A stretch of 61,863 bases of DNA, counting the filler. It is 5 parts of 5 records of this genome, joined end to end, with 100 filler letters (N's around TTAATTAATTAA, not from the genome) between each part and the next. Parts side by side here need not be neighbours in the genome. Positions count along the whole stretch, not along the records: positions 1 to 18,781 come from SRR22947725_1362; 4 more parts are not named here. One strand, written 5' to 3'. The position numbers were made by a program, and so were the translations under genes. The notes below the pieces were generated by a model that did no database searches, was not told where the DNA came from, and saw only the letters and a list, made by a program, of their open reading frames with translations. Of the stretch, positions 1 to 61,863 are shown piece after piece. The stretch's first letter is position 1. Every line of letters begins with the position of its first letter.

Positions 1-1
1 A

Positions 2-895
2 GACAGTGTTAAAAAAGGTGATATGATTGCTGAGACAGCAGGAATTTTTGGTATGTTTAAATCTTCAGTAGAATCTCCAGTAGATGGAACAATTGAATCT
101 ATATCTGAAAGTACAGGGCGTGTTATTGTTAGAGAAGCTCCTATACCAGTTGAAGTGGATGCATATGTTAGCGGTATTGTGGATGAAGTAATTGAAAAAG
201 AAGGAATTATTTTAAAATCTGATGCAGCTTTTATTCAAGGTATTTTTGGAATTGCAGGCGAAAAAAGAGGTGAATTAGTGTTAGTATCTAATAGTTCATC
301 TGATGAACTAACTTCTGATCAAATTACACAAGATATGGAAGGAAAAATTTTAATAGGCGGATCATTTCTTAGTCTAGATGCTTACAAAAAGGCAATGAGT
401 TGTAACGTAGCTGCAATTGTAGTAGGTGGTTTTAACTACTACGATTTAAAAGCAGTGCTTGGCTATGATTTAGGTGTTGCAATTACAGGAACAGAAAAGT
501 TACCTACAGCATTAATTGTTACTGAAGGGTATGGCTCTATTCCAATGAGTGATGCTACGTTTGATTTATTAAAGAATAACCATGGAAATCAAGCATCAGT
601 GAATGGTGCAACTCAGATTAGAGCAGGTGTAATACGCCCTGAAATTGTAATTCCTATAAATAGCGACTCTGATTCAGAAGATTCTCTATCAAAAGAACCG
701 GAAGGTATTCAAGAAGGAAGTACTGTTAGAGTGATTCGTTCACCTAACTTTGGAAAGATTGGAACGGTAAGTTCTTTGCCTTCAGAATTGAATAAAATGG
801 AATCAGAAACAATGGTAAGAGTTGCTGAAATTTCTATAGATGGGAAAAATACTCTAATACCAAGAGCTAACCTTGAAATGGTTGAATTACAATGA
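2..895 (+). CDS. Conserved hypothetical soluble protein, 5'-truncated: barrel-sandwich-hybrid-like N-part, central alpha/beta domain, C-terminal KOW-like domain
   Basis: Frame is open from position 2 (DSVKKGDMIAE). The VKKGD..AE..G......SPVDGTIESI pattern resembles biotinyl/lipoyl or RnfC/NqrA N-termini. C-terminal GSTVRVIRSPNFGKIGTV resembles a NusG-type KOW motif. Confidence 0.7.
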   Translation, partial: DSVKKGDMIAETAGIFGMFKSSVESPVDGTIESISESTGRVIVREAPIPVEVDAYVSGIVDEVIEKEGIILKSDAAFIQGIFGIAGEKRGELVLVSNSSSDELTSDQITQDMEGKILIGGSFLSLDAYKKAMSCNVAAIVVGGFNYYDLKAVLGYDLGVAITGTEKLPTALIVTEGYGSIPMSDATFDLLKNNHGNQASVNGATQIRAGVIRPEIVIPINSDSDSEDSLSKEPEGIQEGSTVRVIRSPNFGKIGTVSSLPSELNKMESETMVRVAEISIDGKNTLIPRANLEMVELQ

Positions 896-1164
896 GTTAT
901 ATACTTACAAACGACGATAAAGCATTTTTATCAAAGCTTGCAAATAAGATTGTAGAGTTAAAATTAATAACTCCGTCAATTTTTTTTCTTGAGATGGTAA
1001 AGCCCTTAAATTTTATTGGAAGTCAAACAATGGTGTTTTTTGGTCCAATAATTAGTGCATTTGTCAAAACAGATGGTTATTATAGGGCTGCTGAATTATT
1101 TGAACAGCATTCTAGTGTAGAATTTTTAATTTGTGAATTAGAACGATTAAGTAAGAATGAATAA
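892..1164 (+). CDS. Small conserved hypothetical protein (90 aa)
   Basis: ATGA overlap with the upstream gene and overlap with the downstream gene; motif PSIFFLEMVKPLNFIGSQ. Confidence 0.75.
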   Translation: MSYILTNDDKAFLSKLANKIVELKLITPSIFFLEMVKPLNFIGSQTMVFFGPIISAFVKTDGYYRAAELFEQHSSVEFLICELERLSKNE

Positions 1165-2035
1165 CAAGCAAATACAAACATACTCAATAGGATTCGTAGG
1201 TATTATTATTTTTACCTTCGCTTTAACTCAAATTCCAGAATCTTTTCATATTTTCCAGTCAGATAGGGCTGTAATGTTTGCTCTTTTACTTACTATTATA
1301 ATGGTAATGCTAAATGAAGTAAAAGATGCTAGAATTTCTGCTGATTCAATTTTTTTACGTACTATTCCAGGTCTAAAAGCAGTAGAGGAAGCAGTCGGGC
1401 GTTCTACTGAAATGGGACGACCTATTCTTTATGTTCCAGGTATCATGGATATGAACGAAGTTGAAACTGTTGCAGGTGTAATTATTTTAGGTCATGTAGC
1501 ACAAATGACCGCACAATACGAAACTAGTCTAGATGTTCCTGTTGCAAGATCTATTGTTATGCAAGCTGCTAGAGAATCTTGTAAAGAAGCTTATTTGACA
1601 CAAGGTCGACCAGAAATGTTTAATGAAGATATGGTTCATTATGTTACAGATGACCAATTTGCGTATGCTGCAGGGGTGAATGGTATTATGCAAAGAGATA
1701 AGCCGGCAGCCTGTATGTATATGGGTAAATTTTATGCAGAATCATTATTATTTGCAGAAACTGGTAATAGTATTGGTGCGATTCAGATTGCAGGTACTGC
1801 CTCTCAAGCACAAATTCCTTTCTTTGTAACTGCATGTGACTACACCTTAATGGGTGAAGAATATTTTGCTGCAAGTGCATACCTTTCAAGGAAGCCTGAA
1901 TTAATCGCAGGTGTTAAAACTCAAGATATGGTAAAATTAATGTTGATAAGCTTTATTGGGGTTGCATTATTATCACGCGCTTTATCAGATTTAGGATTAA
2001 CTAGTTTTAATCTTTTAACATGGTTGGGTTTATAA
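1157..2035 (+). CDS. DUF6754-like membrane-anchored protein
   Basis: Motifs EEAVGRSTEMGRP, QFAYAAGV, FYAESLLFAE and QIPFFVTACDYTLMGEE, which I recall as DUF6754; hydrophobic segments at both termini. Confidence 0.75.
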   Translation: MNNKQIQTYSIGFVGIIIFTFALTQIPESFHIFQSDRAVMFALLLTIIMVMLNEVKDARISADSIFLRTIPGLKAVEEAVGRSTEMGRPILYVPGIMDMNEVETVAGVIILGHVAQMTAQYETSLDVPVARSIVMQAARESCKEAYLTQGRPEMFNEDMVHYVTDDQFAYAAGVNGIMQRDKPAACMYMGKFYAESLLFAETGNSIGAIQIAGTASQAQIPFFVTACDYTLMGEEYFAASAYLSRKPELIAGVKTQDMVKLMLISFIGVALLSRALSDLGLTSFNLLTWLGL

Positions 2036-2036
2036 G

Positions 2037-2939
2037 ATGTTTTTAAAGAGATATATCCCAATTGGAATTGTTGCATTTTTTGGATCTTTAACTCTGTTTG
2101 GATGGTTTATTGATAATGAATCAGTTGAAGCATTTGTAAATGATGACGCTACACAATGGTATGATATTATTGCAAGTTTTGCAATTTTCCTTGGAGCGTT
2201 AAATCTTTTAAAATTACAATTTTTAAAAGTATTAAAAAGACAATCGGGCTGGCAGTACAGTGTAGTCGCTATAGCATCTTTCTTTTTTGCTTTTACAATT
2301 GGTTTCTTTATGAAGGGAGCTTTCTTTGTTGGAGAGGAAGTATACTTTACTCAAGGCGCAGCTGAACAAGCTATTTTAGCATCCGGATCGGTAGAAACTG
2401 TTAAAGCTGTAGAGTGGGGAGCACATATTTCTACAGAAGGCGGTCTGTTTAAGTGGATGTTTGATAATATTTTTACTCCATTGTCTGCAACAATGTTCGC
2501 ATTGTTAGCATTCTATGTTGCTTCAGCATCATATAGAGCTTTTAGAGCAAGAAATTTTGAGGCTACGTTATTATTGTTAGCTGGGATTATTATTATGTTA
2601 GGAAGAGTGCCTGTTGGAAGCTTAATTACCCCATGGATGGTAATGTATCTGTTAGTTTTTGTTGGAACAATCTTTATGGCAAACTATTTCAAAGATCGCA
2701 AAATTATTTTTGGTTCATTTGTTATAGGATTATTAGGTGTTACAGCTTTAGGTATAAGTATGGATTGGAATCCAACTGAGCCAGCAATATTCTTTTTACC
2801 ATCACTTCAAGAGTGGATTTATACAGTTCCAAATTTAGCTGGTGCAAGAGCAATTATGATTGGAATTGGTTTAGGGATTATTGTAACAAGCTTGCGTTAC
2901 ATTTTTGGTTTAGAAAAATCATACATAGGTGACCAATGA
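2037..2939 (+). CDS. Polytopic membrane protein of unknown function
   Basis: Many hydrophobic helices; motifs PLSATMFALLAFYVASASYRAFRARN and WIYTVPNLAGARAIMIG; 1-nt gap from the previous gene. Confidence 0.8.
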   Translation: MFLKRYIPIGIVAFFGSLTLFGWFIDNESVEAFVNDDATQWYDIIASFAIFLGALNLLKLQFLKVLKRQSGWQYSVVAIASFFFAFTIGFFMKGAFFVGEEVYFTQGAAEQAILASGSVETVKAVEWGAHISTEGGLFKWMFDNIFTPLSATMFALLAFYVASASYRAFRARNFEATLLLLAGIIIMLGRVPVGSLITPWMVMYLLVFVGTIFMANYFKDRKIIFGSFVIGLLGVTALGISMDWNPTEPAIFFLPSLQEWIYTVPNLAGARAIMIGIGLGIIVTSLRYIFGLEKSYIGDQ

Positions 2940-3778
2940 GGTATTTAGAAGACATGATATTAAAGCTCGGCTCTGTTGATAGAAGGTATATCTTTCTATT
3001 AATTGGTTTAGCAGTATTGATACCGCTTTTACGCCCTATTGATCTACCAATTAGAACAACACCAACTACTGAAAAAGTTTATAATGCAATTGCAGAAATA
3101 CCTGCTAATTCAAAAGTATTAATGTCATTTGATTATGGCCCAAGTACTAAGCCTGAAATTCATCCAATGACATTGGGTGTTATGAGACAGCTTTTACGCG
3201 AAGATCACCAGATATATATTACATGTTTATGGCCAGATGGGCTTTATATGGCGCTGGATGCATTAGAAGAGATTAATCAAGAATTTGAATTGGTAGAATA
3301 CGAAGATTACGTTTTATTGGGCTTTAGGCCAGGAAATGAAGCAATTGTTAAAGGTCTTGCTAGTGATTTACGCAAGGTATACACTGTAGATTATAAACAA
3401 ACAATGCTTGCAGATATTCCTATGATGGACGGTATAAACAATTTAAAAGATTTTCAATTTATTTTTACTGGCTCTGCTGGATATCCAGGGACTTTTGAAT
3501 GGGTTCAGTATGGTGGTGATCCAACAGGTGTGCCGCTATCGTCCGGAACAACATCTATTCAAGTAAATGAAGTAATGCCATATGTTCAGAGTGGGCAGGT
3601 AAGAGGAATACTTGCTGGAATGCCGGGGGCAGCGGAATATGAAAAATTAATTGGTACACCAGGTATTGCAATTCAAGGAATGGCAGCACAATCATTTGCT
3701 CATCTTGTAATTGTGTTGTTTATTGTCTTAGGTAATTTAGCCTATTTTATAACCGAGAGAAGAGAGAGGAAATACTAA
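2936..3778 (+). CDS. Membrane-anchored protein with a soluble alpha/beta domain, probable distant paralog of 1157-2035
   Basis: N-terminal TM after DRR, soluble core (SFDYGPS..PE..PM), C-terminal TM followed by RRERKY; ATGA overlap. Confidence 0.75.
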   Translation: MRYLEDMILKLGSVDRRYIFLLIGLAVLIPLLRPIDLPIRTTPTTEKVYNAIAEIPANSKVLMSFDYGPSTKPEIHPMTLGVMRQLLREDHQIYITCLWPDGLYMALDALEEINQEFELVEYEDYVLLGFRPGNEAIVKGLASDLRKVYTVDYKQTMLADIPMMDGINNLKDFQFIFTGSAGYPGTFEWVQYGGDPTGVPLSSGTTSIQVNEVMPYVQSGQVRGILAGMPGAAEYEKLIGTPGIAIQGMAAQSFAHLVIVLFIVLGNLAYFITERRERKY

Positions 3779-3779
3779 T

Positions 3780-4553
3780 ATGGCATTTTCTACAATTTTC
3801 GGTGCATGGATTGCAGCATTTTTAACATTAGGTATTTTATCTTACCTCTACAGAGATAATCCTTTTTATAAAATTGCAGAGCATGTTTTTGTTGGTGTGT
3901 CAGCAGCTTACTGGGCAGCTACTTTTTATTGGACACAGATTTATCCAAATTTATTTGGAAGATTATTTCCAAAAGATGGTCCTCTGTCATTTATTGCTGA
4001 AGTCGACTTCAACCATGATTTTAATATCCTTTATCTGTTCCCATTATTATTAGGGATTATGATGTTACTTAGTATCTTTAAGCAGTTTAATTGGATGGCA
4101 CGATGGGGTATTGCTTATACAGTAGGGATTGCAGCTGGGTTAAAAGCGTATGGATATTTGAGCTCTAATGTGTTAAGTCAAATTAGCGCAAGTGCAGTAG
4201 ATATTTTCGGTGGATCTTTGCCCATCTTTAGTATGTCAGGTGATAGTGTTTTTAATAATATTGTTATTTTAGTAGGTACAATTAGCGCGTTGATGTATTT
4301 TTATTTTTCAAGAGAACAAACAGGTTCTTATGGAAAATTTACTCGATTAGGTATTTATTTCTTAATGATTAGTTTTGGAGCATCATTTGGTTTTGCAGTC
4401 ATGGGACGCATTTCATTACTTATTGGACGTTTTAACGATTTAATTTTATTTTCTTCTCCCGACTATAACTATGGAACGTATTGGATGATGCTATTTATCG
4501 TGCTAATATTAGGTTTTTGGTCATTCCAAAATCCTGAAAAAAAGGAAGGTTAA
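3780..4553 (+). CDS. Polytopic membrane protein of unknown function
   Basis: Hydrophobic throughout; motifs SYLYRDNPFYKIAEHVFVG and FLMISFGASFG..VMGR; 1-nt gap. Confidence 0.8.
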   Translation: MAFSTIFGAWIAAFLTLGILSYLYRDNPFYKIAEHVFVGVSAAYWAATFYWTQIYPNLFGRLFPKDGPLSFIAEVDFNHDFNILYLFPLLLGIMMLLSIFKQFNWMARWGIAYTVGIAAGLKAYGYLSSNVLSQISASAVDIFGGSLPIFSMSGDSVFNNIVILVGTISALMYFYFSREQTGSYGKFTRLGIYFLMISFGASFGFAVMGRISLLIGRFNDLILFSSPDYNYGTYWMMLFIVLILGFWSFQNPEKKEG

Positions 4554-4556
4554 TAA

Positions 4557-5906
4557 ATGAATAAAGCGGACATTAGGAAAGTAATTTCCCAAAGCATTCT
4601 TGCAGATGGCATGGCTCCAATTATCGATCTGGAAAAATCTCATGGTTCTTGGTTGGTTGATAAGGTTAGCGGAAAAGAATATTTAGATTTATTTTCTATG
4701 TTTGCATCTCTTTCTGTTGGATATAATCATCCTTATGTATTGGAGCAATCAGAAAGATTGCGTATTGCTGCAATTAACAAACCTACAAATTCAGACGTCT
4801 ATTCTCAAGAAATGGCAGAATTCATGCATACTTTTAAGCGCGTTGCTCAGCCAGATTATTTACCACATACTTTTTTTATAGAAGGTGGTGGTTTGGCGGT
4901 AGAAAATGCTTTGAAAGTTGCATTTGATTGGAAGCGTAGAAAGAATTTAGCAAAAGGAAGTAGTGCTAAAGGAGAAAAAGTTATTCATTTTAAACAATGT
5001 TTCCATGGAAGAACAGGCTATACTATGTCCTTAACTGATTCTCCAGATAAGAGAAAAACAATGTACTTTCCAAAGTTTGATTGGCCTCGAGTTTCTAACC
5101 CTAAAATTACATTCCCTTTAAAAGATAATTTAGAGCATGTTCAAGAACTGGAACGACAATCATTGCATGAAATCAAGGAGATAATTGCTGCAAATCCAGA
5201 CAATATTGCTTCTATTATTTTAGAGCCTATCCAAGGTGAAGGTGGCGATAACCACTTTAGATGTGAATACATGCAAGCTTTAAGAGAAATTGCTGATGAG
5301 AATGATATTATGCTCATTTATGATGAAGTCCAAACAGGTATTGGTATCACAGGAAAAATGTGGGCACATCAACATTTTTCATCTGGAGGTTGTGAAACTG
5401 GATGTGGTTGTGCAGAGGGTTTATCGGCTAAGCCTGATATTATTTCATTCGGTAAAAAAACTCAAGTTTGTGGTATTGCTGCAAGTACTCGTGTAGATGA
5501 AGTTGAAGGAAATGTATTTCAAGAATCGAGCCGTATTAATTCTACTTGGGGCGGAAGTCTTGTCGATATGGTACGACTAACTATCTATTTAGAATTAATT
5601 GAAAGAGATAACTTGGTAGATCAAGCAGCTAAAAATGGATTATATCTATTAGATAGCATTCAAGGCCTTCAAAATCAATATCCTAGCCTTGTATCGAATG
5701 CAAGAGGAAAAGGCCTGTATTGTGCCTTTGATTTGCCTTCAAGTGATAAAAGAGACAAATTAGCAGAGCTTCTTATGGATGAAGGTTCTATTCTTCTAGG
5801 TTCTGGAAATTATTCAATTCGATTTAGACCACATTTAAATGTTACAACAGAAGATATTGATTTTGGAATAGATTGTTTTAAGCGCGCATTAAATAAGTTG
5901 GCATAA
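4557..5906 (+). CDS. lat: L-lysine 6-transaminase (class III PLP aminotransferase)
   Basis: NKPTNSD, GLAVENALKVAFDWK, FHGRTGYTMSLT, EPIQGEGGD, DEVQTG, FGKKTQVCG (PLP lysine) and SSRINSTWGG. Confidence 0.9.
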   Translation: MNKADIRKVISQSILADGMAPIIDLEKSHGSWLVDKVSGKEYLDLFSMFASLSVGYNHPYVLEQSERLRIAAINKPTNSDVYSQEMAEFMHTFKRVAQPDYLPHTFFIEGGGLAVENALKVAFDWKRRKNLAKGSSAKGEKVIHFKQCFHGRTGYTMSLTDSPDKRKTMYFPKFDWPRVSNPKITFPLKDNLEHVQELERQSLHEIKEIIAANPDNIASIILEPIQGEGGDNHFRCEYMQALREIADENDIMLIYDEVQTGIGITGKMWAHQHFSSGGCETGCGCAEGLSAKPDIISFGKKTQVCGIAASTRVDEVEGNVFQESSRINSTWGGSLVDMVRLTIYLELIERDNLVDQAAKNGLYLLDSIQGLQNQYPSLVSNARGKGLYCAFDLPSSDKRDKLAELLMDEGSILLGSGNYSIRFRPHLNVTTEDIDFGIDCFKRALNKLA

Positions 5907-6598
5907 TGTCTAATAAAGGCAAATTGTTTGTCGTTGCTACACCAATTGGCAATTTACAAGATTTTACATTTCGTGCAGTAGAAACCCTAAAGAGTGTTCA
6001 TTGTATTTTTGCAGAAGATACCCGAACTTCAAAAAAGCTAATCAATCATTATGATATAGATACAAAATTGTATAGTTATCATGATCATAGTAGCGAGAAA
6101 GAAATTGCACGTTTATTAGATTTTCTGAAAGATAAAAAAGATGTCGCATTAATTTCTGATGCTGGAACACCAACTATTAGCGATCCAGGATATAGCTTGA
6201 TTAGAGAGTGTATAAGTGAAGGAATTGATGTTGTTCCCATACCTGGCGCTTCTGCTTTAACTGCAGCTATTAGCGCTTCAGGACTACCTTCAGATGCTTT
6301 TACATTTATAGGATTTTTACCAGCAAAAAAAGGAAGACAAAAGAAAATTTCTTATTTAGAAAATTTAGATACAACTTTAGTGTTATTTGAAAGCCCTCAT
6401 CGACTATTAAAAACATTAAATCAATTAAGAGAAGCACTTGGAGAGAGGCCTATTGTTATTGCTAGAGAATTAACAAAGTTGTATGAAGAAATTATTAGAG
6501 GTAGTTTTAGTGATGCAATAAAGTATTTTGAAGCAAAAAAAATTAAAGGTGAAATAGTAATTATGATTGGAAAAAATGATGACAGAATCCACTTCTAG
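5906..6598 (+). CDS. rsmI: 16S rRNA (cytidine1402-2'-O)-methyltransferase
   Basis: VATPIGNL.D, AEDTR, SDAGTP.ISDPG, FESPHR and ARELTKLYEE. Confidence 0.95.
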   Translation: MSNKGKLFVVATPIGNLQDFTFRAVETLKSVHCIFAEDTRTSKKLINHYDIDTKLYSYHDHSSEKEIARLLDFLKDKKDVALISDAGTPTISDPGYSLIRECISEGIDVVPIPGASALTAAISASGLPSDAFTFIGFLPAKKGRQKKISYLENLDTTLVLFESPHRLLKTLNQLREALGERPIVIARELTKLYEEIIRGSFSDAIKYFEAKKIKGEIVIMIGKNDDRIHF

Positions 6599-7208
6599 CG
6601 GAAAATTTATAACATTTGAAGGGGTCGATGGATGTGGAAAATCTACACAAGCTGAAAAATTAGTTGAAAAACTTTTTGAAATTGATATATCAGCTGTTAC
6701 TGTTCGAGAGCCAGGAGGGGATCCAATATCGGAATCTATTCGAAAATTATTGCTTCATGCCGAAGAATCTATGTCTGATCGTGCTGAAGCATTGTTAATG
6801 ATCTCAAGTAGAGCGCAACTCACTGACAAGGTTATATTGCCTCATATCATTAACGGTAAATGGGTTGTAGCGGATAGATATGCAGATTCTACATTGGCAT
6901 ACCAAGGCGGTGGAAGAGGACTTAGTGTCAATGCATTAGATGAGATTAATAATTTTGGAACATATACTTTAAAGCCTGATATAACATTTTTTATTGATAT
7001 TCCTGTAGAAAAAGCAGATGAAAGAATGTCTGTTTCTAGAGATAGAATTGAAAAAGAAGGTTCAAATTTTCAACAAAGAGTACGGGATCAATATTTAGCA
7101 ATTCATGCTAAAAATCCAGACAGAGTAGTTTTAATTAACGGGGAACAATCTATTGATAAAGTATTTGAAGATATATGGAGTGCAATGAAAGAAAAATTTA
7201 GTTTATGA
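6576..7208 (+). CDS. tmk: Thymidylate kinase
   Basis: FITFEGVDGCGKSTQ P-loop, REPGG and DRYADSTLAYQG; ATG at 6576 preferred over TTG at 6567. Confidence 0.95.
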   Translation: MMTESTSSGKFITFEGVDGCGKSTQAEKLVEKLFEIDISAVTVREPGGDPISESIRKLLLHAEESMSDRAEALLMISSRAQLTDKVILPHIINGKWVVADRYADSTLAYQGGGRGLSVNALDEINNFGTYTLKPDITFFIDIPVEKADERMSVSRDRIEKEGSNFQQRVRDQYLAIHAKNPDRVVLINGEQSIDKVFEDIWSAMKEKFSL

Positions 7209-8878
7209 GATATTTTAAAAAAGCATCGATCATCTTTATGGTTCTCATGGTATGTTTCTTTGGAATACTTCGCAGTCAACAGTTAGATGTTTATCGCGAT
7301 ATTGCACGATCTCAACAACAGATTATGACTGTCTATAAGTACTTATTAACAGAATATGTTCATGAATTAGATGTGCAAAAATTAACATCCAGAATTATTA
7401 AATCTATGTTGGAGAATTTTGATCCATATACTGAATATTATGAAGAAAAAGATTTAGAAGATTTAGCAATTAAAACTGATGGTGAATTTAGTGGGGTAGG
7501 TCTTCAGATATATATGTATGAAGATCAATTAACTGTTGTCGGACCTATTGAAGGATCTCCTGCATCACGAGCCGGTATTTTTACAGGTGATGAAATTATG
7601 AATATCGATGGAGAAACTACGAAAGGATTAGAGTTAAAAGAGGCTACTAATAAGATTAGAGGAAATAAAGGAACGGATGTTATCCTGACGATTAAAAAGC
7701 CGATTACGGGCGAAACGGAAGATTACACAATTACTAGAGATGTAATTACGATAAAAGATATCCCCTATTATGGAATGGCAAACCCAGAAGTGGGCTATCT
7801 TAGAATTACAAATTTTTCAAATAATACTCCTGGTGAAACAAGAGATGCTCTAATATCTTTAATGGGTGAAGGTGCAGATAATATTATTATTGATTTAAGG
7901 GATAATCCTGGCGGATTGTTATCATCGTCTCTAGATATTTTAGACCTTATTTTGCCAAAAGATGTTGAGATGGTTTCAACAAAAGGAAGAAAAGGTAGGA
8001 GTCTTAAAAACTACAAGTCGCTCAATAGTGCATTTTTACCGAATTCAGTAGATATAGCAGTACTTATCAATGGTGGGAGTGCCTCAGCAAGCGAAATTGT
8101 TGCTGGAGTCTTACAAGATCATGATCGAGCTGTTGTTCTTGGAGATCAGTCTTTTGGAAAAGGTTTAGTTCAAACTGTGATTGGAATTAATCAAGATACT
8201 GCTCTAAAAATTACTAATTCTAAATATTATATTCCAAGTGGTCGCTCAATTCAAAAAAGAGAATTTATTGATGAAGAATTAATTGCAGATGGTGCTTTAG
8301 AAGCCGATTCACTATTTCAAACAATGGCAGGAAGAACTGTATTAGGTGGCGGCGGAATCTCTCCAGATATTATAGTCAAAGATGAAGGTTCCTATCCTTT
8401 AGCAGCATCTATTTTAAGAAACGGAGGCTACTTCAGGTTCGTTCAACAATCCAGCGATCAGTATGCTTCAATTGATGAAGTTATGGCAGATAGCAGCTTA
8501 ATGAAAAATTTTGAAACCTTTATTAATGATAATGATATTGAAGGTTATGTTGATGGTGAAGAAGATTTAGAATTAGCAAAAGAAAAGCTATCCGAAGAAG
8601 ATAAAGACAATATTTTCTTAAAAAACGCCTTCAGTGTTATTGAGAGACAAATTGATAAAACTCAATCAGAAATGTTTGAAACTGAAAAAGATGTTATCGA
8701 AAGAATGGTCTTAGGTGAGTTTGCTTTCTATTACGATGGAAACGATGGAAAATATGAATTGTATCTTAAAGATGATAAAGTAGTAATTAAAGCCTTAGAA
8801 GTCTTAATGGATGATTCTGTTTATTCATCTCTCCTAGCAGTTCCTGAGCCTAATCAGGTAGCAGTAATTCTAAACTAA
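7205..8878 (+). CDS. S41 family C-terminal processing protease (CtpA/Prc-like)
   Basis: Signal/TM N-terminus, PDZ region, DLRDNPGGLL, SASASEIVAG (catalytic Ser) and SFGKGLVQ (catalytic Lys). Confidence 0.92.
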   Translation: MRYFKKASIIFMVLMVCFFGILRSQQLDVYRDIARSQQQIMTVYKYLLTEYVHELDVQKLTSRIIKSMLENFDPYTEYYEEKDLEDLAIKTDGEFSGVGLQIYMYEDQLTVVGPIEGSPASRAGIFTGDEIMNIDGETTKGLELKEATNKIRGNKGTDVILTIKKPITGETEDYTITRDVITIKDIPYYGMANPEVGYLRITNFSNNTPGETRDALISLMGEGADNIIIDLRDNPGGLLSSSLDILDLILPKDVEMVSTKGRKGRSLKNYKSLNSAFLPNSVDIAVLINGGSASASEIVAGVLQDHDRAVVLGDQSFGKGLVQTVIGINQDTALKITNSKYYIPSGRSIQKREFIDEELIADGALEADSLFQTMAGRTVLGGGGISPDIIVKDEGSYPLAASILRNGGYFRFVQQSSDQYASIDEVMADSSLMKNFETFINDNDIEGYVDGEEDLELAKEKLSEEDKDNIFLKNAFSVIERQIDKTQSEMFETEKDVIERMVLGEFAFYYDGNDGKYELYLKDDKVVIKALEVLMDDSVYSSLLAVPEPNQVAVILN

Positions 8879-8884
8879 CCAATC

Positions 8885-10615
8885 ATGAAATCGTCTAATA
8901 TGCATGCAGGATTTACTGTAAGTTCATTTTTTAAAAACAATAATATTAGTACAGTTTTTACTTTGTGTGGAGGGCACATATCTCCAATTCTTGTTGGGTG
9001 TGAATCAGAGGGAATCGATATCGTCGAAGTGCGTGATGAGGTTTCAACAGTATTTGCAGCAGATGCTACATCTAGACTCACGAATAGTATAGGAGTTGCT
9101 ATTGTTACAGCTGGCCCTGGAGTCACTAATACAATTACTGCAATTAAAAATGCACAACTAGCACAATCTCCATTAATACTAATCGGTGGGGCAGCAGCGA
9201 CGCTTTTGCGTGGTAAGGGATCTCTACAAGATATTGATCAAATGGCATTGATAAAACCTCATGTAAAGTCAGCAGTAAGTGTTGGTAAGACTCGCGATAT
9301 AATACCCTCCCTTACAAATGCTTTGAATACAGCAATATCTGGAGTACCTGGCCCAGTATTTGTTGAGTTACCTATTGACTTACTTTATCCAGAAAAAAGT
9401 ATTCGAGAGCAACATGCAAGCCAGTTACCATCAAATGGAATAGTAGGTAAGTTGATGACCTGGTATGTAGATCGCCACTTAACTAATATGTTTTCTAATA
9501 AAAAGTCATCTATAAAAATTAGAAAGAAAAAATCGATTTTTGCACGACAAAAAGATATAGACAATGCAGCATTAGCAATTGTAAATGCTAAGAAACCTGT
9601 TGTATTGCTTGGGAATCAAGTCACACAAAATAAAGAGGCTTTACCTCAATTTCTTAAAAATTTAAATAAGTTATCTATTCCTACTTATACATCAGGAATG
9701 TCAAGAGGGTGCTTCAATGAAAATGATAAATTTTTTATGCGCCATAATCGTAAACATGCTTTAAGGAATGCAGATGTTGTAATTACTGTAGGCGTTCCAT
9801 TAGACTTCCGGTTAGGATATGGATATTCTATTAATTCAAATGCAAAAATTATTGCAATCAATAAAAGTGCAAAGGACATGAAGCAGAACAGAAAGCCCTT
9901 TATATGTGTTCATGGTGATCCAACCCGCGCAATTTGTGAAATTGGTAAAATTATCAATCCTCCAAAATGCGAAGAATGGACAGAAGAATTAAATTTACTC
10001 GAACAAAAACGTGATAATGAGATCGTACAACAATCTGAAATCAAAACAGATTTTGTTAATCCTATTAAACTATGTACTACAATTAATGATCTTTTGGATG
10101 ATAATAGTATTATAATAGCAGATGGAGGAGATTTTGTAGGAACGGCGGCATATACCGTACGACCCAAAGGGCCATTAGGCTGGCTTGATCCAGGTCCATT
10201 TGGAACACTGGGTGTCGGAGGTGGATTTGCACTTGGAGCGAAAAGTGCATACAAAAGTAAAGAAGTTTGGATTATTTATGGAGATGGGGCTTGTGCATTT
10301 AGTTTAGCTGAATTTGATACCTATGTTCGTCATAAATTACCCGTTATTGCTATTGTTGGAAACGATGCTTCTTGGCAGCAAATTGCTCGAGAGCAAGTTG
10401 ATATGCTTGGAAGTCCTATAGGGACAAATCTTTTAAATACTGCCTATCATCAAGTAGCAATTGGCTATGGTGGAAAAGGGTATGCTGTCGATGATCCCAG
10501 TGAGTTAAAGAGCGTATTAATACAAGCAAAAGAAGATGCAAAAAATGGATTTCCAGTATTAGTGAATGTTCGCATAGGAAAAACAGATTTTAGAAAAGGA
10601 TCTATATCGGTATGA
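8885..10615 (+). CDS. Thiamine-diphosphate enzyme, ILVBL/2-hydroxyacyl-CoA lyase-like
   Basis: GGHISPIL, VTAGPGVTN, WLDPGPFGTLGVGGGFALGAK and the GDG...GND ThDP motif. Confidence 0.85.
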   Translation: MKSSNMHAGFTVSSFFKNNNISTVFTLCGGHISPILVGCESEGIDIVEVRDEVSTVFAADATSRLTNSIGVAIVTAGPGVTNTITAIKNAQLAQSPLILIGGAAATLLRGKGSLQDIDQMALIKPHVKSAVSVGKTRDIIPSLTNALNTAISGVPGPVFVELPIDLLYPEKSIREQHASQLPSNGIVGKLMTWYVDRHLTNMFSNKKSSIKIRKKKSIFARQKDIDNAALAIVNAKKPVVLLGNQVTQNKEALPQFLKNLNKLSIPTYTSGMSRGCFNENDKFFMRHNRKHALRNADVVITVGVPLDFRLGYGYSINSNAKIIAINKSAKDMKQNRKPFICVHGDPTRAICEIGKIINPPKCEEWTEELNLLEQKRDNEIVQQSEIKTDFVNPIKLCTTINDLLDDNSIIIADGGDFVGTAAYTVRPKGPLGWLDPGPFGTLGVGGGFALGAKSAYKSKEVWIIYGDGACAFSLAEFDTYVRHKLPVIAIVGNDASWQQIAREQVDMLGSPIGTNLLNTAYHQVAIGYGGKGYAVDDPSELKSVLIQAKEDAKNGFPVLVNVRIGKTDFRKGSISV

Positions 10616-10983
10616 TAGAAAAAATTAAATTTATAACCATAATATTAATGTCATGTTTTTATATGAATGTTGGAGTAAAACATTTTATTGAACCTGAATG
10701 GTTTTTGCAAATTATGCCTCCTAATTTTCCATTTCATTTAGCCTCAGTCTATATTAGTGGATTTTTAGAAGTTTCGTTTGGTTTCTTACTGTTGATACCT
10801 AAAACACGTTATTACGCTGCCTGGGGGCTTATTTTGCTCTTAATTGCAGTATTCCCAGCTAATATCTATCTTGCATTAACAAATGGAGATGCAATGGGAA
10901 CTACAGCTGCAATTGCATGGGGAAGACTTCCATTTCAATTTCTATTTATTGGGTTAGCTTATTGGCATTCAAAGGATGATTGA
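10612..10983 (+). CDS. DoxX/MauE-like membrane protein
   Basis: GVKHF, VYISGFLE, AVFPANIY and RLPFQ motifs. Confidence 0.8.
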   Translation: MIEKIKFITIILMSCFYMNVGVKHFIEPEWFLQIMPPNFPFHLASVYISGFLEVSFGFLLLIPKTRYYAAWGLILLLIAVFPANIYLALTNGDAMGTTAAIAWGRLPFQFLFIGLAYWHSKDD

Positions 10984-11057
10984 AAAAATATTAAATAAGA
11001 TCATGCATTTTTTCGCGTGGGTCATAATTAATTCAAAAGAAAAATAAAGGAGTAAAA

Positions 11058-11924
11058 ATGTTAAAAAAGATTTTATTATCATTGTTGATGTTTGGTTTTA
11101 TATCAGCAAATATGCCAAAAGTTATATTAATTACTGGTACAGCATTAGGTATTGGAAAGTCTGCTGCAGAATACTTAATTGATAAAGGTCATATTATTTA
11201 CGGGGGAGACATTCTTGTCGAAGAAAATCTCTATTTAAATGATATTGGAGGAATAGCGCTTGAGATGGATGTCACTAATCAAGAGCATATTGATAAAGCA
11301 GTTCAGCAAATCATTAATGAGCATGGAAGAATTGATGTTCTAGTAAATAATGCTGGTTTGGGTGTATATGGAGCTATTGAAGAAGTCACCATGGAGGACG
11401 CTTATTATCAGTATGATGTTAATTTGTTTGGATTAGCTAGAGTTACAAAATCAGTACTTCCTCATATGAGAAAGCAAAAGAGTGGAACGATAATTAATAT
11501 CAGTTCAGTGCTAGGAGAAACTTACGGTCCTTTAGCAGGATGGTATTTGTCAAGTAAGCATGCACTAGAAGGTTGGTCAGATGCATTAAGAGTAGAATTG
11601 AAAGAATTTGATATTGATGTAGTTATTGTGCAGCCTGGAGCTATAAATACTAATTTTTTTAATATTTCGGGAAGTTATTTAGATAAATACAGAGAAGATT
11701 CTAATTATCTGCATTTGTATGGACAGCCGGTTACTGATTCAGAAAGCTCAGTTCTCTCAAATCAATCCGATCCAATTGTAATTGCAAAAGTAATAAATAA
11801 AGCAATAAATGCTCGTAATCCAAAAACTAGATATGCTGCTGGAGCTTACAGTAAGCTGGGTAAATTTTTAAGACAAATTATGACAGATAAAATGTTCGAT
11901 AGATTCATTCTTTTTATTAATTAA
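11058..11924 (+). CDS. Short-chain dehydrogenase/reductase with N-terminal signal-peptide-like leader (copy 1)
   Basis: TGTALGIG, VNNAG, NISS and YLSSK; RBS AAGGAG; leader MLKKILLSLLMFGFISA. Confidence 0.9.
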   Translation: MLKKILLSLLMFGFISANMPKVILITGTALGIGKSAAEYLIDKGHIIYGGDILVEENLYLNDIGGIALEMDVTNQEHIDKAVQQIINEHGRIDVLVNNAGLGVYGAIEEVTMEDAYYQYDVNLFGLARVTKSVLPHMRKQKSGTIINISSVLGETYGPLAGWYLSSKHALEGWSDALRVELKEFDIDVVIVQPGAINTNFFNISGSYLDKYREDSNYLHLYGQPVTDSESSVLSNQSDPIVIAKVINKAINARNPKTRYAAGAYSKLGKFLRQIMTDKMFDRFILFIN

Positions 11925-11944
11925 TTTAAAAAAAGGAGATAGAT

Positions 11945-12814
11945 ATGTTTAAAAAATTTATTATAACAATGTTGCTTGTTGGAAGTGTTTTTTCTTCTGA
12001 TAAGCAGAAAGTTGTATTAATTACTGGTACCGCTCATGGTATCGGTAAGTCTACAGCTCAATATTTAATTGATAAAGGTCATATTGTTTACGGTGGAGAT
12101 ATCTTGGTTGAAGAAAACCTATATCTAAATGACATTGGTGGAATTTCATTAGAAATGGACGTAACAAAACAAGATCATGTCGATAATGCTATCAATCAAA
12201 TTATTGCAGAACAAGGTAGAATAGATGTTTTAGTAAACAATGCTGGAATTGCAGTCGGTAGTGCTATTGAGGATGTATCAATGGAAGATGCGATGTACCA
12301 ATTTGAAGTAAATTTATTCGGCATCGGAAGAACTGTTAAAGCAGCTTTACCTCATATGAGAGAGCAGGGAAGTGGAACTATTATCAATATTTCTTCAGTA
12401 TTAGGCAAGGCATATAATCCTCTTTATGGGTGGTACGTTTCATCAAAACATGCTCTTGAAGGTTGGTCTGATGTACTTAGATTAGAAGTGAAACAGTTTG
12501 GAATAGATGTAGTTATTATTGAGCCAGGAATGATCAAAACAAACATTGGTAATTATTCAGCTCAATATTTTGAGAAGTATAGTAAAAATTCAGAATATAA
12601 AAATTTCTATGGTTCTCCAGATGATTCGGATGAAAACACATTTGACGATTATTCTGACCCGATAGTAATAGCAAAAGTTATTGATAAGGCAATAAACGCT
12701 AAAAATCCTAAAACAAGGTACTCAGCTGGTGCATATAGCTGGATACTTTTAACAATGAGAAGTATATTACCTGACAAATGGTTTGACAGTTTAATTGTGA
12801 AAGTTACAGGTTAA
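11945..12814 (+). CDS. Short-chain dehydrogenase/reductase with signal-peptide-like leader (copy 2, tandem paralog)
   Basis: TGTAHGIG, VNNAG and YVSSK; long stretches shared with copy 1 (YLIDKGH..YGGDILVEENLYLNDIGGI); RBS AAGGAG. Confidence 0.9.
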   Translation: MFKKFIITMLLVGSVFSSDKQKVVLITGTAHGIGKSTAQYLIDKGHIVYGGDILVEENLYLNDIGGISLEMDVTKQDHVDNAINQIIAEQGRIDVLVNNAGIAVGSAIEDVSMEDAMYQFEVNLFGIGRTVKAALPHMREQGSGTIINISSVLGKAYNPLYGWYVSSKHALEGWSDVLRLEVKQFGIDVVIIEPGMIKTNIGNYSAQYFEKYSKNSEYKNFYGSPDDSDENTFDDYSDPIVIAKVIDKAINAKNPKTRYSAGAYSWILLTMRSILPDKWFDSLIVKVTG

Positions 12815-12833
12815 GCTGTAATTTAAAAATTGG

Positions 12834-12907
12834 GGGCGATTAGCTCAGTTGGTTAGAGCATCTGCTCGACATGTAGAGGGTCGGGAGTTCGAATCTCTCA
12901 TCGCCCA
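12834..12907 (+). tRNA. tRNA-Val(GAC), CCA not encoded
   Basis: Full cloverleaf: acceptor GGGCGAT/ATCGCCC, D stem GCTC/GAGC, anticodon stem TCTGC/GTAGA with loop TCGACAT, T loop TTCGAAT. Confidence 0.95.
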
Positions 12908-12924
12908 CGACGACAAAACATGAT

Positions 12925-12962
12925 AAAAGAGGGTTTAGATTAATTTCTAAGCCCTTTTTTTT
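12925..12962 (+). terminator. Rho-independent terminator after tRNA-Val
   Basis: Stem AGAGGGTTTAGA/TCTAAGCCCTTT, loop TTAATT, T-run downstream and A-run upstream. Confidence 0.85.
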
Positions 12963-12995
12963 GCGACATTGCCCTCGTCTGAAAGCGAAATAAAA

Positions 12996-13017
12996 TTGCA
13001 TAGTATTTGCATAGTAT
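12996..13017. repeat. Tandem 11-bp direct repeat TTGCATAGTAT x2, possible integrase arm-type sites
   Basis: Perfect tandem copy about 90 bp inside the left att-like repeat. Confidence 0.6.
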
Positions 13018-13059
13018 CTGTTGCCTACCTTTTTTTCTTTAAACTCCTTATATTTTGTT

Positions 13060-13158
13060 ATGGATTTAACTTCTATTATTATTAGTATCGTTCTGTTCGT
13101 AGTCATACCAGCATTTGTCTTTGTTATGGCTATTATGTTAGACACAGACGATAGATAA
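13060..13158 (+). CDS. 32-aa single-TM microprotein MDLTSIIISIVLFVVIPAFVFVMAIMLDTDDR
   Basis: Hand-translated; ATG lies 5 nt after TATATT; one long hydrophobic helix and an acidic tail. Confidence 0.6.
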   Translation: MDLTSIIISIVLFVVIPAFVFVMAIMLDTDDR

Positions 13159-13191
13159 ACCTTCTTCCAATATTACTCCTTATATTTAGTT

Positions 13192-13275
13192 ATGGATTTA
13201 TCAGACATATTATTAATAATAGGTGCAGTTTGTATGGTTGGAACTTTAATACTTCAGTTTATCGCCAAAAGATAA
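13192..13275 (+). CDS. 27-aa single-TM microprotein MDLSDILLIIGAVCMVGTLILQFIAKR
   Basis: Hand-translated; same start context (GTTATGGATTTA) and stop context (AGATAAACCTTCT) as 13060-13158. Confidence 0.6.
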   Translation: MDLSDILLIIGAVCMVGTLILQFIAKR

Positions 13276-13370
13276 ACCTTCTGTTCTTTAAACTGCTTAT
13301 ATAATTTTTAATTAAGGTATAAAACTGGTGTAAAACACACCAAAATAGGGCGTTTATCGTCTGAGTAAAC

Positions 13371-13418
13371 TCTACTCGACATGTAGAGGGTCAGGAGTTC
13401 GAATCTCTCATCGCCCAC
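13371..13418 (+). repeat. Duplicated 3' half of tRNA-Val (attR-like)
   Basis: TCTACTCGACATGTAGAGGGTCAGGAGTTCGAATCTCTCATCGCCCAC with no tRNA 5' half upstream. Confidence 0.9.
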
Positions 13419-13477
13419 TTCCAATAAAACGTAAAGCAAGCTTTACATTTGACATTTTTTAGCATATATTTAATTTC

Positions 13478-15166
13478 ATGAAATTCAAAAAAATACTATT
13501 ATATACTCTTCTATCAATCACTTTTTTGCAAGCACAAGGTAAGTCTTATAAAATTCTTAGCACAAATATTGAATCAAATATTCTCAAAGAGGGAATAGTT
13601 GAAATACAAGAAAAAAGAGTGTTCAGTTTCAAAGGAAACTATTCTTTTGTGTTTAGAGATATTTGGAAAAAGGGGTATGATCAATTGTACGATATCCAAG
13701 TATTTGAAGGAGATAAACCTTATTTAAATACTGAAATTGAAGAAGAAGGAAATTTTAGAATTGAATCAAGAGATAGGTATTACCGTATTTATTGGTATCA
13801 CTCATCGACAGATGAGAATAAAACATTCACTTTGAAGTATAAATTAAAAAATCCTTTTACGATTGGAAAAACAGATGCACAATTTCGTTGGGTATATTTA
13901 GATGATAAATTTGACAAACGTCCAGGAAAGTTAAGTTTGACACAAAAGTTTAATGGCATTGTAGATACAAACGCTATAGACTTTTCTGTTGAACAACCAA
14001 TTAGATCTAAAAAGTATAAATTTTCAAAAAAAGAAAATGGTATTTTTGAATTGTCTTCTGACTCATTTTCTAAAAAAAATGTTTTGCAGCTGCGAACAAT
14101 ATTTCCGACTTCATACTTGTCAAATTCATCTATCAATAATGAGAACTTTTCTCTTGCTGGATTACTGTTAGAGGAAAGAAATCAAAGATTGGTTATTTAC
14201 GGTATTATTGCTATGACGCTTTTTTCTTTATTGATTGGAATAAACTTCATGAGAAAACATGTAGTTGACCATAAAGTAGAAATTAGTGACGATGTAAACT
14301 TTACAGAATTTCCATCCACTCATCATCCAGTGCTAATAGGGTGGCTTATTTGGCGATATCCAAGCGTTAGCGCTACTGGTATTCTTGGAACTTTATTCGA
14401 GTTAGCAAGTAGAAAGAAAGTTCATCTTGAGACGGTTGAGTCGGGTAAGTGGATTTTTAAATCAAAGAAATTAAAAGTTGATGTTATCAATTCAGATACA
14501 TCTAATTTATCTAATAGTTTTTCAAAATTACTGCTTGATAGAATTTTAACAATCGGAACTAGCACTTATTTCTCAAAAATATGGCTTAAATATTCATTCT
14601 CTCATTCCAAGTGGAAACAAAATCGTACAAAAAAAATTAAGGAATTAGGATGGTTAGATACTTCTGGAGATCAAGAAAGAACTAATCTCATCCTACTCCA
14701 GGTAATTATATTTTTTTTAATAATTGGATTAAGTATTTTTTACGGAATATTTTGGAGTGTACTTTTTACCATTATACCATCAACAATGCTACTGATGATC
14801 GCCCTGGCGTCCAGACTTACTAAAGAGGGTCAAGAATTGTTTTTAAGGTGGTGTGCATTTGGAGATGCGCTCAAAAAAAATAAGTTAAATATACAAGGTT
14901 TTGAACCAGACCTTTTATTGCAATACTGTATTGTCATGGGCATGCATGGGGAAGAGCTTAAAGACGTGATCAATAAAGCAAACCAAGATGGAACATGTTA
15001 TATATGGTATGGAGGAGGCACTCCTTCTGATGTTTCTACTATCACGGCTGGTATTGCCGATATTGCAACTACTGGAACAGCTATCTCTGCGTCATATGGC
15101 GGCGATGGTGGCGGTGGTGCTGGAGGTGGTGGCGCTGGCGGTGGCGGTGGCGGTGGAGCTGGGTAG
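13478..15166 (+). CDS. DUF2207-family membrane protein with Gly-rich C-tail
   Basis: Signal peptide, soluble N-domain, TM segments, LTKEGQE...W..F...L and a terminal GGGGAGGGGGGGAG. Confidence 0.85.
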   Translation: MKFKKILLYTLLSITFLQAQGKSYKILSTNIESNILKEGIVEIQEKRVFSFKGNYSFVFRDIWKKGYDQLYDIQVFEGDKPYLNTEIEEEGNFRIESRDRYYRIYWYHSSTDENKTFTLKYKLKNPFTIGKTDAQFRWVYLDDKFDKRPGKLSLTQKFNGIVDTNAIDFSVEQPIRSKKYKFSKKENGIFELSSDSFSKKNVLQLRTIFPTSYLSNSSINNENFSLAGLLLEERNQRLVIYGIIAMTLFSLLIGINFMRKHVVDHKVEISDDVNFTEFPSTHHPVLIGWLIWRYPSVSATGILGTLFELASRKKVHLETVESGKWIFKSKKLKVDVINSDTSNLSNSFSKLLLDRILTIGTSTYFSKIWLKYSFSHSKWKQNRTKKIKELGWLDTSGDQERTNLILLQVIIFFLIIGLSIFYGIFWSVLFTIIPSTMLLMIALASRLTKEGQELFLRWCAFGDALKKNKLNIQGFEPDLLLQYCIVMGMHGEELKDVINKANQDGTCYIWYGGGTPSDVSTITAGIADIATTGTAISASYGGDGGGGAGGGGAGGGGGGGAG

Positions 15167-15170
15167 TAGC

Positions 15171-15197
15171 AATTAGTATTAAACTTTAATACTAATT
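15171..15197. promoter_or_regulatory. Perfect AT-rich inverted repeat (13-1-13), operator or terminator candidate
   Basis: AATTAGTATTAAA-C-TTTAATACTAATT between DUF2207 and the microprotein cluster. Confidence 0.4.
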
Positions 15198-15246
15198 TGA
15201 TTATTTAAAATTCTTTATTAAGATTTAGCATAATAAATGAGAATAA

Positions 15247-15375
15247 ATGTTAAATAAAATAAACATCTTAGCTGAAAAATTAATGTCAATTCTCGATACA
15301 GTTTTGGGGGGTATTATCGCCGTATTCTTCACTCTCATCATTGTATATATGCTATTAAATGGAGGTATTAATTAA
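15247..15375 (+). CDS. 42-aa single-TM microprotein
   Basis: MLNKINILAEKLMSILDTVLGGIIAVFFTLIIVYMLLNGGIN; its stop overlaps the next start (TAATG). Confidence 0.55.
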   Translation: MLNKINILAEKLMSILDTVLGGIIAVFFTLIIVYMLLNGGIN

Positions 15376-15479
15376 TGGACGATATGATCGCTAAGTTTGT
15401 CAGTTTTTGTCTAGATACGAAGTTCGTTATCTTGTTAATTATTGTAGCATTTATTCTTAAGGTAATGAGTATTATTTAA
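15375..15479 (+). CDS. 34-aa single-TM microprotein
   Basis: MDDMIAKFVSFCLDTKFVILLIIVAFILKVMSII; GGAGGT RBS at 15361-15366; TAATG coupling. Confidence 0.6.
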   Translation: MDDMIAKFVSFCLDTKFVILLIIVAFILKVMSII

Positions 15480-15501
15480 ATATTTAATCAAGGGGTAGAA
15501 A

Positions 15502-15687
15502 ATGAATTCAAATTTATGGTATTTACTAATGATAATCTCAATTTTGATGGCAGTACTGCTATTTTTAAATCTTCCTGGATATGAAGATGCAGCGGATGCA
15601 CGTCAAGTTGGAGTATTTGTAGGTCTATGGGCACCAACATTTGGAATATTAGGTGTTAGGTCTCAATTAAATGAAAATAATAGGTAA
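15502..15687 (+). CDS. 61-aa two-TM small membrane protein
   Basis: ORF track; AAGGGG RBS; GVFVGLWAPTFG motif. Confidence 0.7.
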   Translation: MNSNLWYLLMIISILMAVLLFLNLPGYEDAADARQVGVFVGLWAPTFGILGVRSQLNENNR

Positions 15688-15693
15688 TAAATT

Positions 15694-15804
15694 ATGATTA
15701 CATGGGGTCCTTTTACAATGCAGCATCCGCTAGAGATACCTATGCTATTTCTATGTATTCTATTTGTCGTATTTATGGCATTTAGTATTGCAATGGATGA
15801 CTAG
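15694..15804 (+). CDS. 36-aa single-TM microprotein
   Basis: MITWGPFTMQHPLEIPMLFLCILFVVFMAFSIAMDD; starts 6 nt after the previous stop, with AGGT upstream. Confidence 0.55.
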   Translation: MITWGPFTMQHPLEIPMLFLCILFVVFMAFSIAMDD

Positions 15805-15931
15805 ATAATTTTTTATTTATTTTTCTCTAAACTCATAATGTTCCGAATTATACTTGCTATAACTGTACAATAATCGATAGATTGTATGAAGGTAGCCAAC
15901 TAATAATTAATTAAATAAGGAGATATACTCT

Positions 15932-16600
15932 ATGTATCTAAAGCAATTAGACAATAAACTTGATGAACTTCATCTATTAAAACATCCTTTCTATGTAGCA
16001 TGGAATAATGGTGAATTATCACAAGAAATTTTACAAGACTATGCTGAACAGTATTATCAGCATATCAAAGCATTTCCACGTTATATCAGTGCAACACATT
16101 CACTATGCGAAGATATTGAGCAGCGTAAAATATTATTAGATAATCTTAGCGATGAAGAAGATTTTGAGAAAGATCACCCAATGCTTTGGAAGCAATTTGC
16201 TTTAGAAGTAGGAGCAGATGCATCTGAGATTGAAACAATTAAGCAAGCGGGATATACAGAAGATATGATTGCAAATTTCTTTAGGCTTGCTAGGTCTAGT
16301 TATGCAGAAGGGTTAGGTGCTTTATATGCCTATGAGCGTCAAGTACCAGAGATTGCAGATACTAAAATTAAAGGACTGGTAGATCACTATGATGTTTCAT
16401 CTGATAAAGGATTAGAATATTTCGTAGTACATAAAGATGCTGATGTTGAGCATCGTGAGCAAAGTGCTATGCTAATGAATCAACTATCCGATGAAGACAG
16501 GAAACTCGCAGAAGAAGCTGGAATGTCTACAGCGCATGTGTTGTGGGGATTTTTATCAGGTCTTTGTGAGAAATATAATATTCCAAACGAAATGAACTAA
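15932..16600 (+). CDS. CADD-family (PqqC/TenA-like fold) dimetal enzyme, putative pABA synthase
   Basis: HPFY, YYQHIKAFPRYIS, LLDNLSDEE, HPMLW, ALYAYERQVP, TKIKGL and YFVVH..AD.EH; RBS AAGGAG. Confidence 0.88.
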   Translation: MYLKQLDNKLDELHLLKHPFYVAWNNGELSQEILQDYAEQYYQHIKAFPRYISATHSLCEDIEQRKILLDNLSDEEDFEKDHPMLWKQFALEVGADASEIETIKQAGYTEDMIANFFRLARSSYAEGLGALYAYERQVPEIADTKIKGLVDHYDVSSDKGLEYFVVHKDADVEHREQSAMLMNQLSDEDRKLAEEAGMSTAHVLWGFLSGLCEKYNIPNEMN

Positions 16601-17256
16601 TGATGAGATACCTATTAGTATTTTTATTTACAATCTCATCAACAGTAATCGCACAAGATGTAGAGCAAGCAGCTTCCTCAAAATCTGGATGGGGAGTCTA
16701 TGGCGGATATCAGTCCATGCAAATTTCAGGAACAGAAGATGATGCATCTGACGAAGAGCTTGAAATGTTTGAAACTGAGAGATTAGGCTCGTATTACATT
16801 GGAGTTTGGAAAAGTACCGATTGGAAAATTGGATCATTGCCTGTTACGGTTGGTGCAGAATTTGGTCATCGTGGAACTTCTACTAATTACCAAGTAGATC
16901 CTAGCGAAGATGAACCTTTGATGTATATAGAATCTGCTGAAATTTTAATTACCTATCTTGACTTATGGACTTCTGTAAATTATCGCATGTCAGATAAATT
17001 CAATCTATGGATTGGTCCATCAATTGGAATAAATCTTGATAATAAGGTTACATATAATATTAGTGGACAAGAAGCTGAAAATTTTGATTTATCAACCGAC
17101 GTTGACTTTGATGAGAATGATTTTGGATTTCTTGTTGGGGCAGGATATTCAATTAGTGAAAATATTCACATTAATGCTGGTCTGTACAAAGGATTAAAAG
17201 ATCATGATGGAGGCAAGTTTAATAACTTATTCATAGATCTCGGCTATAGTTTTTAA
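16600..17256 (+). CDS. Outer-membrane beta-barrel protein (small porin-family)
   Basis: Signal peptide, alternating beta pattern and C-terminal GYSF. Confidence 0.75.
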   Translation: MMRYLLVFLFTISSTVIAQDVEQAASSKSGWGVYGGYQSMQISGTEDDASDEELEMFETERLGSYYIGVWKSTDWKIGSLPVTVGAEFGHRGTSTNYQVDPSEDEPLMYIESAEILITYLDLWTSVNYRMSDKFNLWIGPSIGINLDNKVTYNISGQEAENFDLSTDVDFDENDFGFLVGAGYSISENIHINAGLYKGLKDHDGGKFNNLFIDLGYSF

Positions 17257-17702
17257 GAGATTTTTTTTAATTTAACTTTAGCAGCAGTGCCTACTATTGA
17301 ATTCCAATCAATATCAGATGATAGTTCAGTACCTTTTGTTTTTGCAAGAAAGATACACCATATCTTTATAAATGCAGGAGACGGATAAAGATATTTTTGT
17401 CTTCTATCGTCTTTAGCACATTCAAGAAATAAATACCCGCGTTTTTTTCCTAAAGCGACATAGTTAACAAACGACGACTTTGATCCATACAGAGGACTTA
17501 ATTTATTATAAACTCTTGATGGTGTTATTTTTTGATCTGATAAATAATGAGACATGATGAATGTTGTTGCTATTCGCGAGGTAATAGTTGATAGAAAGAA
17601 TCTTATAGTTTCAGCTTTTTCTTTATCATTAAAGCTGTGTGTCATGGCATCAAAAATATTGGATGCCTGTAATGCAAAATCTTTTTTTGTCTTAAGTGTC
17701 AA
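17253..17702 (-). CDS. Hypothetical protein, possible MarR-like winged helix
   Basis: KKRGYL..E...DDRRQKYLYP resembles the MarR wing D-x-R motif; AGAGGG upstream of the TTG start. Confidence 0.5.
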   Translation of the reverse strand: MTLKTKKDFALQASNIFDAMTHSFNDKEKAETIRFFLSTITSRIATTFIMSHYLSDQKITPSRVYNKLSPLYGSKSSFVNYVALGKKRGYLFLECAKDDRRQKYLYPSPAFIKIWCIFLAKTKGTELSSDIDWNSIVGTAAKVKLKKIS

Positions 17703-17877
17703 TTTAGCTTTCCCTCTTAATTAACCATAATAACTTTCTTAAATATTTAATGAGATAAATTCTCAATTATTAAAACAATCTAATATTTAATGGTTTAAAA
17801 AGATAATAGCAAATTTTACTACTAATATTCATTCATTTGAAATTCAGGTAAATTGTAGTATAATTGGCTCAATATTT

Positions 17878-18405
17878 ATGCATATTGACGATATAAAAAA
17901 AACGATTACTATAGTTAATGACTATCCTATCGAAGGAATAGTCTTTAAAGATATTACGACCCTACTAGAAAATCCTACAGCATTCAAAGCTACGGTAGAC
18001 CTGATGATTGAAAAAATTGCTCATTTAGAATTTGATAAAGTTGTTGGCGTAGAATCTAGAGGTTTCTTCTGGTGTGCACCAATTGCTTATGCGCTATCTA
18101 AGTCATTTGTCTTAGCGAGAAAGCCGGGTAAGCTTCCTAGAGAGGCTGCAGAAAAGCATTTTACCTTAGAGTATGGAACAAACAGTGTTCATATTCATAA
18201 AGACGCAATTAGCGCTGGAGATAAAATTCTAGTAGTAGATGATTTGATTGCTACCGGTGGTACTGCAACAGCTACTGCTGATTTGTGCAGAGAATTGGGT
18301 GCAACTGATATCCATACGTTATGTTTGATTGATTTGCCACACTTGGGTGGATCAAAGAAACTTGCAGAAAAGTATGGTGAAGTGATTACTTTAATAGATT
18401 ATTAA
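17878..18405 (+). CDS. apt: Adenine phosphoribosyltransferase
   Basis: DYPIEGIVFKDITTLL, ESRGF, RKPGKLP, LEYG and VVDDLIATGGT. Confidence 0.95.
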   Translation: MHIDDIKKTITIVNDYPIEGIVFKDITTLLENPTAFKATVDLMIEKIAHLEFDKVVGVESRGFFWCAPIAYALSKSFVLARKPGKLPREAAEKHFTLEYGTNSVHIHKDAISAGDKILVVDDLIATGGTATATADLCRELGATDIHTLCLIDLPHLGGSKKLAEKYGEVITLIDY

Positions 18406-18781
18406 TTAGTCTTTTTCAAACATAGTAGAAAACTGGATAAATTTTAAATAATTTCCAGAAACACTTAATTTTCCTGAAGCTAAGGCACTTTTAGCATCCG
18501 TGATTCCTAAAACAATTCCCTTCCATGTTGAAGTTTCAACCGTAACTGTAATTTCAGCTTCGGTAGGTATGTCTTGAATAATTTCAGCAATATTATTTCG
18601 TATAATAATACCAAATTTTTTACCGGTATCGCTCATAGTAAATCCAACTTTAATAAGTTTATTATTGGCTTTATCGGGATTTAAGCGAGGAGGCATAGCT
18701 TCAAAGATAGTTTCAATAGGAATTTGACGTACTTGGTTTTCAGTTAATTGAAAGGTTAAGTCAGGAGTAATTTCTCCTTTA
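18406..18781 (-). CDS. C-terminal SCP2-like domain, probably of an alkyl sulfatase (5'-truncated by contig end)
   Basis: Frame is open to the contig edge (KGEITPD...IFEAMPPRLNPDKA); IIRNNIAE and ALASGKLSVSGN...F..MF pattern. Confidence 0.65.
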
Positions 18782-18881
18782 NNNNNNNNNNNNNNNNNNN
18801 NNNNNNNNNNNNNNNNNNNNNNNNNTTAATTAATTAANNNNNNNNNNNNNNNNNNNNNNNNNNNNNNNNNNNNNNNNNNNN
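18782..18881. other. Artificial contig linker
   Basis: N44-TTAATTAATTAA-N44, with stops in all six frames. Confidence 0.98.
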
Positions 18882-19283
18882 ATATGCAGTAATCCCAAAT
18901 CCGATAGACGCAGGTAAATTTGGCATCGTTCTTACCATCTTTATATTTCTACCAATTTGGGATTGAAACCAAGAAAGTGATAAACCTGCTGCAATAGAAA
19001 TGAAAAGAATATTGTTAATATTAAATTTAAAAAAAGAGTCAATTGTTTCTTTCATTTGTTGTGGTTTTACAGCTAAAAAAAAGATGTCACCACTCTTAAT
19101 CTCAACTAATTCATTTAACTTATTTATATTTTCAAAGGCTTTAAAACCATCATCACCAGCCACTTTTCTTAAAGAGGAAACTTTTTCAATTACAAAAAAG
19201 TTAAAATTTAATTTTTTTAACATCCACCCTTTTGCAATTGATGAACCCATTTTTCCATATCCAAAAAGGATGATATTCTTCAT
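18882..19283 (-). CDS. proC: Pyrroline-5-carboxylate reductase (3'-truncated)
   Basis: GYGKMG, LAVKPQ, ISIAAG and RTMPNLP. Confidence 0.92.
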
Positions 19284-19325
19284 AATTTTTATTACCTTAT
19301 TTTATCCAATCTCTACTATGTATGT

Positions 19326-19817
19326 TTAAGCATTTCCTTCAATATTTAAAAACAAAAGCTCAAAAGCATTTTCTTTCATTCTTTCTCCATATATCAAATT
19401 ATGAATAGCCAAAGAAAATTTATGAAACAACTGATTTGTTTGAGATAAATTATAATCACAAAAATATATTAAACAATTTTTAGTAGGTTTTTTTTCTGAA
19501 AAAGTTTGAATAGTTTTAAATTTAATTTTTTTATCTAAAAAATCATAAAAAAAATAACCGTTTTGAGAAATTTTATTAATATAATTTATTATTTCATACA
19601 AATCATAGGTTTTGTTTTCTGGTAATTGAAAATCTAAAATATAAACAAAATTGATTAATTTATCACTCACATTTAATTTCAAATAATAATCAGCTATTTC
19701 ACCTTTAAAGCAGAAATCATAGTTATGCATATTACTTCGATTTTGAAACCAACTATATTTTAAAAAAATATTACTAATGTCTTCGGAAAAGATTATACTT
19801 TTTAAATTTTGAGTCAT
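19326..19817 (-). CDS. YbjN-family protein (divergent)
   Basis: Position between ubiK and proC as in Alphaproteobacteria; YEIINYIN...G.F pattern and C-terminal EGNA. Confidence 0.65.
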   Translation of the reverse strand: MTQNLKSIIFSEDISNIFLKYSWFQNRSNMHNYDFCFKGEIADYYLKLNVSDKLINFVYILDFQLPENKTYDLYEIINYINKISQNGYFFYDFLDKKIKFKTIQTFSEKKPTKNCLIYFCDYNLSQTNQLFHKFSLAIHNLIYGERMKENAFELLFLNIEGNA

Positions 19818-19818
19818 T

Positions 19819-19875
19819 TTACAACATATAGTACAATAAATAGATATTTTAAATACTTTATACTATATATTGTTG
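19819..19875. promoter_or_regulatory. Tandem NrdR-box-like sites
   Basis: ttaCAACATATAGtac (19819-19834) and ataCTATATATTGttg (19860-19875) fit acaCwAtATaTwGtgt; they are 41 bp apart. Confidence 0.65.
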
Positions 19876-19890
19876 TACTTAAACTAATAC

Positions 19891-20139
19891 TTACTTACTA
19901 GTTTTTGTTTTTTTTCTTTCTAATTTTGCTTTTAAAAGATTGAATTCAGCATTTAATTTTTCATGCCTATCAAGCAAGGCTTCAAAATCTTCTCTACTTA
20001 CAATACCTTGAGTATTTATAAATTTCTCAAACCTACTTTTTATTATATTATCAATCTCATTTTTTAGATCTGAGAACGTCGATAAAGCACCATTAATAAT
20101 AGACGCCGTATCTTTTAAAAAAAAATTGTTTCTTTTCAT
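19891..20139 (-). CDS. ubiK: Accessory factor UbiK/BMFP family protein
   Basis: IVSREDFEAL motif plus C-terminal coiled coil; divergent from lgt. Confidence 0.8.
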   Translation of the reverse strand: MKRNNFFLKDTASIINGALSTFSDLKNEIDNIIKSRFEKFINTQGIVSREDFEALLDRHEKLNAEFNLLKAKLERKKTKTSK

Positions 20140-20239
20140 TTATATTCCTCTAATGGATTTCGACTTATATTAAGGTATAATTAATAGTAAAATATATATA
20201 TCTTAAATTATTTAAATAAATTAAACAATATAGTAACCA

Positions 20240-21031
20240 ATGCTCGAATTTCCAAATATTAATCCGGTAGCTGTAGACCTAGGCATAATTAAAATACGAT
20301 GGTATGCATTATCATATATTGTCGGCATCCTTCTAAGTTGGTTTTTAATTTTAAAAATAATAAAGATAAAAAAAATTGATCTTAATTCCAAAGAAATAAC
20401 TGACTTAGTTAGCAATTGTATGATTGGAATAATAATTGGTGGTCGATTAGGGTATGTGTTTTTCTATAATCCAGAGTATTATTCTAATAATTTATTAGAA
20501 ATTTTTAAAATTTGGAACGGTGGTATGTCTTTCCATGGTGGGTTTATTGGAGTAATTTTTGCCGTTATTTACTCAAGTAAATTATTTAAAATACCTATTC
20601 TTACTTTTGCAGACTTAATTGCTATAGTTGCTCCTGTAGGTTTGTTTTTTGGTCGTTTAGCGAATTTCATCAATGGAGAACTTTTTGGAAGAACAACAAA
20701 TCACTCCTTTGGTATTATTTTTCCAAATGGTGGTGATCTACCAAGACACCCTAGTCAACTTTATGAAGCTTTTTTCGAAGGAATAGTCCTATTTATTATT
20801 TTATGGGTCATGATGTATATATTTGACCTCTTAAAAAAACCAGGAATAATATCAAGTTTATTTATATTGTTATATGGTTTATTTCGTTTTTTTATAGAAT
20901 TTTTTAGAGAACCTGATCAACATATTGGACTATTGTATTTTGAGTTTTCAATGGGACAGATTTTATCTCTTCCTATGATTTTAATAGGTTTGTATTTTTC
21001 AATTATTTTCTACAATAAAGGTAAATATTAA
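20240..21031 (+). CDS. lgt: Prolipoprotein diacylglyceryl transferase
   Basis: IRWYALSY, GGRLGYV, GGMSFHGG, GRLANFINGEL and HPSQLYEA. Confidence 0.97.
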   Translation: MLEFPNINPVAVDLGIIKIRWYALSYIVGILLSWFLILKIIKIKKIDLNSKEITDLVSNCMIGIIIGGRLGYVFFYNPEYYSNNLLEIFKIWNGGMSFHGGFIGVIFAVIYSSKLFKIPILTFADLIAIVAPVGLFFGRLANFINGELFGRTTNHSFGIIFPNGGDLPRHPSQLYEAFFEGIVLFIILWVMMYIFDLLKKPGIISSLFILLYGLFRFFIEFFREPDQHIGLLYFEFSMGQILSLPMILIGLYFSIIFYNKGKY

Positions 21032-21066
21032 AAATTGAGATTTGTTATGTTTATTAAAGATTTTTT

Positions 21067-21852
21067 ATGGCTATAGATAGACTATTACACAAGCTTTTAG
21101 ACCAAGATTGTCTCAAATACGGTTTTTTTACAAGAAATGGGGGGGTATCTGAGAGCCCTTTTAACTCACTAAATTGTAGTTTAAGAGTTAATGATAAATT
21201 AAATAATGTCCAAGAAAATTTGAGATTAATTAGCGAAGAGCTTAAATTAGATAAAATAATTAAATTAAACCAGATACACTCATCAGATGTCCATACTGTT
21301 ATCCACCCAGACGATTATAGTAAATTGATACATGCAGATGGATTAGTAACTAATTTAAAAGGAATTGGCTTGTCAATACTAGGAGCAGATTGTGCTCCTA
21401 TTTTATTTTATGACAAAGTGTCTAAAACTATCGGAGCTTGTCATGCGGGCTGGCGAGGAGCAATAAATAATATTGTTGAAGCTACAATTTTATCTATGGA
21501 AAATATTGGAGCTAACAGAAAAAATATTATAAGTATTATTGGTCCTACAATACAAAGAAATTCATACATAGTAAAAGATGATGTTGCAAAAATTGTAAAG
21601 AAAACTCCTTTTTACCAGATCAATAATTCTGTTTTATTTTCGATTTCAAAAAATGAATATTTCTTTGATCTCCCTTTGCTCCTTAAAGAAAGTCTTAAAC
21701 ATGCAAAGGTAGAAGAAATTGGTGATATAAACATTGATACATACCAATCTTCTCATTTATTCTTTAGTCACAGGAGAACTTTTCATGAAAGGCTATCTTC
21801 ACCACCTTCAACGGGACGACAAATTTCAGTTATAGGAATGCTAAAAGAGTAG
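21067..21852 (+). CDS. pgeF: PgeF/YfiH family purine nucleoside phosphorylase (laccase-domain protein)
   Basis: FFTRNGGVS, NQIHS, ADGLVT, ADCAPIL, HAGWRG and FFSHRR. Confidence 0.9.
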   Translation: MAIDRLLHKLLDQDCLKYGFFTRNGGVSESPFNSLNCSLRVNDKLNNVQENLRLISEELKLDKIIKLNQIHSSDVHTVIHPDDYSKLIHADGLVTNLKGIGLSILGADCAPILFYDKVSKTIGACHAGWRGAINNIVEATILSMENIGANRKNIISIIGPTIQRNSYIVKDDVAKIVKKTPFYQINNSVLFSISKNEYFFDLPLLLKESLKHAKVEEIGDINIDTYQSSHLFFSHRRTFHERLSSPPSTGRQISVIGMLKE

Positions 21853-22005
21853 TCAAATGCCTCATCTAATTATTTTTTTTATAGTTATAATTTTAGGAAT
21901 GTTTATTTTAATTTTTATTTAAAATAAGATTATTTTTTCAAATTTATCTTGCTAAAAGTTAAACAAGACTGCTATTAAATATTTTTAAATCTTAGGGTAA
22001 AAATT

Positions 22006-22938
22006 ATGAAAATACTCGCATGCAATTCTAATGTTGATCTTGCAAAAAGTATTTCTAAAAACCTAAATTCACAACTCATTAAAGCTGAAGTTAAAAGATT
22101 TTCTGATATGGAAGTTTTTGTTGAAGTTCAGGAAAATGTTAGAGGCGAGGATATGTTTGTTATTCAGTCAACATCTTATCCTGCCAATGATAATCTTATG
22201 GAACTTCTAGTTTCCTTAGATGCTCTAAGAAGAGCTAGTGCCAGAAGAATTACAGCTGTGATTCCTTATTATGGATATGCTAGACAAGACAGAAAATCAG
22301 GACCTAGAACCCCTATATCCGCAAAGTTAGTGGCTAACTTAATAACCAAAGCTGGTGCTGACAGAATCCTAACAATGGATCTCCATGCAGGCCAGATACA
22401 AGGTTTTTTTGATATACCCACAGATAACTTATTTGCTGCTCCAGTTTTTGTTAAAGATATTGAAGAAAAATATGAAGGGAAACCATTAGTGATTGTTTCT
22501 CCAGATGTAGGTGGAGTTGTTAGAGCAAGAGCAATAGCAAGACGAATTAATGCAAACTTAGCAATAATAGATAAAAGGAGAGAAAAAGCGGGATCTTCTG
22601 AAGTTATGAATATTATAGGAGATGTTAAAAATCATCATTGTATAATTGTAGACGATATAATAGATTCAGGTGGTACTATTTGTAATGCAGCACAAGCATT
22701 AATGGATGTTGGTGCTTTAAGCGTTGATTCCTATGTAACACATGGCGTATTATCGGGTTCAGCCGTAACTAATATTAGCAACTCCCCTTTGAACTCTCTA
22801 GTAACAACAGATTCTATAAAAGCAACTGAAGCTGTAAAAATGACAAGTAATATTAGGCAAATTTCAATTGCACCAATTATAGGTGAAGCCATACGTCGTG
22901 TTCATATGGAACAATCTGTTTCAAGTCTTTTTGAATAA
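22006..22938 (+). CDS. prs: Ribose-phosphate pyrophosphokinase
   Basis: [29 protein letters not shown] and DDIIDSGGT. Confidence 0.97.
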
Positions 22939-23037
22939 ATTTTATATTATTTTCTTTATATTTTTTAATTATGAGGTTATGTATTCTTTATTCTTTTGCA
23001 CCCCTGGAGGCAAAGATTATTACAAGGAGAATATTTA

Positions 23038-23679
23038 ATGGAAACTATTGAATTTAAAGCAGAAGCTCGTAGTCAGGTTGGTAAGGGGTCTGCCAGAGCT
23101 GCTAGACGTGCAGGTTTAGTACCTGCAGTGATTTATGGGAACAAACAACCTGCAGTACCTATTACTATCAATGCAAACAAATGGCGGCAATTAATGAACA
23201 AGCCAGGCATTTTTAGTCAACTTATGAATATTGAAGTTAACAGTGAAAAATATTTTGTATTACCACGTGATATTCAACAACACCCTGTTTCAGAAGAGGC
23301 AGAACACGTAGATTTTTTAAGGGTTACTAATAATGCTACTGTTGCAGTTGGTATTAACGTTGAATTTATTAACGAGGATAAGTGTACAGGATTAAAACTA
23401 GGTGGCGTACTGAACGTGGTTAGAGCACAAGTGGAACTAAATTGCCCTGCAATTTCAATACCTGAAAAACTTACCGTTGATTTAGAAGGTCTAAATGTAG
23501 GTCATACTATTCATATTAGTGCAATAAAGCTTCCTGAAGGATGTACACCAACAATCACAGATAGAGACTTCACAGTAGCTACTATCGCTGCTCCTAGAGG
23601 TGGATTAGGTGACAGCGAAGAGGAAGATTCAACTGAAGAAGAAACAGAAGATAAAGAAGAAAATAAGAGTGATAGTTAG
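23038..23679 (+). CDS. rplY: 50S ribosomal protein L25/Ctc
   Basis: GKGSARAARR.G.VPAVIYG, Q.HPV and HVDF; AAGGAG RBS supports the ATG at 23038. Confidence 0.95.
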   Translation: METIEFKAEARSQVGKGSARAARRAGLVPAVIYGNKQPAVPITINANKWRQLMNKPGIFSQLMNIEVNSEKYFVLPRDIQQHPVSEEAEHVDFLRVTNNATVAVGINVEFINEDKCTGLKLGGVLNVVRAQVELNCPAISIPEKLTVDLEGLNVGHTIHISAIKLPEGCTPTITDRDFTVATIAAPRGGLGDSEEEDSTEEETEDKEENKSDS

Positions 23680-23715
23680 TAATAACTATCACAAAAAAAT
23701 ATTTTAGCTTTCAAA

Positions 23716-24285
23716 ATGTTTCTAATTGTTGGCCTTGGTAATCCAGGAAAATCTTATATAAATAATAGACATAATGTAGGGTATAAAGTTATTGATACAC
23801 TAAGTGACTTATATCATTCGTCAGTGTTTTCAAAAAAATTTAAATCTGAGTTTTTAAAATTAGAAGTTAATAAAAATATAATATTTTTGCAAAAACCTAC
23901 AACTTATATGAATAACTCTGGTCTTGCCGTAAAGGAAATTAAAGATTTTTATAATATACCGCTTAGTAAAATATATGTAATTCATGATGAAATTGACCTT
24001 GACCAAGGAAGAATAAAAGTAAAGGTTGGTGGAGGACATAATGGTCATAATGGTTTGAAGAGTATAGATCAATTTATTGGTAAAGATTATAATAGAATAA
24101 GAGTTGGAATATCCAGACCTTCAAAACTTTACGAAAGTAAAATTGAAGAGAATATTTCTGGATGGGTTTTATCAGATTTCACCTCTAACGATAAAATTAG
24201 TTGGCTTAATGCAACATTAAAAAAATTAAGTAATGAAATTAATCTATTAATAACAAATGAAACAGAAAAATTGAATTTTAACTAA
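23716..24285 (+). CDS. pth: Peptidyl-tRNA hydrolase
   Basis: VGLGNPG, RHNVG, KPTTYMNNSG, HDEID and GHNGLKS. Confidence 0.96.
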   Translation: MFLIVGLGNPGKSYINNRHNVGYKVIDTLSDLYHSSVFSKKFKSEFLKLEVNKNIIFLQKPTTYMNNSGLAVKEIKDFYNIPLSKIYVIHDEIDLDQGRIKVKVGGGHNGHNGLKSIDQFIGKDYNRIRVGISRPSKLYESKIEENISGWVLSDFTSNDKISWLNATLKKLSNEINLLITNETEKLNFN

Positions 24286-24295
24286 GGAAATTCTT

Positions 24296-25393
24296 ATGGG
24301 ATTTAAATGTGGAATAGTTGGTTTACCAAATGTAGGTAAATCTACATTGTTCAATGCTCTAACAGAAACAGCAACAGCAGAAGCTGCAAATTATCCATTT
24401 TGTACAATTGAGCCTAATACCGGCATTGTAGCTGTACCAGACAAAAGATTAAAAAAATTATCTGAGTTAGCTAATTCTCAAAAAGTAATTCCTGCACAAA
24501 TGCAATTTGTAGATATTGCAGGTCTAGTTAGCGGTGCTAGTAAAGGAGAAGGTTTAGGAAATAAATTTCTATCACATATTCGTGAAGTTGATGCTATTAT
24601 TCATGTTCTAAGATGTTTTGAAGATACTGAAATAACTCATGTAGAAAATACTATTGATCCTTTAAGAGACTCAGAAATAATTGAAACAGAGCTTATGTTA
24701 GCCGACTTAGATAGCTTAGACAAACAAATACAAAATCTTTCTAAAAAAGCCAAATCGAATGACCCAGATGCCAAAAAAGATTTAGCATTAATGCAAAATT
24801 TACATGTTTTATTATCAGATGGTAAACCTATTAGATCAGCTGACTTTGATAAAGATAAGTTAAAAAAAATTAAAACATTTAACCTCTTAACATCAAAACC
24901 AGTTTTATATGTATGTAATGTTAGTGAAGAAGACGCTGTCTTAGGTAATAAATTTAGCAAAATAATTTTTGATAAAGCAATTCAAGAAAATTGTGTAAGC
25001 GTAATTATTTCAGGGGCTATTGAATCTGAAATTGCATTATTAAATGATGAAGAAAAAAATGAATTTCTTGCAGATCTTAACCTCAAGGAATCCGGTTTAA
25101 ATAGACTAATAAGAAAAGGTTTTGATTTACTTGGTTTACTAACATTTTTTACAATTGGACCAAAAGAAGCAAGAGCATGGACATTGAAAAAAGATTCAAC
25201 TGCTCCTGAAGCAGCAGGTGCAATACATACAGATTTTCAAAAAGGTTTCATCAGAGCTGAGACCATTTCTTATGATGACTATTTAAATTATAAGAGTGAG
25301 CAAGCAGTCAAGGATTCTGGTAGAATGAGAGTTGAAGGTTCTGACTATATAGTACAAGATGGAGATATTTTTCATTTTAGATTCAATGTTTAG
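24296..25393 (+). CDS. ychF: Redox-regulated ATPase YchF
   Basis: [35 protein letters not shown] and a TGS C-terminus. Confidence 0.97.
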
Positions 25394-25404
25394 ATGGAGG
25401 CAAA

Positions 25405-26070
25405 ATGAGTGAATTTTTAGAACTTAAATCGATAGATGACCATAAATTTTCTGCTTATCTTTCCCAACCAATAGATAAACCAATAGGTGGCCTTGTAATT
25501 TTACAAGAAATTTTTGGCGTTAATACTCATATACAAGAAATAACTAATTTTTTTTCTGATAAAGGTTATTTAACTGTTGCTCCATCCTTATTTGATAGAA
25601 GTGAACGAAATGTCGCTCTTGGTTATGATGAAGATAGTATTAGCAAGGGCAGAAATTTAAAGAGTTTATGTGATAAGAATGCGCTTAAAGATATAGATGC
25701 AGCAATTTCTCTAGTTTCTTCTGCTGGCAAGGTAGGTGTTATAGGTTATTGTTGGGGAGGATCACTGTCATGGCGTATTGCTTGTAAAAACACTAATTTA
25801 TCAGCAGCTGTTTGTTACTATGGGGGTGATATACCTAATCTAAAAGAACTGAAACCTACATGTAATGTAATGACTCATTTTGGAGAGTTAGATCAAGGAA
25901 TACCTATAGCTAATGTTAGAATTTTTAAAGAAGCAAACCCAGAAGTTCTTACATATACTTACCCTGCCGACCATGGATTTAATTGTAATCACAGAAGACA
26001 ATATAATCAGGTAAGCTCGAAAGTTGCACTAGATAGAACGCTTAAGTTTTTGAAAAAAAATTTCTCTTAA
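25405..26070 (+). CDS. Dienelactone hydrolase family protein
   Basis: QEIFGVN, GYCWGG nucleophile and HGF. Confidence 0.92.
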   Translation: MSEFLELKSIDDHKFSAYLSQPIDKPIGGLVILQEIFGVNTHIQEITNFFSDKGYLTVAPSLFDRSERNVALGYDEDSISKGRNLKSLCDKNALKDIDAAISLVSSAGKVGVIGYCWGGSLSWRIACKNTNLSAAVCYYGGDIPNLKELKPTCNVMTHFGELDQGIPIANVRIFKEANPEVLTYTYPADHGFNCNHRRQYNQVSSKVALDRTLKFLKKNFS

Positions 26071-26862
26071 TTATTTATTTTTTATTGGGGTCCATATTTG
26101 TTTCATTGCGAAATATGATAACAAAGTAAGCAGTAATAAAAATAAAATAACAGAAATGCCTAGTCTTTTCCTATCTTCCATTTCTGGTTCAGATGCCCAA
26201 GCAAGAAAGGCCGTAACATCTTTTGCCATTTGTTCAGGAGTTGCTTTAGTACCATCAGCATATTCAACTCCATCATCGTAAAGAGGTTGAGGCATTCCAA
26301 TTAAATTTCCAGAATAATATTTATTATAATACATTCCATCTGGAACTTTTTTTTCTGCAGGTGCATCCACATATCCAGTCAAGAGTGCATGTAAATAATT
26401 CGCACCATCAGGTCGTGCCTTTACAATCAAGGATAAATCTGGAGGATAAGCACCTCCATTAGCTGCTCTTGCTGCCTTGTCATTTGGGTAAGGTGATACA
26501 AATCTATCACTAGGTCTAGCTGGTCTCTCAACAATCTCACCCTCATCATTAATGGTGTTAACGTTATTCTCTGATGCAAAAGCTTTTATTTCATCATCAT
26601 TGTATCCAATTGCTTTTAGATTTCTGTAAGCCAACAACCTTAACCCATGACATCCTGAACATACTTCTTTATATACTTGAAGGCCTCTTTGTTGCGATGC
26701 ACGATCAAAAGTGCCAGTTATACCCGAAAAAGACCATTTTTGTTTTGGATAATCTATTTTTTCACCAGCCGAAAACGCAACAAAAGGAGTTAATAAAAAA
26801 ACGATCAATAAAAATAATTTATAACTTATACTAGGAAATGATTTTAAGAATCGAATTAACAT
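26071..26862 (-). CDS. petC: Cytochrome c1
   Basis: QRGLQVYKEVCSGCH, GAYPPDLS, MPQPL and a C-terminal TM. Confidence 0.96.
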   Translation of the reverse strand: MLIRFLKSFPSISYKLFLLIVFLLTPFVAFSAGEKIDYPKQKWSFSGITGTFDRASQQRGLQVYKEVCSGCHGLRLLAYRNLKAIGYNDDEIKAFASENNVNTINDEGEIVERPARPSDRFVSPYPNDKAARAANGGAYPPDLSLIVKARPDGANYLHALLTGYVDAPAEKKVPDGMYYNKYYSGNLIGMPQPLYDDGVEYADGTKATPEQMAKDVTAFLAWASEPEMEDRKRLGISVILFLLLLTLLSYFAMKQIWTPIKNK

Positions 26863-28113
26863 CTATTTCTTCTCCCTAGCCGCAAATGCTGAGGCTGTCG
26901 ACCCTCCACTTAAAACAGGTTCTGATATAGAAATTGGTAAAGGTTTAGTTTTTTCAATGTAAGGAAGTAAAGGAAACAAAACTAAGAAATGGAAAAAATA
27001 ATATGCCGTGGCTATTCTAGATAGCGTTACATAAATACCCTCTGCAGGCATAGCTCCTAAATAACCTAATAAAATACAATCTAGTAAAAGTATCCAGAAG
27101 AATATTTTAAATATTGGCCTGAATTGTGATGACCTTACTGGTGATCTATCTAGCCATGGCAAAACAAATAAAACCGCAATTGCACCAAACATAAAAAGCA
27201 CTCCGCCAAGCTTATCAGGAATTGCTCTTAAAATAGCGTAAAAAGGTAGAAAATACCACTCAGGTACAATATGAGCAGGAGTAACCATTGGGTTAGCTTC
27301 AATATAGTTATCTGGATGCCCCATGAAATTAGGAAAGAAAAATACAGCTGCTGCAAAAAGTGATAAAAATACACTTAATCCAAACAAATCTTTAATCGTA
27401 TAATAAGGGCTAAATGGAATGGTATCTTGAGTTCCTTTTACATCAATTCCAATTGGATTGTTTGAACCAAATCGATGTAGCGCGACCAAGTGAAGAATTA
27501 CAACACCAACTATTACAAAAGGTAAAACAAAATGAAGCGAAAAAAATCTATTTAAAGTTGAGTTATCAACAGAAAATCCTCCCCATAACCATGTGACTAT
27601 GCTTTCGCCAACAACCGGGATAGCTGAAAACAAGTTAGTAATAACAGTCGCACCCCAAAAACTCATTTGACCCCATGGTAAAACGTATCCCATAAAAGCA
27701 GTTGCCATCATTAGTAGTAATATTAAAACCCCTAATATCCACAGCAATTCTCGTGGTGCTTTATATGATCCATAATACAATCCTCTAAAAATATGTATGT
27801 AAACAACAATAAAGAAAAAGCTTGCTCCATTCATATGAATATATCTTATAAGCCAACCATGGTTAACGTCTCTCATAATTCTTTCTACAGAATCGAATGC
27901 ATAATCTACATGAGCTGTATAATTCATAGACAAAACAATTCCAGTTACAATCATAGTTACTAAAGCAAAACCAGCTAAAGAACCGAAGTTCCAAAAATAG
28001 TTTAAGTTTTTGGGTGTTGGGTAATGATTTAACTCATGATCCATAAATGAGAAAACAGGTAATCGGTGATCAATCCATTTTACTACTGGGTTTTTAAATT
28101 TAGACTTTGACAA
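26863..28113 (-). CDS. petB: Cytochrome b
   Basis: [29 protein letters not shown] and PEWY. Confidence 0.98.
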
Positions 28114-28134
28114 CTATAACTCCTAAAATAAAAT

Positions 28135-28680
28135 TTAACCGATTTTGATAATATTATCTGACAAGAACTCATATGAAGGAACCTCTAGGTTAGTTGGTGC
28201 CGGTCCTTTTCTAATTCTGCCAGAATGATCATAGTGAGATCCATGACAAGGACAGAACCATCCACCATACTGTCCTTTTACATCACCAGACTTTTGACCA
28301 AGTGGCACACAGCCCAGGTGAGTGCAAACGCCAACTAAAACAATAAATTTTTCGTTAGCAACCCTTTCTTCATCAGTTTCAGGATGTCTCATATCATCTA
28401 AAGAAACTTCTTTAGCTAGCTTGATTTCCTCAGGCGTTCTGTGACGTACAAATACAGGCTTACCTCTCCAGGTTACTGTTATAGATTGACCTTCTTCAAG
28501 CGAGGATAAATCTACCTCTGTTGACGCTAACGCTAAAGTATCAGCTGCTGGATTCATTTGATCAATCAAGGGCCAAGCAACTGAAGCCGCACCAATACCT
28601 GCCATAGCATAGGTTGATACAATCAAAAAATCTCTTTTGCCCTCATTTTTACTACTTTGTGAATTTGATTTTGTAGACAT
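28135..28680 (-). CDS. petA: Rieske Fe-S subunit of the bc1 complex
   Basis: CTHLGC and CPCHGS; Tat-like KRDFL leader. Confidence 0.98.
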
Positions 28681-28816
28681 GAATATTCCTGTAGAATGTT
28701 ATAATTTATATAAACATTCTTTCAAAAAAATTCTAGTCTTTTTCTACTATAAATATATTTTTTTAAAAATTATATGAATGACTAAATAGTTTTAATTTTT
28801 ATAATATTTATTATTA

Positions 28817-29722
28817 TTACCAACTTACATTTGGAGGCAAACTCATTAGAACTGCTTCAGTATTTCCACCGGTTTTCAACCCAAATATTGTACCTCTATC
28901 ATATAAAAGATTAAACTCAACGTACCTTCCTCTTTTTATTAACTGAGCTTGTCTGTCTTGAGCATTAAAATTAGTTTCAAAACGGTTTCTTATAATTTGA
29001 GAATATGATGACAAAAAGGCTTTGCCGACATCCTTAATAAAAGCAAAATCTTCATCCCAATTATCATTATACAAATAGTCAAAAAAAATGCCACCAACAC
29101 CCCTCGCTTCATCTCTGTGAGGCAAATAAAAATATTCATCACACCATTTTTTAAACTGAGGGTAATATGATTGATGATATTTATCACAAGCATCTTTAAA
29201 GCTCTTGTGGAATAATTCTTTTGATTCTGTATCTTCAAAAATAGGTGTGAGATCTCCACCACCACCAAACCACATTTTTTGATTTTTTCCTTCACCAGTT
29301 ATAAGAAACCGTGTGTTCATATGAGCAGCAGGAACGTATGGATTAAACATATGAGATACAACAGAGATGCCTGAAGCCCAAAACTTCCCATCTTCTTCAG
29401 CGCCTGGTATTTGCCCTCTAAACTCTTCTAAAAACTCCCCATAAACTGTAGAAATATTGACACCTACTTTCTCAAAAACATTACCCTTCATGATAGAAAT
29501 AACACCACCACCACCACCCTCTCTTTCCCATTCTTTTCTTGAAAAGGATATGTTATTATCTTTTGTGGGTGTATTTTCAATTATTTCAAATGATTTACAT
29601 ATTTCATCTCTAAGATGAACAAACCATCTTGTTGCCTCTTTTTTTTTAGAATTTATTTTTTCTGATGTATTGATAGATTTTTGTTTCTTCAATTTCTTGA
29701 GCATTTCTAATTTAACATTCAT
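28817..29722 (-). CDS. hemF: Oxygen-dependent coproporphyrinogen III oxidase
   Basis: FEKVGVNIS, HMNTR, WFGGGGDLTP and RGRYVEFNLLYDRGT. Confidence 0.96.
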   Translation of the reverse strand: MNVKLEMLKKLKKQKSINTSEKINSKKKEATRWFVHLRDEICKSFEIIENTPTKDNNISFSRKEWEREGGGGGVISIMKGNVFEKVGVNISTVYGEFLEEFRGQIPGAEEDGKFWASGISVVSHMFNPYVPAAHMNTRFLITGEGKNQKMWFGGGGDLTPIFEDTESKELFHKSFKDACDKYHQSYYPQFKKWCDEYFYLPHRDEARGVGGIFFDYLYNDNWDEDFAFIKDVGKAFLSSYSQIIRNRFETNFNAQDRQAQLIKRGRYVEFNLLYDRGTIFGLKTGGNTEAVLMSLPPNVSW

Positions 29723-29724
29723 AT

Positions 29725-31086
29725 CTAGTTATTTCTTCCAAGTAAGTTACTGGCAAAATTTAAAAGAGCCTGTTTTGAAAATTTGAAATTATGTTTAACC
29801 CAGAATTCTTCTGATTTATACAATAAATCATTTTGCTCTGAAATCCCAAGATTAGGTTCCATAAATTTTATTTCTTCTCTTTTTAATGGAAATGAAGGCC
29901 ATGCTAAATCAACAAAATTTAATTTATCAAGGATTTCAATAGGCAAAATGTGAAACAAAGCTAATTTATACCAATTGAAAGGTATTCTATCATTTTTAAA
30001 AAGAGATTTATTTCTAAAGTTTAAGTTAACCCTACAATCCCAAATTAATTGTAAGACTTTAATTTCTTTTTCCTTAGAAGATATTTTTTTTAAATACTTT
30101 TGGTCTATTAAAATATCATGGTTATGAATTTGTTTTATAAAATTTAAATACTTTATTTTCTGTTTACTTAATTCAAATCTATTAGCAATAATTTCAATTT
30201 TCTGGATATTATATAAATGAGGTATTAACACACAAATTAAATCAAGCTTTTCATCTTGAATTATATCTATTACCAATGACTTAATATGCTTAATTTGACA
30301 AAAGCTATTAATTTTAAAGCCAGGGTGGATTTTTATTTCAGGAGTATTTTTAATATCAACAAATATATATTTATCTAGTTCTAAATCCTTCATTTTCGAT
30401 AAAGAAAGATCAAAATTTTTCTCTAAAAGAATCTTTAAAAACTCATCTTTAACTCGTTTATTAGATAATATTTTTATATTATTAACTAGTTTAATAACTT
30501 CATTATATGAGCTTTGTAGATTATTAAATTTAGAGAATGTTCCAAAAAAACGACAATACCTAAAAATTCTTAGATAATCTTCTTTAAGCCTTTCTATAGG
30601 ACTCCCAATAAATTTTAGGTTTTTATCAATAATATCCTGATAACCATTATAGGGATCTATTAAATTTCCTTCATAATCTAAATACAAAGCGTTAATTGTA
30701 AAATCTCTTCTTTTTGCATCAATATAAACTGAATCTACAAAATTAACATCCGCTGATCTTCCATAAGTTTTTAAGTCATTCCTTAAACTCGTTATTTGAA
30801 ATTCATCATTATCGAGGAAAACTGAAATTGTGTGGTATTTTATGTTTTTCTGATTAACTCTAATTTTATTTTTATTAATTTTTTCTATAAATGAGTTAAT
30901 TTCAGTATTGATCACAAAATCTATGTCACTGATTGGCTGTTTTAATAAATAATCTCTAATTGCTCCTCCAACAATCCATATTTTTACATCAAGACTACTT
31001 GCAATGTTAAAAATTTTTTTAACATTTTTCTTTTGAAGAAAAAAATTGATTATTTCTTGATGTATAATAAAAGAGCCTTCTTCATT
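29725..31086 (-). CDS. cca: CCA tRNA nucleotidyltransferase (start codon uncertain)
   Basis: Frame stays open upstream of the tracked GTG and contains IVGGAIRD...DIDF; also DAKRRDFTINAL and EDYLRIFR. Confidence 0.85.
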   Translation of the reverse strand, partial: NEEGSFIIHQEIINFFLQKKNVKKIFNIASSLDVKIWIVGGAIRDYLLKQPISDIDFVINTEINSFIEKINKNKIRVNQKNIKYHTISVFLDNDEFQITSLRNDLKTYGRSADVNFVDSVYIDAKRRDFTINALYLDYEGNLIDPYNGYQDIIDKNLKFIGSPIERLKEDYLRIFRYCRFFGTFSKFNNLQSSYNEVIKLVNNIKILSNKRVKDEFLKILLEKNFDLSLSKMKDLELDKYIFVDIKNTPEIKIHPGFKINSFCQIKHIKSLVIDIIQDEKLDLICVLIPHLYNIQKIEIIANRFELSKQKIKYLNFIKQIHNHDILIDQKYLKKISSKEKEIKVLQLIWDCRVNLNFRNKSLFKNDRIPFNWYKLALFHILPIEILDKLNFVDLAWPSFPLKREEIKFMEPNLGISEQNDLLYKSEEFWVKHNFKFSKQALLNFASNLLGRNN

Positions 31087-31515
31087 TTATTTTGAAAAAT
31101 TGCCGTCTCTAACCTTGCCATCTATAATTGATGGGGGGGTATACGAATAACTTGGATCAAAGGCATTTGATTCAAGGTACAAAAAACCAAAGAGAATAAA
31201 TATACAAAAGCCTATTACGCTTGTTAACGATGCAAAAAATACTGAATTATTTACAGTCATTTTTCTTAAAATATATTTTGTTAAGAAAAAGAGAACAATA
31301 TTTAATGGACTATAGCCTAATCTAATAATTATATCCGTAACTAGTTGATGATTGTTTAGTGGAATAACTCCTAAGCTATCACCAGGGTTATATTTTATTT
31401 TGCTATCACCTAAAGAAATTTTATAATGCATTATCTCTTTATTAGAGTTTTTTCCTGATAAAAGTTTAGCCGAAATAATTTCTGCTAAATATGGGTTTTG
31501 TTTATTCCAAATCAT
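31087..31515 (-). CDS. Chimeric ORF: CysJ-like FAD-domain N-fragment fused to a DUF6111-like membrane peptide
   Basis: N-half KQNPY.A...LSG..S.KE..HY.ISL.DS...Y.PGDSLGV.P.N; C-half two hydrophobic segments and YTPPSIIDGKVRDG.F. Confidence 0.6.
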   Translation of the reverse strand: MIWNKQNPYLAEIISAKLLSGKNSNKEIMHYKISLGDSKIKYNPGDSLGVIPLNNHQLVTDIIIRLGYSPLNIVLFFLTKYILRKMTVNNSVFFASLTSVIGFCIFILFGFLYLESNAFDPSYSYTPPSIIDGKVRDGNFSK

Positions 31516-31620
31516 TTAAACACAACTCAATTATTGACCCTTGAATTTCTCTTAAATTTTATTATAGCTTTTAATCATTTATAAACATAATAATATGTTA
31601 TTTTAACTTTTGAGCATAAA

Positions 31621-32415
31621 ATGGCGCTAGAAGTAATCATAATATTATCAATAATTCAAGGTTTTACAGAATTCCTTCCTATATCCTCAAGCGCTCATCT
31701 AGTATTTCTATCTGAAATATTTGGAGATTTTATATCAAAGAGAAATTTTGATGTTTCTCTTCATTTTGGATCCTTATTAGCCGTTATCATTTATTTAAGA
31801 AAAGAAATATTAGAAATCATTTTAGATTTAATTTTTTATAAAAAGAGAGATAAAGATGGTTTCAAAATTTTAATAAACTTAATAATTAGTACAATACCTA
31901 TTGTATGTGTCGGGTTTTTAATTCATTTATACGATTTTGATATAATACGTAGTTTAGAAATTATTGGTTGGTCAACATTAGTTTTTGGAATTATTTTAGG
32001 AATAGCAGACAAAAATCTTAAAATTATTAAAATTTTAAAAAATCTTAAACCAAGGGAGGCTTTTCTTCTTGGTATAGCTCAAACCCTTGCTTTGATTCCA
32101 GGTACCAGTAGATCAGGTATTGTAATAACGGCAGGCTTGTTTATGGGTTACAGTCGATATGAAGCTTCAAAATATTCTTTATTATTATCAATTCCAGTTA
32201 TTTTAGCTGCAACAACATTGGAAAGTTTATCTCTATACAGCGACAAGGGCTCATTATTCAGTCATGAAATGTTTTTAGGAATTGTAATTAGTTTTATAAC
32301 TGCACTAATAACAATAAAATTATTTATGAAATGGATAAATAATGCATCTTTAAAAATATTTGTAATTTACAGAATAATTCTTGGAATTATTATTTTAGTA
32401 TATGCTTATAATTAA
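31621..32415 (+). CDS. uppP: Undecaprenyl-diphosphatase
   Basis: QGFTEFLPISSSAHL and PGTSRSG. Confidence 0.95.
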   Translation: MALEVIIILSIIQGFTEFLPISSSAHLVFLSEIFGDFISKRNFDVSLHFGSLLAVIIYLRKEILEIILDLIFYKKRDKDGFKILINLIISTIPIVCVGFLIHLYDFDIIRSLEIIGWSTLVFGIILGIADKNLKIIKILKNLKPREAFLLGIAQTLALIPGTSRSGIVITAGLFMGYSRYEASKYSLLLSIPVILAATTLESLSLYSDKGSLFSHEMFLGIVISFITALITIKLFMKWINNASLKIFVIYRIILGIIILVYAYN

Positions 32416-33329
32416 TTTTGATAAATTTTTATTAATTCATCTTTTAAATCTTTTGGCTTCACTCCTAAATCTTCGATGCCAGGTAAATTATTAATTAAAA
32501 TATTATCATTTTCTAATAGTATCATTTGGTCCACAGTAAAAGGTGGTCTTGGCAATTTCTGTAAAAAAAATGCTGGAATTTTCATTAATTTAGAGTTTAG
32601 TGGTAAAAAAATTCTTTTTATATTTTTTACTTCTAACAACATTTTCAAAAGTTCTTCAAAACTATAAGTTGAACGGCCACCTAATTCATATAATGCATTT
32701 TTTTTTCTTTTTCCTATCAGTAAATTTATAATACCAGTTGCTACGTCAATTACAGATATAGGTTGAAATTTTGTTGATCTAGAGATTAAGGGTAATACAG
32801 GACTTATAGAAGCCATTTGGGAAAACTGCCCAAAAAAATTATCTCCATGTCCAAATAATAGTGATGGCCTTAGTATTTTAGCATTAGGAAAATTTTCTAA
32901 CAACCTTCTCTCTCCAGAAGCTTTGCTTGATGAGTATTTACTTTTTGAATTTTCAGACACTCCCAATGCAGATATATGAATTAAGTTTCTAACGTTATGC
33001 TTTGAAGACATTTTTCCCAAAATAGCTGGTAAATCAGAATGAACTCTATAAAAATCTCCCCTTTTGTTCTCATATAAAATTCCACACAAGTTTATAACAG
33101 CTTCTACTTTTAAAAAATGATTTTCTATAGACTGAATGTTATCTAAACTCCAGCCAACTATTTTAAGATTATTTTTGGGAATGTATTTGAGATTTTTTTT
33201 TTCTAAAGTTTTTTTCTGACTGAAAACAATGATTTCAAAATCAAATTCACCAAGCATATTAATAAGGTTTTTTCCAAGAAAACCACTTCCACCAAAAATT
33301 AAAATTTTTTTATTTTTATTTTCTCTCAA
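32412..33329 (-). CDS. Complex I NDUFA9-family NAD(P)-binding protein
   Basis: FGGSGFLG, INLCGILYE, HISALG, YSSSKASGE, RPSLLFG and FQPI. Confidence 0.88.
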   Translation of the reverse strand: MRENKNKKILIFGGSGFLGKNLINMLGEFDFEIIVFSQKKTLEKKNLKYIPKNNLKIVGWSLDNIQSIENHFLKVEAVINLCGILYENKRGDFYRVHSDLPAILGKMSSKHNVRNLIHISALGVSENSKSKYSSSKASGERRLLENFPNAKILRPSLLFGHGDNFFGQFSQMASISPVLPLISRSTKFQPISVIDVATGIINLLIGKRKKNALYELGGRSTYSFEELLKMLLEVKNIKRIFLPLNSKLMKIPAFFLQKLPRPPFTVDQMILLENDNILINNLPGIEDLGVKPKDLKDELIKIYQN

Positions 33330-33419
33330 AATACTTACCTTTAACTACCTTAAGATATATGTTAATTATAATTAATATATTTATCTAATATTTTAAAGTT
33401 GAATCAGTAGCTAATTAAA

Positions 33420-34043
33420 ATGACATATTATTTGTATAAAGACGACATACCTTCTGAAATTCAATTTGGAGATATAGTTGCTATAGATACTGAAACCATG
33501 GGTCTTAATTTAAATAGAGATCGTTTGTGCCTTATTCAACTATCTAATGGTGATGGGGATGCTCATTTAGTTCAAATTTCTCCCCAAGCTCTTGCCGATG
33601 AAAACAGCTTTGTAAATTTAAAAAAAATATTTAAAAATCCTAATTCAACTAAATTATTTCATTTTGCTAGGTTTGATATAGCGGTAATTGAAAAAAATAT
33701 ATGCTTATTAGATGGGCCAATGTATTGTACTAAAATAGCATCTAAATTATCACGCACTTTTGGTGCTCGACATGGCCTTGCTGATTTATGTAGAGATCTT
33801 TTAGACATAGAATTAGATAAATACAATCAAACATCTGACTGGGGAACTCCAGATTTATGTGAATCCCAACTCGCTTATGCTGCCTCAGATGTATTATACT
33901 TACACAGGTTAAAAGAAGAATTAGATATAATTCTTAAACGTGAAAAAAGACAAAAAATTGCACTTCAATGTTTTAATTTTTTAAAAACTAGATGCCAGTT
34001 AGATATTATAGGTTTTGATAATTTAGATATTTTTTCGCATTGA
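33420..34043 (+). CDS. rnd: Ribonuclease D (short DEDDy 3'-5' exonuclease)
   Basis: AIDTETMGL, RDRLCLIQ, FHFARFD, SDWG, YAASDV and DIFSH. Confidence 0.9.
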   Translation: MTYYLYKDDIPSEIQFGDIVAIDTETMGLNLNRDRLCLIQLSNGDGDAHLVQISPQALADENSFVNLKKIFKNPNSTKLFHFARFDIAVIEKNICLLDGPMYCTKIASKLSRTFGARHGLADLCRDLLDIELDKYNQTSDWGTPDLCESQLAYAASDVLYLHRLKEELDIILKREKRQKIALQCFNFLKTRCQLDIIGFDNLDIFSH

Positions 34044-34074
34044 TTAACATCAATTAAATTTTTGAATTTCAAAC

Positions 34075-34647
34075 ATGAAAACAATTAATACCAAATTTAT
34101 TTTTGCTTTTTTAATAACAATTTTGATTTTAGTTTTTGTTATAAGCAGCTTTATTAACACAATGGAATCTAAACCAGCTAAAATTCAAAATAATAATATT
34201 AAAGAAGATGCTAAAAAAATAGTTGGTGTTGAAATACGACAACAAAATAAAAAAGGCACGAAATTTTTAATTGTTGCCGATACACTTGAAGAAACAAAAT
34301 CAGAGCTTAATAAAGTTATTCTAGAAAACTCCTTCACAACTATTGATCAAAAAGGAATTTTAACTAAAATTAAGGCTGGACACGCTGTTATTACAAATAA
34401 TTATGAGAACTTTGATTTCTCAGATAAAGTTTTAATTACAAAAAAAAGTAGAGATTTTACTTTGAGAACCAAAACACTTACTGGAACGTTTAAAAAGGGG
34501 AATTATCAAACTAATGACAAAGTTGATATTGTTTCAGGTAATATATCTATAAAAGGAAATGGATTAACAGTTAGAAATAATGGGGAATACATAAAAGTTA
34601 AAGGAAAGGCTTTTCTTGAAATGCTTTTATCAAACGCAAGAAAATGA
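34075..34647 (+). CDS. lptC: LPS export protein LptC
   Basis: N-terminal TM, beta-rich body and position before lptA-lptB. Confidence 0.75.
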   Translation: MKTINTKFIFAFLITILILVFVISSFINTMESKPAKIQNNNIKEDAKKIVGVEIRQQNKKGTKFLIVADTLEETKSELNKVILENSFTTIDQKGILTKIKAGHAVITNNYENFDFSDKVLITKKSRDFTLRTKTLTGTFKKGNYQTNDKVDIVSGNISIKGNGLTVRNNGEYIKVKGKAFLEMLLSNARK

Positions 34648-35456
34648 TTAAAAAAATTTTTGTTTTAATTTTTCTATCTTTATTTTCTTTTTCATCTAAT
34701 GGGTTTGCAGAAAAACAAAATGATAAAAACAGTTCTGAACTCACTGTTGAAGCTGATGATTCTATAGAGTGGTTTGAAAAAGAAAAATATTATGTTGCAA
34801 AAGGAAATGTGATTTTAAAAAAAGATGGTTTTACATTGAATGCTAATTTTGTACAGGCTTATTACGAAATTAAAGATGGTGAGAATGTATTAAACAAAAT
34901 ATTAGCTAAAGATAATGTCACTCTGACAAAAGAAAAGACTAAGGCTACAGGTCAATTAATGACATATAATTTAAATAATAAAATTACTATTTTATCTGGA
35001 CCATTTCAAACACTTACATCACAATCTGGATATGTTGAGTCTAACGAAATCATTAAATTTAATGATTTAAAAAATAAAGCTGAGGCTGAAGGAAAGGTCA
35101 AAGTTATTTTGTCTAACAAAACCGTTATTCGTGCAGACAAAATCAATGCAGATTTAAACCAGAAAGATAAATCTATCGAATATGCTATTGCCAGAGGAAA
35201 TGTTTTTATAGAAAACAAAATTAAAGGTAATAAATCTAAAGCAAATTTAGGTATATATAATTCATCCGATGAAATTATAAAGTTATCTGGAAATGTAACG
35301 CTAACTAATATGGACTCGACTATTAGCGGTTCTAAAGGTGAAACTAATTTAAAAACTGGCATAAGTACTATAGTTAGCGATCCTAATAAAAAACAAAGAG
35401 TAAAAGGTGTTTTTTCTCCAAGAAAAAAGTTAAAAAATGGAGGTAAAACTGAATAA
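34644..35456 (+). CDS. lptA: LptA/OstA-family protein (two beta-jellyroll repeats)
   Basis: Signal peptide, repeated A.GNV motifs and C-terminal RVKGVF. Confidence 0.85.
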
Positions 35457-36228
35457 TTTTGAAGAAGAACTGATTGTGCAAAAAAGTTTTAATTTAGACA
35501 CTCATTTTCCAATTCATAGTTTGAAAGTAAAATCAATTTCTAAAATTTATGAAAAAAGAAAAGTTGTAAACAATGTATCATTAGAACTGAAGCGAGGAGA
35601 AGCAATTGGTCTATTGGGTCCAAATGGTGCTGGAAAAACAACATGCTTTTATATGATAGCAGGTCTTATAGATTGTGACTCAGGTGATATTTACTTGAAC
35701 CAACATCGTATTAATCATCTTCCTATGCATTTAAGAGCTAGAAATGGTATTGGCTATTTGCCTCAAGAATCATCTATATTTAGAGGATTAACTGTTGAAA
35801 AAAATATTTTATCGGTATTAGAAATACAAAATTATACCGGGAACAAAAAAAATCAAAAGTTAGATGAATTATTAAACGAATTTAATCTTAGTAAAATCAG
35901 AAACTCCTATGGAGCAACTCTTTCCGGAGGCGAAAGAAGAAGAACTGAAATAGCTAGAGCTTTAGCTTCAAACCCCAACTATATACTTCTAGATGAACCT
36001 CTAGCGGGGATAGATCCAATAGCTATTAATGATCTAAAAAATTTGATACAGCAATTAAAAAATAAAAATATAGGTGTGCTTATAACTGACCATAATGTTA
36101 GAGAAACATTAGGGATTGTTGATAAAGCGTATATTCTCTTTGACGGCTCTGTTATAATGTCTGGAAGCCCTGAAGAGATTAAAGCAGACGAAAGAGTAAG
36201 AGAAGTATACTTAGGAAATAATTTTTGA
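35437..36228 (+). CDS. lptB: LPS export ABC ATPase
   Basis: [34 protein letters not shown] and VYLG. Confidence 0.96.
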
Positions 36229-36318
36229 ATTAAATTTATTTATTATAAGCTTGACGGATGCAATAGTTACCATTATTAAACTCGCAGTTTATTAATTCAT
36301 AAAATTTTAGGATATTTC

Positions 36319-36783
36319 ATGAACATTAATGAGATGTTAAATGACAATTCATTTCTAGTTGGCTTTGAAGCAACAAGTAAGAAGCATATACTTAATGAGC
36401 TTTGCAAATTAGCTAATAAAAATTTTAATGTAGATGAAAGAGTTTTATTAGAAAATTTGACGAAAAGAGAAAAACTAGGATCTACAGCTGTTGGAAACGG
36501 TATAGCTATTCCTCATGCCAATGTGTTTAACATTGAAAAACCAAAAGTATTAGTAGCTACTTTATCAAAAGGGCTAGACTTTTATGCTATTGATGAGCAA
36601 CCTGTGGATGTTATATTTTTACTACTAGCACCAAATGAAAATTCATCAGAACATTTACAAGCCCTTGCTTTAATTTCTCGATTGTTAAGGAATAATGAGC
36701 TTACTAACAAGCTCAGGGGTTGTAAAAATGCTGAAAGTGCAATGATGGTATTAACACAAACTGATAGTGAACAAGCCGCCTAA
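36319..36783 (+). CDS. ptsN: PTS EIIA(Ntr)
   Basis: REKLGSTAVGNGIAIPH and HLQALA.ISR. Confidence 0.9.
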   Translation: MNINEMLNDNSFLVGFEATSKKHILNELCKLANKNFNVDERVLLENLTKREKLGSTAVGNGIAIPHANVFNIEKPKVLVATLSKGLDFYAIDEQPVDVIFLLLAPNENSSEHLQALALISRLLRNNELTNKLRGCKNAESAMMVLTQTDSEQAA

Positions 36784-36785
36784 TA

Positions 36786-37769
36786 TTAAGAATTAACCTG
36801 ATTTAATATTAGCTTTTTATCAACAAAATTTATAATTGAATTTATAGCTTCACACGCGATGTCATTAAAACATTCATCTGTCCAGCAAAGAGCATGTGGT
36901 GTAAGAATAACATTCTTATGATTTAGCAACTTACTTGTATTAGCAAGTGGTTCAACCTCAGTAACATCTAAGCCTGCTCCAGCAATTATTTTTTTTTCTA
37001 AAGCATATTCCAAATCCTTCTCATTTATAACTGGGCCCCTAGATAGATTTAATATATACCCACTATTTTTCATGCTAGAAAAAAAGTTTGAGTTTATCAT
37101 CCCTCGAGTAGATTCGTCTAAGTTACACAAAATGGCGATAAAATCACTCTTTTTGGCAAGCTCTATTAATTCTGACTTTTGGGCACCTTTTTTATGAATT
37201 TGTTCTTTAGATAAAAATGGATCATAAGCTAAAATATTTTTAAAAAAGGGTTTAGACAATTTAATAGTTTCAGTACCAATACTACCTGCACCAACAACGC
37301 CTAACGTTTTGTTTGCTAAACCAACCCCCATATGATTTGTTCGTTCATTCCATCTACCACTTCTAACTAAATCATCTTTAATTATTAATTTACCAGCAAT
37401 TGTAAAAAGCATAGTTAAAGTAGCAACGGCAACAGGTCTCCTTACTGCATTAGGTGTATTAGTAACAATAATATTTTTTTGTTTCATAGCATCTATATCA
37501 ACAGAATCATAACCCACCCCAAATCTAGCAATAATTTTTAATTTACAACTATCATTAGATACTGAATTAGCAGTTGCTTTAGGAAGATTTAACAAAATAG
37601 CATCAAATTTGGACGTCATTTCAGGAGTTATCTCCGATATTGATTTATCCATCCAAGAAACATTTATATCAGATCTTTTTTTTAAAATATTTAGAGGAGC
37701 TTCGCCAAAGCATGGCTTATTTTCACTATTCAATAAATCACCTGAAATTCCAACTTCAAACATAACCAA
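36786..37769 (-). CDS. D-2-hydroxyacid dehydrogenase (SerA-like)
   Basis: RFGVGYD, GAGSIG, NLSRG, GLDVTEVEP and TPH. Confidence 0.9.
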   Translation of the reverse strand: MVMFEVGISGDLLNSENKPCFGEAPLNILKKRSDINVSWMDKSISEITPEMTSKFDAILLNLPKATANSVSNDSCKLKIIARFGVGYDSVDIDAMKQKNIIVTNTPNAVRRPVAVATLTMLFTIAGKLIIKDDLVRSGRWNERTNHMGVGLANKTLGVVGAGSIGTETIKLSKPFFKNILAYDPFLSKEQIHKKGAQKSELIELAKKSDFIAILCNLDESTRGMINSNFFSSMKNSGYILNLSRGPVINEKDLEYALEKKIIAGAGLDVTEVEPLANTSKLLNHKNVILTPHALCWTDECFNDIACEAINSIINFVDKKLILNQVNS

Positions 37770-37783
37770 AGCCCCTTTTATAA

Positions 37784-38530
37784 TTAATTTATAATTTGAG
37801 ATATTGAGCGTGATAAGATATTCATTTCAGTTCCAACTGCTATCATATTAAAACCTAGTTCAGAATACATTTCAAGCTCGTCATTATTATTGACCATTAT
37901 ACCTAAGCTTTTTTTATTTATCTTTCCTGCATCTACAACCCTTTTAATGGCATCAAGATAAATTGAAGAAGTAAAATCACCAGGAATACCAAGAAAATTT
38001 GTAAGATCAAAATGACCTACCCACAAACAATCCACTCCATCAATAGCCGCTATTAATTCTACATTTTCTAATCCATATTTAGTTTCAATCTGAATAATAT
38101 TGATTAATTCATCATTTGCTTTTTTTATGTATTTGAGAGGATTTTGATTATTATAATTATCATGTGCAAATCCAAAACCAGCTCCTCTAATTCCCTCAGG
38201 AGGATATTTAGATGATTTTACTACCTTCATAGCCTCTTCAGCAGTGTTAACCATTGGAGCCATAATTCCTGAAGCCCCTAAATCTAATGCTCTAGCAACA
38301 TAATTATAGCTTACTTCTGGTATTCTAATTAAAGGTGATATTTGGTTGGAATTACTAATTGTTGCGAGAACTTTAAATTGCTCTAACGATAATCCACCGT
38401 GTTCCATATCAAAAATTATAAACTCACAACCTGCATTTTTTAAAATAATAGGAATACCAGGGCTAAAAAATTCAAAGATCATAGCTCCACGTAATTTATC
38501 TAACGAAGTAACTCTATTTCTTAAATGCAT
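37784..38530 (-). CDS. HpcH/HpaI aldolase family protein
   Basis: DMEHG, ALDLGA.GIM.P, KYPP.G.RG, QIET and G..DL. Confidence 0.9.
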   Translation of the reverse strand: MHLRNRVTSLDKLRGAMIFEFFSPGIPIILKNAGCEFIIFDMEHGGLSLEQFKVLATISNSNQISPLIRIPEVSYNYVARALDLGASGIMAPMVNTAEEAMKVVKSSKYPPEGIRGAGFGFAHDNYNNQNPLKYIKKANDELINIIQIETKYGLENVELIAAIDGVDCLWVGHFDLTNFLGIPGDFTSSIYLDAIKRVVDAGKINKKSLGIMVNNNDELEMYSELGFNMIAVGTEMNILSRSISQIIN

Positions 38531-38554
38531 GAATATCTCCTATAAATTTATTTC

Positions 38555-39493
38555 TTAATAACCTAACTTTTTGTCAACCATATTAGGAGGTGACTTACCT
38601 TCATTAATACATTTAATGGCATTAGCGATTTGTTTGGCTGCTGTTTGAGGGTTAGTTTCAGCAGCTACATGAGGCCAAATTCTAATATTTTCTTGCTTCC
38701 AAAATATGTGATTTTGTGGTAAAGGTTCTTGCTTATAAACATCTAAAATTGCATTTGATATATGGCCAGTTTTACAACTTTCTAATAAATCTTCCTCAAC
38801 CACATGATCTCCTCTTCCAGCATTAATAAAGCAAGAATTTTTTTTCATTAATGAAAAAGTTTCTTTATTGAAAATACCGTTAGTTGACTTAGTTAAAGGT
38901 AATAGACAGACATGAATGTTACAACTTTTTAGCATCTTCACAAATCCATCATGGCCATGATTACATAATATGTTTTGAATATTCTTTTTTGTTCTACTCC
39001 ACCCTTCTACATTAAAACCTAAATTATAAAGATCTTTTAAAACAACATTCCCTATTTCGCCGATCCCATAAATTGCTATTTTAGGAGATAAAAAATCAAT
39101 TTCTTTTCTAGCTTTGTATATTTTAGATTTTTCTTGTCCGTAGTAGCCATAAATATCTCTGGTATAACTCAAAATAGAAAGAAGAACCCAATGACTCATG
39201 GTCTTTGCCATGAAAGGATCAACAATTCTTACAACTGGGATGTTTTCAGGAACTAAGTCATTTTTTAAAATATGGTCAACCCCTTGACCAAGTGAGATTA
39301 GCCCCTTTAATTTTTTTAAATATTTTATTCTCTCAAGAGGAGCTTTCCATAAAAGAGCCGTTGTTGCTTTTTCTGCTTCCTTAGACAGCAAGGAAACTAA
39401 CTTTATACTAGGATCATAAAAATTAAGTCTTTCTTGCCAATCTTGCTGAAGTTCCGATGAGGCATTTTGACTATAAAAAGCAACAATGGCCAT
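38555..39493 (-). CDS. ghrA: Glyoxylate/hydroxypyruvate reductase A-like
   Basis: GQGVDH, GWSRT, LLPLT, INAGRG, LDVY..EPLP and PHVAA; likely start MAIVAFY at 39493. Confidence 0.8.
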   Translation of the reverse strand: MAIVAFYSQNASSELQQDWQERLNFYDPSIKLVSLLSKEAEKATTALLWKAPLERIKYLKKLKGLISLGQGVDHILKNDLVPENIPVVRIVDPFMAKTMSHWVLLSILSYTRDIYGYYGQEKSKIYKARKEIDFLSPKIAIYGIGEIGNVVLKDLYNLGFNVEGWSRTKKNIQNILCNHGHDGFVKMLKSCNIHVCLLPLTKSTNGIFNKETFSLMKKNSCFINAGRGDHVVEEDLLESCKTGHISNAILDVYKQEPLPQNHIFWKQENIRIWPHVAAETNPQTAAKQIANAIKCINEGKSPPNMVDKKLGY

Positions 39494-39601
39494 TTTAAAT
39501 CCAATCACTCGTTCATTATAATGAACATTAAAAATTAATTTTGTAATAATAGAAGCATGAAAACCTATAAAAAAGAATTTCATGATAAAAAAACAAATAA
39601 T

Positions 39602-39657
39602 TGGTGGAGCTAAGGGGGCTCGAACCCCTGACCTCTACACTGCCAGTGTAGCGCTCT
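39602..39657 (-). tRNA. tRNA-Ala(GGC), 5'-truncated by contig end
   Basis: Reverse complement AGAGCG-CTACA-CTGGCAG-TGTAG-AGGTC-AGGGG-TTCGAGC-CCCCT-TAGCTCC-A-CCA. Confidence 0.92.
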
Positions 39658-39757
39658 NNNNNNNNNNNNNNNNNNNNNNNNNNNNNNNNNNNNNNNNNNN
39701 NTTAATTAATTAANNNNNNNNNNNNNNNNNNNNNNNNNNNNNNNNNNNNNNNNNNNN
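39658..39757. other. Artificial contig linker
   Basis: N44-TTAATTAATTAA-N44. Confidence 0.98.
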
Positions 39758-39785
39758 TGATGCTCTACCCCTGAGCTACTTTCGC
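39758..39785 (-). tRNA. 5' fragment of a tRNA, probably tRNA-Gly
   Basis: Reverse complement GCGAAAGTAGCTCAGGGGTAGAGCATCA; anticodon not in view; TACATTTG promoter box at 39796-39803. Confidence 0.7.
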
Positions 39786-39829
39786 AATTGGGATGCAAAT
39801 GTAAGAAAATATCGGTTTCTAATACAACA

Positions 39830-42409
39830 CTATTCGCCTAGTTTTCTTTTTAATGCATTGAGCTGCATCAAAGCCTCCACAGGAGTTAACTCATCAATAT
39901 TCAACGCCAAAATTTGTTTACGTACGTCTTCCAATAATGGATCATCTAATTGGAACATACTCAGTTGCAAAGGTTCTTCGCCCGTTTCGGCTGCATGCCG
40001 TGATGCTTCTAGTTGCTGTAACATCTGCTTAGAGCGTTCCACGATCCATTTGGGCATCCCCGCCATTTTGGCAACGTGAATTCCAAAACTATGCGCGCTC
40101 CCCCCCGGTACAAGTTTGCGTAAAAACAATACATCGTCTGTGGTTTCTTTCACAGAAACATTATAATTTTTGATGCGCTCAAATTGCGCGGACATGGCAT
40201 TCAGTTCATGATAATGCGTAGCGAAAAGTGTTTTCGGCTTGGTTGGATGTTCGTGTACAAACTCTGCCAATGCCCATGCAATCGAAATGCCGTCATAGGT
40301 ACTCGTACCCCGTCCAATTTCATCCAACAAAATCAAACTCCGCGACGAGATATTATTCATAATCGCTGCGGTTTCATGCATTTCTACCATAAAAGTAGAC
40401 TCCCCTTTAGAAATATTATCACTTGCACCTACTCTAGTAAACAACTTGTCTACCACGCCCAAACGCACTTCTTTGGCTGGAACGTAACTACCCATTTGAG
40501 CCAGTAAAACAATCAAGGCGGTTTGGCGCAATATTGCCGATTTCCCCGACATATTGGGTCCCGTAATCATAATAATCTGTTGCTCGTCATTGTCTAGGTA
40601 CACATCGTTTGGAATGTATGGACTTTCGTGAGGGAGTTGCTGCTCTATGACAGGATGCCTGCCCTCAATAATTTCAAGTGATCCATTTGAGACAAATTCT
40701 GGACGGCAGTATTGGTGCTTAACCGCCAAACTTGCAAAACCACTAAGCACGTCCAATTGGGCTACGGCATGTGCGGTTTGTTGTAAAGGTTGAATGTGGG
40801 GAACCAAAAACTGCACTAGGGCTTGAAACAATTGCAGTTCCAAAGCCGAAATACGTTCCTCGGCTCCTAAAATTTTGGTCTCGTAAGTTTTTAATTCTTC
40901 AGTAATGTAACGTTCTGCATTGACAAGCGTTTGTTTGCGCACCCATTCTTCAGGAACCTTGTCTTTATGAAGGTTACGCACTTCAATATAATATCCAAAT
41001 ACATTGTTAAAGGCGATTTTTAGCGATGGAATCCCCGTACGCTCAGATTCTCGTGCTAGCATGGCGTCTAATGTATCTCTACCCCCCTGTGCCAGTTCAC
41101 GCAATTCGTCCAGTTCGTCAGAAACGCCAGCCGCAATACTAATCCCCTTGCCCAACTGGGCTGGAGCATCTTCGTGTAGCCATGTTTCAATATGCGCCTG
41201 CAATTCCTTGGTGTCTAGGATTTGAGCTACTAAAGGTGCTAACGGAGTGGCGGTTGCCAAGAGGTCTATAAGTGCCGTGGTTTGCGTTAGAGCTAGCTTT
41301 AAGGCATTAACTTCTCTGGGGTTTATACGCCCAGTAGCAATTTTAGCAACCAAACGCTCGATGTCGTTCATTTGCTTTAAGTAAGTGTAAGCTTGTTCGT
41401 GGTTTGCGGTATGATCCACAAAGTGATTGACCGCATTTAAACGCTCATTGATACGAGCCTCATTCGTTTGAGGCGCCGTAATCCAGCGACGAAGCAAGCG
41501 CCCGCCCATGGCAGTAGCGGTATGGTCAACAACTTCCAAAAGCGTGATGGCTTCTGGAGCATTGGGTGCAATAAGCTCTAAGTTGCGTATGGTAAATCGA
41601 TCCATCCAAACCTGCTGCTGGGGATTGTGATGCTTGAGGTGCACCAAGTGCCCTAATTTGGCATGCTCGGTTTCTGATAAATAATGAAGTACCACACCCG
41701 ATGCAATCATTCCTAAGTCAGCGCCGTCAAATCCAAAACCCTTTAGTGTTTTAACACCAAAATGCTGCATGAGTTTATCAGCCGTATATTCCGTTTGAAA
41801 GACCCAATCTTCAAGCACAAAAAACGGCAATCCTTCACCCAACAGTCCCGCTATGGCTTTGCGTTGCGGTTTAGAAACAAGCAATTCTTTAACTTCCAAT
41901 TGTTGGAGGAGTACGCGTATTTCTGCCGTGCTCCCTTGCGCCCACTGAAATTCACCAGTAGAAATATCCATGTAGGCAAAACCAAGGGATTGATTTTGCA
42001 GAAATAATGCGCCTAAAAAATTATTGCATTTGTCTTCTAAAACACCATCCGAGAGCGTCACGCCAGGGGTAACCAATTCGGTAACGCCTCGTTTTACAAT
42101 TTTCTTAGTCAGTTTGGGGTCTTCCAACTGATCGCATATTGCAACTCGTTGTCCTGCACGTACCAGCTTAGGCAAATAGGTGTGTAAGGAATGATGTGGA
42201 AAGCCTGCAAGTTCTGTTTCACTCGTACTGCCTGCACCACGCTTGGTGAGCAGAATTCCCAAAATCCGTGAGGCTCTTACCGCGTCTTGTCCAAAAGTCT
42301 CATAAAAATCTCCTACCCGAAACAACAGTATCGCATCAGGGTACTTGACCTTGATTTGGTTGTACTGTTTCATTAACGGCGTTTCTTTGGCTGATTTTTT
42401 AGCGGACAA
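39830..42409 (-). CDS. mutS: DNA mismatch repair protein MutS
   Basis: TPLMKQY, FRVGDFYE, GPNMSGKS, STFMVEM, DEIGRGTST and FATHYHEL. Confidence 0.98.
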   Translation of the reverse strand: MSAKKSAKETPLMKQYNQIKVKYPDAILLFRVGDFYETFGQDAVRASRILGILLTKRGAGSTSETELAGFPHHSLHTYLPKLVRAGQRVAICDQLEDPKLTKKIVKRGVTELVTPGVTLSDGVLEDKCNNFLGALFLQNQSLGFAYMDISTGEFQWAQGSTAEIRVLLQQLEVKELLVSKPQRKAIAGLLGEGLPFFVLEDWVFQTEYTADKLMQHFGVKTLKGFGFDGADLGMIASGVVLHYLSETEHAKLGHLVHLKHHNPQQQVWMDRFTIRNLELIAPNAPEAITLLEVVDHTATAMGGRLLRRWITAPQTNEARINERLNAVNHFVDHTANHEQAYTYLKQMNDIERLVAKIATGRINPREVNALKLALTQTTALIDLLATATPLAPLVAQILDTKELQAHIETWLHEDAPAQLGKGISIAAGVSDELDELRELAQGGRDTLDAMLARESERTGIPSLKIAFNNVFGYYIEVRNLHKDKVPEEWVRKQTLVNAERYITEELKTYETKILGAEERISALELQLFQALVQFLVPHIQPLQQTAHAVAQLDVLSGFASLAVKHQYCRPEFVSNGSLEIIEGRHPVIEQQLPHESPYIPNDVYLDNDEQQIIMITGPNMSGKSAILRQTALIVLLAQMGSYVPAKEVRLGVVDKLFTRVGASDNISKGESTFMVEMHETAAIMNNISSRSLILLDEIGRGTSTYDGISIAWALAEFVHEHPTKPKTLFATHYHELNAMSAQFERIKNYNVSVKETTDDVLFLRKLVPGGSAHSFGIHVAKMAGMPKWIVERSKQMLQQLEASRHAAETGEEPLQLSMFQLDDPLLEDVRKQILALNIDELTPVEALMQLNALKRKLGE

Positions 42410-42460
42410 AGCGTAAATTTAGTTCCTGCTAAATTACCATTTTTAGCCAAACACAATCCG

Positions 42461-42468
42461 TACCTTTG
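42461..42468 (+). promoter_or_regulatory. Bacteroidota-type -7 promoter box (TAnnTTTG)
   Basis: TACCTTTG 4 nt before the ATG at 42473; the same box occurs at 44155-44162 (TATATTTG) and 39796-39803 (minus strand). Confidence 0.7.
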
Positions 42469-42472
42469 CCAG

Positions 42473-43012
42473 ATGCGTAAATGGACCATGGAGGAACTCG
42501 ATCGCTTGGATGTAGACCAGTTTAAGGCTGCACCCAAAACGAACATTGTTTTGGTACTCGATAACATTAGAAGCAGAAATAATGTTGGCGCAATATTCCG
42601 CACCGCAGATGCATTTCGAATTTCTGAAATTATTTTGTGCGGCATAACGCCCACCCCGCCACACAAAGACATCCAAAAAACAGCACTTGGAGCCACAGAA
42701 AGCGTTTCTTGGCGTCATGTTGCCTCCACTGCAAAAGCCCTAAGTGAATTTGATGGAGGTAACACCCATCGGTATGCCGTTGAGCAAGTTGAAGGCGCCC
42801 AGTTTCTGGATAAGGTTCCTATTAATCCTCAAAAAACTGCCGTATTGGTATTAGGTAATGAAGTACAAGGAGTTTCTCAAGAAGCCTTAGATGCTTGTGA
42901 TACAGCGATTGAAATTCCACAACTTGGCACCAAACATTCGTTGAATGTTGCCACATCAGCGGGGGTAGTATTATGGCATTTCTTTACGCAATTGCGTCCA
43001 GCTGCACATTAA
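42473..43012 (+). CDS. SpoU/TrmH-family RNA methyltransferase
   Basis: LDNIRS..NVGAIFRTADAF, GNEVQGV and IPQLGTKHSLNV. Confidence 0.92.
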   Translation: MRKWTMEELDRLDVDQFKAAPKTNIVLVLDNIRSRNNVGAIFRTADAFRISEIILCGITPTPPHKDIQKTALGATESVSWRHVASTAKALSEFDGGNTHRYAVEQVEGAQFLDKVPINPQKTAVLVLGNEVQGVSQEALDACDTAIEIPQLGTKHSLNVATSAGVVLWHFFTQLRPAAH

Positions 43013-44120
43013 TTCGATCAAGTAGCGTGTATAAATCTTGCTGTTGAAGCACAAAATCTAAATCCGAAACATCAACAACCGCAACGGCCATTTGAGCTTT
43101 TAAAAAAGGAAGGTGTTGATCATAGCCTTTTGCCAACTGTTCTAAATAGTTAATTGCGATATTTTGCTCATAACTACGTCCTCTATTTTTGATATTGGCT
43201 TTTGCTCGTTCGGGAGTTTGCCGTAAATAAATACACAGACTCGGTTGGTTTGCACTGCGTGACATAAGTTCATAGAGCTGTTTAAACAGTGGGTACTCAT
43301 CTTCGTTTAGGGTGTTTTTAGCAAACACCAATGACTTACTCATATGATAATCTGCCACTACTCCAGACTGAAACAAGTCAAGCTGTTCGGCTTCCTCATT
43401 AATTTGCTTAAACCTATCGGCCAAAAAGGACAATTCTAATGGAAATGCAAAGCGTTTGGGTTTGCGATAAAACTTGGGCAAAAATGGATTCTCCGCAAAG
43501 CGCTCTTCCAAAGTTTTATAGCCTAAGGTGTCTGCCAATACTTTGGCTAAGGTCGTTTTGCCGCATCCTATAATCCCCTCAACGCATAAAAAAGCATGCT
43601 CCTTTATCTTTCGATACCTCGGGTGAATTAACTTCTGATCGAATACCTGAATGGACGTATTATCGGGGCAGTTTTGCAACAACCCAGCAACCGTTTGAGA
43701 CAAAACTGGATGCTGTTTGTTGGGTACAATTTCAGCAAGAGGCTGTACTACAAAACGCCGCTTTTCAAGCGATGGATGTGGAAGGGTTAAAAATGGCGTA
43801 TTTAGAATACTATCGTCATAGAAAAGCAAGTCCAAATCAAGCGTCCGATTGACGTAGCCTTTTGAAGCATCTCGTTCTCTACCATGCTTTTTTTCAATTT
43901 GCATCAGCTGCTCCATGACTTGCTCGGGCAATAGGGATGTTTCAACGGTAAAGCACGCATTAAGAAATGGGCTACCATCAAATCCAAGAGCTGGTGTTTC
44001 CACAACTGAAGAAATCAAAACTATTTCACCAATACGTTCTGATACATCGTACAAGCCAGACTGCAAATAGTCAAAACGCCCTCCCATGTTACTTCCCGTA
44101 GAAATGTACACTGTTGCCAT
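42984..44120 (-). CDS. folK: FolK (HPPK) fused to deoxynucleoside kinase
   Basis: GSNMG, FLNA, RTLDLDLL and LPHP...RRFV, then EGIIGCGKTT, NPFLPKFY and RGRSYE. Confidence 0.92.
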   Translation of the reverse strand: MATVYISTGSNMGGRFDYLQSGLYDVSERIGEIVLISSVVETPALGFDGSPFLNACFTVETSLLPEQVMEQLMQIEKKHGRERDASKGYVNRTLDLDLLFYDDSILNTPFLTLPHPSLEKRRFVVQPLAEIVPNKQHPVLSQTVAGLLQNCPDNTSIQVFDQKLIHPRYRKIKEHAFLCVEGIIGCGKTTLAKVLADTLGYKTLEERFAENPFLPKFYRKPKRFAFPLELSFLADRFKQINEEAEQLDLFQSGVVADYHMSKSLVFAKNTLNEDEYPLFKQLYELMSRSANQPSLCIYLRQTPERAKANIKNRGRSYEQNIAINYLEQLAKGYDQHLPFLKAQMAVAVVDVSDLDFVLQQQDLYTLLDRINVQLDAIA

Positions 44121-44181
44121 GCAACAAAAATGAGGAAAAGAATTGGGAAACCTGTATATTTGATTTTCACATTCTCAAATT

Positions 44182-45930
44182 ATGAATTTTTTTAAAAATC
44201 TTATTAGTTCAGCACTAGGTACATTTATCGCTTTAGGGCTACTTTTTGTGTTTATGTTCGTGTTTATTGCAGGTTCTATAGCCGTACTTGAAGAAGATGG
44301 CGATGCTGTAGAAATTGATGAGAACACCATTCTTGTTCTTGATATGAAAACTCCAATTCAAGACCGTGAACCCCAAAGTTTTTCCTTTGCAGATGCCTTA
44401 GATTTAGATCAAGAAGCTTATGGCCTAAATACAATTTTACCCGCTATTGCGAATGCAGCAGAAGATGATCGCATCGCGGGAATTAGTATTGAAAATATGA
44501 CTGCAATGGGCGGCGTTGCCAATTTAACCGCCGTTCGTGAAGCCTTAGAAGTATTCAAAAAAAGCGGAAAATTTATTTATGCCTACGGAGATTTCTTTAG
44601 CCAAACCGATTATTACCTCGCTTCTGTTGCAGATTCCATTTTTGTACATCCAGAAGGTTCAATAAACTTTCGTGGATTAAGCGCCGAAGTACTTTATTAC
44701 AAATCCGCGCAGGAGAAATCCGGTATTTCAATGGAAGTCATTAGGAATGGAAAATATAAAAGTGCCGTAGAGCCCTTTTTAGATGACACCATGAGCAGCG
44801 AGAATCGCACACAAATTAAGTCATACCTAGAGAGTATTTGGGGGAGCCTAATAACAGCGGTTTCAAAAAGTCGTGGGATAGATGAGAATGCACTAAATAC
44901 GTTCGCAGATACCCTTGCAGGTATTACAGCAACATCTGCACAACAAGCGGCCCTTATTGATGGAACAACCACGCGCAGAGCGTTTAAAGAAAAGCTAGAG
45001 CTACGTGTTGATGGAGCTGCGTTTACTGATTTCACCGACTATATGCGGGTTGCTAGTAGAAACAAAGGCAAAGGACCGAGCCGAATTGCCGTGGTATATG
45101 CGCAAGGAGAAATTATCTATGGTGAGGGTGGTAAAAACATCATTGGACAAGAAAAAATCATTGAATCCCTAAGAAAGATTGGGGAAAAGAAAAATATCAA
45201 AGCAGTAGTGCTACGTGTTAATTCACCAGGAGGAAGTGCCTTAGCCTCAGAGTTAATTTGGGAAGAAATTGAACACCTAAAAAAAACCAAGAAAGTTGTA
45301 GTTTCTATGGGCAATGTAGCTGCTTCTGGTGGTTATTATATTGCTGCAGGTGCAGACGAGATTGTGGCAGAACCCACAACGATTACGGGGTCTATTGGTG
45401 TTTGGGGACTCCTTCCAAACTTTAACAGGTTGGCTAGTCGCTGGGGTATCAATGCGGAGCAGGTCACCACAAACAAACAAGCATTACAGTACTCTCCATT
45501 TGAACCGATAAATAATGCTACAAAACAAGAATTTAAGATTGGTATTAACCAAGTGTACGAGACCTTTTTAGGCCGTGTTGCTGCTGGTCGTAACATGACA
45601 AGAGATGAGGTGCATAAGGTTGCGCAAGGGCGTGTTTGGTCTGGAGTAGATGCCAAGGATGCTGGCCTTGTAGACCGTTTAGGCGGTTTAGACCTAGCAC
45701 TAGAACGAGCTGCTGCATTGGCAGAAATCGAGAATTATAAAATTACAACCTACCCACGTTACGAAGATGATTTGGAAAGCCTTTTGGGAGAATTATTCAG
45801 CGGCCCTTTTGGACGTGTTAAAACTGCATTGCCTCCCGAAATAAGCCTTTGGATTGGAAGTGCAAAATCGCTTAAAAATCCTGCAAATCAAATTCAAGCA
45901 CGTTTGCCTTATACGTTAAACATTTACTAG
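44182..45930 (+). CDS. sppA: Signal peptide peptidase SppA (long form)
   Basis: GKYKSAVEPF, RVNSPGGS, SMGNVAASGGY, TGSIGV and QGRVW. Confidence 0.95.
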   Translation: MNFFKNLISSALGTFIALGLLFVFMFVFIAGSIAVLEEDGDAVEIDENTILVLDMKTPIQDREPQSFSFADALDLDQEAYGLNTILPAIANAAEDDRIAGISIENMTAMGGVANLTAVREALEVFKKSGKFIYAYGDFFSQTDYYLASVADSIFVHPEGSINFRGLSAEVLYYKSAQEKSGISMEVIRNGKYKSAVEPFLDDTMSSENRTQIKSYLESIWGSLITAVSKSRGIDENALNTFADTLAGITATSAQQAALIDGTTTRRAFKEKLELRVDGAAFTDFTDYMRVASRNKGKGPSRIAVVYAQGEIIYGEGGKNIIGQEKIIESLRKIGEKKNIKAVVLRVNSPGGSALASELIWEEIEHLKKTKKVVVSMGNVAASGGYYIAAGADEIVAEPTTITGSIGVWGLLPNFNRLASRWGINAEQVTTNKQALQYSPFEPINNATKQEFKIGINQVYETFLGRVAAGRNMTRDEVHKVAQGRVWSGVDAKDAGLVDRLGGLDLALERAAALAEIENYKITTYPRYEDDLESLLGELFSGPFGRVKTALPPEISLWIGSAKSLKNPANQIQARLPYTLNIY

Positions 45931-46629
45931 ATGGTCGCATCTGCACCTGCGAGAAAATTGTATCTGTATTTAGCGGCGTTGTTTATCACCTCGCTGGTGG
46001 TATCCAATCTGATTTTCCAAAAGTTTTTCTTTTGGTACCCGTTTGATATCTCGTTTTTTGGTATTCGCTTGTTTGAGCTTTCTGTTGGTATTCTGCCCTA
46101 CCCGATCACTTTCTTAATTACAGATTTGATATCTGAAATTTATGGTCGAAAGAGTGCGAATCAAGTGGTGGTTGCAGGAATTTTTGCGTCGTTTTTTTCT
46201 ATTGCCATTCTCTGGATTGCTGGCGTAGCACCCGCCATAGCCTCTTCTCCAATCGACGACGAAACCTTTCACCAAGTATTTGCCTTATCGCCTTTAGCGG
46301 TATTGGCGAGCATGATCGCTTACCTGTTTGCACAATTCATTGACATTCGAATCTATCACTATTGGAAAAATCTAACTCAAGGAAAACACCTTTGGCTGAG
46401 AAATAATTTTTCCACATTTGCCTCGCAAATCATTGATTCCACGACCGTGATTCTTTTATTGTGCTCTTTTAATGTGCTCTCTTGGAGTTTGTTCTGGGGC
46501 TTGGTCACTTCGAGTGTGGTGTTTAAAATCATGATCGCTGCTATCGATACGCCATTTCTATACCTTTTTGTAGGTTTATTCAGACGACGCTTTAAGCTTG
46601 CTGTAGGGGAAGAAATACACCTAGACTAA
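45931..46629 (+). CDS. Queuosine precursor transporter (YhhQ/DUF165)
   Basis: YPITFLITDLISEIYG, ASMIAYL.AQ..D, LWLRNNFST..SQ..D and DTPF.Y. Confidence 0.9.
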   Translation: MVASAPARKLYLYLAALFITSLVVSNLIFQKFFFWYPFDISFFGIRLFELSVGILPYPITFLITDLISEIYGRKSANQVVVAGIFASFFSIAILWIAGVAPAIASSPIDDETFHQVFALSPLAVLASMIAYLFAQFIDIRIYHYWKNLTQGKHLWLRNNFSTFASQIIDSTTVILLLCSFNVLSWSLFWGLVTSSVVFKIMIAAIDTPFLYLFVGLFRRRFKLAVGEEIHLD

Positions 46630-46630
46630 G

Positions 46631-47365
46631 ATGGAAAATCAAACCGCTATACGAATCAATAAATACCTTAGTGAGTTGGGCTACTGCTCGCGTAGAGCTG
46701 CCGATAAACTTATCGACCAAGGACGTATAACTGTTAACGATAAAGCTGTTGAAATGGGCATGAAGGTAACGCCTCAAGACATCATTAAGGTAGACGGAGT
46801 ATCGGTTGACAACAAAGGAGATAAGCCCGTTTATATCGCATTTAATAAACCTGTTGGAATTGTATGCACAACCGACACCCGTGTTGAGAAAGACAACATC
46901 ATTGATTACATCAATTTCCCTACTCGGATTTTTCCTATTGGACGACTAGATAAACCCTCAGAAGGGCTGATTTTTTTAACCAATGATGGAGACATTGTAA
47001 ATAAAATTTTACGTGCACGAAACCATCACGAAAAGGAATATTTGGTGACGGTGAATCAACCCATCACAGAACAATTCATTGCCAAAATGAGCCAAGGAGT
47101 TCCCATTTTAGATACCGTAACACGCCCGTGTAAAGTAACACAGACACACAAGACAGCATTTCGCATTGTTTTAACCCAAGGATTAAATCGGCAAATTAGA
47201 CGAATGTGTGAATATTTGGGTTATCGTGTTGTAACGTTAAAACGAGAGCGGATTATGAATGTAACGCTTGATGTTGGGAAGGGGAAATGGCGGCATTTAA
47301 CCAAAAAGGAACTTGTTGAAATTAACCGACTCGTAGCCGACTCAAAAAAGACCAACGAAGACTAG
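46631..47365 (+). CDS. rluF: 23S rRNA pseudouridine synthase RluF
   Basis: S4 domain (RINKYLSE.G.CSRR), NKPVGIVCT, GRLDKPSEGL and QGLNRQIRRM. Confidence 0.9.
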   Translation: MENQTAIRINKYLSELGYCSRRAADKLIDQGRITVNDKAVEMGMKVTPQDIIKVDGVSVDNKGDKPVYIAFNKPVGIVCTTDTRVEKDNIIDYINFPTRIFPIGRLDKPSEGLIFLTNDGDIVNKILRARNHHEKEYLVTVNQPITEQFIAKMSQGVPILDTVTRPCKVTQTHKTAFRIVLTQGLNRQIRRMCEYLGYRVVTLKRERIMNVTLDVGKGKWRHLTKKELVEINRLVADSKKTNED

Positions 47366-48077
47366 TCTACCGCAATAGAAACTACGTGCCCTTCGTGTGC
47401 TCGAACATTCCACACCGTATCATCTTCAAAAATCCAATACTGCCCTTTTATCCCTTTAAGTAGGCCGCTGTATTGCGGCACTTTACCCAAGTTGAGGCTT
47501 TTTACTTTTTCAGGGAATTGTACTACAGGAAATGCAAGCTGCATTGCATCTTCTTTAGCAATATAAGGCTGTACCTCAGCAGGAAGTTTGTCTATACAAT
47601 TTTGACGTTCTGCTCTTAGATCTAGAAAATCCCCTTGATTTTGAAGCATCACCCGCCAATTGGTTTTATCGTTGAAATATGCTTTTAATGCGACCTCGGT
47701 AATCCCTGCTAAATAGCGGTTAGGTACTTCCACAATGGGTATGGCTTGATGTGCTCCTTGGTCGATCCACCGTGTGGGGACTTGTGTTTTTCGGGTAACT
47801 CCCACTTTTAGTCCACTAGACACTGCAAAATAAACTACGTGAGGTTGTAATTGAACCTGCTTCTCGTAAGCCAAATCCCGATCTTCAATATCCAAATGCG
47901 CGGTACTTAACTCAGGCTTCATAATCCATTCGCCCGCACTTGGGGTTTCAAAAAAACAAGATTGACAAAAACCCTGTCGGTAAATGGGTTTGGGTTGCTG
48001 GCAGTTTAAACACGAAGTTCCTTTTAGCTCAATATGCACTTTTTTTTCAAGTAGGGTGTTTACGTGCAAAAACGAAT
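47362..48077 (-). CDS. DUF2797-family protein (5'-truncated)
   Basis: CxxC...CxxC, KVGVTR, RWIDQGA, DKTNWR and L.GIKGQY. Confidence 0.8.
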
Positions 48078-48177
48078 NNNNNNNNNNNNNNNNNNNNNNN
48101 NNNNNNNNNNNNNNNNNNNNNTTAATTAATTAANNNNNNNNNNNNNNNNNNNNNNNNNNNNNNNNNNNNNNNNNNNN
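48078..48177. other. Artificial contig linker
   Basis: N44-TTAATTAATTAA-N44. Confidence 0.98.
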
Positions 48178-48900
48178 CTTGGTCTCATTTGTGGAAACCT
48201 AACTGCACCCTCCGCAAGTAAGCCGGCACTGCTTACTCATTATGAAGTCGAAACCGTATTTCACGAATTTGGTCACCTCCTTCATCATTTATGCGGAGAA
48301 GTACCTCACCGCAGCTTGAACGGAGTCAATGTGGCATGGGATTTTGTAGAACTTCCTTCTCAAATTATGGAAAATTGGTGCTGGGAGCGTGTCAGTCTAG
48401 ACCTATTTGCAAGACACCATAAAACGGGAGAAACCATTCCGGAAGATTTATTTCAAAAGATGCTCCGGGCTCGAAACTTTATGGCAGGAAATGCAATGAT
48501 GAGACAACTTGCATTTTCCAAGTTGGATTTATTTTTACACCGAACTCTCGCATTGCAGGAATTTGATGATTTAGAAAAGGCAATTCAATCAGAACTGAAA
48601 GAATATTTCCCAAAAAGAAAATCTCCTGCCCGCACTATTACCCACCGATTTAGCCATCTATTTAGTAGTCCTGTTGGCTATGCGGCTGCGTATTATTCAT
48701 ACAAATGGGCCGAGGTTCTTGATGCGGATGCCTTTACCCGCTTTCAAGAAGAGGGTGTGATGAATCCTGAAATTGGTCATCGATTTAGACAGCATATTTT
48801 AAGCAAAGGAAATTCACTTCCTCCCGATCAATTATATCGAAATTTCATGGAACGGGACCCAAAGATAGAAGCTCTGCTTCAAAGAAGCGGTCTTTCATAA
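48178..48900 (+). CDS. M3 family oligopeptidase A, C-terminal part (5'-truncated)
   Basis: Frame is open from 48178 with [20 protein letters not shown] and [18 protein letters not shown]. Confidence 0.93.
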
Positions 48901-48923
48901 TCTACAAACCTAGTTCAACTTTT

Positions 48924-49319
48924 ATGTCTACAAAGCCACAAGTCCTAGCTTGGATAACCTGCGATTCAGTTTATGTAGATCCGGCTACTGGCAAAAATAC
49001 CCTGCTGGGTATTTTCTCGAATTTAAGAGCCAAAGAATTTCCAGTAGTTCACCCCCGGATGATCTGGTTTCTCTCTTTCTCTGATTTGACCCAGGGAAAA
49101 CATATGCTCAAAATTTCTATTGGTATTCCAATGGCGGAAGATGAACCAAGGACTATTATTGATCGCAAATTTGAATCTCCCGGTCCCCAACACCGCATAA
49201 ATTTAATTAACGATATTCATCGTTTAAAATTTGAAAAACCGGGGAATTACTCAATTCTTATTGAAATTGATGACCAGGTTGTCCTCGCCAGCACATTTCC
49301 GATCACTCAAGTTTCCTAA
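48924..49319 (+). CDS. Conserved hypothetical protein (DUF6941-like)
   Basis: CD.V..D..TGK..LLGIF and F..PG.Y motifs. Confidence 0.6.
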   Translation: MSTKPQVLAWITCDSVYVDPATGKNTLLGIFSNLRAKEFPVVHPRMIWFLSFSDLTQGKHMLKISIGIPMAEDEPRTIIDRKFESPGPQHRINLINDIHRLKFEKPGNYSILIEIDDQVVLASTFPITQVS

Positions 49320-49321
49320 AT

Positions 49322-50038
49322 ATGAAATACTTACCTGCGCTCCTATTTATTTTTTTTACTTTGGTTTCTTTTTCAATCGCAAATGAAAGAGCTTCATCAA
49401 TTGAAAAATTTTCCGTTCCATTTCTAGAAAAAATCGAGGGTTGGCCAGTTGAATGGAATCCTGATTTTAAGAACAGCGAGAATCGGATGTTATTTAAAGA
49501 TGTAAAAAAAGCCCTCGCCAATCACCTTCAACGAATTACCTACATCTTAGATCAAGAAAAGGTCGAGGTATTGCGTAAATTATACATCCGAGTAGACCTG
49601 AACCACAAATTAACCACTATGCAATACCATCCAAGCAAGCGATGGTTACTCACAAACAAGCACGACCCAACACTAGAAAAAAGAGTTCATATCCCTAGGG
49701 CCCATCAACTTTTAAGCAAGGACCAGTGGGCTAAACACCCCTATGTAGTTTTGCACGAACTCGCGCATTCCTATCATGATCAAATTCTCAGTTTTGATCA
49801 CCAGGAAATTATAAATTCTTATCAACGGGCTGAAAAAAAGGGCCTTTATGAAAAAGTTCTGCTTTTCCGCGGTGGAAAAACAAGTCATTATGCACGGACA
49901 AATCATAAGGAATTTTTTGCCGAGATGTCCGAATCATACATTGGAGTTAATGACTTTTATCCCTTTGTCAGGGCCGAATTGGAAGAGCATGACCCCACAA
50001 CATTTGCTCTTATGAAAAAAATTTGGGGGAAGATTTAA
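49322..50038 (+). CDS. Secreted zinc metallopeptidase (HExxH, lethal-factor/Mlc-titration-factor-like)
   Basis: Signal peptide, HELAH and YARTNHKEFFAE. Confidence 0.8.
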   Translation: MKYLPALLFIFFTLVSFSIANERASSIEKFSVPFLEKIEGWPVEWNPDFKNSENRMLFKDVKKALANHLQRITYILDQEKVEVLRKLYIRVDLNHKLTTMQYHPSKRWLLTNKHDPTLEKRVHIPRAHQLLSKDQWAKHPYVVLHELAHSYHDQILSFDHQEIINSYQRAEKKGLYEKVLLFRGGKTSHYARTNHKEFFAEMSESYIGVNDFYPFVRAELEEHDPTTFALMKKIWGKI

Positions 50039-50336
50039 GGACGTTTTGAAATCAGTTTTTTAATTCAGTAGAATCCTTAGATTGCTACCGACTCGACCTA
50101 CTAATGAGCAAAAAACTGGCCATTCACCAGTTGCTAATTGAGCAATCAAAGAGGTTGCGAATTGCATTTTAATTTATAAATTTTCAATCAATAATGACTC
50201 CGTTCAAACTGCATGATTAGAATAAAATGATGAATCGGAACTTAAGATTCAAGCCGATTGATCTCCCCTACAAATGCAAGAAAACTTTACCCTTGTTCTC
50301 TTGAGCTTCTTTTAAAATTCGATATCTTACTTCACT

Positions 50337-51278
50337 ATGTCTGATCGTATTAAATCTGATTCCTCTTCAGTTTCCCCATTACTTGTGGTGGGTTCTGTTG
50401 CTTTTGATAATGTCATCACTCCCTACGGTGAAAAAGAGCACATTCTTGGAGGTGCAGCGTCCTACTGTTCTTTCGCGGCGAGTTACTATACCGATGTACA
50501 AATGGTGGGAGTGATTGGTAATGATTTTGGAGAAGAATATCTGGACCGCCTACGTTCTCGTGGAATTGACTTGGAAGGTGTACAAAAAGATGAAAGTGGG
50601 CCCACTTTTTTTTGGAAAGGAAAATACCATGAAAACTTCAATCGTAGGGACACGCTTGATATTCAATTAAATGTCTTTGAGAAATTTCGACCCGACCTTC
50701 CGGATTCTTACAAAAATACTCCTTTTGTACTTCTTGGAAATATTCACCCGGCACTTCAGTCACATGTACTAGATCAGTTAGAAAGCGAAGCATATGTACT
50801 CGCGGACACGATCGATCTTTGGATTGAAATTGAAAGGAACGCACTACTTGATTTGATTAAAAGAATCAATTTATTTGTGATTAATGATACTGAAGCAGAA
50901 GAATTGACCGAAGAAAATAACATCATTCTTGCGGGGCAAAAATTGAGGAAGATGGGCCCGGAATCTGTCATTATTAAAAAAGGTGAACACGGAGCTATTC
51001 TCTTTCATGAAGATGGCATGTTTGCACTGCCTGCTTATCCGGTTACCGATCTTCGTGACCCGACTGGTGCGGGAGATTCTTTTGCCGGTGCCTTAATTGG
51101 ACGAATGGCATCACGAAATGCCTCCGACTTTAATACGATTAAAGAAGCAATGCTTTATGCAACCTCCACTGCAAGTTTAACCGTGGAAGCATTTGGGTGT
51201 GACCGGCTCGAATCCGCCGGAGCGAAAGAAATACAGGAAAGAGCAGATAGTCTACAAAAGCTGATCTCCGTTTCGTGA
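50337..51278 (+). CDS. PfkB-family carbohydrate/nucleoside kinase
   Basis: VGSVAFD, GGAASY, IND.EA, KKGEHG and DPTGAGDSFAG. Confidence 0.92.
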   Translation: MSDRIKSDSSSVSPLLVVGSVAFDNVITPYGEKEHILGGAASYCSFAASYYTDVQMVGVIGNDFGEEYLDRLRSRGIDLEGVQKDESGPTFFWKGKYHENFNRRDTLDIQLNVFEKFRPDLPDSYKNTPFVLLGNIHPALQSHVLDQLESEAYVLADTIDLWIEIERNALLDLIKRINLFVINDTEAEELTEENNIILAGQKLRKMGPESVIIKKGEHGAILFHEDGMFALPAYPVTDLRDPTGAGDSFAGALIGRMASRNASDFNTIKEAMLYATSTASLTVEAFGCDRLESAGAKEIQERADSLQKLISVS

Positions 51279-53621
51279 CTCGAAGCACTTGTCGGGGCAA
51301 GGAATTTCAACAAACCCCTATTCCGATCAGTTCCTTGTTACAATCAAGTGCGTTCTTTTATTTCTTTTCTTTTCTGACTCCCCTCTTTTTTATATCCGGG
51401 TGTGCAGAAAAAGAGACTGGGTCCGCCGAATTACCCTCCCCTATTGCGATGAAAGAAAATAAGGAAGGAAAACATTCGGATATACAAAATAAGCATTCTT
51501 CGCGACTCCCCCCCCCCCGAGCCTTCAGAAATTGCTCAACTGCCACGTGATGGTGGAGTGGAGTTTAATCGTTTGGTATTTGAAAGCAGTCCTTACCTTC
51601 TTCAACATGCCCGTAACCCAATCGACTGGTATCCTTGGGGGGAGGAAGCATTTTCAAAAGCATTAAAAGAAAATAAACCAGTCTTTCTTTCTATTGGTTA
51701 CACCACTTGTCATTGGTGTCATGTGATGGAACATGAATCCTTTGAAGATGATGAGGTCGCGGAATTAATGAATAAGGACTATATTTGTATTAAAGTGGAC
51801 CGGGAAGAAAGGCCAGATGTAGACAATGTCTATATGTCTGTCACACAGATGATGACTGGTCAAGGCGGTTGGCCCATGACAGTAATCATGTCACCCGAAA
51901 AAGTTCCTTTCTTCGCCGGCACATATTTTCCAAAATCTTCCATGACCCAACTGATCCCACATTTTGCAAATATTTGGAAAAAGGAAAGAAGCAAGGTAAC
52001 AGAAGTCGGTAATGCAATCATGCAAAGCCTAAATGAAATGCAGGCGAATCAAGCTGGTGGAGACTTAAATGCAAGTCACCTCGACGCTTGTTTCCAGGCA
52101 TTGCTGACAGATTATGACTCACAATATGGAGGTTTTGGGAATAAACCTAAATTTCCAACTGCTCATACGCTAAGCTTTCTTCTACGTTATCATAAAAGAA
52201 CCGGAGAGAAAAAGGCCTTAGAAATAGTAAAGCACAGTCTTCAAAAAATTCATCAGGGCGGAGTGTATGATCAAGTCGGCATGGGAATTCACCGGTACTC
52301 TGTCGATGAAGAATGGCTTATTCCTCATTTCGAAAAAATGCTCTACGATCAGGCCCTATTTGCCCAGGCAAATTTGGAATGCTTTCAAATTACAAAGTCT
52401 GAGTATTTTGCACAAACTACAAAGGAAATCCTTAGTTATGTAATCCGAGATTTGACCTCACCTGAAGGTGGATTTTATTCTGCCGAAGATGCAGATAGTG
52501 AGGGAGAAGAAGGAAAATTTTATGTATGGACTGAGTCGGAAGTAATAGAAATTCTGGGAATTGAGGATGGCAGCTTTTTTAACGAAACTTATCGGTTCGA
52601 AAAAGAAGGAAATTTCCTGGATGAAGCCACACATCAAAAAAACGGGACGAATATTCCCCATTTACGAAAATCTCTCGATGAAATCGCCCAAGAAAAAAAT
52701 CAATCACCACAAGAATTTCGGGATAAAATAGACTCGCTAAAAGCAACTCTCTTTGCGGCTAGAAAAAAACGAATCCATCCGCAAAAAGATGATAAAGTAC
52801 TGACCGACTGGAACGGATTAATGATTTCAACTTTTGCACAAGCGGCAAAGGCATTGGATCAAGATAAATATTTAAAAATCGCCCAAAATGCCGCCGATTT
52901 TTGTCTTTCCGAATTAAGGCTACCCAACGGACGACTTTTAAAAAGGTGGCGTCGTGGAAAAGCGGGACTTCCTGCGCATTTAGAAGATTACGCTTTTTTT
53001 AGCCAAGGATTAATTGATTTATACGAAGCAAGTTTTGATATTCAATACTTGAAAGCAGCGATCGAATTGGTGGACCTCACGATTGTCCATTTTGAAGATC
53101 AAGAAAAGGGCGGGTTTTTTCTGACCGCGGATGATGGAGAAAAACTTTTAATCAGGGCGAAGGAGATCTATGATGGTGCAATTCCGTCCGGTAATTCAGT
53201 CATGGCGCTCAACCTACTTCGTATCAATAAAATTACAGGTAATAAGAAATACCTCACCTCTGCAGAAAATTTATTTTCTGCATTTTCTGGTTTTATAGAA
53301 AAAAATCCACAAGGTGCAGAAGTATTACTACATGCCCTTGACTTCGCCCTCGCTCCAGCAAAAGAAATCGTAATCGTGGGAGATCCAAGCATGGATGATA
53401 CCAAGGAATTGATTAGAGAAGTGAATCAACACTTCCTCCCAGCAAAAGTTGTACTCTTTCGTTCCACGCAAGTTACAAATCCGGAAATTTTAGAGTTTGC
53501 ACCTTTTATCACAACCCATCGGTTAGTGGATGGAAAACCTGCCGTTTACATTTGCGAAAATCAAACTTGCCAGCAACCCGAAGTCAGTGCGGAAAAAATT
53601 AGAGAGCTATTGGGAAAATAG
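51275..53621 (+). CDS. Thioredoxin-domain YyaL/SSP411 (DUF255) protein with a lipoprotein leader, frameshifted at a C11 tract
   Basis: [33 protein letters not shown] and PHFEKMLYD; the upstream ORF has lipobox ISG-C; removing one C from 51508-51518 joins the frames. Confidence 0.8.
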
Positions 53622-53628
53622 TAAGAAA

Positions 53629-54336
53629 TTAATTCTTTGTACCTACATGTAAGGCAACAATCGAGAAAGTAAGTGCTTCAATATTCACATTCTCAAAGCC
53701 CACTTCTTCCAGTTCCCCACCCAATTCGGCACGGTTTGGAAAATTGGAAATACTGGTGCCCAAATAAAGATAGGCATCACGATCACCGGTAACTATTCGA
53801 GCAAACCAAGGTAAGAGTAGGCGGAGATAAAAATAATAAAAGGGCCGAAACCACCAATAAGGTTGAGTAAACTCCAATACAATCAAACGCCCATTTGGTT
53901 TAAGAACACGATAAATCTCGGCCAATCCTTTTTTACGATCTGCTAAGTTTCGAAGGCCAAAAGAAATCGTTACCAAATCAAAGCTTGAATCTTCAAATGG
54001 AAGATCCAGGCAGTCTCCTTCTATAAACTGATACTGTTGAGAATCTAATCCAAGTCGGCCTCGTTTTTTACGTGCTTGTTTAAGCATAGGTTCACAAAAA
54101 TCGAGCCCGATAATTTCAACAGTTGAAGCAAGGCCTTCCTGTAATGCAAAGGCAACATCTCCACTGCCTGTTGCCAAATCAAGGATTCTTGAACAAGGTG
54201 CCCGCCTTGCTAAATTGACTAGTTTTTTACGCCAATAAAAATCAATCCCACCAGAAAGTAAATGATTCGCAATATCATATCGATCAGCAACGCGGGTAAA
54301 AGTTTCTCGAACCGCATCAGGATCAGGATTACTCAC
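53629..54336 (-). CDS. ubiE: UbiE/MenG quinone C-methyltransferase
   Basis: F..VA.RYD..N.LLS.G, LDLATGSGD, ISFGLRN, RVLKP.G and AY.YL..SI. Confidence 0.9.
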   Translation of the reverse strand: MSNPDPDAVRETFTRVADRYDIANHLLSGGIDFYWRKKLVNLARRAPCSRILDLATGSGDVAFALQEGLASTVEIIGLDFCEPMLKQARKKRGRLGLDSQQYQFIEGDCLDLPFEDSSFDLVTISFGLRNLADRKKGLAEIYRVLKPNGRLIVLEFTQPYWWFRPFYYFYLRLLLPWFARIVTGDRDAYLYLGTSISNFPNRAELGGELEEVGFENVNIEALTFSIVALHVGTKN

Positions 54337-54339
54337 GCC

Positions 54340-55812
54340 TTACGAATCCTTGCTTTTACCAAAGCTCTCGACTACCCATTGAGATAATTCCTTATCCGGG
54401 TCGTCCACTACTTTCTTATCAATTACAAATTCCTTTTTACCTGTTCTTTGGTTAATGATGCCCAAACCATGAATGAAATCAGAGAATTTTCTTTCACAAA
54501 TCGCACGCACAGATCGCCCCTCAGCGATTGATTCCTTTACAATCGCTGTCTTCGCAACCTTGCGAAACTTGAGAATATAGCCACATTCTTTTCTAAATTG
54601 TTCCGCATAACGATCTACATCTTCAAGTAAGGAATCATCCAATTCATCCCTCCTTTCTTCAAGTAAAATTTCAAGTTCTTCTCCTGGATTTTCAACGGTG
54701 TTAGCAGAGACTGAAAAATCTCGTATTGCAGTGGAGGGAAGTTCAAATTTAAAATCTCGAAAGGTTTTTTCCAAAATAGTCACTAATCCACGGGCACCCG
54801 TTTTTTCTTCAGCTGCTTTTTCGGCTATTTTTTCGATCGCATCCTCGCCAATCTCAATACTGATGTCGTAACCAGAAAAATCATTTTTGTATTGTTCCAA
54901 TACATTTCCTTCAGACGAACTAAGAATTTGAGCAAGGTCGTCCTTATTCAATTCTTCACAGGAAACACGAACTGGTAATCGACCAATAAATTCGGGCTCA
55001 AAACCATAGTCTATAAAATCGCGCGTCTCCGCCTGAGATAAAAAGCGATTTGCCGATTCACTCGATGAAATATTTTCTTCTGCCGAGCCAAAACCAATTC
55101 GGTTTAAGTCGAGTCGTTTACGAATGTTTTCACCCAGTTGATCAAATGCACCACTTACAATAAACAATATATTTCTTGTGCTTACCGTACTCTTTTTAGG
55201 CTTATTTCCTTTCTGCATATCCATAAAGGATTTCATCTGACCCATCATATCCTGAGGGGCATGCAGATTCACTTCAGTCTCCTCCATTAATTTAAGCAGA
55301 TTGATTTGAACCCCCCGACCGGAAACATCTTTGCCCGTCTTTGAAGACTCCGAGGCTATTTTATCGATCTCATCCACATACACGATTCCAAATTCTGCAA
55401 GTTCAACATCACCATCAGCAGATTTTACCAAGTCCCGCACAATATCTTCCACATCATATCCAACATATCCAGTCTCCGAGAATTTTGTCGCATCCGCCTT
55501 AATAAAAGGCACGCCAATTAATTTCGCAACATTACGCATCAGAAAGGTCTTGCCTACCCCAGTTGGACCAAGAAGGAGAACATTAGGCTTCACATATTCA
55601 TTTTTGGCCAGTTTCTCGTTTTCTAAGCAACGGCGGACATGATTGTAATGATCGCAAACGGCAACCGATAAAACGCGCTTGGCCTGCTCCTGCTTGATTA
55701 CAAAACGATCCAAATAATCACGAATTTCCTTTGGTCTACGATCAAAGGAACGAATGGTGTCTAACCTCTCATCACGAGTCGCATCTTCCGGCGGAGGAGG
55801 CTTACTCTCCTT
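54340..55812 (-). CDS. ClpX-like AAA+ ATPase with C-terminal extension (5'-truncated)
   Basis: GPTGVGKT, DATKFSETGYVG, DEIDKI, DVSGRGVQ..LLK, PEFIGRLP and TGARGL; frame is open to the contig edge. Confidence 0.85.
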   Translation of the reverse strand, partial: KESKPPPPEDATRDERLDTIRSFDRRPKEIRDYLDRFVIKQEQAKRVLSVAVCDHYNHVRRCLENEKLAKNEYVKPNVLLLGPTGVGKTFLMRNVAKLIGVPFIKADATKFSETGYVGYDVEDIVRDLVKSADGDVELAEFGIVYVDEIDKIASESSKTGKDVSGRGVQINLLKLMEETEVNLHAPQDMMGQMKSFMDMQKGNKPKKSTVSTRNILFIVSGAFDQLGENIRKRLDLNRIGFGSAEENISSSESANRFLSQAETRDFIDYGFEPEFIGRLPVRVSCEELNKDDLAQILSSSEGNVLEQYKNDFSGYDISIEIGEDAIEKIAEKAAEEKTGARGLVTILEKTFRDFKFELPSTAIRDFSVSANTVENPGEELEILLEERRDELDDSLLEDVDRYAEQFRKECGYILKFRKVAKTAIVKESIAEGRSVRAICERKFSDFIHGLGIINQRTGKKEFVIDKKVVDDPDKELSQWVVESFGKSKDS

Positions 55813-55912
55813 NNNNNNNNNNNNNNNNNNNNNNNNNNNNNNNNNNNNNNNNNNNNTTAATTAATTAANNNNNNNNNNNNNNNNNNNNNNNNNNNNNNNN
55901 NNNNNNNNNNNN
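55813..55912. other. Artificial contig linker
   Basis: N44-TTAATTAATTAA-N44. Confidence 0.98.
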
Positions 55913-55939
55913 ATCCGAACCGATGCAAGGCATTGCCTA

Positions 55940-56740
55940 ATGTCGGCATGCGACCTTGTTGTCTCGGATATTGTTCATACACGGCATGGTGGTGAGCATC
56001 ATCCGGTATCGCATGTTTTGCGCCGGCCTGGCTTGTCGATCTGGATTGATCTTGATCGCTTGCAAGAGGCAAATCGGCAAAGCCCGTTTTTTTCTGTCGA
56101 TCGGTTCAATTTGCTTGGGTTTCATCAAGCCGATTACGGGCCAAATTTCAAATCAAAGGCCGCGCTGATTCAGCTTGCCGATTATGTTCGCCAGATCGCT
56201 GGCGAAGTGATTCCTGAAAAAAAGGTTGAATCGGTGCATCTTTTGACCTTTCCGCGTATTTTGGGGGCGGTGTTTAACCCGCTGTCGGTCTATGTTGCGG
56301 GTGATGCGTCAGGGCGCGATATTCTGTATATCTATGAAGTGCGAAACACTTTTGGTGATATGCATGCCTATATCGGCGCGCCAACCCCCAATCATGCAAC
56401 GCTTGAGGCCGAAAAGATCCTGCATGTGTCGCCATTTTTCCCGTTGAAAGGCCACTATCGGCTGCGTTTGCGGATGGATGATGGCGCTATTAGTCTAGCC
56501 ATGCGTTATTTGATTGACGACCGGCCAGCACTTACCGCGACATTGCGCGGAACCCGTCGTAGGCTTGCGAATGGCCATCTTTTTCAAAGTCTGGTGAAGA
56601 CCAGGCAATTTCCCTTCAGACCAATCATTTCAATCCATTTTGAGGCTTTGAAACTATGGCTGAAAAAGGTACCGTTCTACCCAAGGCCAGTTCCGCCTTC
56701 CAAATGGTCGCGTACTAAAAATTTTGATAAGGCTAATTAA
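55940..56740 (+). CDS. DUF1365 protein (UfaO-like)
   Basis: H.R, PRILGAVFNPLS, YEVRNTFG, K.LHVSPF and IHFEALKLW.K. Confidence 0.88.
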   Translation: MSACDLVVSDIVHTRHGGEHHPVSHVLRRPGLSIWIDLDRLQEANRQSPFFSVDRFNLLGFHQADYGPNFKSKAALIQLADYVRQIAGEVIPEKKVESVHLLTFPRILGAVFNPLSVYVAGDASGRDILYIYEVRNTFGDMHAYIGAPTPNHATLEAEKILHVSPFFPLKGHYRLRLRMDDGAISLAMRYLIDDRPALTATLRGTRRRLANGHLFQSLVKTRQFPFRPIISIHFEALKLWLKKVPFYPRPVPPSKWSRTKNFDKAN

Positions 56741-56743
56741 GTA

Positions 56744-57934
56744 ATGTTTTCTAGTTTTTTGCAGCGACATCAGGATAAATTGCTGTTCGCGATCCTTGGC
56801 AATCTTCAATGCGGTGAGATTTTTCTGACCATGCCAGATGGCCAACAACATCAGTTTTTGGGCCCATTAAAAGGCCCAAAAGCCGATTTGAAAATTCACA
56901 GTAAAGAAGCGGTTCGCCGAATTCTAAGTGACGGTAAAATGGGGTTTTGCGAGGCATTTATGGATGGACATCTAAGCTCTGATGCGCTTCCTGAATTAAT
57001 CGAGCTTGCGGCGCGTCACGACACCTACCTTGAAGAACAGCTAAAGACAAATCTGCTTCGCAAATGGGGGTTACGGCTGTTTCACCATTTGCGCCGCAAC
57101 AGCAAAGACGGGTCGGCGAAAAATATCGCGCATCATTATGATCTTGGTAATAGTTTCTATCAGGCATGGCTCGATCCAACCATGACCTATTCATCGGCGG
57201 TGTTTGATTCGGATGACGATGATCTGACCACGGCACAAATCAATAAATACAAGCGGCTTGCCGAACTTGCCGATATTCAGCCCGGTGATCAGGTTCTGGA
57301 AATCGGTTGTGGCTGGGGTGGCTTTGCCAAATATGTTACCAGCGAAATTGGCGCAAAGGTGACAGGAATTACCATCTCAAAAGAACAATTTGCCTTTGCC
57401 AATTATATGATTGAGGAGGCTGGGCTTGGCGATAAGGTCGATTTGCGGCTAATGGATTATCGTGATCTGGAAGGGCGGTTTGACAAAATTGTCTCGATCG
57501 AAATGTTTGAAGCCGTTGGCAAGGATTATTGGCCAACCTATTTTGCGATCATGTCAAAAGTGCTGAAAAAGGGCGGGCGTGCGGTGATTCAATCAATCAC
57601 AATTGACCATGCTGCCTATCACTCCTACGCCAATCAGCCAGATTTTATCCAGCGTTACATCTTTCCAGGCGGCATGTTGCCATCATTGCCAATGCTGGAG
57701 CGCCCCTTGGCGGATGCCGGATTGCATCTGGTTTGCGAAAGCGGCTATGCCAGGCATTACGCACGCACGCTAGACCAATGGCGCCAACGATTTAACGCCG
57801 CATGGCCACAATTTGGCGAACAGCAGTTTGATAACCGGTTCAAGCGCATGTGGGACTTGTATCTTGCCTATTGCGAAGGTGGGTTCCGCGCTGGCATGAT
57901 TGACGTCAAACAGATGCTTTTGATGCATAAATAA
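56744..57934 (+). CDS. Cfa-family SAM-dependent fatty acyl methyltransferase (UfaM-like)
   Basis: NIAHHYDLGN, MTYSSA, LEIGCGWG, SIEMFEAVG, YIFPGG and YLAYCEGGF. Confidence 0.92.
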   Translation: MFSSFLQRHQDKLLFAILGNLQCGEIFLTMPDGQQHQFLGPLKGPKADLKIHSKEAVRRILSDGKMGFCEAFMDGHLSSDALPELIELAARHDTYLEEQLKTNLLRKWGLRLFHHLRRNSKDGSAKNIAHHYDLGNSFYQAWLDPTMTYSSAVFDSDDDDLTTAQINKYKRLAELADIQPGDQVLEIGCGWGGFAKYVTSEIGAKVTGITISKEQFAFANYMIEEAGLGDKVDLRLMDYRDLEGRFDKIVSIEMFEAVGKDYWPTYFAIMSKVLKKGGRAVIQSITIDHAAYHSYANQPDFIQRYIFPGGMLPSLPMLERPLADAGLHLVCESGYARHYARTLDQWRQRFNAAWPQFGEQQFDNRFKRMWDLYLAYCEGGFRAGMIDVKQMLLMHK

Positions 57935-57948
57935 GGGTTTTTGCCTAT

Positions 57949-58419
57949 TTATGCTGTTTTCAGCCGAAATAGCTTGAGAATGGGTCGGATGATCGCGCCA
58001 ATCACCGGCAAATAACGAAGCAATTGACTGGCACTATCCCAATGATCGATATGTTTGCTAATTTTCCCGTCAGCATCGATATGAATCTCGGTCATGCCAT
58101 GAAACAGCAAATTGGTATGCGGCCAGTTTTTTAAGCGGCCAGTCATATCCCAGCGAAGATAGCTTGCGCTTTTCGAATGGGCGACATCACTGACGGTGAA
58201 TTTTGGGTCGGTGCAGGTTTCATACATATGATTGAAAACCTGCCGAAAGCCCGCTTTGCCATGAATAACATTAAAGGGATCGCTGAACATAACATCCTCG
58301 GCCACAAGATCGTAAAGTTCTTCGACATTTTCCGGAGTGAGGGTGGTGAAAGCTGAAACATAAACATCAACAGGGTGGGGTTTTCGCGGCATTTTTACAG
58401 TCCTTTGAAATGACGCCAA
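57949..58419 (-). CDS. NTF2/SnoaL-like protein
   Basis: F.DPFN...G and GKI..H.D.WD; the real start may be MPRKPHP. Confidence 0.85.
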   Translation of the reverse strand: MASFQRTVKMPRKPHPVDVYVSAFTTLTPENVEELYDLVAEDVMFSDPFNVIHGKAGFRQVFNHMYETCTDPKFTVSDVAHSKSASYLRWDMTGRLKNWPHTNLLFHGMTEIHIDADGKISKHIDHWDSASQLLRYLPVIGAIIRPILKLFRLKTA

Positions 58420-58421
58420 CG

Positions 58422-59165
58422 CTAGAGCGCGCCGGTTTGTTTACCAACAAGGCGAAAAAACAGGCGGTCGGGCAAAAGCCGAAGCAACCCCATCTTGCGG
58501 GTAAAGGATTTTGGAAAATTAATTGAAAAATCATGCCCTTGCATACCGTTGATAATGGTGCTGGCAGCGCTGTCAGCACTAATCAGATCGGGCATTTCAA
58601 AATCATTGACGGCGGTTGCTTCGCTATCGACAAATCCGGGGCAGATAACCTGAATTTTAAGGCCGTGCGGCACAAGATCAAAATACAGCGACTCGGCAAG
58701 TGATATCAATGCCGCCTTGGTCGGGCCATAGGCAGCTGATTTGGGCAATCCGCGCCATCCCGCAACCGATGACACAATGGCAATATGGCCTTTGCCATCG
58801 CGAACCATATCGGGAACGAGGCCAGCCAAGGCATTGACCACGCCAAGATAATTGATGGTCATGTGATTGGCATAGATTTGCGGATCAATTTTTGTGCCAT
58901 CCTGCGGCTGATAAATGCCAGCATTCAAAATAGCGACATCAATTGCGCCTGATTTAGCCTTGGCTTTGCGAATGGCGTAGGCGAGACTTTCTGTGTCGCC
59001 AACATCAGCAGTATAGCCATTAAATGAGTTAAGTTGGTTTGCTAAAGCTGTAAGGCGCTGCTTTCGGCGTGCAACACCGCTTACCGCATGGCCGTTTGCC
59101 GTCAATTGTGTAGCAAGCGCAGCCCCAATGCCGGAAGAAGAGCCTGTAATTAAGTAATGTGACAT
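58422..59165 (-). CDS. Short-chain dehydrogenase/reductase
   Basis: TGSSSGIG, NAG, SSVAG, YGPTK and PGFV; likely start MSHYLITG at 59165. Confidence 0.92.
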   Translation of the reverse strand: MSHYLITGSSSGIGAALATQLTANGHAVSGVARRKQRLTALANQLNSFNGYTADVGDTESLAYAIRKAKAKSGAIDVAILNAGIYQPQDGTKIDPQIYANHMTINYLGVVNALAGLVPDMVRDGKGHIAIVSSVAGWRGLPKSAAYGPTKAALISLAESLYFDLVPHGLKIQVICPGFVDSEATAVNDFEMPDLISADSAASTIINGMQGHDFSINFPKSFTRKMGLLRLLPDRLFFRLVGKQTGAL

Positions 59166-59172
59166 TAATAAT

Positions 59173-60360
59173 TTATCCACGACTTCTGAAGTTTACGGGA
59201 AAAGTAACATAATCGAGCTTCAAACCTTGCGGTGCCATGGGAAATTTTCCGGACATTCTAATTACATCAATAAAGTTTTTAATAGACTCATTAGTAACTG
59301 ATTTCCCAATCGTTTCGATGCTCAAAATTTCTCCTGTTTTACTGATTTTAAAGCTAATTCTAACATCGCTGCTCAGCTTTGATTCTAAAGTTCGTTCTAC
59401 TATATCACTCCGAATTGTCGCCGCCCAATTTTTGAGCAGTTGTTTTTTTACAGCAAATTCTTTGGTAGAAGTGGAAAATTGAGTTTGAGTTGTAAAGCTC
59501 TGATTTTGATTATATAAATCTGCATTTATTGAGGCTGTCTTTGTGTCTGGTGTGTTTTCTAGAAGATCTAAAATTAAAGTTTTTTTGCTATTAATTTTTC
59601 CAAAATTGTCAGATTTTTTACCTTCAAAGATTTTAGTTTGAATTTGTTCGGCGTCAGGTGCGGCGGCTAATGTTTTATTCAGGCTTGTACCCATCTGATT
59701 TGTCGGTGATTTGCTATCACTTGCAGTTACCAGGCGACGGTTTTGCTGATCCGGCTTTTTAGGTTGACTTGATAGCCTTGCATCAAGATCAGTTTTGTGG
59801 TTACCGGTAGCTTTATCATTAAAAGCATTTTTGTCCATATATTCGGGTTTTCTGGCTGCCAGATCGCTAAAGCTGGCGTCTGTTAGAGCTGTCTTCTGGT
59901 TTGGGTTTCTTGTCTGCAGTGTCTCTTTTGCAATGATTGTGGAATTTGGCTTTGGCTTTGGCTTTGGGATTGTCTTTAGCTTGTTATTTGAAATTTCTGA
60001 TGAAAGAACCTCGGGTTCTGTAATAGATTTTGACTGAGAAACAATCTTAACCTCTGAAATGATATCGGGCTTTGACACAACACTTTGCTTTGAAACACTT
60101 ATGGACTTCACTTTAGAAGCCGCCTTAGAAACCGCCTTAGCAATATCCTTGGGGATTTCCTTTTGTGACAATTTATCTGGCTCTGGCTGGTAAATAACAA
60201 ATTCAACCGTTTTAAACTCATCGTTTGTATGATTTGTTTTTGCAGGGTATGCCTCTCTAAGTGCTATAATTAAAGCAATGTGAACCAGCACAGATATTAG
60301 CCAACTGTTTGATATAAGTTGGCTTGGTATTCGCATGATAGAGAAACCCTTTTTTAACAT
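59173..60360 (-). CDS. TonB/TolA-like energy-transducer protein
   Basis: TM with SVLVH motif, long Lys/Ser/Pro-rich linker (PKPKPKP) and C-terminal F.I...G.I...FP..P domain. Confidence 0.7.
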   Translation of the reverse strand: MLKKGFSIMRIPSQLISNSWLISVLVHIALIIALREAYPAKTNHTNDEFKTVEFVIYQPEPDKLSQKEIPKDIAKAVSKAASKVKSISVSKQSVVSKPDIISEVKIVSQSKSITEPEVLSSEISNNKLKTIPKPKPKPNSTIIAKETLQTRNPNQKTALTDASFSDLAARKPEYMDKNAFNDKATGNHKTDLDARLSSQPKKPDQQNRRLVTASDSKSPTNQMGTSLNKTLAAAPDAEQIQTKIFEGKKSDNFGKINSKKTLILDLLENTPDTKTASINADLYNQNQSFTTQTQFSTSTKEFAVKKQLLKNWAATIRSDIVERTLESKLSSDVRISFKISKTGEILSIETIGKSVTNESIKNFIDVIRMSGKFPMAPQGLKLDYVTFPVNFRSRG

Positions 60361-61064
60361 AAGAAGATTTCCTTAAAATGTTTTTTGCTTAACAGTCTGT
60401 TTGGTGAGCCATCCGCGACAACCTTGCCAGCTTTTATCCCTAAAAATCGGGTAAAGTAACTTTGCGCGATTTCAACGTCATGTAGCGAAGCAATTATAGT
60501 TATGCCAGTCTTGGAAAGCTCTTGAATAAGCGACAGGACTGATATTTTTTGAACGGGGTCAAGACTGGCGAGTGGTTCATCTAAAAATATTGTTGATGTT
60601 TGTTGAACCAGCGCCCGAGCGATAAGCACGGACGTTAATTCACCGCCTGACAGGGACCCGATGTTTCGGTTGCTCAGTTTAGATGTGTTTGTTGCTAGCA
60701 ATGCATCCTTGATCGAAAAGTTGATTTTATCGGATAAATTCACATTTGATTCATTCTGATACCTAAAATTTCGCAGAGTAAAACCGAGCAGCGTTTCGAC
60801 GCTAACATCCCAAACAATTTCCCTTGTTTGCGGGACCCAGGCTGACAAGCGCGCTCTGTCTTCAAAACTTTGTGAAGAAATATTGGAAAATCCTTGATGC
60901 GGTACGAGGCCTATAATCGCCTTCATCAAGGTTGATTTTCCCGCACCATTCAAGCCAATAATTCCTACAGCTTCACCCGAATTTACTGATAGGGTTGTGG
61001 GCTGAACAAGCTGTGCTCCATTCAACGTTACACTGAGATTTGAGGTTTTGATGCTATGAGGCAT
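60354..61064 (-). CDS. Iron/cobalamin ABC transporter ATPase (BtuD/FecE-like)
   Basis: GLNGAGKST, LSGGE, FLDEP and SLHD. Confidence 0.88.
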   Translation of the reverse strand: MPHSIKTSNLSVTLNGAQLVQPTTLSVNSGEAVGIIGLNGAGKSTLMKAIIGLVPHQGFSNISSQSFEDRARLSAWVPQTREIVWDVSVETLLGFTLRNFRYQNESNVNLSDKINFSIKDALLATNTSKLSNRNIGSLSGGELTSVLIARALVQQTSTIFLDEPLASLDPVQKISVLSLIQELSKTGITIIASLHDVEIAQSYFTRFLGIKAGKVVADGSPNRLLSKKHFKEIFLC

Positions 61065-61065
61065 A

Positions 61066-61863
61066 TCAATTCCTCTGCTTGCTTACGAGGTAAAGGAAAA
61101 ATGGTGTCCCCAAAAGTGCAGTTAGGACGCCCAGCTTTATTTCACTGGCGGTTGGTAGCAACCTGATGGTTATATCTGATATTAGCACTAGCAGTGCGGC
61201 AATTGGTGGCGTCCATATGAGGGTCTTTCCTGGCTCATGTCTGACAAATGGCCGGACAATATGCGGTGTCACCAGGCCTACAAAGCCAACAATCCCAACC
61301 ACGGATGTGATAGAGCCTACGGTGAGCGCTGTGCCAACCAGTATGTCGCGCCGTAATTTTGGGATGTTGGCGCCGATGGACGTGGCAGTCTCTTCACCCA
61401 ATGTTAACAGATCTAAGCCATTAGCAGCGCGCAGCAGAAAGAATGAGCCGAGCATCACCAGCGGCGCAGACATGAGAACATGATGATAGGACACATCGGT
61501 AACCGATCCCAACATCCAGAAAACAATCTCATTAATGGCAAAGGGGTTCTCAGAAAGGCTGAGGATAAGAGTGGTAAAAGCGCCGGAAAGGGAAGAAATA
61601 CCAACGCCGATAAGAATAACGCTATGTTTGCTAGCAGCTTTGCTAGTGAGTTTTATGAGGGCCCAAGAGGCAATAGCGGCAAACCCAAGGGAAAAGGCCG
61701 GTGTGTAGTAGAGGCCCAAAGCACTGAAGCCAAGCCCAATCGACAAAACAGCGCCAAGGGCGGCGGCGGAGCTTATGCCGACAACACTTGGTTCGGCCAG
61801 CGGGTTGCGAAGAAAGCCCTGCAGGCCGGCGCCAGCAATGCCAAGTCCAAAGCCAACAATCAA
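61066..61863 (-). CDS. FecCD/BtuC-family ABC permease (5'-truncated by window end)
   Basis: LQGFLRNPLAEP, FWMLGS, LGEETA, GFVGLVTPH and G.PFF. Confidence 0.92.
   Translation of the reverse strand: MIVGFGLGIAGAGLQGFLRNPLAEPSVVGISSAAALGAVLSIGLGFSALGLYYTPAFSLGFAAIASWALIKLTSKAASKHSVILIGVGISSLSGAFTTLILSLSENPFAINEIVFWMLGSVTDVSYHHVLMSAPLVMLGSFFLLRAANGLDLLTLGEETATSIGANIPKLRRDILVGTALTVGSITSVVGIVGFVGLVTPHIVRPFVRHEPGKTLIWTPPIAALLVLISDITIRLLPTASEIKLGVLTALLGTPFFLYLVSKQRN

Follow-up and report, generated by a model that had tools for sequence, protein, structure and literature searches.

What kind of machine, if any, is built by the six consecutive plus-strand genes that occupy positions 2–4553 of the window, the whole 61,863-nt stretch of DNA that was analysed (filler included)? 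These genes are named g1 to g6 here, and g0 denotes the gene directly upstream, which lies outside the window. The initial annotation described a six-gene operon encoding a possible membrane complex, with tight translational coupling taken as a pointer to such a machine.

Gene content and spacing at the locus

The six genes and their spacing are real. The first, g1, is an open reading frame at 2–895 that is open at its 5’ end, so that the last 297 of its 374 aa fall within the window, and it is followed by g2 (892–1164), which encodes a conserved small protein of 90 aa. The four remaining genes are g3 (1157–2035), g4 (2037–2939), g5 (2936–3778) and g6 (3780–4553), and the gaps from g1 to g6 are -4, -8, +1, -4 and +1 nt. 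Open reading frames, transmembrane (TM) scanning and AF2 models confirmed the described mix of a soluble protein, a 90-aa protein, two membrane-anchored α/β proteins and two polytopic membrane proteins. The spacing itself is unspecial, and the argument from coupling to a membrane machine therefore carries little weight. Across the whole window, 19 of the 49 pairs of same-strand neighbours lie no more than 1 nt apart, gaps have a median of 3 nt and the coding fraction is 94%, and the tight run continues past g6 into unrelated genes (LAT, rsmI, tmk). Tight packing is thus a genome-wide trait here and by itself weak evidence for an operon, which is why the operon claim rests on synteny in other genomes.

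A second genome, G001, is 99% identical to the window over bases 1–4553 and supplies the missing upstream sequence. The GlmL/MutL-type gene that had been proposed as an upstream neighbour does exist there, directly 5’ of full-length g1: g0 encodes a 608-aa PF13941 MutL/GlmL protein (E 1.8e-123; 413 bits, gathering score 27) whose end abuts the start of the 374-aa g1. The phosphate and adenosine motifs of the ASKHA fold are invariant in 21 g0 sequences, for which mean column identity across phyla is 61%, and by family and motifs g0 is a putative GlmL-family actin-fold (ASKHA) ATPase. It shares PF13941 and the ASKHA motifs with GlmL/MutL (PF13941; NF040745), the accessory protein of B12-dependent glutamate mutase, and with the GlmL-related protein of ornithine degradation (NF040744), but falls below both NCBIfam equivalog cut-offs (219 (219.2) against 475 bits for NF040745 and 206 against 600 for NF040744). 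Unlike GlmL/MutL, g0 carries approximately 140 extra C-terminal residues, pairs with g1, co-occurs with a membrane cassette and lacks mutase neighbours in G001, where the four Pfam-scanned genes on its 5’ side encode CdsA, DAGK/YegS, a DPBB lytic transglycosylase and a DHODH-like protein, none of them a mutase.

In the soluble partner g1, a barrel-sandwich hybrid domain at the N terminus is followed by a central α/β region and, at the C terminus, by a KOW-like barrel. Its mean column identity across phyla is 55%; beyond the barrel-sandwich hybrid domain, no solved structure was matched. RnfC_N matched residues 72–116 of full-length g1 roughly at its gathering threshold (25.9 bits, cut-off 25.6; E 1.1e-5) and NQRA_N matched the N-terminal domain at E 0.006. 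These matches, together with a loosely similar mix of soluble, bitopic and polytopic subunits, speak for a redox-driven ion pump distantly akin to Rnf/Nqr, in which g1 would be the RnfC/NqrA-like peripheral subunit, but this reading is already disfavoured and extremely improbable. The barrel-sandwich hybrid domain is common to many unrelated proteins, and among 22 g1 homologues Biotin_lipoyl was matched in 14, RnfC_N in 13 and KOW in seven. In contrast to RnfC and NqrA, g1 lacks Fe-S, FMN and NADH domains, and g3–g6 match no Rnf/Nqr family. A motif scan agreed with the earlier remark that CxxCH, an Fe-S cysteine cluster and Walker A are lacking: Walker A ([AG]xxxxGK[ST]), CxxCH and CxxC are absent from all seven proteins, no CxxCxxC or other Fe-S motif was found, and g4 and g6 contain no Cys at all.

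Two separable modules in other genomes

Six genes were correctly recognized, but the unit itself is larger: it is a seven-gene cluster of two separable modules, a cytoplasmic trio (g0–g1–g2: the ATPase, its barrel-sandwich/KOW partner and the 90-aa protein) and a membrane cassette (g3–g6), after which comes LAT at this locus. In 80 loci from other species, g3 was followed by g4, g5 and g6 in that order for 89 of 102 DUF6754 genes; the other 13 were cut by the end of the locus, leaving no exceptions. Tandem cassettes, two or three each, were present in 12 loci. The trio is similarly coherent, with g0 adjacent to g1 on the same strand for 40 of 43 g1 genes and natural g0–g1 fusions in locus L085 and in two genomes, G116 (an open frame of 1011 aa) and G149 (993 aa). 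The small protein g2 adjoins g3 in Marinimicrobia and in three other loci (L035, L039 and L041), and adjoins g0 in Planctomycetota, Fermentibacteria and others. It matched nothing in Pfam or NCBIfam, has a hydrophobic core motif (P-A-x-x-F-L-E-M-x-K-P-L ... V-F-F-x-P-I in an alignment of 21 homologues), and is possibly an adaptor joining the trio to the cassette.

Across 151 Marinimicrobia genomes, g3 and g1 were both present in 91, both absent in 53 and found singly in seven, all of which are 65–87% complete; trio and cassette therefore agree in presence or absence in 144 of the 151. The modules are unlinked in many genomes yet still co-occur. Where no trio lay within 10 kb of a cassette, g1 was present once elsewhere in five of five genomes, which carry 6, 2, 5, 3 and 6 copies of g3. 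Fixed order, co-occurrence and fusions are the genetic evidence that g3–g6 may form a stoichiometric membrane complex with the trio. The Marinimicrobia version in the window is minimal and single-copy; the system is found in 92 of 151 Marinimicrobia genomes, some of them of about 1 Mb, and genomes of 0.8–1.1 Mb keep it in single copy. As had been proposed, the gene set recurs in diverse uncultured bacteria, being distributed over many, mostly uncultured, bacterial phyla with its cassette order fixed, and DUF6754 comprises 1992 clusters at 50% identity and occurs in at least 596 species genomes. No flanking family recurred across phyla among 140 flanking ORFs, the largest being ACAD with seven members, all from one lineage.

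Subunits of the membrane cassette

The DUF6754 label given to the system is borne out by g3, a full-length member of PF20539 (E 1.1e-107; 359.4 bits, gathering score 27; model positions 4–244 of 257). PF20539 is a catalogue entry without a function and covers one of the seven proteins; NCBI names its relatives ‘DUF6754 domain-containing protein’ or ‘fibronectin type III domain-containing protein’. The protein consists of two N-terminal TM helices, a highly conserved Rossmann-like domain, probably on the cytoplasmic side, and a C-terminal TM helix (AF2 pLDDT 89). Most homologues bear an exported N-terminal domain that the minimal g3 of the window lacks. Among 61 long homologues the exported domains that stand before the TM helix include PQQ-type β-propellers (18/61) and fn3 domains (4/61).

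A variable g3 ectodomain joined to an invariant cytoplasmic domain, and many cassettes served by one trio, would suit a signal-transducing receptor array, in which g3 senses outside and signals inside and the trio forms a shared cytoplasmic signalling module. This is nevertheless highly improbable given that Pfam and NCBIfam profile searches found no kinase, receiver, HAMP, GGDEF or DNA-binding domain in the seven proteins, that every unit includes two polytopic subunits and one with a periplasmic domain, and that the minimal form in the window lacks a sensor domain.

An alignment of 30 g3 sequences has 36 invariant columns. Many of these are polar residues, among them a Cys-Asp pair and several Glu/Gln. 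Such conservation would be expected if g3, and perhaps g5, carried the catalytic domain of a membrane-bound enzyme complex, whose substrate might, for instance, be linked to a lipid or a carrier, with the GlmL-like ATPase as its activating or repair chaperone. A role of that kind has been proposed for GlmL, EutA and DdrA, and g0 belongs to the GlmL family. Weak matches of g3 to eIF-2B/MtnA-type sugar-phosphate enzymes (E 0.078 in Pfam and 0.0077 in NCBIfam) and the presence of CdsA 5’ of g0 in 17 Marinimicrobia loci point the same way. However, the g3 domain gave generic Rossmann-like matches only, with no specific enzyme-family fold: Foldseek returned nothing at E ≤ 0.001 (best E 4e-3) and the VIA list was flat, with Z up to 9.9. 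Several cassettes per trio fit a single housekeeping enzyme poorly and the lipid-gene neighbours are lineage-specific, so an enzyme complex is considered quite unlikely.

The bitopic g5 consists of a Rossmann-like α/β domain between two TM helices (AF2 pLDDT 94), with 14 invariant columns in 36 sequences. Because Arg clusters at both ends of the protein, its domain is probably periplasmic. The best fold match was MT0777 (1kjn_B; Z 10.9, rmsd 3.6, 141 of 152 residues), an uncharacterised archaeal Rossmann-like protein that is also among the tied top matches of the g3 domain (Z 9.6, 133 residues). Sequence identity of MT0777 to the two domains is 8–11%, and it is soluble, has no flanking membrane helices and is of unknown function. 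Foldseek searches with g5 returned nothing but GT-B/Rossmann matches at TM ~0.3, and no profile relation between g5 and g3 was detected.

Both polytopic subunits were defined by TM scan and alignment. In g4 a six-helix core is conserved, and the exported insert and extra helix pair are lineage-specific, in Marinimicrobia; motifs TMFALLAFFVASASYRAFRA and AGQRAIMIGIALG are conserved in 35 aligned sequences. Pfam gave no match to g4 at 0.1, and TMD0_ABC weakly matched 13 of the 35 homologues (best E 0.0034). With about six to seven helices, g6 has conserved motifs KDNPFYK-AEH and FFSKEHKG ... FGASFGYTVMGRISLLIGR and 28 invariant columns in 34 sequences; no Pfam match recurred among these 34 homologues and no profile relation to g4 was found. 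Neither g4 nor g6 has a PDB relative or resembles any known transporter family, and g2, g4, g5 and g6 belong to no family in Pfam or NCBIfam. Profile and PDB searches thus upheld the view that none of the membrane proteins is assigned to a known complex: no solved structure is related to them in sequence, no named family or paper explains them, and full-text literature searches found no paper on the system.

A cobalamin-riboswitch operon and the predicted role of the system

In four genomes of a phylum other than Marinimicrobia (G157, G209, G246 and G260), a cobalamin riboswitch (85.8–107 bits) heads the operon that holds the cassette, a new observation of this work. On one strand, the riboswitch precedes genes for a TonB-dependent receptor, for a secreted protein and for an outer-membrane barrel (PF13372 is present on 8 of 40 homologues), and then g3–g6. 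Strand, spacing and a lack of terminator-like sites between the genes suggest that transcription probably runs from the riboswitch through to g3–g6. The g3 proteins of these operons form one clade (support 0.998) among 123 g3, and in G157 the operon’s cobalamin riboswitch is the sole one in 5.3 Mb. One cassette clade is thereby given a concrete, testable cargo. Components of TonB-dependent energization also lie near the system in seven loci from four phyla: ExbB-like and TonB genes are located 3–5 kb 3’ of g6 on the same strand in four WOR-3 loci and one Fermentibacteria locus, and ExbB-like genes lie directly 3’ of g0–g1 in one Ignavibacteria and one Zixibacteria locus.

The best explanation, which we hold tentatively, is that the system is a modular, ATP-linked inner-membrane importer for nutrient uptake, a function predicted largely from gene organization. 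The cassette would perform the inner-membrane step of a nutrient-uptake route, with g4 and g6 forming the path through the membrane, g5 serving as the periplasmic receiving domain and the cytoplasmic domain of g3 acting as the site at which the shared ATPase trio docks or at which processing takes place. The trio would either provide energy from ATP or operate on the cargo, and different cassette paralogues may serve different cargos. This prediction is favoured by the unity of cassette and trio, their genome-by-genome co-occurrence and the presence of one trio with several cassettes; by the ASKHA nucleotide motifs kept in g0; and by a membrane-spanning topology indicated by the exported g3 domains and the Arg clusters of g5. 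The cobalamin-riboswitch/TonB-receptor operon, the nearby ExbB/TonB genes and single-copy retention in genomes of 0.8–1.1 Mb are further reasons.

Several observations weaken the importer prediction. Within one phylum, 4 of the 121 genomes sampled show the riboswitch link, and FecCD-type permeases, possibly a classical B12 importer, are encoded elsewhere in five of five of these genomes. Neither the window nor the upstream region in G001 contains a riboswitch, the sole find being a tRNA; the pairing of a riboswitch with an upstream same-strand TonB-dependent receptor occurs in the four loci of the other phylum only, and no lysine riboswitch scored above cut-off in 150 and 121 genomes. The dissimilarity of g4 and g6 to known transporter families and the lack of a flanking family common to several phyla also count against it. 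Additionally, paralogues are near-invariant in their core, and this holds for the periplasmic g5 domain too; variation is confined to the g3 ectodomain, a pattern atypical of substrate-specific importers.

A near-invariant core beneath a g3 exported domain that may be fn3, a PQQ-type propeller or nothing would instead suit an energy or force transducer. Here ATP hydrolysis by the trio would drive a conformational change through g3–g6 to the periplasmic domain of g5 and the exported domain of g3, powering or regulating an activity outside the cytoplasm, for example outer-membrane transport or surface enzymes, and nothing would cross the cassette. The logic could match that of FtsEX/MacB mechanotransmission or ExbBD-TonB, in which cytoplasmic or inner-membrane energy is passed to a periplasmic domain, and the TM-domain-TM topology of g5, the single ATPase set with several cassettes and the association with a TonB-dependent receptor operon and ExbB/TonB genes are all consistent with it. 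However, FtsEX/MacB and ExbBD-TonB are powered by ABC ATPases or proton flow, and the proteins studied here showed no resemblance to FtsX/MacB or ExbB/D. The system is retained in the window although its g3 lacks any exported domain, and ExbB/ExbD/TonB stand beside some cassettes and hence are not replaced. A transducer is therefore regarded as unlikely.

For the importer prediction, the closest comparison is with ECF-type and ABC importers. The layout is alike, with one cytoplasmic ATPase set per genome and one to six membrane cassettes, as is the placing of one cassette clade in a riboswitch-controlled uptake operon. Unlike these importers, the system has no P-loop or ABC domain (profile searches found no ABC_tran match in the gene set) and its predicted ATPase is of the actin fold; its membrane unit consists of four proteins with domains on both faces, and no sequence or fold relation was found. 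It is conceivable, though doubtful, that this is the first transport system driven by an actin-fold (ASKHA) ATPase, with a GlmL-like trio plugging into interchangeable four-protein cassettes that each import a different nutrient, one clade importing corrinoids under a cobalamin riboswitch. If so, it would represent a third primary active importer architecture beside ABC and ECF, widespread in uncultured FCB/PVC-type bacteria. Whether importer or energy transducer, a system driven by an actin-fold ATPase would be a new class of membrane machine. Marinimicrobia are an abundant marine phylum in which the system is widely present, and such a function would fill a gap in metabolic models of Marinimicrobia, Zixibacteria, WOR-3, Eisenbacteria, Planctomycetota and others.

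Gene layout and the upstream gene

Six open reading frames lie consecutively on the + strand at bases 2–4553 of the window, with the overlaps and 1-nt gaps that the initial annotation had described (junctions of −4, −8, +1, −4 and +1 nt). The first, g1 (2–895), is open at its 5' end and is followed by g2 (892–1164; 90 aa), g3 (1157–2035), g4 (2037–2939), g5 (2936–3778) and g6 (3780–4553). The protein types first assigned agree with a hydropathy scan and with AlphaFold2 models of g3 and g5: g1 is soluble, g4 and g6 are polytopic by hydropathy, and g3 and g5 each hold an alpha/beta domain between transmembrane helices. A motif search of the proteins likewise returned no Walker A, CxxCH or CxxC motif. 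Of the six, g3 alone belongs to a named family, DUF6754 (PF20539, E 1.1e-107).

Tight coupling, together with the subunit mix, had been taken to suggest a stoichiometric membrane machine. The spacing is real but not distinctive, because 19 of the 49 same-strand neighbour pairs in the window have a gap of 1 nt or less (median gap 3 nt; 94% of the window is coding) and the run continues past g6 into other genes. Three nucleotides after g6 starts a gene for L-lysine 6-transaminase (LAT; 4557–5906; TIGR03251, E 8.6e-186), beyond which lie three ORFs that, from their translations, we take for rsmI, probably thymidylate kinase, and a protein resembling a C-terminal protease. Scanning the window for promoters and terminators gave nothing above chance, and the sole Rfam match in the 61.9-kb window and 16 kb of G001, a closely related genome, was one tRNA gene (window 12834–12907). 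All six genes are covered by RNA-library contigs of three studies (≥95% identity), and one contig spans 1055–4729. The coverage is compatible with expression, but contigs of this kind prove neither transcription of the genes nor their sharing one transcript. To go by the names that near-identical proteins carry, the host organism is a member of Marinimicrobia (Fidelibacterota).

Over bases 1–4553, the window and G001 (1.1 Mb, 96% complete) are 99% identical. In G001, g1 encodes 374 aa, and the gene directly before it, which overlaps it by 1 nt, encodes a 608-aa protein, g0, that matches Pfam MutL/GlmL at E 1.8e-123. The GlmL-type gene that had been expected upstream is therefore present, and the unit comprises seven genes rather than six. 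g0 scores 219 bits against an equivalog cut-off of 475 bits for true GlmL, and no mutase gene was found among the four Pfam-scanned genes 5' of it, which encode CdsA, a DAGK/YegS-type kinase, a DPBB-domain protein and a DHODH-like protein. Genes farther upstream in G001 (locus L002, contig G001:C20) contain many ambiguous bases, with X in their translations, so that several ORFs there are imperfect, but the stretch that corresponds to the window is free of them.

Across phyla, g0 has a mean column identity of 61% with invariant ASKHA motifs and g1 one of 55%, and the two are naturally fused in one locus (L085) and two genomes (G116 and G149). g1 combines a barrel-sandwich hybrid of RnfC_N/biotinyl type with a KOW-like end and contains an invariant N-G-A-T-Q-I-R-A-G-V-x-R-x-E stretch (g1 residues 278–291; L002:3852–4976), which loosely resembles the S/T-G-A-T flavinylation motif of NqrC/RnfG. 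The protein lacks a signal peptide, and an ApbE gene was not seen in the vicinity. An Rnf/Nqr-like pump, which the RnfC_N-type domain might suggest, is extremely improbable.

Distribution of the cytoplasmic trio and the membrane cassette

Relatives of DUF6754 made up 7957 of the best 8000 candidates among 90%-identity clusters and formed 1992 clusters at 50% identity (E ≤ 1e-3); in one-genome-per-species contigs the family was found at least 596 times (596 of the 600 pattern matches listed). Eighty loci were kept, from Marinimicrobia, Zixibacteria, Eisenbacteria, WOR-3, Ignavibacteria, Planctomycetota, Fermentibacteria, Stahlbacteria, Aegiribacteria, Riflebacteria, Muiribacteriota, 'Deltaproteobacteria' and Lentisphaeria, and all their ORFs were searched with the seven proteins; Myxococcota and Poribacteria were also named among the relatives. 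Every one of the 102 g3 genes in these loci is either followed by g4, g5 and g6 in order (89) or cut by the end of the locus (13), without exception. This synteny bears out the earlier statement that the gene set recurs in diverse uncultured bacteria.

The seven genes fall into a four-protein inner-membrane cassette, g3–g6, and a cytoplasmic trio, g0–g2. Complete cassettes stand in tandem, two or three each, in 12 of the 80 loci. g1 occurs in 43 loci, never twice, and has g0 beside it on the same strand in 40 of them. The order is g0-g1-g2-g3 in Marinimicrobia and g2-g0-g1-g3 in Planctomycetota and Fermentibacteria; in three loci the trio is placed downstream of g6, in others it is divergent, and from 13 of the 30 loci with ample flanks it is absent.

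Co-occurrence of the two modules was assessed in 151 genomes sampled from Marinimicrobia, where g3 is present in 92 and g1 in 97. Both are found in 91 and neither in 53, with whole families of the phylum lacking both; g3 occurs without g1 in a single genome (84% complete), and g1 without g3 in six (65–87% complete). This tally was made by comparing two genome lists by hand and, as neighbouring genomes are kin, does not amount to a statistical test. Among the high-quality genomes each gene is present in 61 of 96. Five genomes in which no trio lay within 10 kb of the cassette all had a single g1 elsewhere, alongside 6, 2, 5, 3 and 6 copies of g3. We infer that trio and cassette work together and that the system crosses the inner membrane, exposing domains on either side.

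Apart from the ExbB-like and TonB genes described below, flanking genes are lineage-specific. Acyl-CoA dehydrogenase (ACAD), lipid genes, an M28 peptidase and an ABC ATPase were considered as conserved partners and rejected, each being limited to one lineage or a few loci. The LAT gene was likewise rejected as a member, since the 13 loci in which it comes after the cassette are all from Marinimicrobia and the distance varies from a few nucleotides to ~4 kb. It may simply be a passenger, or it may point to amino-acid cargo.

Several local arrangements were observed around the cluster. An eighth conserved gene of ~146 aa, whose membrane-protein product weakly matches DUF4118 and bacterial-PH, precedes g2 in 11 loci (L083:5361–5801 and ten others) from Eisenbacteria, Planctomycetota, Zixibacteria, Fermentibacteria and Ignavibacteria, and in L039 (titled Neomarinimicrobiota) and L041; it was not seen beside the cluster in G001. 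In seven loci from Marinimicrobia the gene directly after g6 encodes an ABC-type ATPase, and in one Planctomycetaceae locus it encodes a two-domain version (L018:13547–14473, L021, L022, L024, L029, L031, L034 and L050:13443–15296); none follows g6 in the window. Three WOR-3 loci carry a 16S rRNA gene on the strand opposite to the cassette and ~6–7 kb upstream of it (L059:3635–4003, L066:2087–3654 and L076:1–387), with two acyl-CoA dehydrogenase paralogues in between.

Membrane proteins of the cassette

In the AlphaFold2 model of g3 (mean pLDDT 89), a six-stranded Rossmann-like domain (residues 68–246) lies between two N-terminal helices and one C-terminal helix; the model of g5 reached a mean pLDDT of 94. 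DUF6754 proteins share 39–54% identity with the window g3 and have 36 invariant positions. Most homologues are longer at the N-terminus, and 61 long ones include 18 with PQQ-type beta-propellers and four with fn3 domains. The g3 N-terminus would thus be exported and the conserved domain cytoplasmic, while the alpha/beta domain of g5, with invariant Arg pairs before the first helix and after the last, is likely to be periplasmic. A receptor array, to which such exported domains would be suited, is very unlikely; the window g3 has no exported domain, so function must reside in the conserved core. The 1023-aa 'g3' of locus L060 was discarded as an over-extended ORF in GC-rich DNA, its N-terminal part being a separate gene in another frame.

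Fold searches with g3 and g5 recovered generic, common Rossmann-like matches only. Foldseek returned nothing for g3 at E ≤ 0.001, the VIA list was flat up to Z 9.9, and the best match of g5 was the uncharacterised MT0777 (Z 10.9). A membrane enzyme complex built around these Rossmann-like domains is distinctly unlikely. No family match was found for g4 or g6, and atlas look-ups of both matched their own unnamed families only; weak TMD0_ABC matches in 13 of 35 g4 homologues are probably compositional. Compared with those of other phyla, the g4 proteins of Marinimicrobia have two additions, an exported insert peculiar to the lineage and a further pair of membrane helices. Profile-profile comparison did not point to paralogy, either between g3 and g5 or between g4 and g6. 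Searches of all PDB sequences with profiles of g1, g3, g4, g5 and g6 and with a single g0 sequence gave nothing meaningful, and an uncontrolled complex prediction for g1, g2 and g3 scored 0.00 and bears neither way on binding.

A cobalamin-riboswitch operon and the proposed role

An Rfam scan covered 60 non-Marinimicrobia loci, and two riboswitch families were looked up in samples of two phyla. The single riboswitch in the 60 loci is a cobalamin aptamer in L060 (88.8 bits), with a TonB-dependent receptor gene starting 29 nt after it; names on homologues suggest that this genome probably belongs to Eisenbacteria. A cobalamin riboswitch, usually just one, is present in 118 of 121 sampled genomes of the same phylum and DUF6754 in 109 (the tallies include one unpublished genome, G172, on which no claim rests). 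A lysine riboswitch was found over the cut-off in none of these 121 genomes and in none of 150 from the window's phylum, and the Rfam scan of the 60 loci listed none.

In four genomes of the phylum (G157, G209, G246 and G260; L060:3837–12908, L098, L099 and L100), the riboswitch is followed on one strand by the receptor, a secreted protein of ~400–500 aa with a FlgD-Ig-like end, a ~530–580-aa protein (assigned to the alginate-export outer-membrane barrel family in 8 of 40 homologues) and g3-g4-g5-g6. In two loci that were scanned, the stretch from receptor to g3 showed no terminator-like site, and the four g3 proteins form one clade (support 0.998) among 123 g3 sequences. Cassettes lying 17–22 kb after the riboswitch in four further genomes were not counted as co-operonic because opposite-strand genes intervene and they belong to another clade. 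Replacement of BtuCD by the cassette was rejected as a demonstrated role: FecCD-type permeases are encoded elsewhere in all five genomes tested, which makes it less likely that the cassette is simply a 'new B12 permease'.

Genes for TonB and ExbB-like proteins occur 3–5 kb downstream of g6 in four loci from WOR-3 and one from Fermentibacteria. In one locus each from Ignavibacteria and Zixibacteria, g0-g1 is immediately followed by ExbB-like genes. With such neighbours, a transducer of energy to the periplasm or outer membrane deserves consideration, and we regard it as unlikely.

Full-text literature searches (supplements excluded) found no published paper on the system. The seven genes constitute a real, very widespread two-module system that has no characterised relative. 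Our preferred though tentative reading, which we hold as a reasonable possibility, is that of an ATP-linked modular importer, in which a shared actin-fold ATPase trio would be combined with exchangeable four-protein cassettes.

Follow-up and report, generated by a model that had tools for sequence, protein, structure and literature searches.

The window, by which we mean the whole 61,863-nucleotide stretch of DNA that was analyzed, carries an array of very small genes downstream of a tRNA-Val(GAC) gene. Copies of a start module, designated R1 to R3, delimit two short cassettes. The features of the locus are as follows:

12834-12908, + strand: tRNA-Val(GAC) gene (ARAGORN; Rfam tRNA, 63.8 bits)
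12861-12908, + strand: left att-type repeat, the 3' 48 nt of tRNA-Val(GAC) (repeat family D1)
12909-13370, no strand assigned: inserted island of 462 nt (empty site in G014, G003, and G023)
12930-12963, no strand assigned: hairpin plus T-run directly after the tRNA, read from the sequence (kept in G011, L204, and L259)
12996-13017, + strand: tandem TTGCATAGTAT x2, "type 1" arm repeat (repeat family D5)
13027-13059, + strand: start module copy R1 (repeat search; repeat family D2)
13060-13158, + strand: cassette 1, 32-aa single-span peptide MDLTSIIISIVLFVVIPAFVFVMAIMLDTDDR (ORF with orthologues in G013, G016, and G015)
13153-13191, + strand: start module copy R2 (repeat search), whose AGATAA provides the stop codon of cassette 1
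13192-13275, + strand: cassette 2, 27-aa single-span peptide MDLSDILLIIGAVCMVGTLILQFIAKR (ORF with an orthologue in G043)
13270-13302, + strand: start module copy R3, ending after CTTATAT, its cassette lost by comparison with G043
13316-13336, + strand: GGTATAAAAC / TGGTGTAAAAC, "type 2" arm-like repeat (related repeats beside the tRNA in G043, G053, G054, and G010)
13348-13418, + strand: pseudo-tRNA, right att-type repeat (family D1; 23.3 bits in Rfam, where the gathering score is 29)
13478-15166, + strand: DUF2207 membrane-protein host gene in the flank, outside the island (Pfam PF09972 and PF20990)

The three repeats follow the ungapped pattern ACCTT-n11-ACTSCTTATAT, lie on the + strand only, and start at 13027, 13159, and 13276, giving spacings of 132 and 117 nt. 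These three matches compare to 0.13 expected, and three or more were obtained in 0 of 100 shuffles. Peptides 1 and 2 each contain one hydrophobic 17-aa window. Both ORFs start with GTTATGGATTTA and read into AGATAAACCTTCT, so that the stop codon TAA lies inside the following repeat unit. The hexamer TATATT ends 5 nt upstream of each ATG, and neither start codon is preceded by an AGGAG-like motif. The original prediction, made from this sequence, had described exactly this arrangement: three ungapped repeats, two hydrophobic ORFs of 32 and 27 aa with common starts and ends, TATATT without an RBS, and a third repeat lacking an ORF. All of these elements were recovered. A candidate direct repeat, TTATTAYTCC, is also present at both cassette ends.

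Behind R3 stands AATTTTTAATTAAGG, which lacks an ATG. Across this junction, the window and G043 agree up to ...CTGCTTATA, where the sequences part; G043 goes on with TTTAGTTATG and an ORF of 57 aa or more. Since this junction heads a gene there, R3 is a slot that lost its own, in line with the empty slot proposed originally. The R2 junction is also present in G043, where no cassette precedes it.

An island at tRNA-Val(GAC)

The tRNA gene and a 48-nt copy of its 3' half (13371-13418, 96% identity, 510 nt downstream) bracket the whole cassette array. The insertion unit equals 510 nt when one 48-nt repeat is counted. An acceptor-like GGGCGTTTAT lies 5' of the copy, and the pseudo-tRNA fold retains a 5-bp acceptor stem. 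The A at 13374 agrees with CATCTACTC, which is found at element ends in other genomes. In the three relatives with an empty site, the tRNA runs straight into the TTCCAAT... flank and the DUF2207 gene (48-nt overlapping matches); the other neighbor of the window array is an SDR gene. These comparisons show an island inserted between att-type repeats, with the empty site in relatives. Other content occupies the tRNA-Val site in G001 (about 1.5 kb), G011, G043, G051, and G010. The right-end motif has 13 matches in 10 of the 38 genomes of the genus, compared to 0 in the control. No integrase or replication gene was present among the ORFs within 12909-13370. The hairpin at 12930-12963 was read from the letters and is not listed by the promoter/terminator-type sequence scan.

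This context had been overlooked in the earlier reading. Judged by its sequence features, the array is a remnant of a tRNA-integrating mobile element. "Type 1" arm repeats also occur in G011, G001 (on both sides), L204, L259, and L167, where they lie between an integrase and a DUF5681 gene. As "type 1" and "type 2" arms are combined in one island, the window island is a hybrid that draws on both arm families. Short contigs with word depths of 9.65 and 9.05 hold the island in DNA run X1, between flank contigs at 36.6 and 35.3; the contrast hints at population heterogeneity, but contig depth is not copy number.

Metagenome fragments point to the kind of element involved. In L167, L190, L202, and L226, the first module adjoins a divergent gene, as does the first copy in L279. 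This gene encodes a DUF5681 protein (PF18932; E values of 5.9e-11 and 6.8e-11), and its Shine-Dalgarno (SD) sequence AAGGAG and ATG are the complement of the module's CTCCTT...CAT. L167 carries a tyrosine integrase beside the DUF5681 gene (PF00589, 2e-13; phrog_1, 5.7e-38), and in L226 the array is followed by a DnaD-like replication protein (phrog_2514, 5.4e-23). In fragments that keep the integrase and/or DUF5681, the module core is itself the divergent region, with those genes leftward and the cassettes rightward. The fragments carry no host flank, and the link to tRNA-Val is therefore drawn from arm repeats, modules, and cassettes that are shared. A search for DUF5681 was positive in 0 of the 38 genus genomes. 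No element with an integrase or DUF5681 was found in these genomes, where the integrase matches amount to one distant full-length gene and two short fragments. The viral and phage collections likewise yielded no relatives of the DUF5681 protein or the integrase.

In G011, L204, L259, and the class-C junctions, the module comes after a stub of the DUF5681 5' end (scores of 13 to 27, compared to a control 99th percentile of 12). The sequence upstream of R1 gives a borderline score of 12, equal to that percentile. The window junction type (GATAAACCTTCT...) scores 8 to 11 against the DUF5681 5' end, which is not significant (control 95th percentile, 11). A derivation of the window junction from the DUF5681 5' region is at most suggestive. 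Its alignment as the DUF5681 5' end minus 7 nt, convincing by eye, was set aside as not significant. TAAGGAG was likewise rejected as a minus-strand SD sequence in the window, where no minus-strand ORF lies behind it; it can serve DUF5681 only in fragments retaining that gene.

A recurrent start module and its cassettes

The comparison set consisted of the nearest genome, G001, and its genus (38 genomes). In total, 29 module copies were collected from this Marinimicrobia genus and from marine metagenome contigs. The 18-nt core, TCCTTATATTTnGTTATG, is invariant at 15 of 18 positions in 26 of the 29 copies, which share the same spacing and are invariant at -15, -13 to -5, -2, +1, and +2. Conservation drops sharply on both sides of the core, and the SD-side block (-24 to -16) varies. 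A search with CCTTATATTTNGTTATG returned nine matches in 6 of the 38 genus genomes (reversed control, 0). When up to two mismatches were allowed for the module, there were 12 matches in the genus genomes compared to 3 in the control. Across the order, the module occurred in 6 of 201 genomes, namely, the 6 of 38 in the genus and 0 of 163 from 53 other genera (control, 1). Scans of genome contigs and metagenome contigs with the module 17-mer gave at least 120 and at least 121 loci, respectively. Most are single chance matches; among the matches listed, a second module or linker block was present at 14 loci. L260, which repeats part of L209, was left out of later counts. Viral contigs contain the module at 14 single-copy loci and no arrays. 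The 3' tag had no match in viral and phage collections, and the window insert had no BLASTn match in GenBank phages. By these sequence comparisons, the module is shown to be genus restricted and nearly invariant, with variable flanks and variable ORFs behind it. Recent spread, as opposed to function, could explain why the core is so extremely invariant.

The motif recurs before different peptides in related genomes and metagenome contigs, and longer arrays exist, with at least four cassettes in G013 and three module-led ORFs in L226. This bears out the proposal of a modular array with variable content. Among the 29 module-led ORFs, 27 encode 25 to 100 aa with at least one hydrophobic window, and the other two are broken (6 and 2 aa); because some of these ORFs are orthologous, the count is not one of independent families. 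For comparison, 38 of 255 random window ORFs of the same size have a hydrophobic window. At least 20 unrelated ORFs elsewhere are headed by the module, and some cassettes reach 100 aa with two spans.

Orthologues of peptide 1 occur in G013, G016, and G015, the one in G013 differing by 1 aa. Relative to G016, 22 of 99 nt differ, comprising 7 synonymous and 8 conservative codons of 32, together with the stop codon (codon 33, TAA versus TAG), which leaves the length unchanged. Frame, length, and hydrophobic residues are kept across this 22% nucleotide divergence, a pattern that shows coding constraint on the predicted peptide. Peptide 1 has also been called as a gene in public data. A search with a 45-aa in-frame ORF found one cluster (P0001), and phmmer against 1.84 billion representatives found two matches (P0002 and P0003), in both of which a tRNA fragment is read through into the peptide. 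In the ESM Atlas, the top score of 0.84 is under the level that the tool treats as meaningful, and the MgtS-like and YldA-like rows are leads only.

One of 22 scanned cassettes belongs to Imm_superinfect (PF14373; 73.9 bits, cutoff 27.9), also matching phrog_1039. This cassette (L283:231-398) lies in G013 directly 5' of the peptide 1 orthologue. Peptides 1 and 2 themselves have no match in Pfam (PF14373 included), PHROGs, or PADLOC, and PADLOC on 24 proteins gave no E value below 0.04. The suggestion that the peptides take part in phage exclusion thus gains a neighbor with a known family, while the window peptides match no family; a role as transporter modulators or type I toxins found no support in anything tested. 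The functional argument draws on this one annotated neighbor among 22 cassettes.

Cassettes reassort between sites and neighbors, as a comparison of their sequences shows. In G013, peptide 1 has the Imm cassette on one side and a 73-aa cassette on the other; other tRNA sequences lie directly before it in G016 and G015. In G043, the array opens with the peptide 2 orthologue, which differs by 1 aa. At a tRNA-Met site, G020 and G024, which represent two species, have near-identical flanks and unrelated cassettes, and the G024 cassette is related to one in the L202 array. Gene swaps end at the repeats, both between G020 and G024 and between the window and G043 and G013. Sharp breakpoints recur, with CCAATAG|A joined to the att core, the module, or a GATAAACC block, and the att-core word CATCTACTC accompanies cassettes to non-tRNA sites.

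Expression signals and competing explanations

TATATT matches 5 of 6 positions of the -10 consensus and lies 5 nt 5' of the AUG, so that the mRNA could be leaderless. A promoter per cassette with leaderless translation fits this geometry. A σ70 scan, however, found no -35/-10 pair at R1, R2, or R3. The leaderless, self-promoted units proposed originally are putative, as the spacing of the -10-like hexamer fits and no σ70-type -35 was found at any of the three copies. A promoter-like site upstream of the array (TTGCCC-16-TAAAAT, 12969-12996) could instead drive it as an operon. The junctions are unfolded (minimum free energy of 0 to -1.9 kcal/mol; z of 0.1 to 1.0), and no terminator-like hairpins were found between cassettes. 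Host genes show a peak of SD-like motifs 5 to 9 nt before the ATG and no -10-like hexamer at 5 to 7 nt (1 of 115 each), which makes module-led starts atypical for this host. An SD-like motif is present in 18 of 57 host genes, leaving about two thirds without one.

Contigs from RNA libraries, which may include DNA and give no transcript ends, contain copies of the module as well as a stretch of a variant of 12848-13109. X16 record 23, a contig without strand or ends, covers a variant of 12848-13109 with 22 differences. Contigs of X14 and X16 with word depths of 15 to 29, again without strand or ends, contain the module in other sequence surroundings. Most of 13064-13500 is uncovered in X14 and X15, an absence that says nothing on expression.

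We consider the array to be, with a probability of roughly 0.7, an integrase-less hybrid remnant of tyrosine-integrase elements in tRNA-Val(GAC), with a module-headed cassette array as its payload. According to this model, such elements would insert into tRNA-Val(GAC) of a marine Marinimicrobia genus with genomes of about 1 Mb. Each cassette would consist of a conserved, structure-free start module and a membrane microprotein of 25 to 100 aa. The module would start transcription and/or SD-independent translation of each cassette. Together with a 3' tag (TAATCCTCATCTTATTAT), it may also provide the homology for cassette exchange, by analogy with the PeSLs of T4-type phages. The microproteins may act in the inner membrane against incoming phages or elements. 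A more ambitious version is a plug-and-play system free of attC, in which the invariant, structure-free, possibly leaderless 18-nt 5' module and an 18-nt post-stop tag let tRNA-targeting elements and their chromosomal remnants swap and stack diverse membrane microproteins as a fast-turnover shield against phage entry. This version is tentative, and we would sooner bet against it.

The module could also be a fossil, conserved only through recent copying along with the RBS and 5' end of DUF5681, in arrays that are stacked, trimmed integrations served by a single upstream promoter and SD-independent initiation. Several observations agree with this: CTCCTT is the exact complement of the DUF5681 SD sequence, DUF5681 stubs precede many module copies, the window copies lack a -35 and have the promoter-like site upstream, most host genes dispense with an SD-like motif, and the cassettes are not separated by terminator-like hairpins. 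Tandem integrations and remnants are, moreover, described for tycheposons in the available part of the preprint (10.1101/2020.12.28.424599). Yet a copied RBS fits poorly with an invariance bounded to the 18-nt core when the adjoining SD-side block varies. In R3 and its G043 counterpart, the SD complement is gone (CTGCTT), whereas the remaining core is kept and the G043 copy heads an ORF. At the tRNA-Met site, the module heads cassettes without an element-arm remnant, and the partial tRNA copies expected between cassettes after simple stacking are missing. We therefore regard this explanation as unlikely. A dedicated, integron-like site-specific recombinase that cuts at the core or after CCAATAG would account for the sharp, recurring breakpoints, the movement of the att-core word with cassettes, the integrase on element fragments, and the repeated right-end motif. 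However, the junctions lack an inverted repeat or hairpin of the attC kind, no inverted core-type sites were seen within the 18-nt core, and the window array has an integrase neither inside nor beside it. The junctions are mosaics with several breakpoints, a better fit to homology-driven or illegitimate recombination, which leaves dedicated recombination sites quite improbable.

A reading of the peptides as type I toxins, paired one by one with antisense RNAs that escaped notice, is less probable again. The peptides are small, hydrophobic, single-span, devoid of an SD sequence, and located on a mobile-element remnant, and cassette 1 contains weak promoter-like sites on its minus strand. Nevertheless, Rfam gave no known antitoxin or sRNA family at E values up to 1, and no conserved antisense element or fold was found. 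The C terminus of peptide 1 is acidic, and the same slot accepts two-span cassettes of up to 100 aa as well as an Imm_superinfect member. Finally, three direct repeats with shared ORF ends might arise by one tandem duplication decayed in place, the ORFs not being genes. This scenario is contradicted by the separate orthologues of each window ORF, which have other neighbors, by the constraint on peptide 1, and by the many unrelated ORFs behind the module elsewhere, and we give it practically no weight.

Significance and relation to known systems

Uncultured, genome-reduced ocean bacteria are thought to gain genes by few routes, and tRNA-linked islands are their main flexible compartment. Our verdict from these comparisons is that the predicted array is real, modular, and derived from a mobile element. 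The locus displays the build of an island at a 0.5-kb scale, with att repeats, element arms, and very small genes stacked one behind another. Standard annotation largely skips these stacked genes, which all carry the same short signal at their front. Provided that the module is both an autonomous start signal and a recombination handle, it would represent a compact natural expression cassette, and to our knowledge no genetic tools exist for the Marinimicrobia phylum. Hidden metagenome microproteins could then be located directly, with the module rather than an ORF as the search target. Should the cassettes prove to be phage-exclusion factors, they would form a new, highly diverse protein pool in an abundant ocean lineage.

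PeSLs of T4-type phages are short regulatory repeats between small, mostly orphan genes in a hyperplastic region, as described in the available portions of PMC2839356 and PMC4122927, and swaps, insertions, and deletions between close relatives end at these repeats (PMC2839356, in part). Gene swaps in the window family end at repeats in a similar way. In contrast to PeSLs, the junctions here have no stem-loop/terminator part and no σ70-type -35 was found in them, the conserved core abuts the start codon, and the setting is a chromosomal island or integrative element rather than a T4-type phage. Morons are independent promoter-terminator units. Like morons and superinfection exclusion proteins such as T4 Imm (PF14373), the cassettes encode small inner-membrane accessory proteins, as predicted, on a mobile element and oriented against the element genes. 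Within the family, one cassette truly belongs to PF14373, whereas the window peptides fall outside PF14373 and any PHROG or PADLOC family.

The array resembles integrons in its tandem, small, mostly single-gene units with conserved boundaries and in its link to a tyrosine recombinase. It differs in that attC-like hairpins are absent from the junctions on either strand, that intI, attI, and a common promoter (Pc) are not beside the window array, and that the conserved element lies at the gene 5' start, with the ATG included.

Parallels also exist with tDNA islands, where integration regenerates the tRNA and a displaced 3' fragment is left as a direct repeat (available parts of the Islander database paper, PMC4383910, and 10.1101/2020.12.28.424599). 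The main text of the tycheposon preprint, as far as available, contains no mention of a repeated start module before micro-ORF cassettes and uses the word "promoter" 0 times (10.1101/2020.12.28.424599). Our locus shares with tDNA islands and tycheposons an intact tRNA with a displaced 3' fragment, a streamlined marine host, a variable site with different cargo in relatives, degenerate remnants, signs of successive integrations, and related fragments with a tyrosine integrase and a replication gene. Unlike them, the window copy is only 462 nt long and lacks both an integrase and a replication gene, and it resides in a Marinimicrobia genus instead of Prochlorococcus. Cis-mobilizable elements (CIMEs) derive from integrative elements, with the integrase gone and both att sites kept. 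The window island likewise keeps both att-type repeats, along with arm-like repeats, and has no integrase. In contrast to a CIME, its two arms come from different repeat families, which argues for a recombinant remnant rather than a functional mini-element.

A repeat array inserted at a tRNA-Val gene

Three ungapped plus-strand copies of ACCTT-n11-ACTSCTTATAT (the module; R1, R2, and R3) start at 13027, 13159, and 13276 of the window, against 0.13 matches expected, and none of 100 shuffles reached three. Both ORFs of the array end in the AGATAA of the next repeat unit, so that the repeat supplies their stop codon, and no ATG lies behind the third copy. The original prediction of three repeats, two ORFs, and an ATG-less third copy was correct, and the feature is real, nonrandom, and modular. 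The elements of the region are as follows:

12834-12908, plus strand: tRNA-Val(GAC) gene (Rfam, 63.8 bits)
12969-12996: candidate promoter upstream of the array (sigma-70 scan)
13060-13158, plus strand: ORF 1 (peptide 1), 32 aa, hydrophobic, ATG 5 nt after the TATATT of R1
13192-13275, plus strand: ORF 2 (peptide 2), 27 aa, hydrophobic, ATG 5 nt after the TATATT of R2
13316-36: GGTATAAAAC/TGGTGTAAAAC arm repeat of a second family, right of R3
13348-13417: tRNA-like stretch enclosing the 48-nt copy (Rfam, 23.3 bits, under the threshold of 29)
13371-13418: displaced copy of the last 48 nt of tRNA-Val(GAC), 96% identity

A search across genomes of the same marine Marinimicrobia genus (G numbers) revealed three, G014, G003, and G023, in which the tRNA runs straight into the sequence that lies beyond window position 13418, the DUF2207 gene coming next. 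When aligned, the left and right flanks overlap at these sites by exactly 48 nt. As this overlap is exactly the 48-nt repeat, the 462 nt between the repeats are an insertion, which carries the classical signature of tRNA-gene integration. Elsewhere the same site is occupied differently: G001, the nearest genome, has about 1.5 kb of content there, G011 two other cassettes, G043 an array, G051 a 95-aa membrane protein, and G010 a 1.3-kb island that brings its own partial tRNA. Genome size in the genus is 0.4 to 1.1 Mb.

Words resembling GGGCGTTTAT stand before the displaced tRNA fragments (window 13348-13370; locus L287 of G016, about 2420-2445 and 3285-3310; L309 of G010, about 1335-1360) and mimic the 5' acceptor strand of the tRNA, making each right-hand att copy a near full-length pseudo-tRNA. 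The fold of the window pseudo-tRNA (23.3 bits) retains a 5-bp acceptor stem. At L287 (G016:C6, 1652-3400), the 3' end of tRNA-Val(TAC) recurs twice downstream of the gene, one cargo gene separating each two successive copies, an arrangement that looks like tandem islands; the peptide-1 orthologue there begins 6 nt past the last 3' copy and has no module.

Directly 5' of the window tRNA lie two tandem short-chain dehydrogenase paralogues (11058-11924 and 11945-12814), whose paralogy explains a 67%-identity match in G001. The C-terminal tail of the DUF2207 protein (GGDGGGGAGGGGAGGGGGGGAG; 15090-15166) is rich in glycine and differs in length among G023, G051, and the window. Just 3' of its gene (15247-15804) are four successive small ORFs of 42, 34, 61, and 36 aa with hydrophobic spans and no module, at least one of them preceded by GGAGG (9 nt from the ATG); G023 and G051 contain parts of this block.

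Cassette genes and their movement between contexts

The ORFs behind the module are genes. Peptide 1 has four further versions, namely those in G013 (1 aa different), G016, and G015 and a related 25-aa ORF in L265. Between the window and G016, 22 of 99 nt differ; the 32 coding codons show 7 synonymous changes and 8 conservative replacements with frame and length kept, and the 33rd (stop) codon is TAA versus TAG. Public gene calls contain peptide 1 as P0001 (6 member sequences), P0002, and P0003, and G043 has a version of peptide 2 that differs by 1 aa. Among 29 distinct module-led ORFs, 27 have 25 to 100 aa and at least one hydrophobic 17-aa window, the other two being broken; for random ATG-started ORFs in the same size range, the window gives 38/255. 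Because the 29 include several orthologues, a binomial figure overstates independence.

A named family was recognized in one of the 22 cassettes scanned, Imm_superinfect (PF14373, 73.9 bits versus a cutoff of 27.9; phrog_1039, 1.2e-21), directly upstream of the peptide-1 orthologue in G013. Peptides 1 and 2 had no match in Pfam, PHROGs, or PADLOC, and they are not Imm_superinfect members. In the weakest step of the proposed mechanism, the membrane microproteins might exclude incoming phage or elements, a role suggested by one annotated neighbor.

The module core CCTTATATTTNGTTATG gave 9 matches in 6 of the 38 genus genomes (reversed control, 0), and 12 versus 3 in the control with up to two mismatches. 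In an order-level sample, it occurred in 6/201 genomes, all six from the genus (6/38; control, 1 match), and was absent from the 163 genomes of 53 other genera. These counts are lower bounds, since MAGs assemble such islands poorly; at least 12 marine metagenome contigs carry the module plus linker blocks or second copies (one of them, L260, is a duplicate of L209 and was left out). Of the 29 distinct module copies collected, 26 share one spacing, and in these T-15, C-13 to T-5, T-2, and the start-codon TG never change; positions -24 to -16 and all those after codon 2 are variable.

The island is inserted and integrase-less, and its conserved-module cassettes move between contexts. Peptide 1 is preceded by arm repeats in the window, Imm in G013, a partial tRNA-Val(TAC) in G016, and tRNA-Ser in G015, and peptide 2, the second cassette of the window, comes first in G043. 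In G043, a junction equal to R3 heads another ORF, the third, which is at least 57 aa long, and the two sequences align identically as far as CTGCTTATA and diverge beyond. The ATG-less third repeat, originally regarded as an empty slot, is therefore better described as a truncated junction. The flanks of G020 and G024 at a tRNA-Met site are near-identical, module and downstream hairpin included, but enclose unrelated ORFs of 70 and 76 aa, and the L202 array contains a cassette related to the G024 ORF. Many cassettes share a 3' tag, (AAAGAT)TAATCCTCATCTTATTAT, followed by the next module, by element backbone, or by CCAATAGA and the att core CATCTACTC. The right-end word ATCTTATTATTCCAATAG had 13 matches in 10/38 genus genomes (control, 0).

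Larger cargo genes (lipoprotein-like, DUF805-like) follow a second leader, likewise conserved, ...ATCTTATTATTCCAATAGACATCTACTCTGAATAATCGTTAGATTTGTTGATTATG, in L312 (G023:C14) and L321 (G051:C22), both at about 1470-1840, in G001:C2 (L324 6485-8206), and in G013:C32 (L315). In G023 and G051, one such unit, missing from the window, is inserted right behind the DUF2207 stop codon, and units of this kind take the att-core word CATCTACTC with them to sites that are not tRNAs. Small membrane proteins of glycine-zipper type (MGKKLSLGAMTGIGVGVGVAVGV...), preceded by an evident SD, are further cargo beside tRNA-Pro and inside the L209 island (L290 [G022:C46], 1217-1560; L209, 64-290); a broken module-led ORF comes after this cargo in G022.

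The probable element of origin

In contigs L167, L190, L202, L226, and L279, the first module adjoins a divergent opposite-strand gene encoding a DUF5681 protein (PF18932; E values of 5.9e-11 and 6.8e-11). The module CTCCTT is the complement of this gene's AAGGAG, and CAT 5 nt further is its start codon. A tyrosine integrase (PF00589, 2e-13; phrog_1, 5.7e-38) comes after the DUF5681 gene in L167, with TGCATA..TGCATA repeats between the two, and a DnaD-like replication initiator (phrog_2514, 5.4e-23) comes after the array in L226. Pieced from several short fragments rather than a single contig, this suggests an element layout of integrase, DUF5681, module, cassettes, and replication gene. The chromosomal copies have lost the integrase and most of DUF5681. 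DUF5681 was found in 0/38 genus genomes, and integrase matches there are limited to fragments in G001:C2 and G013:C24 and a distant gene of full length in G053; the host of metagenome contigs that carry the integrase and DUF5681 is presumed.

A 10-codon DUF5681 stub is kept in G011, L204, and L259 (alignment scores of 19 to 27 versus a control 99th percentile of 12), and all three share TGCATAGTAT repeats with window 12996-17. R1, at 12, is borderline, and R2 and R3 (GATAAACCTTCT-type junctions) score 8 to 11, which is not significant, so the derivation of GATAAACCTTCT-type junctions from the DUF5681 5' stub is suggestive only. The second arm-repeat family adjoins the tRNA in G043, G053, G054, and G010; its presence right of R3 makes the window island a recombinant of two element types.

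Proposed start signal and cassette exchange, and relation to known systems

The module would act as the start signal of each cassette, a reading based on structure-free, SD-less junctions and a TATATT spacing rare in host genes. Minimum free energies at the junctions are 0 to -1.9 kcal/mol (z of 0.1 to 1.0, both strands), and host genes show an SD-like peak 5 to 9 nt upstream, which the junctions lack; a -10-like hexamer 5 to 7 nt before the ATG occurs in 1/115 host genes at each spacing. Transcription of the array as an operon from one promoter is a serious rival, since the sigma-70 scan finds no -35/-10 pair at R1, R2, or R3 and places its candidate promoter upstream of them. RNA-library contigs hold module copies and a variant of 12848-13109, although contigs cannot show transcription, strand, or ends. 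Were the module itself to start each cassette, transcription would begin at the start codon, given a TATATT whose end lies 5 nt ahead of the AUG.

Among promoter-like sites of the region, TTTACA-17-TATATT (10/12; window 13442-13477) ranks best; it ends 7 nt before the DUF2207 ATG, and this host gene may thus have a very short leader or none.

Cassettes would be exchanged by recombination at the 5' module and 3' tag that they share. The junctions are mosaics with several breakpoints, without the hairpin required of an integron attC site. A breakpoint after CCAATAG recurs, which leaves a site-specific mechanism as a minor rival. The array is not an integron. Recombination at shared repeats has a parallel in T4-type phages, where PeSL repeats mediate such exchange (PMC2839356); the window array would work alike, but without a stem-loop or demonstrable promoter.

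tDNA islands, as outlined for Islander, combine a regenerated tRNA with a displaced fragment, the pattern seen here. Prochlorococcus tycheposons, as described in a preprint, feature tRNA targets, partial tRNAs, tandem integrations, and remnants, with cargo beside integration and replication modules. The window island is similar in outline but lacks the integrase expected of such islands. Searches of the literature on genomic islands, hypervariable regions, and mobile elements of Marinimicrobia (SAR406, Marinisomatota) yielded no description of such islands or modules for this phylum. The array is a tRNA-island remnant with probable repeat-mediated cassette shuffling, both of known kinds; its unusual trait is that the AUG of very small genes for membrane proteins is fused to a nearly invariant start module.
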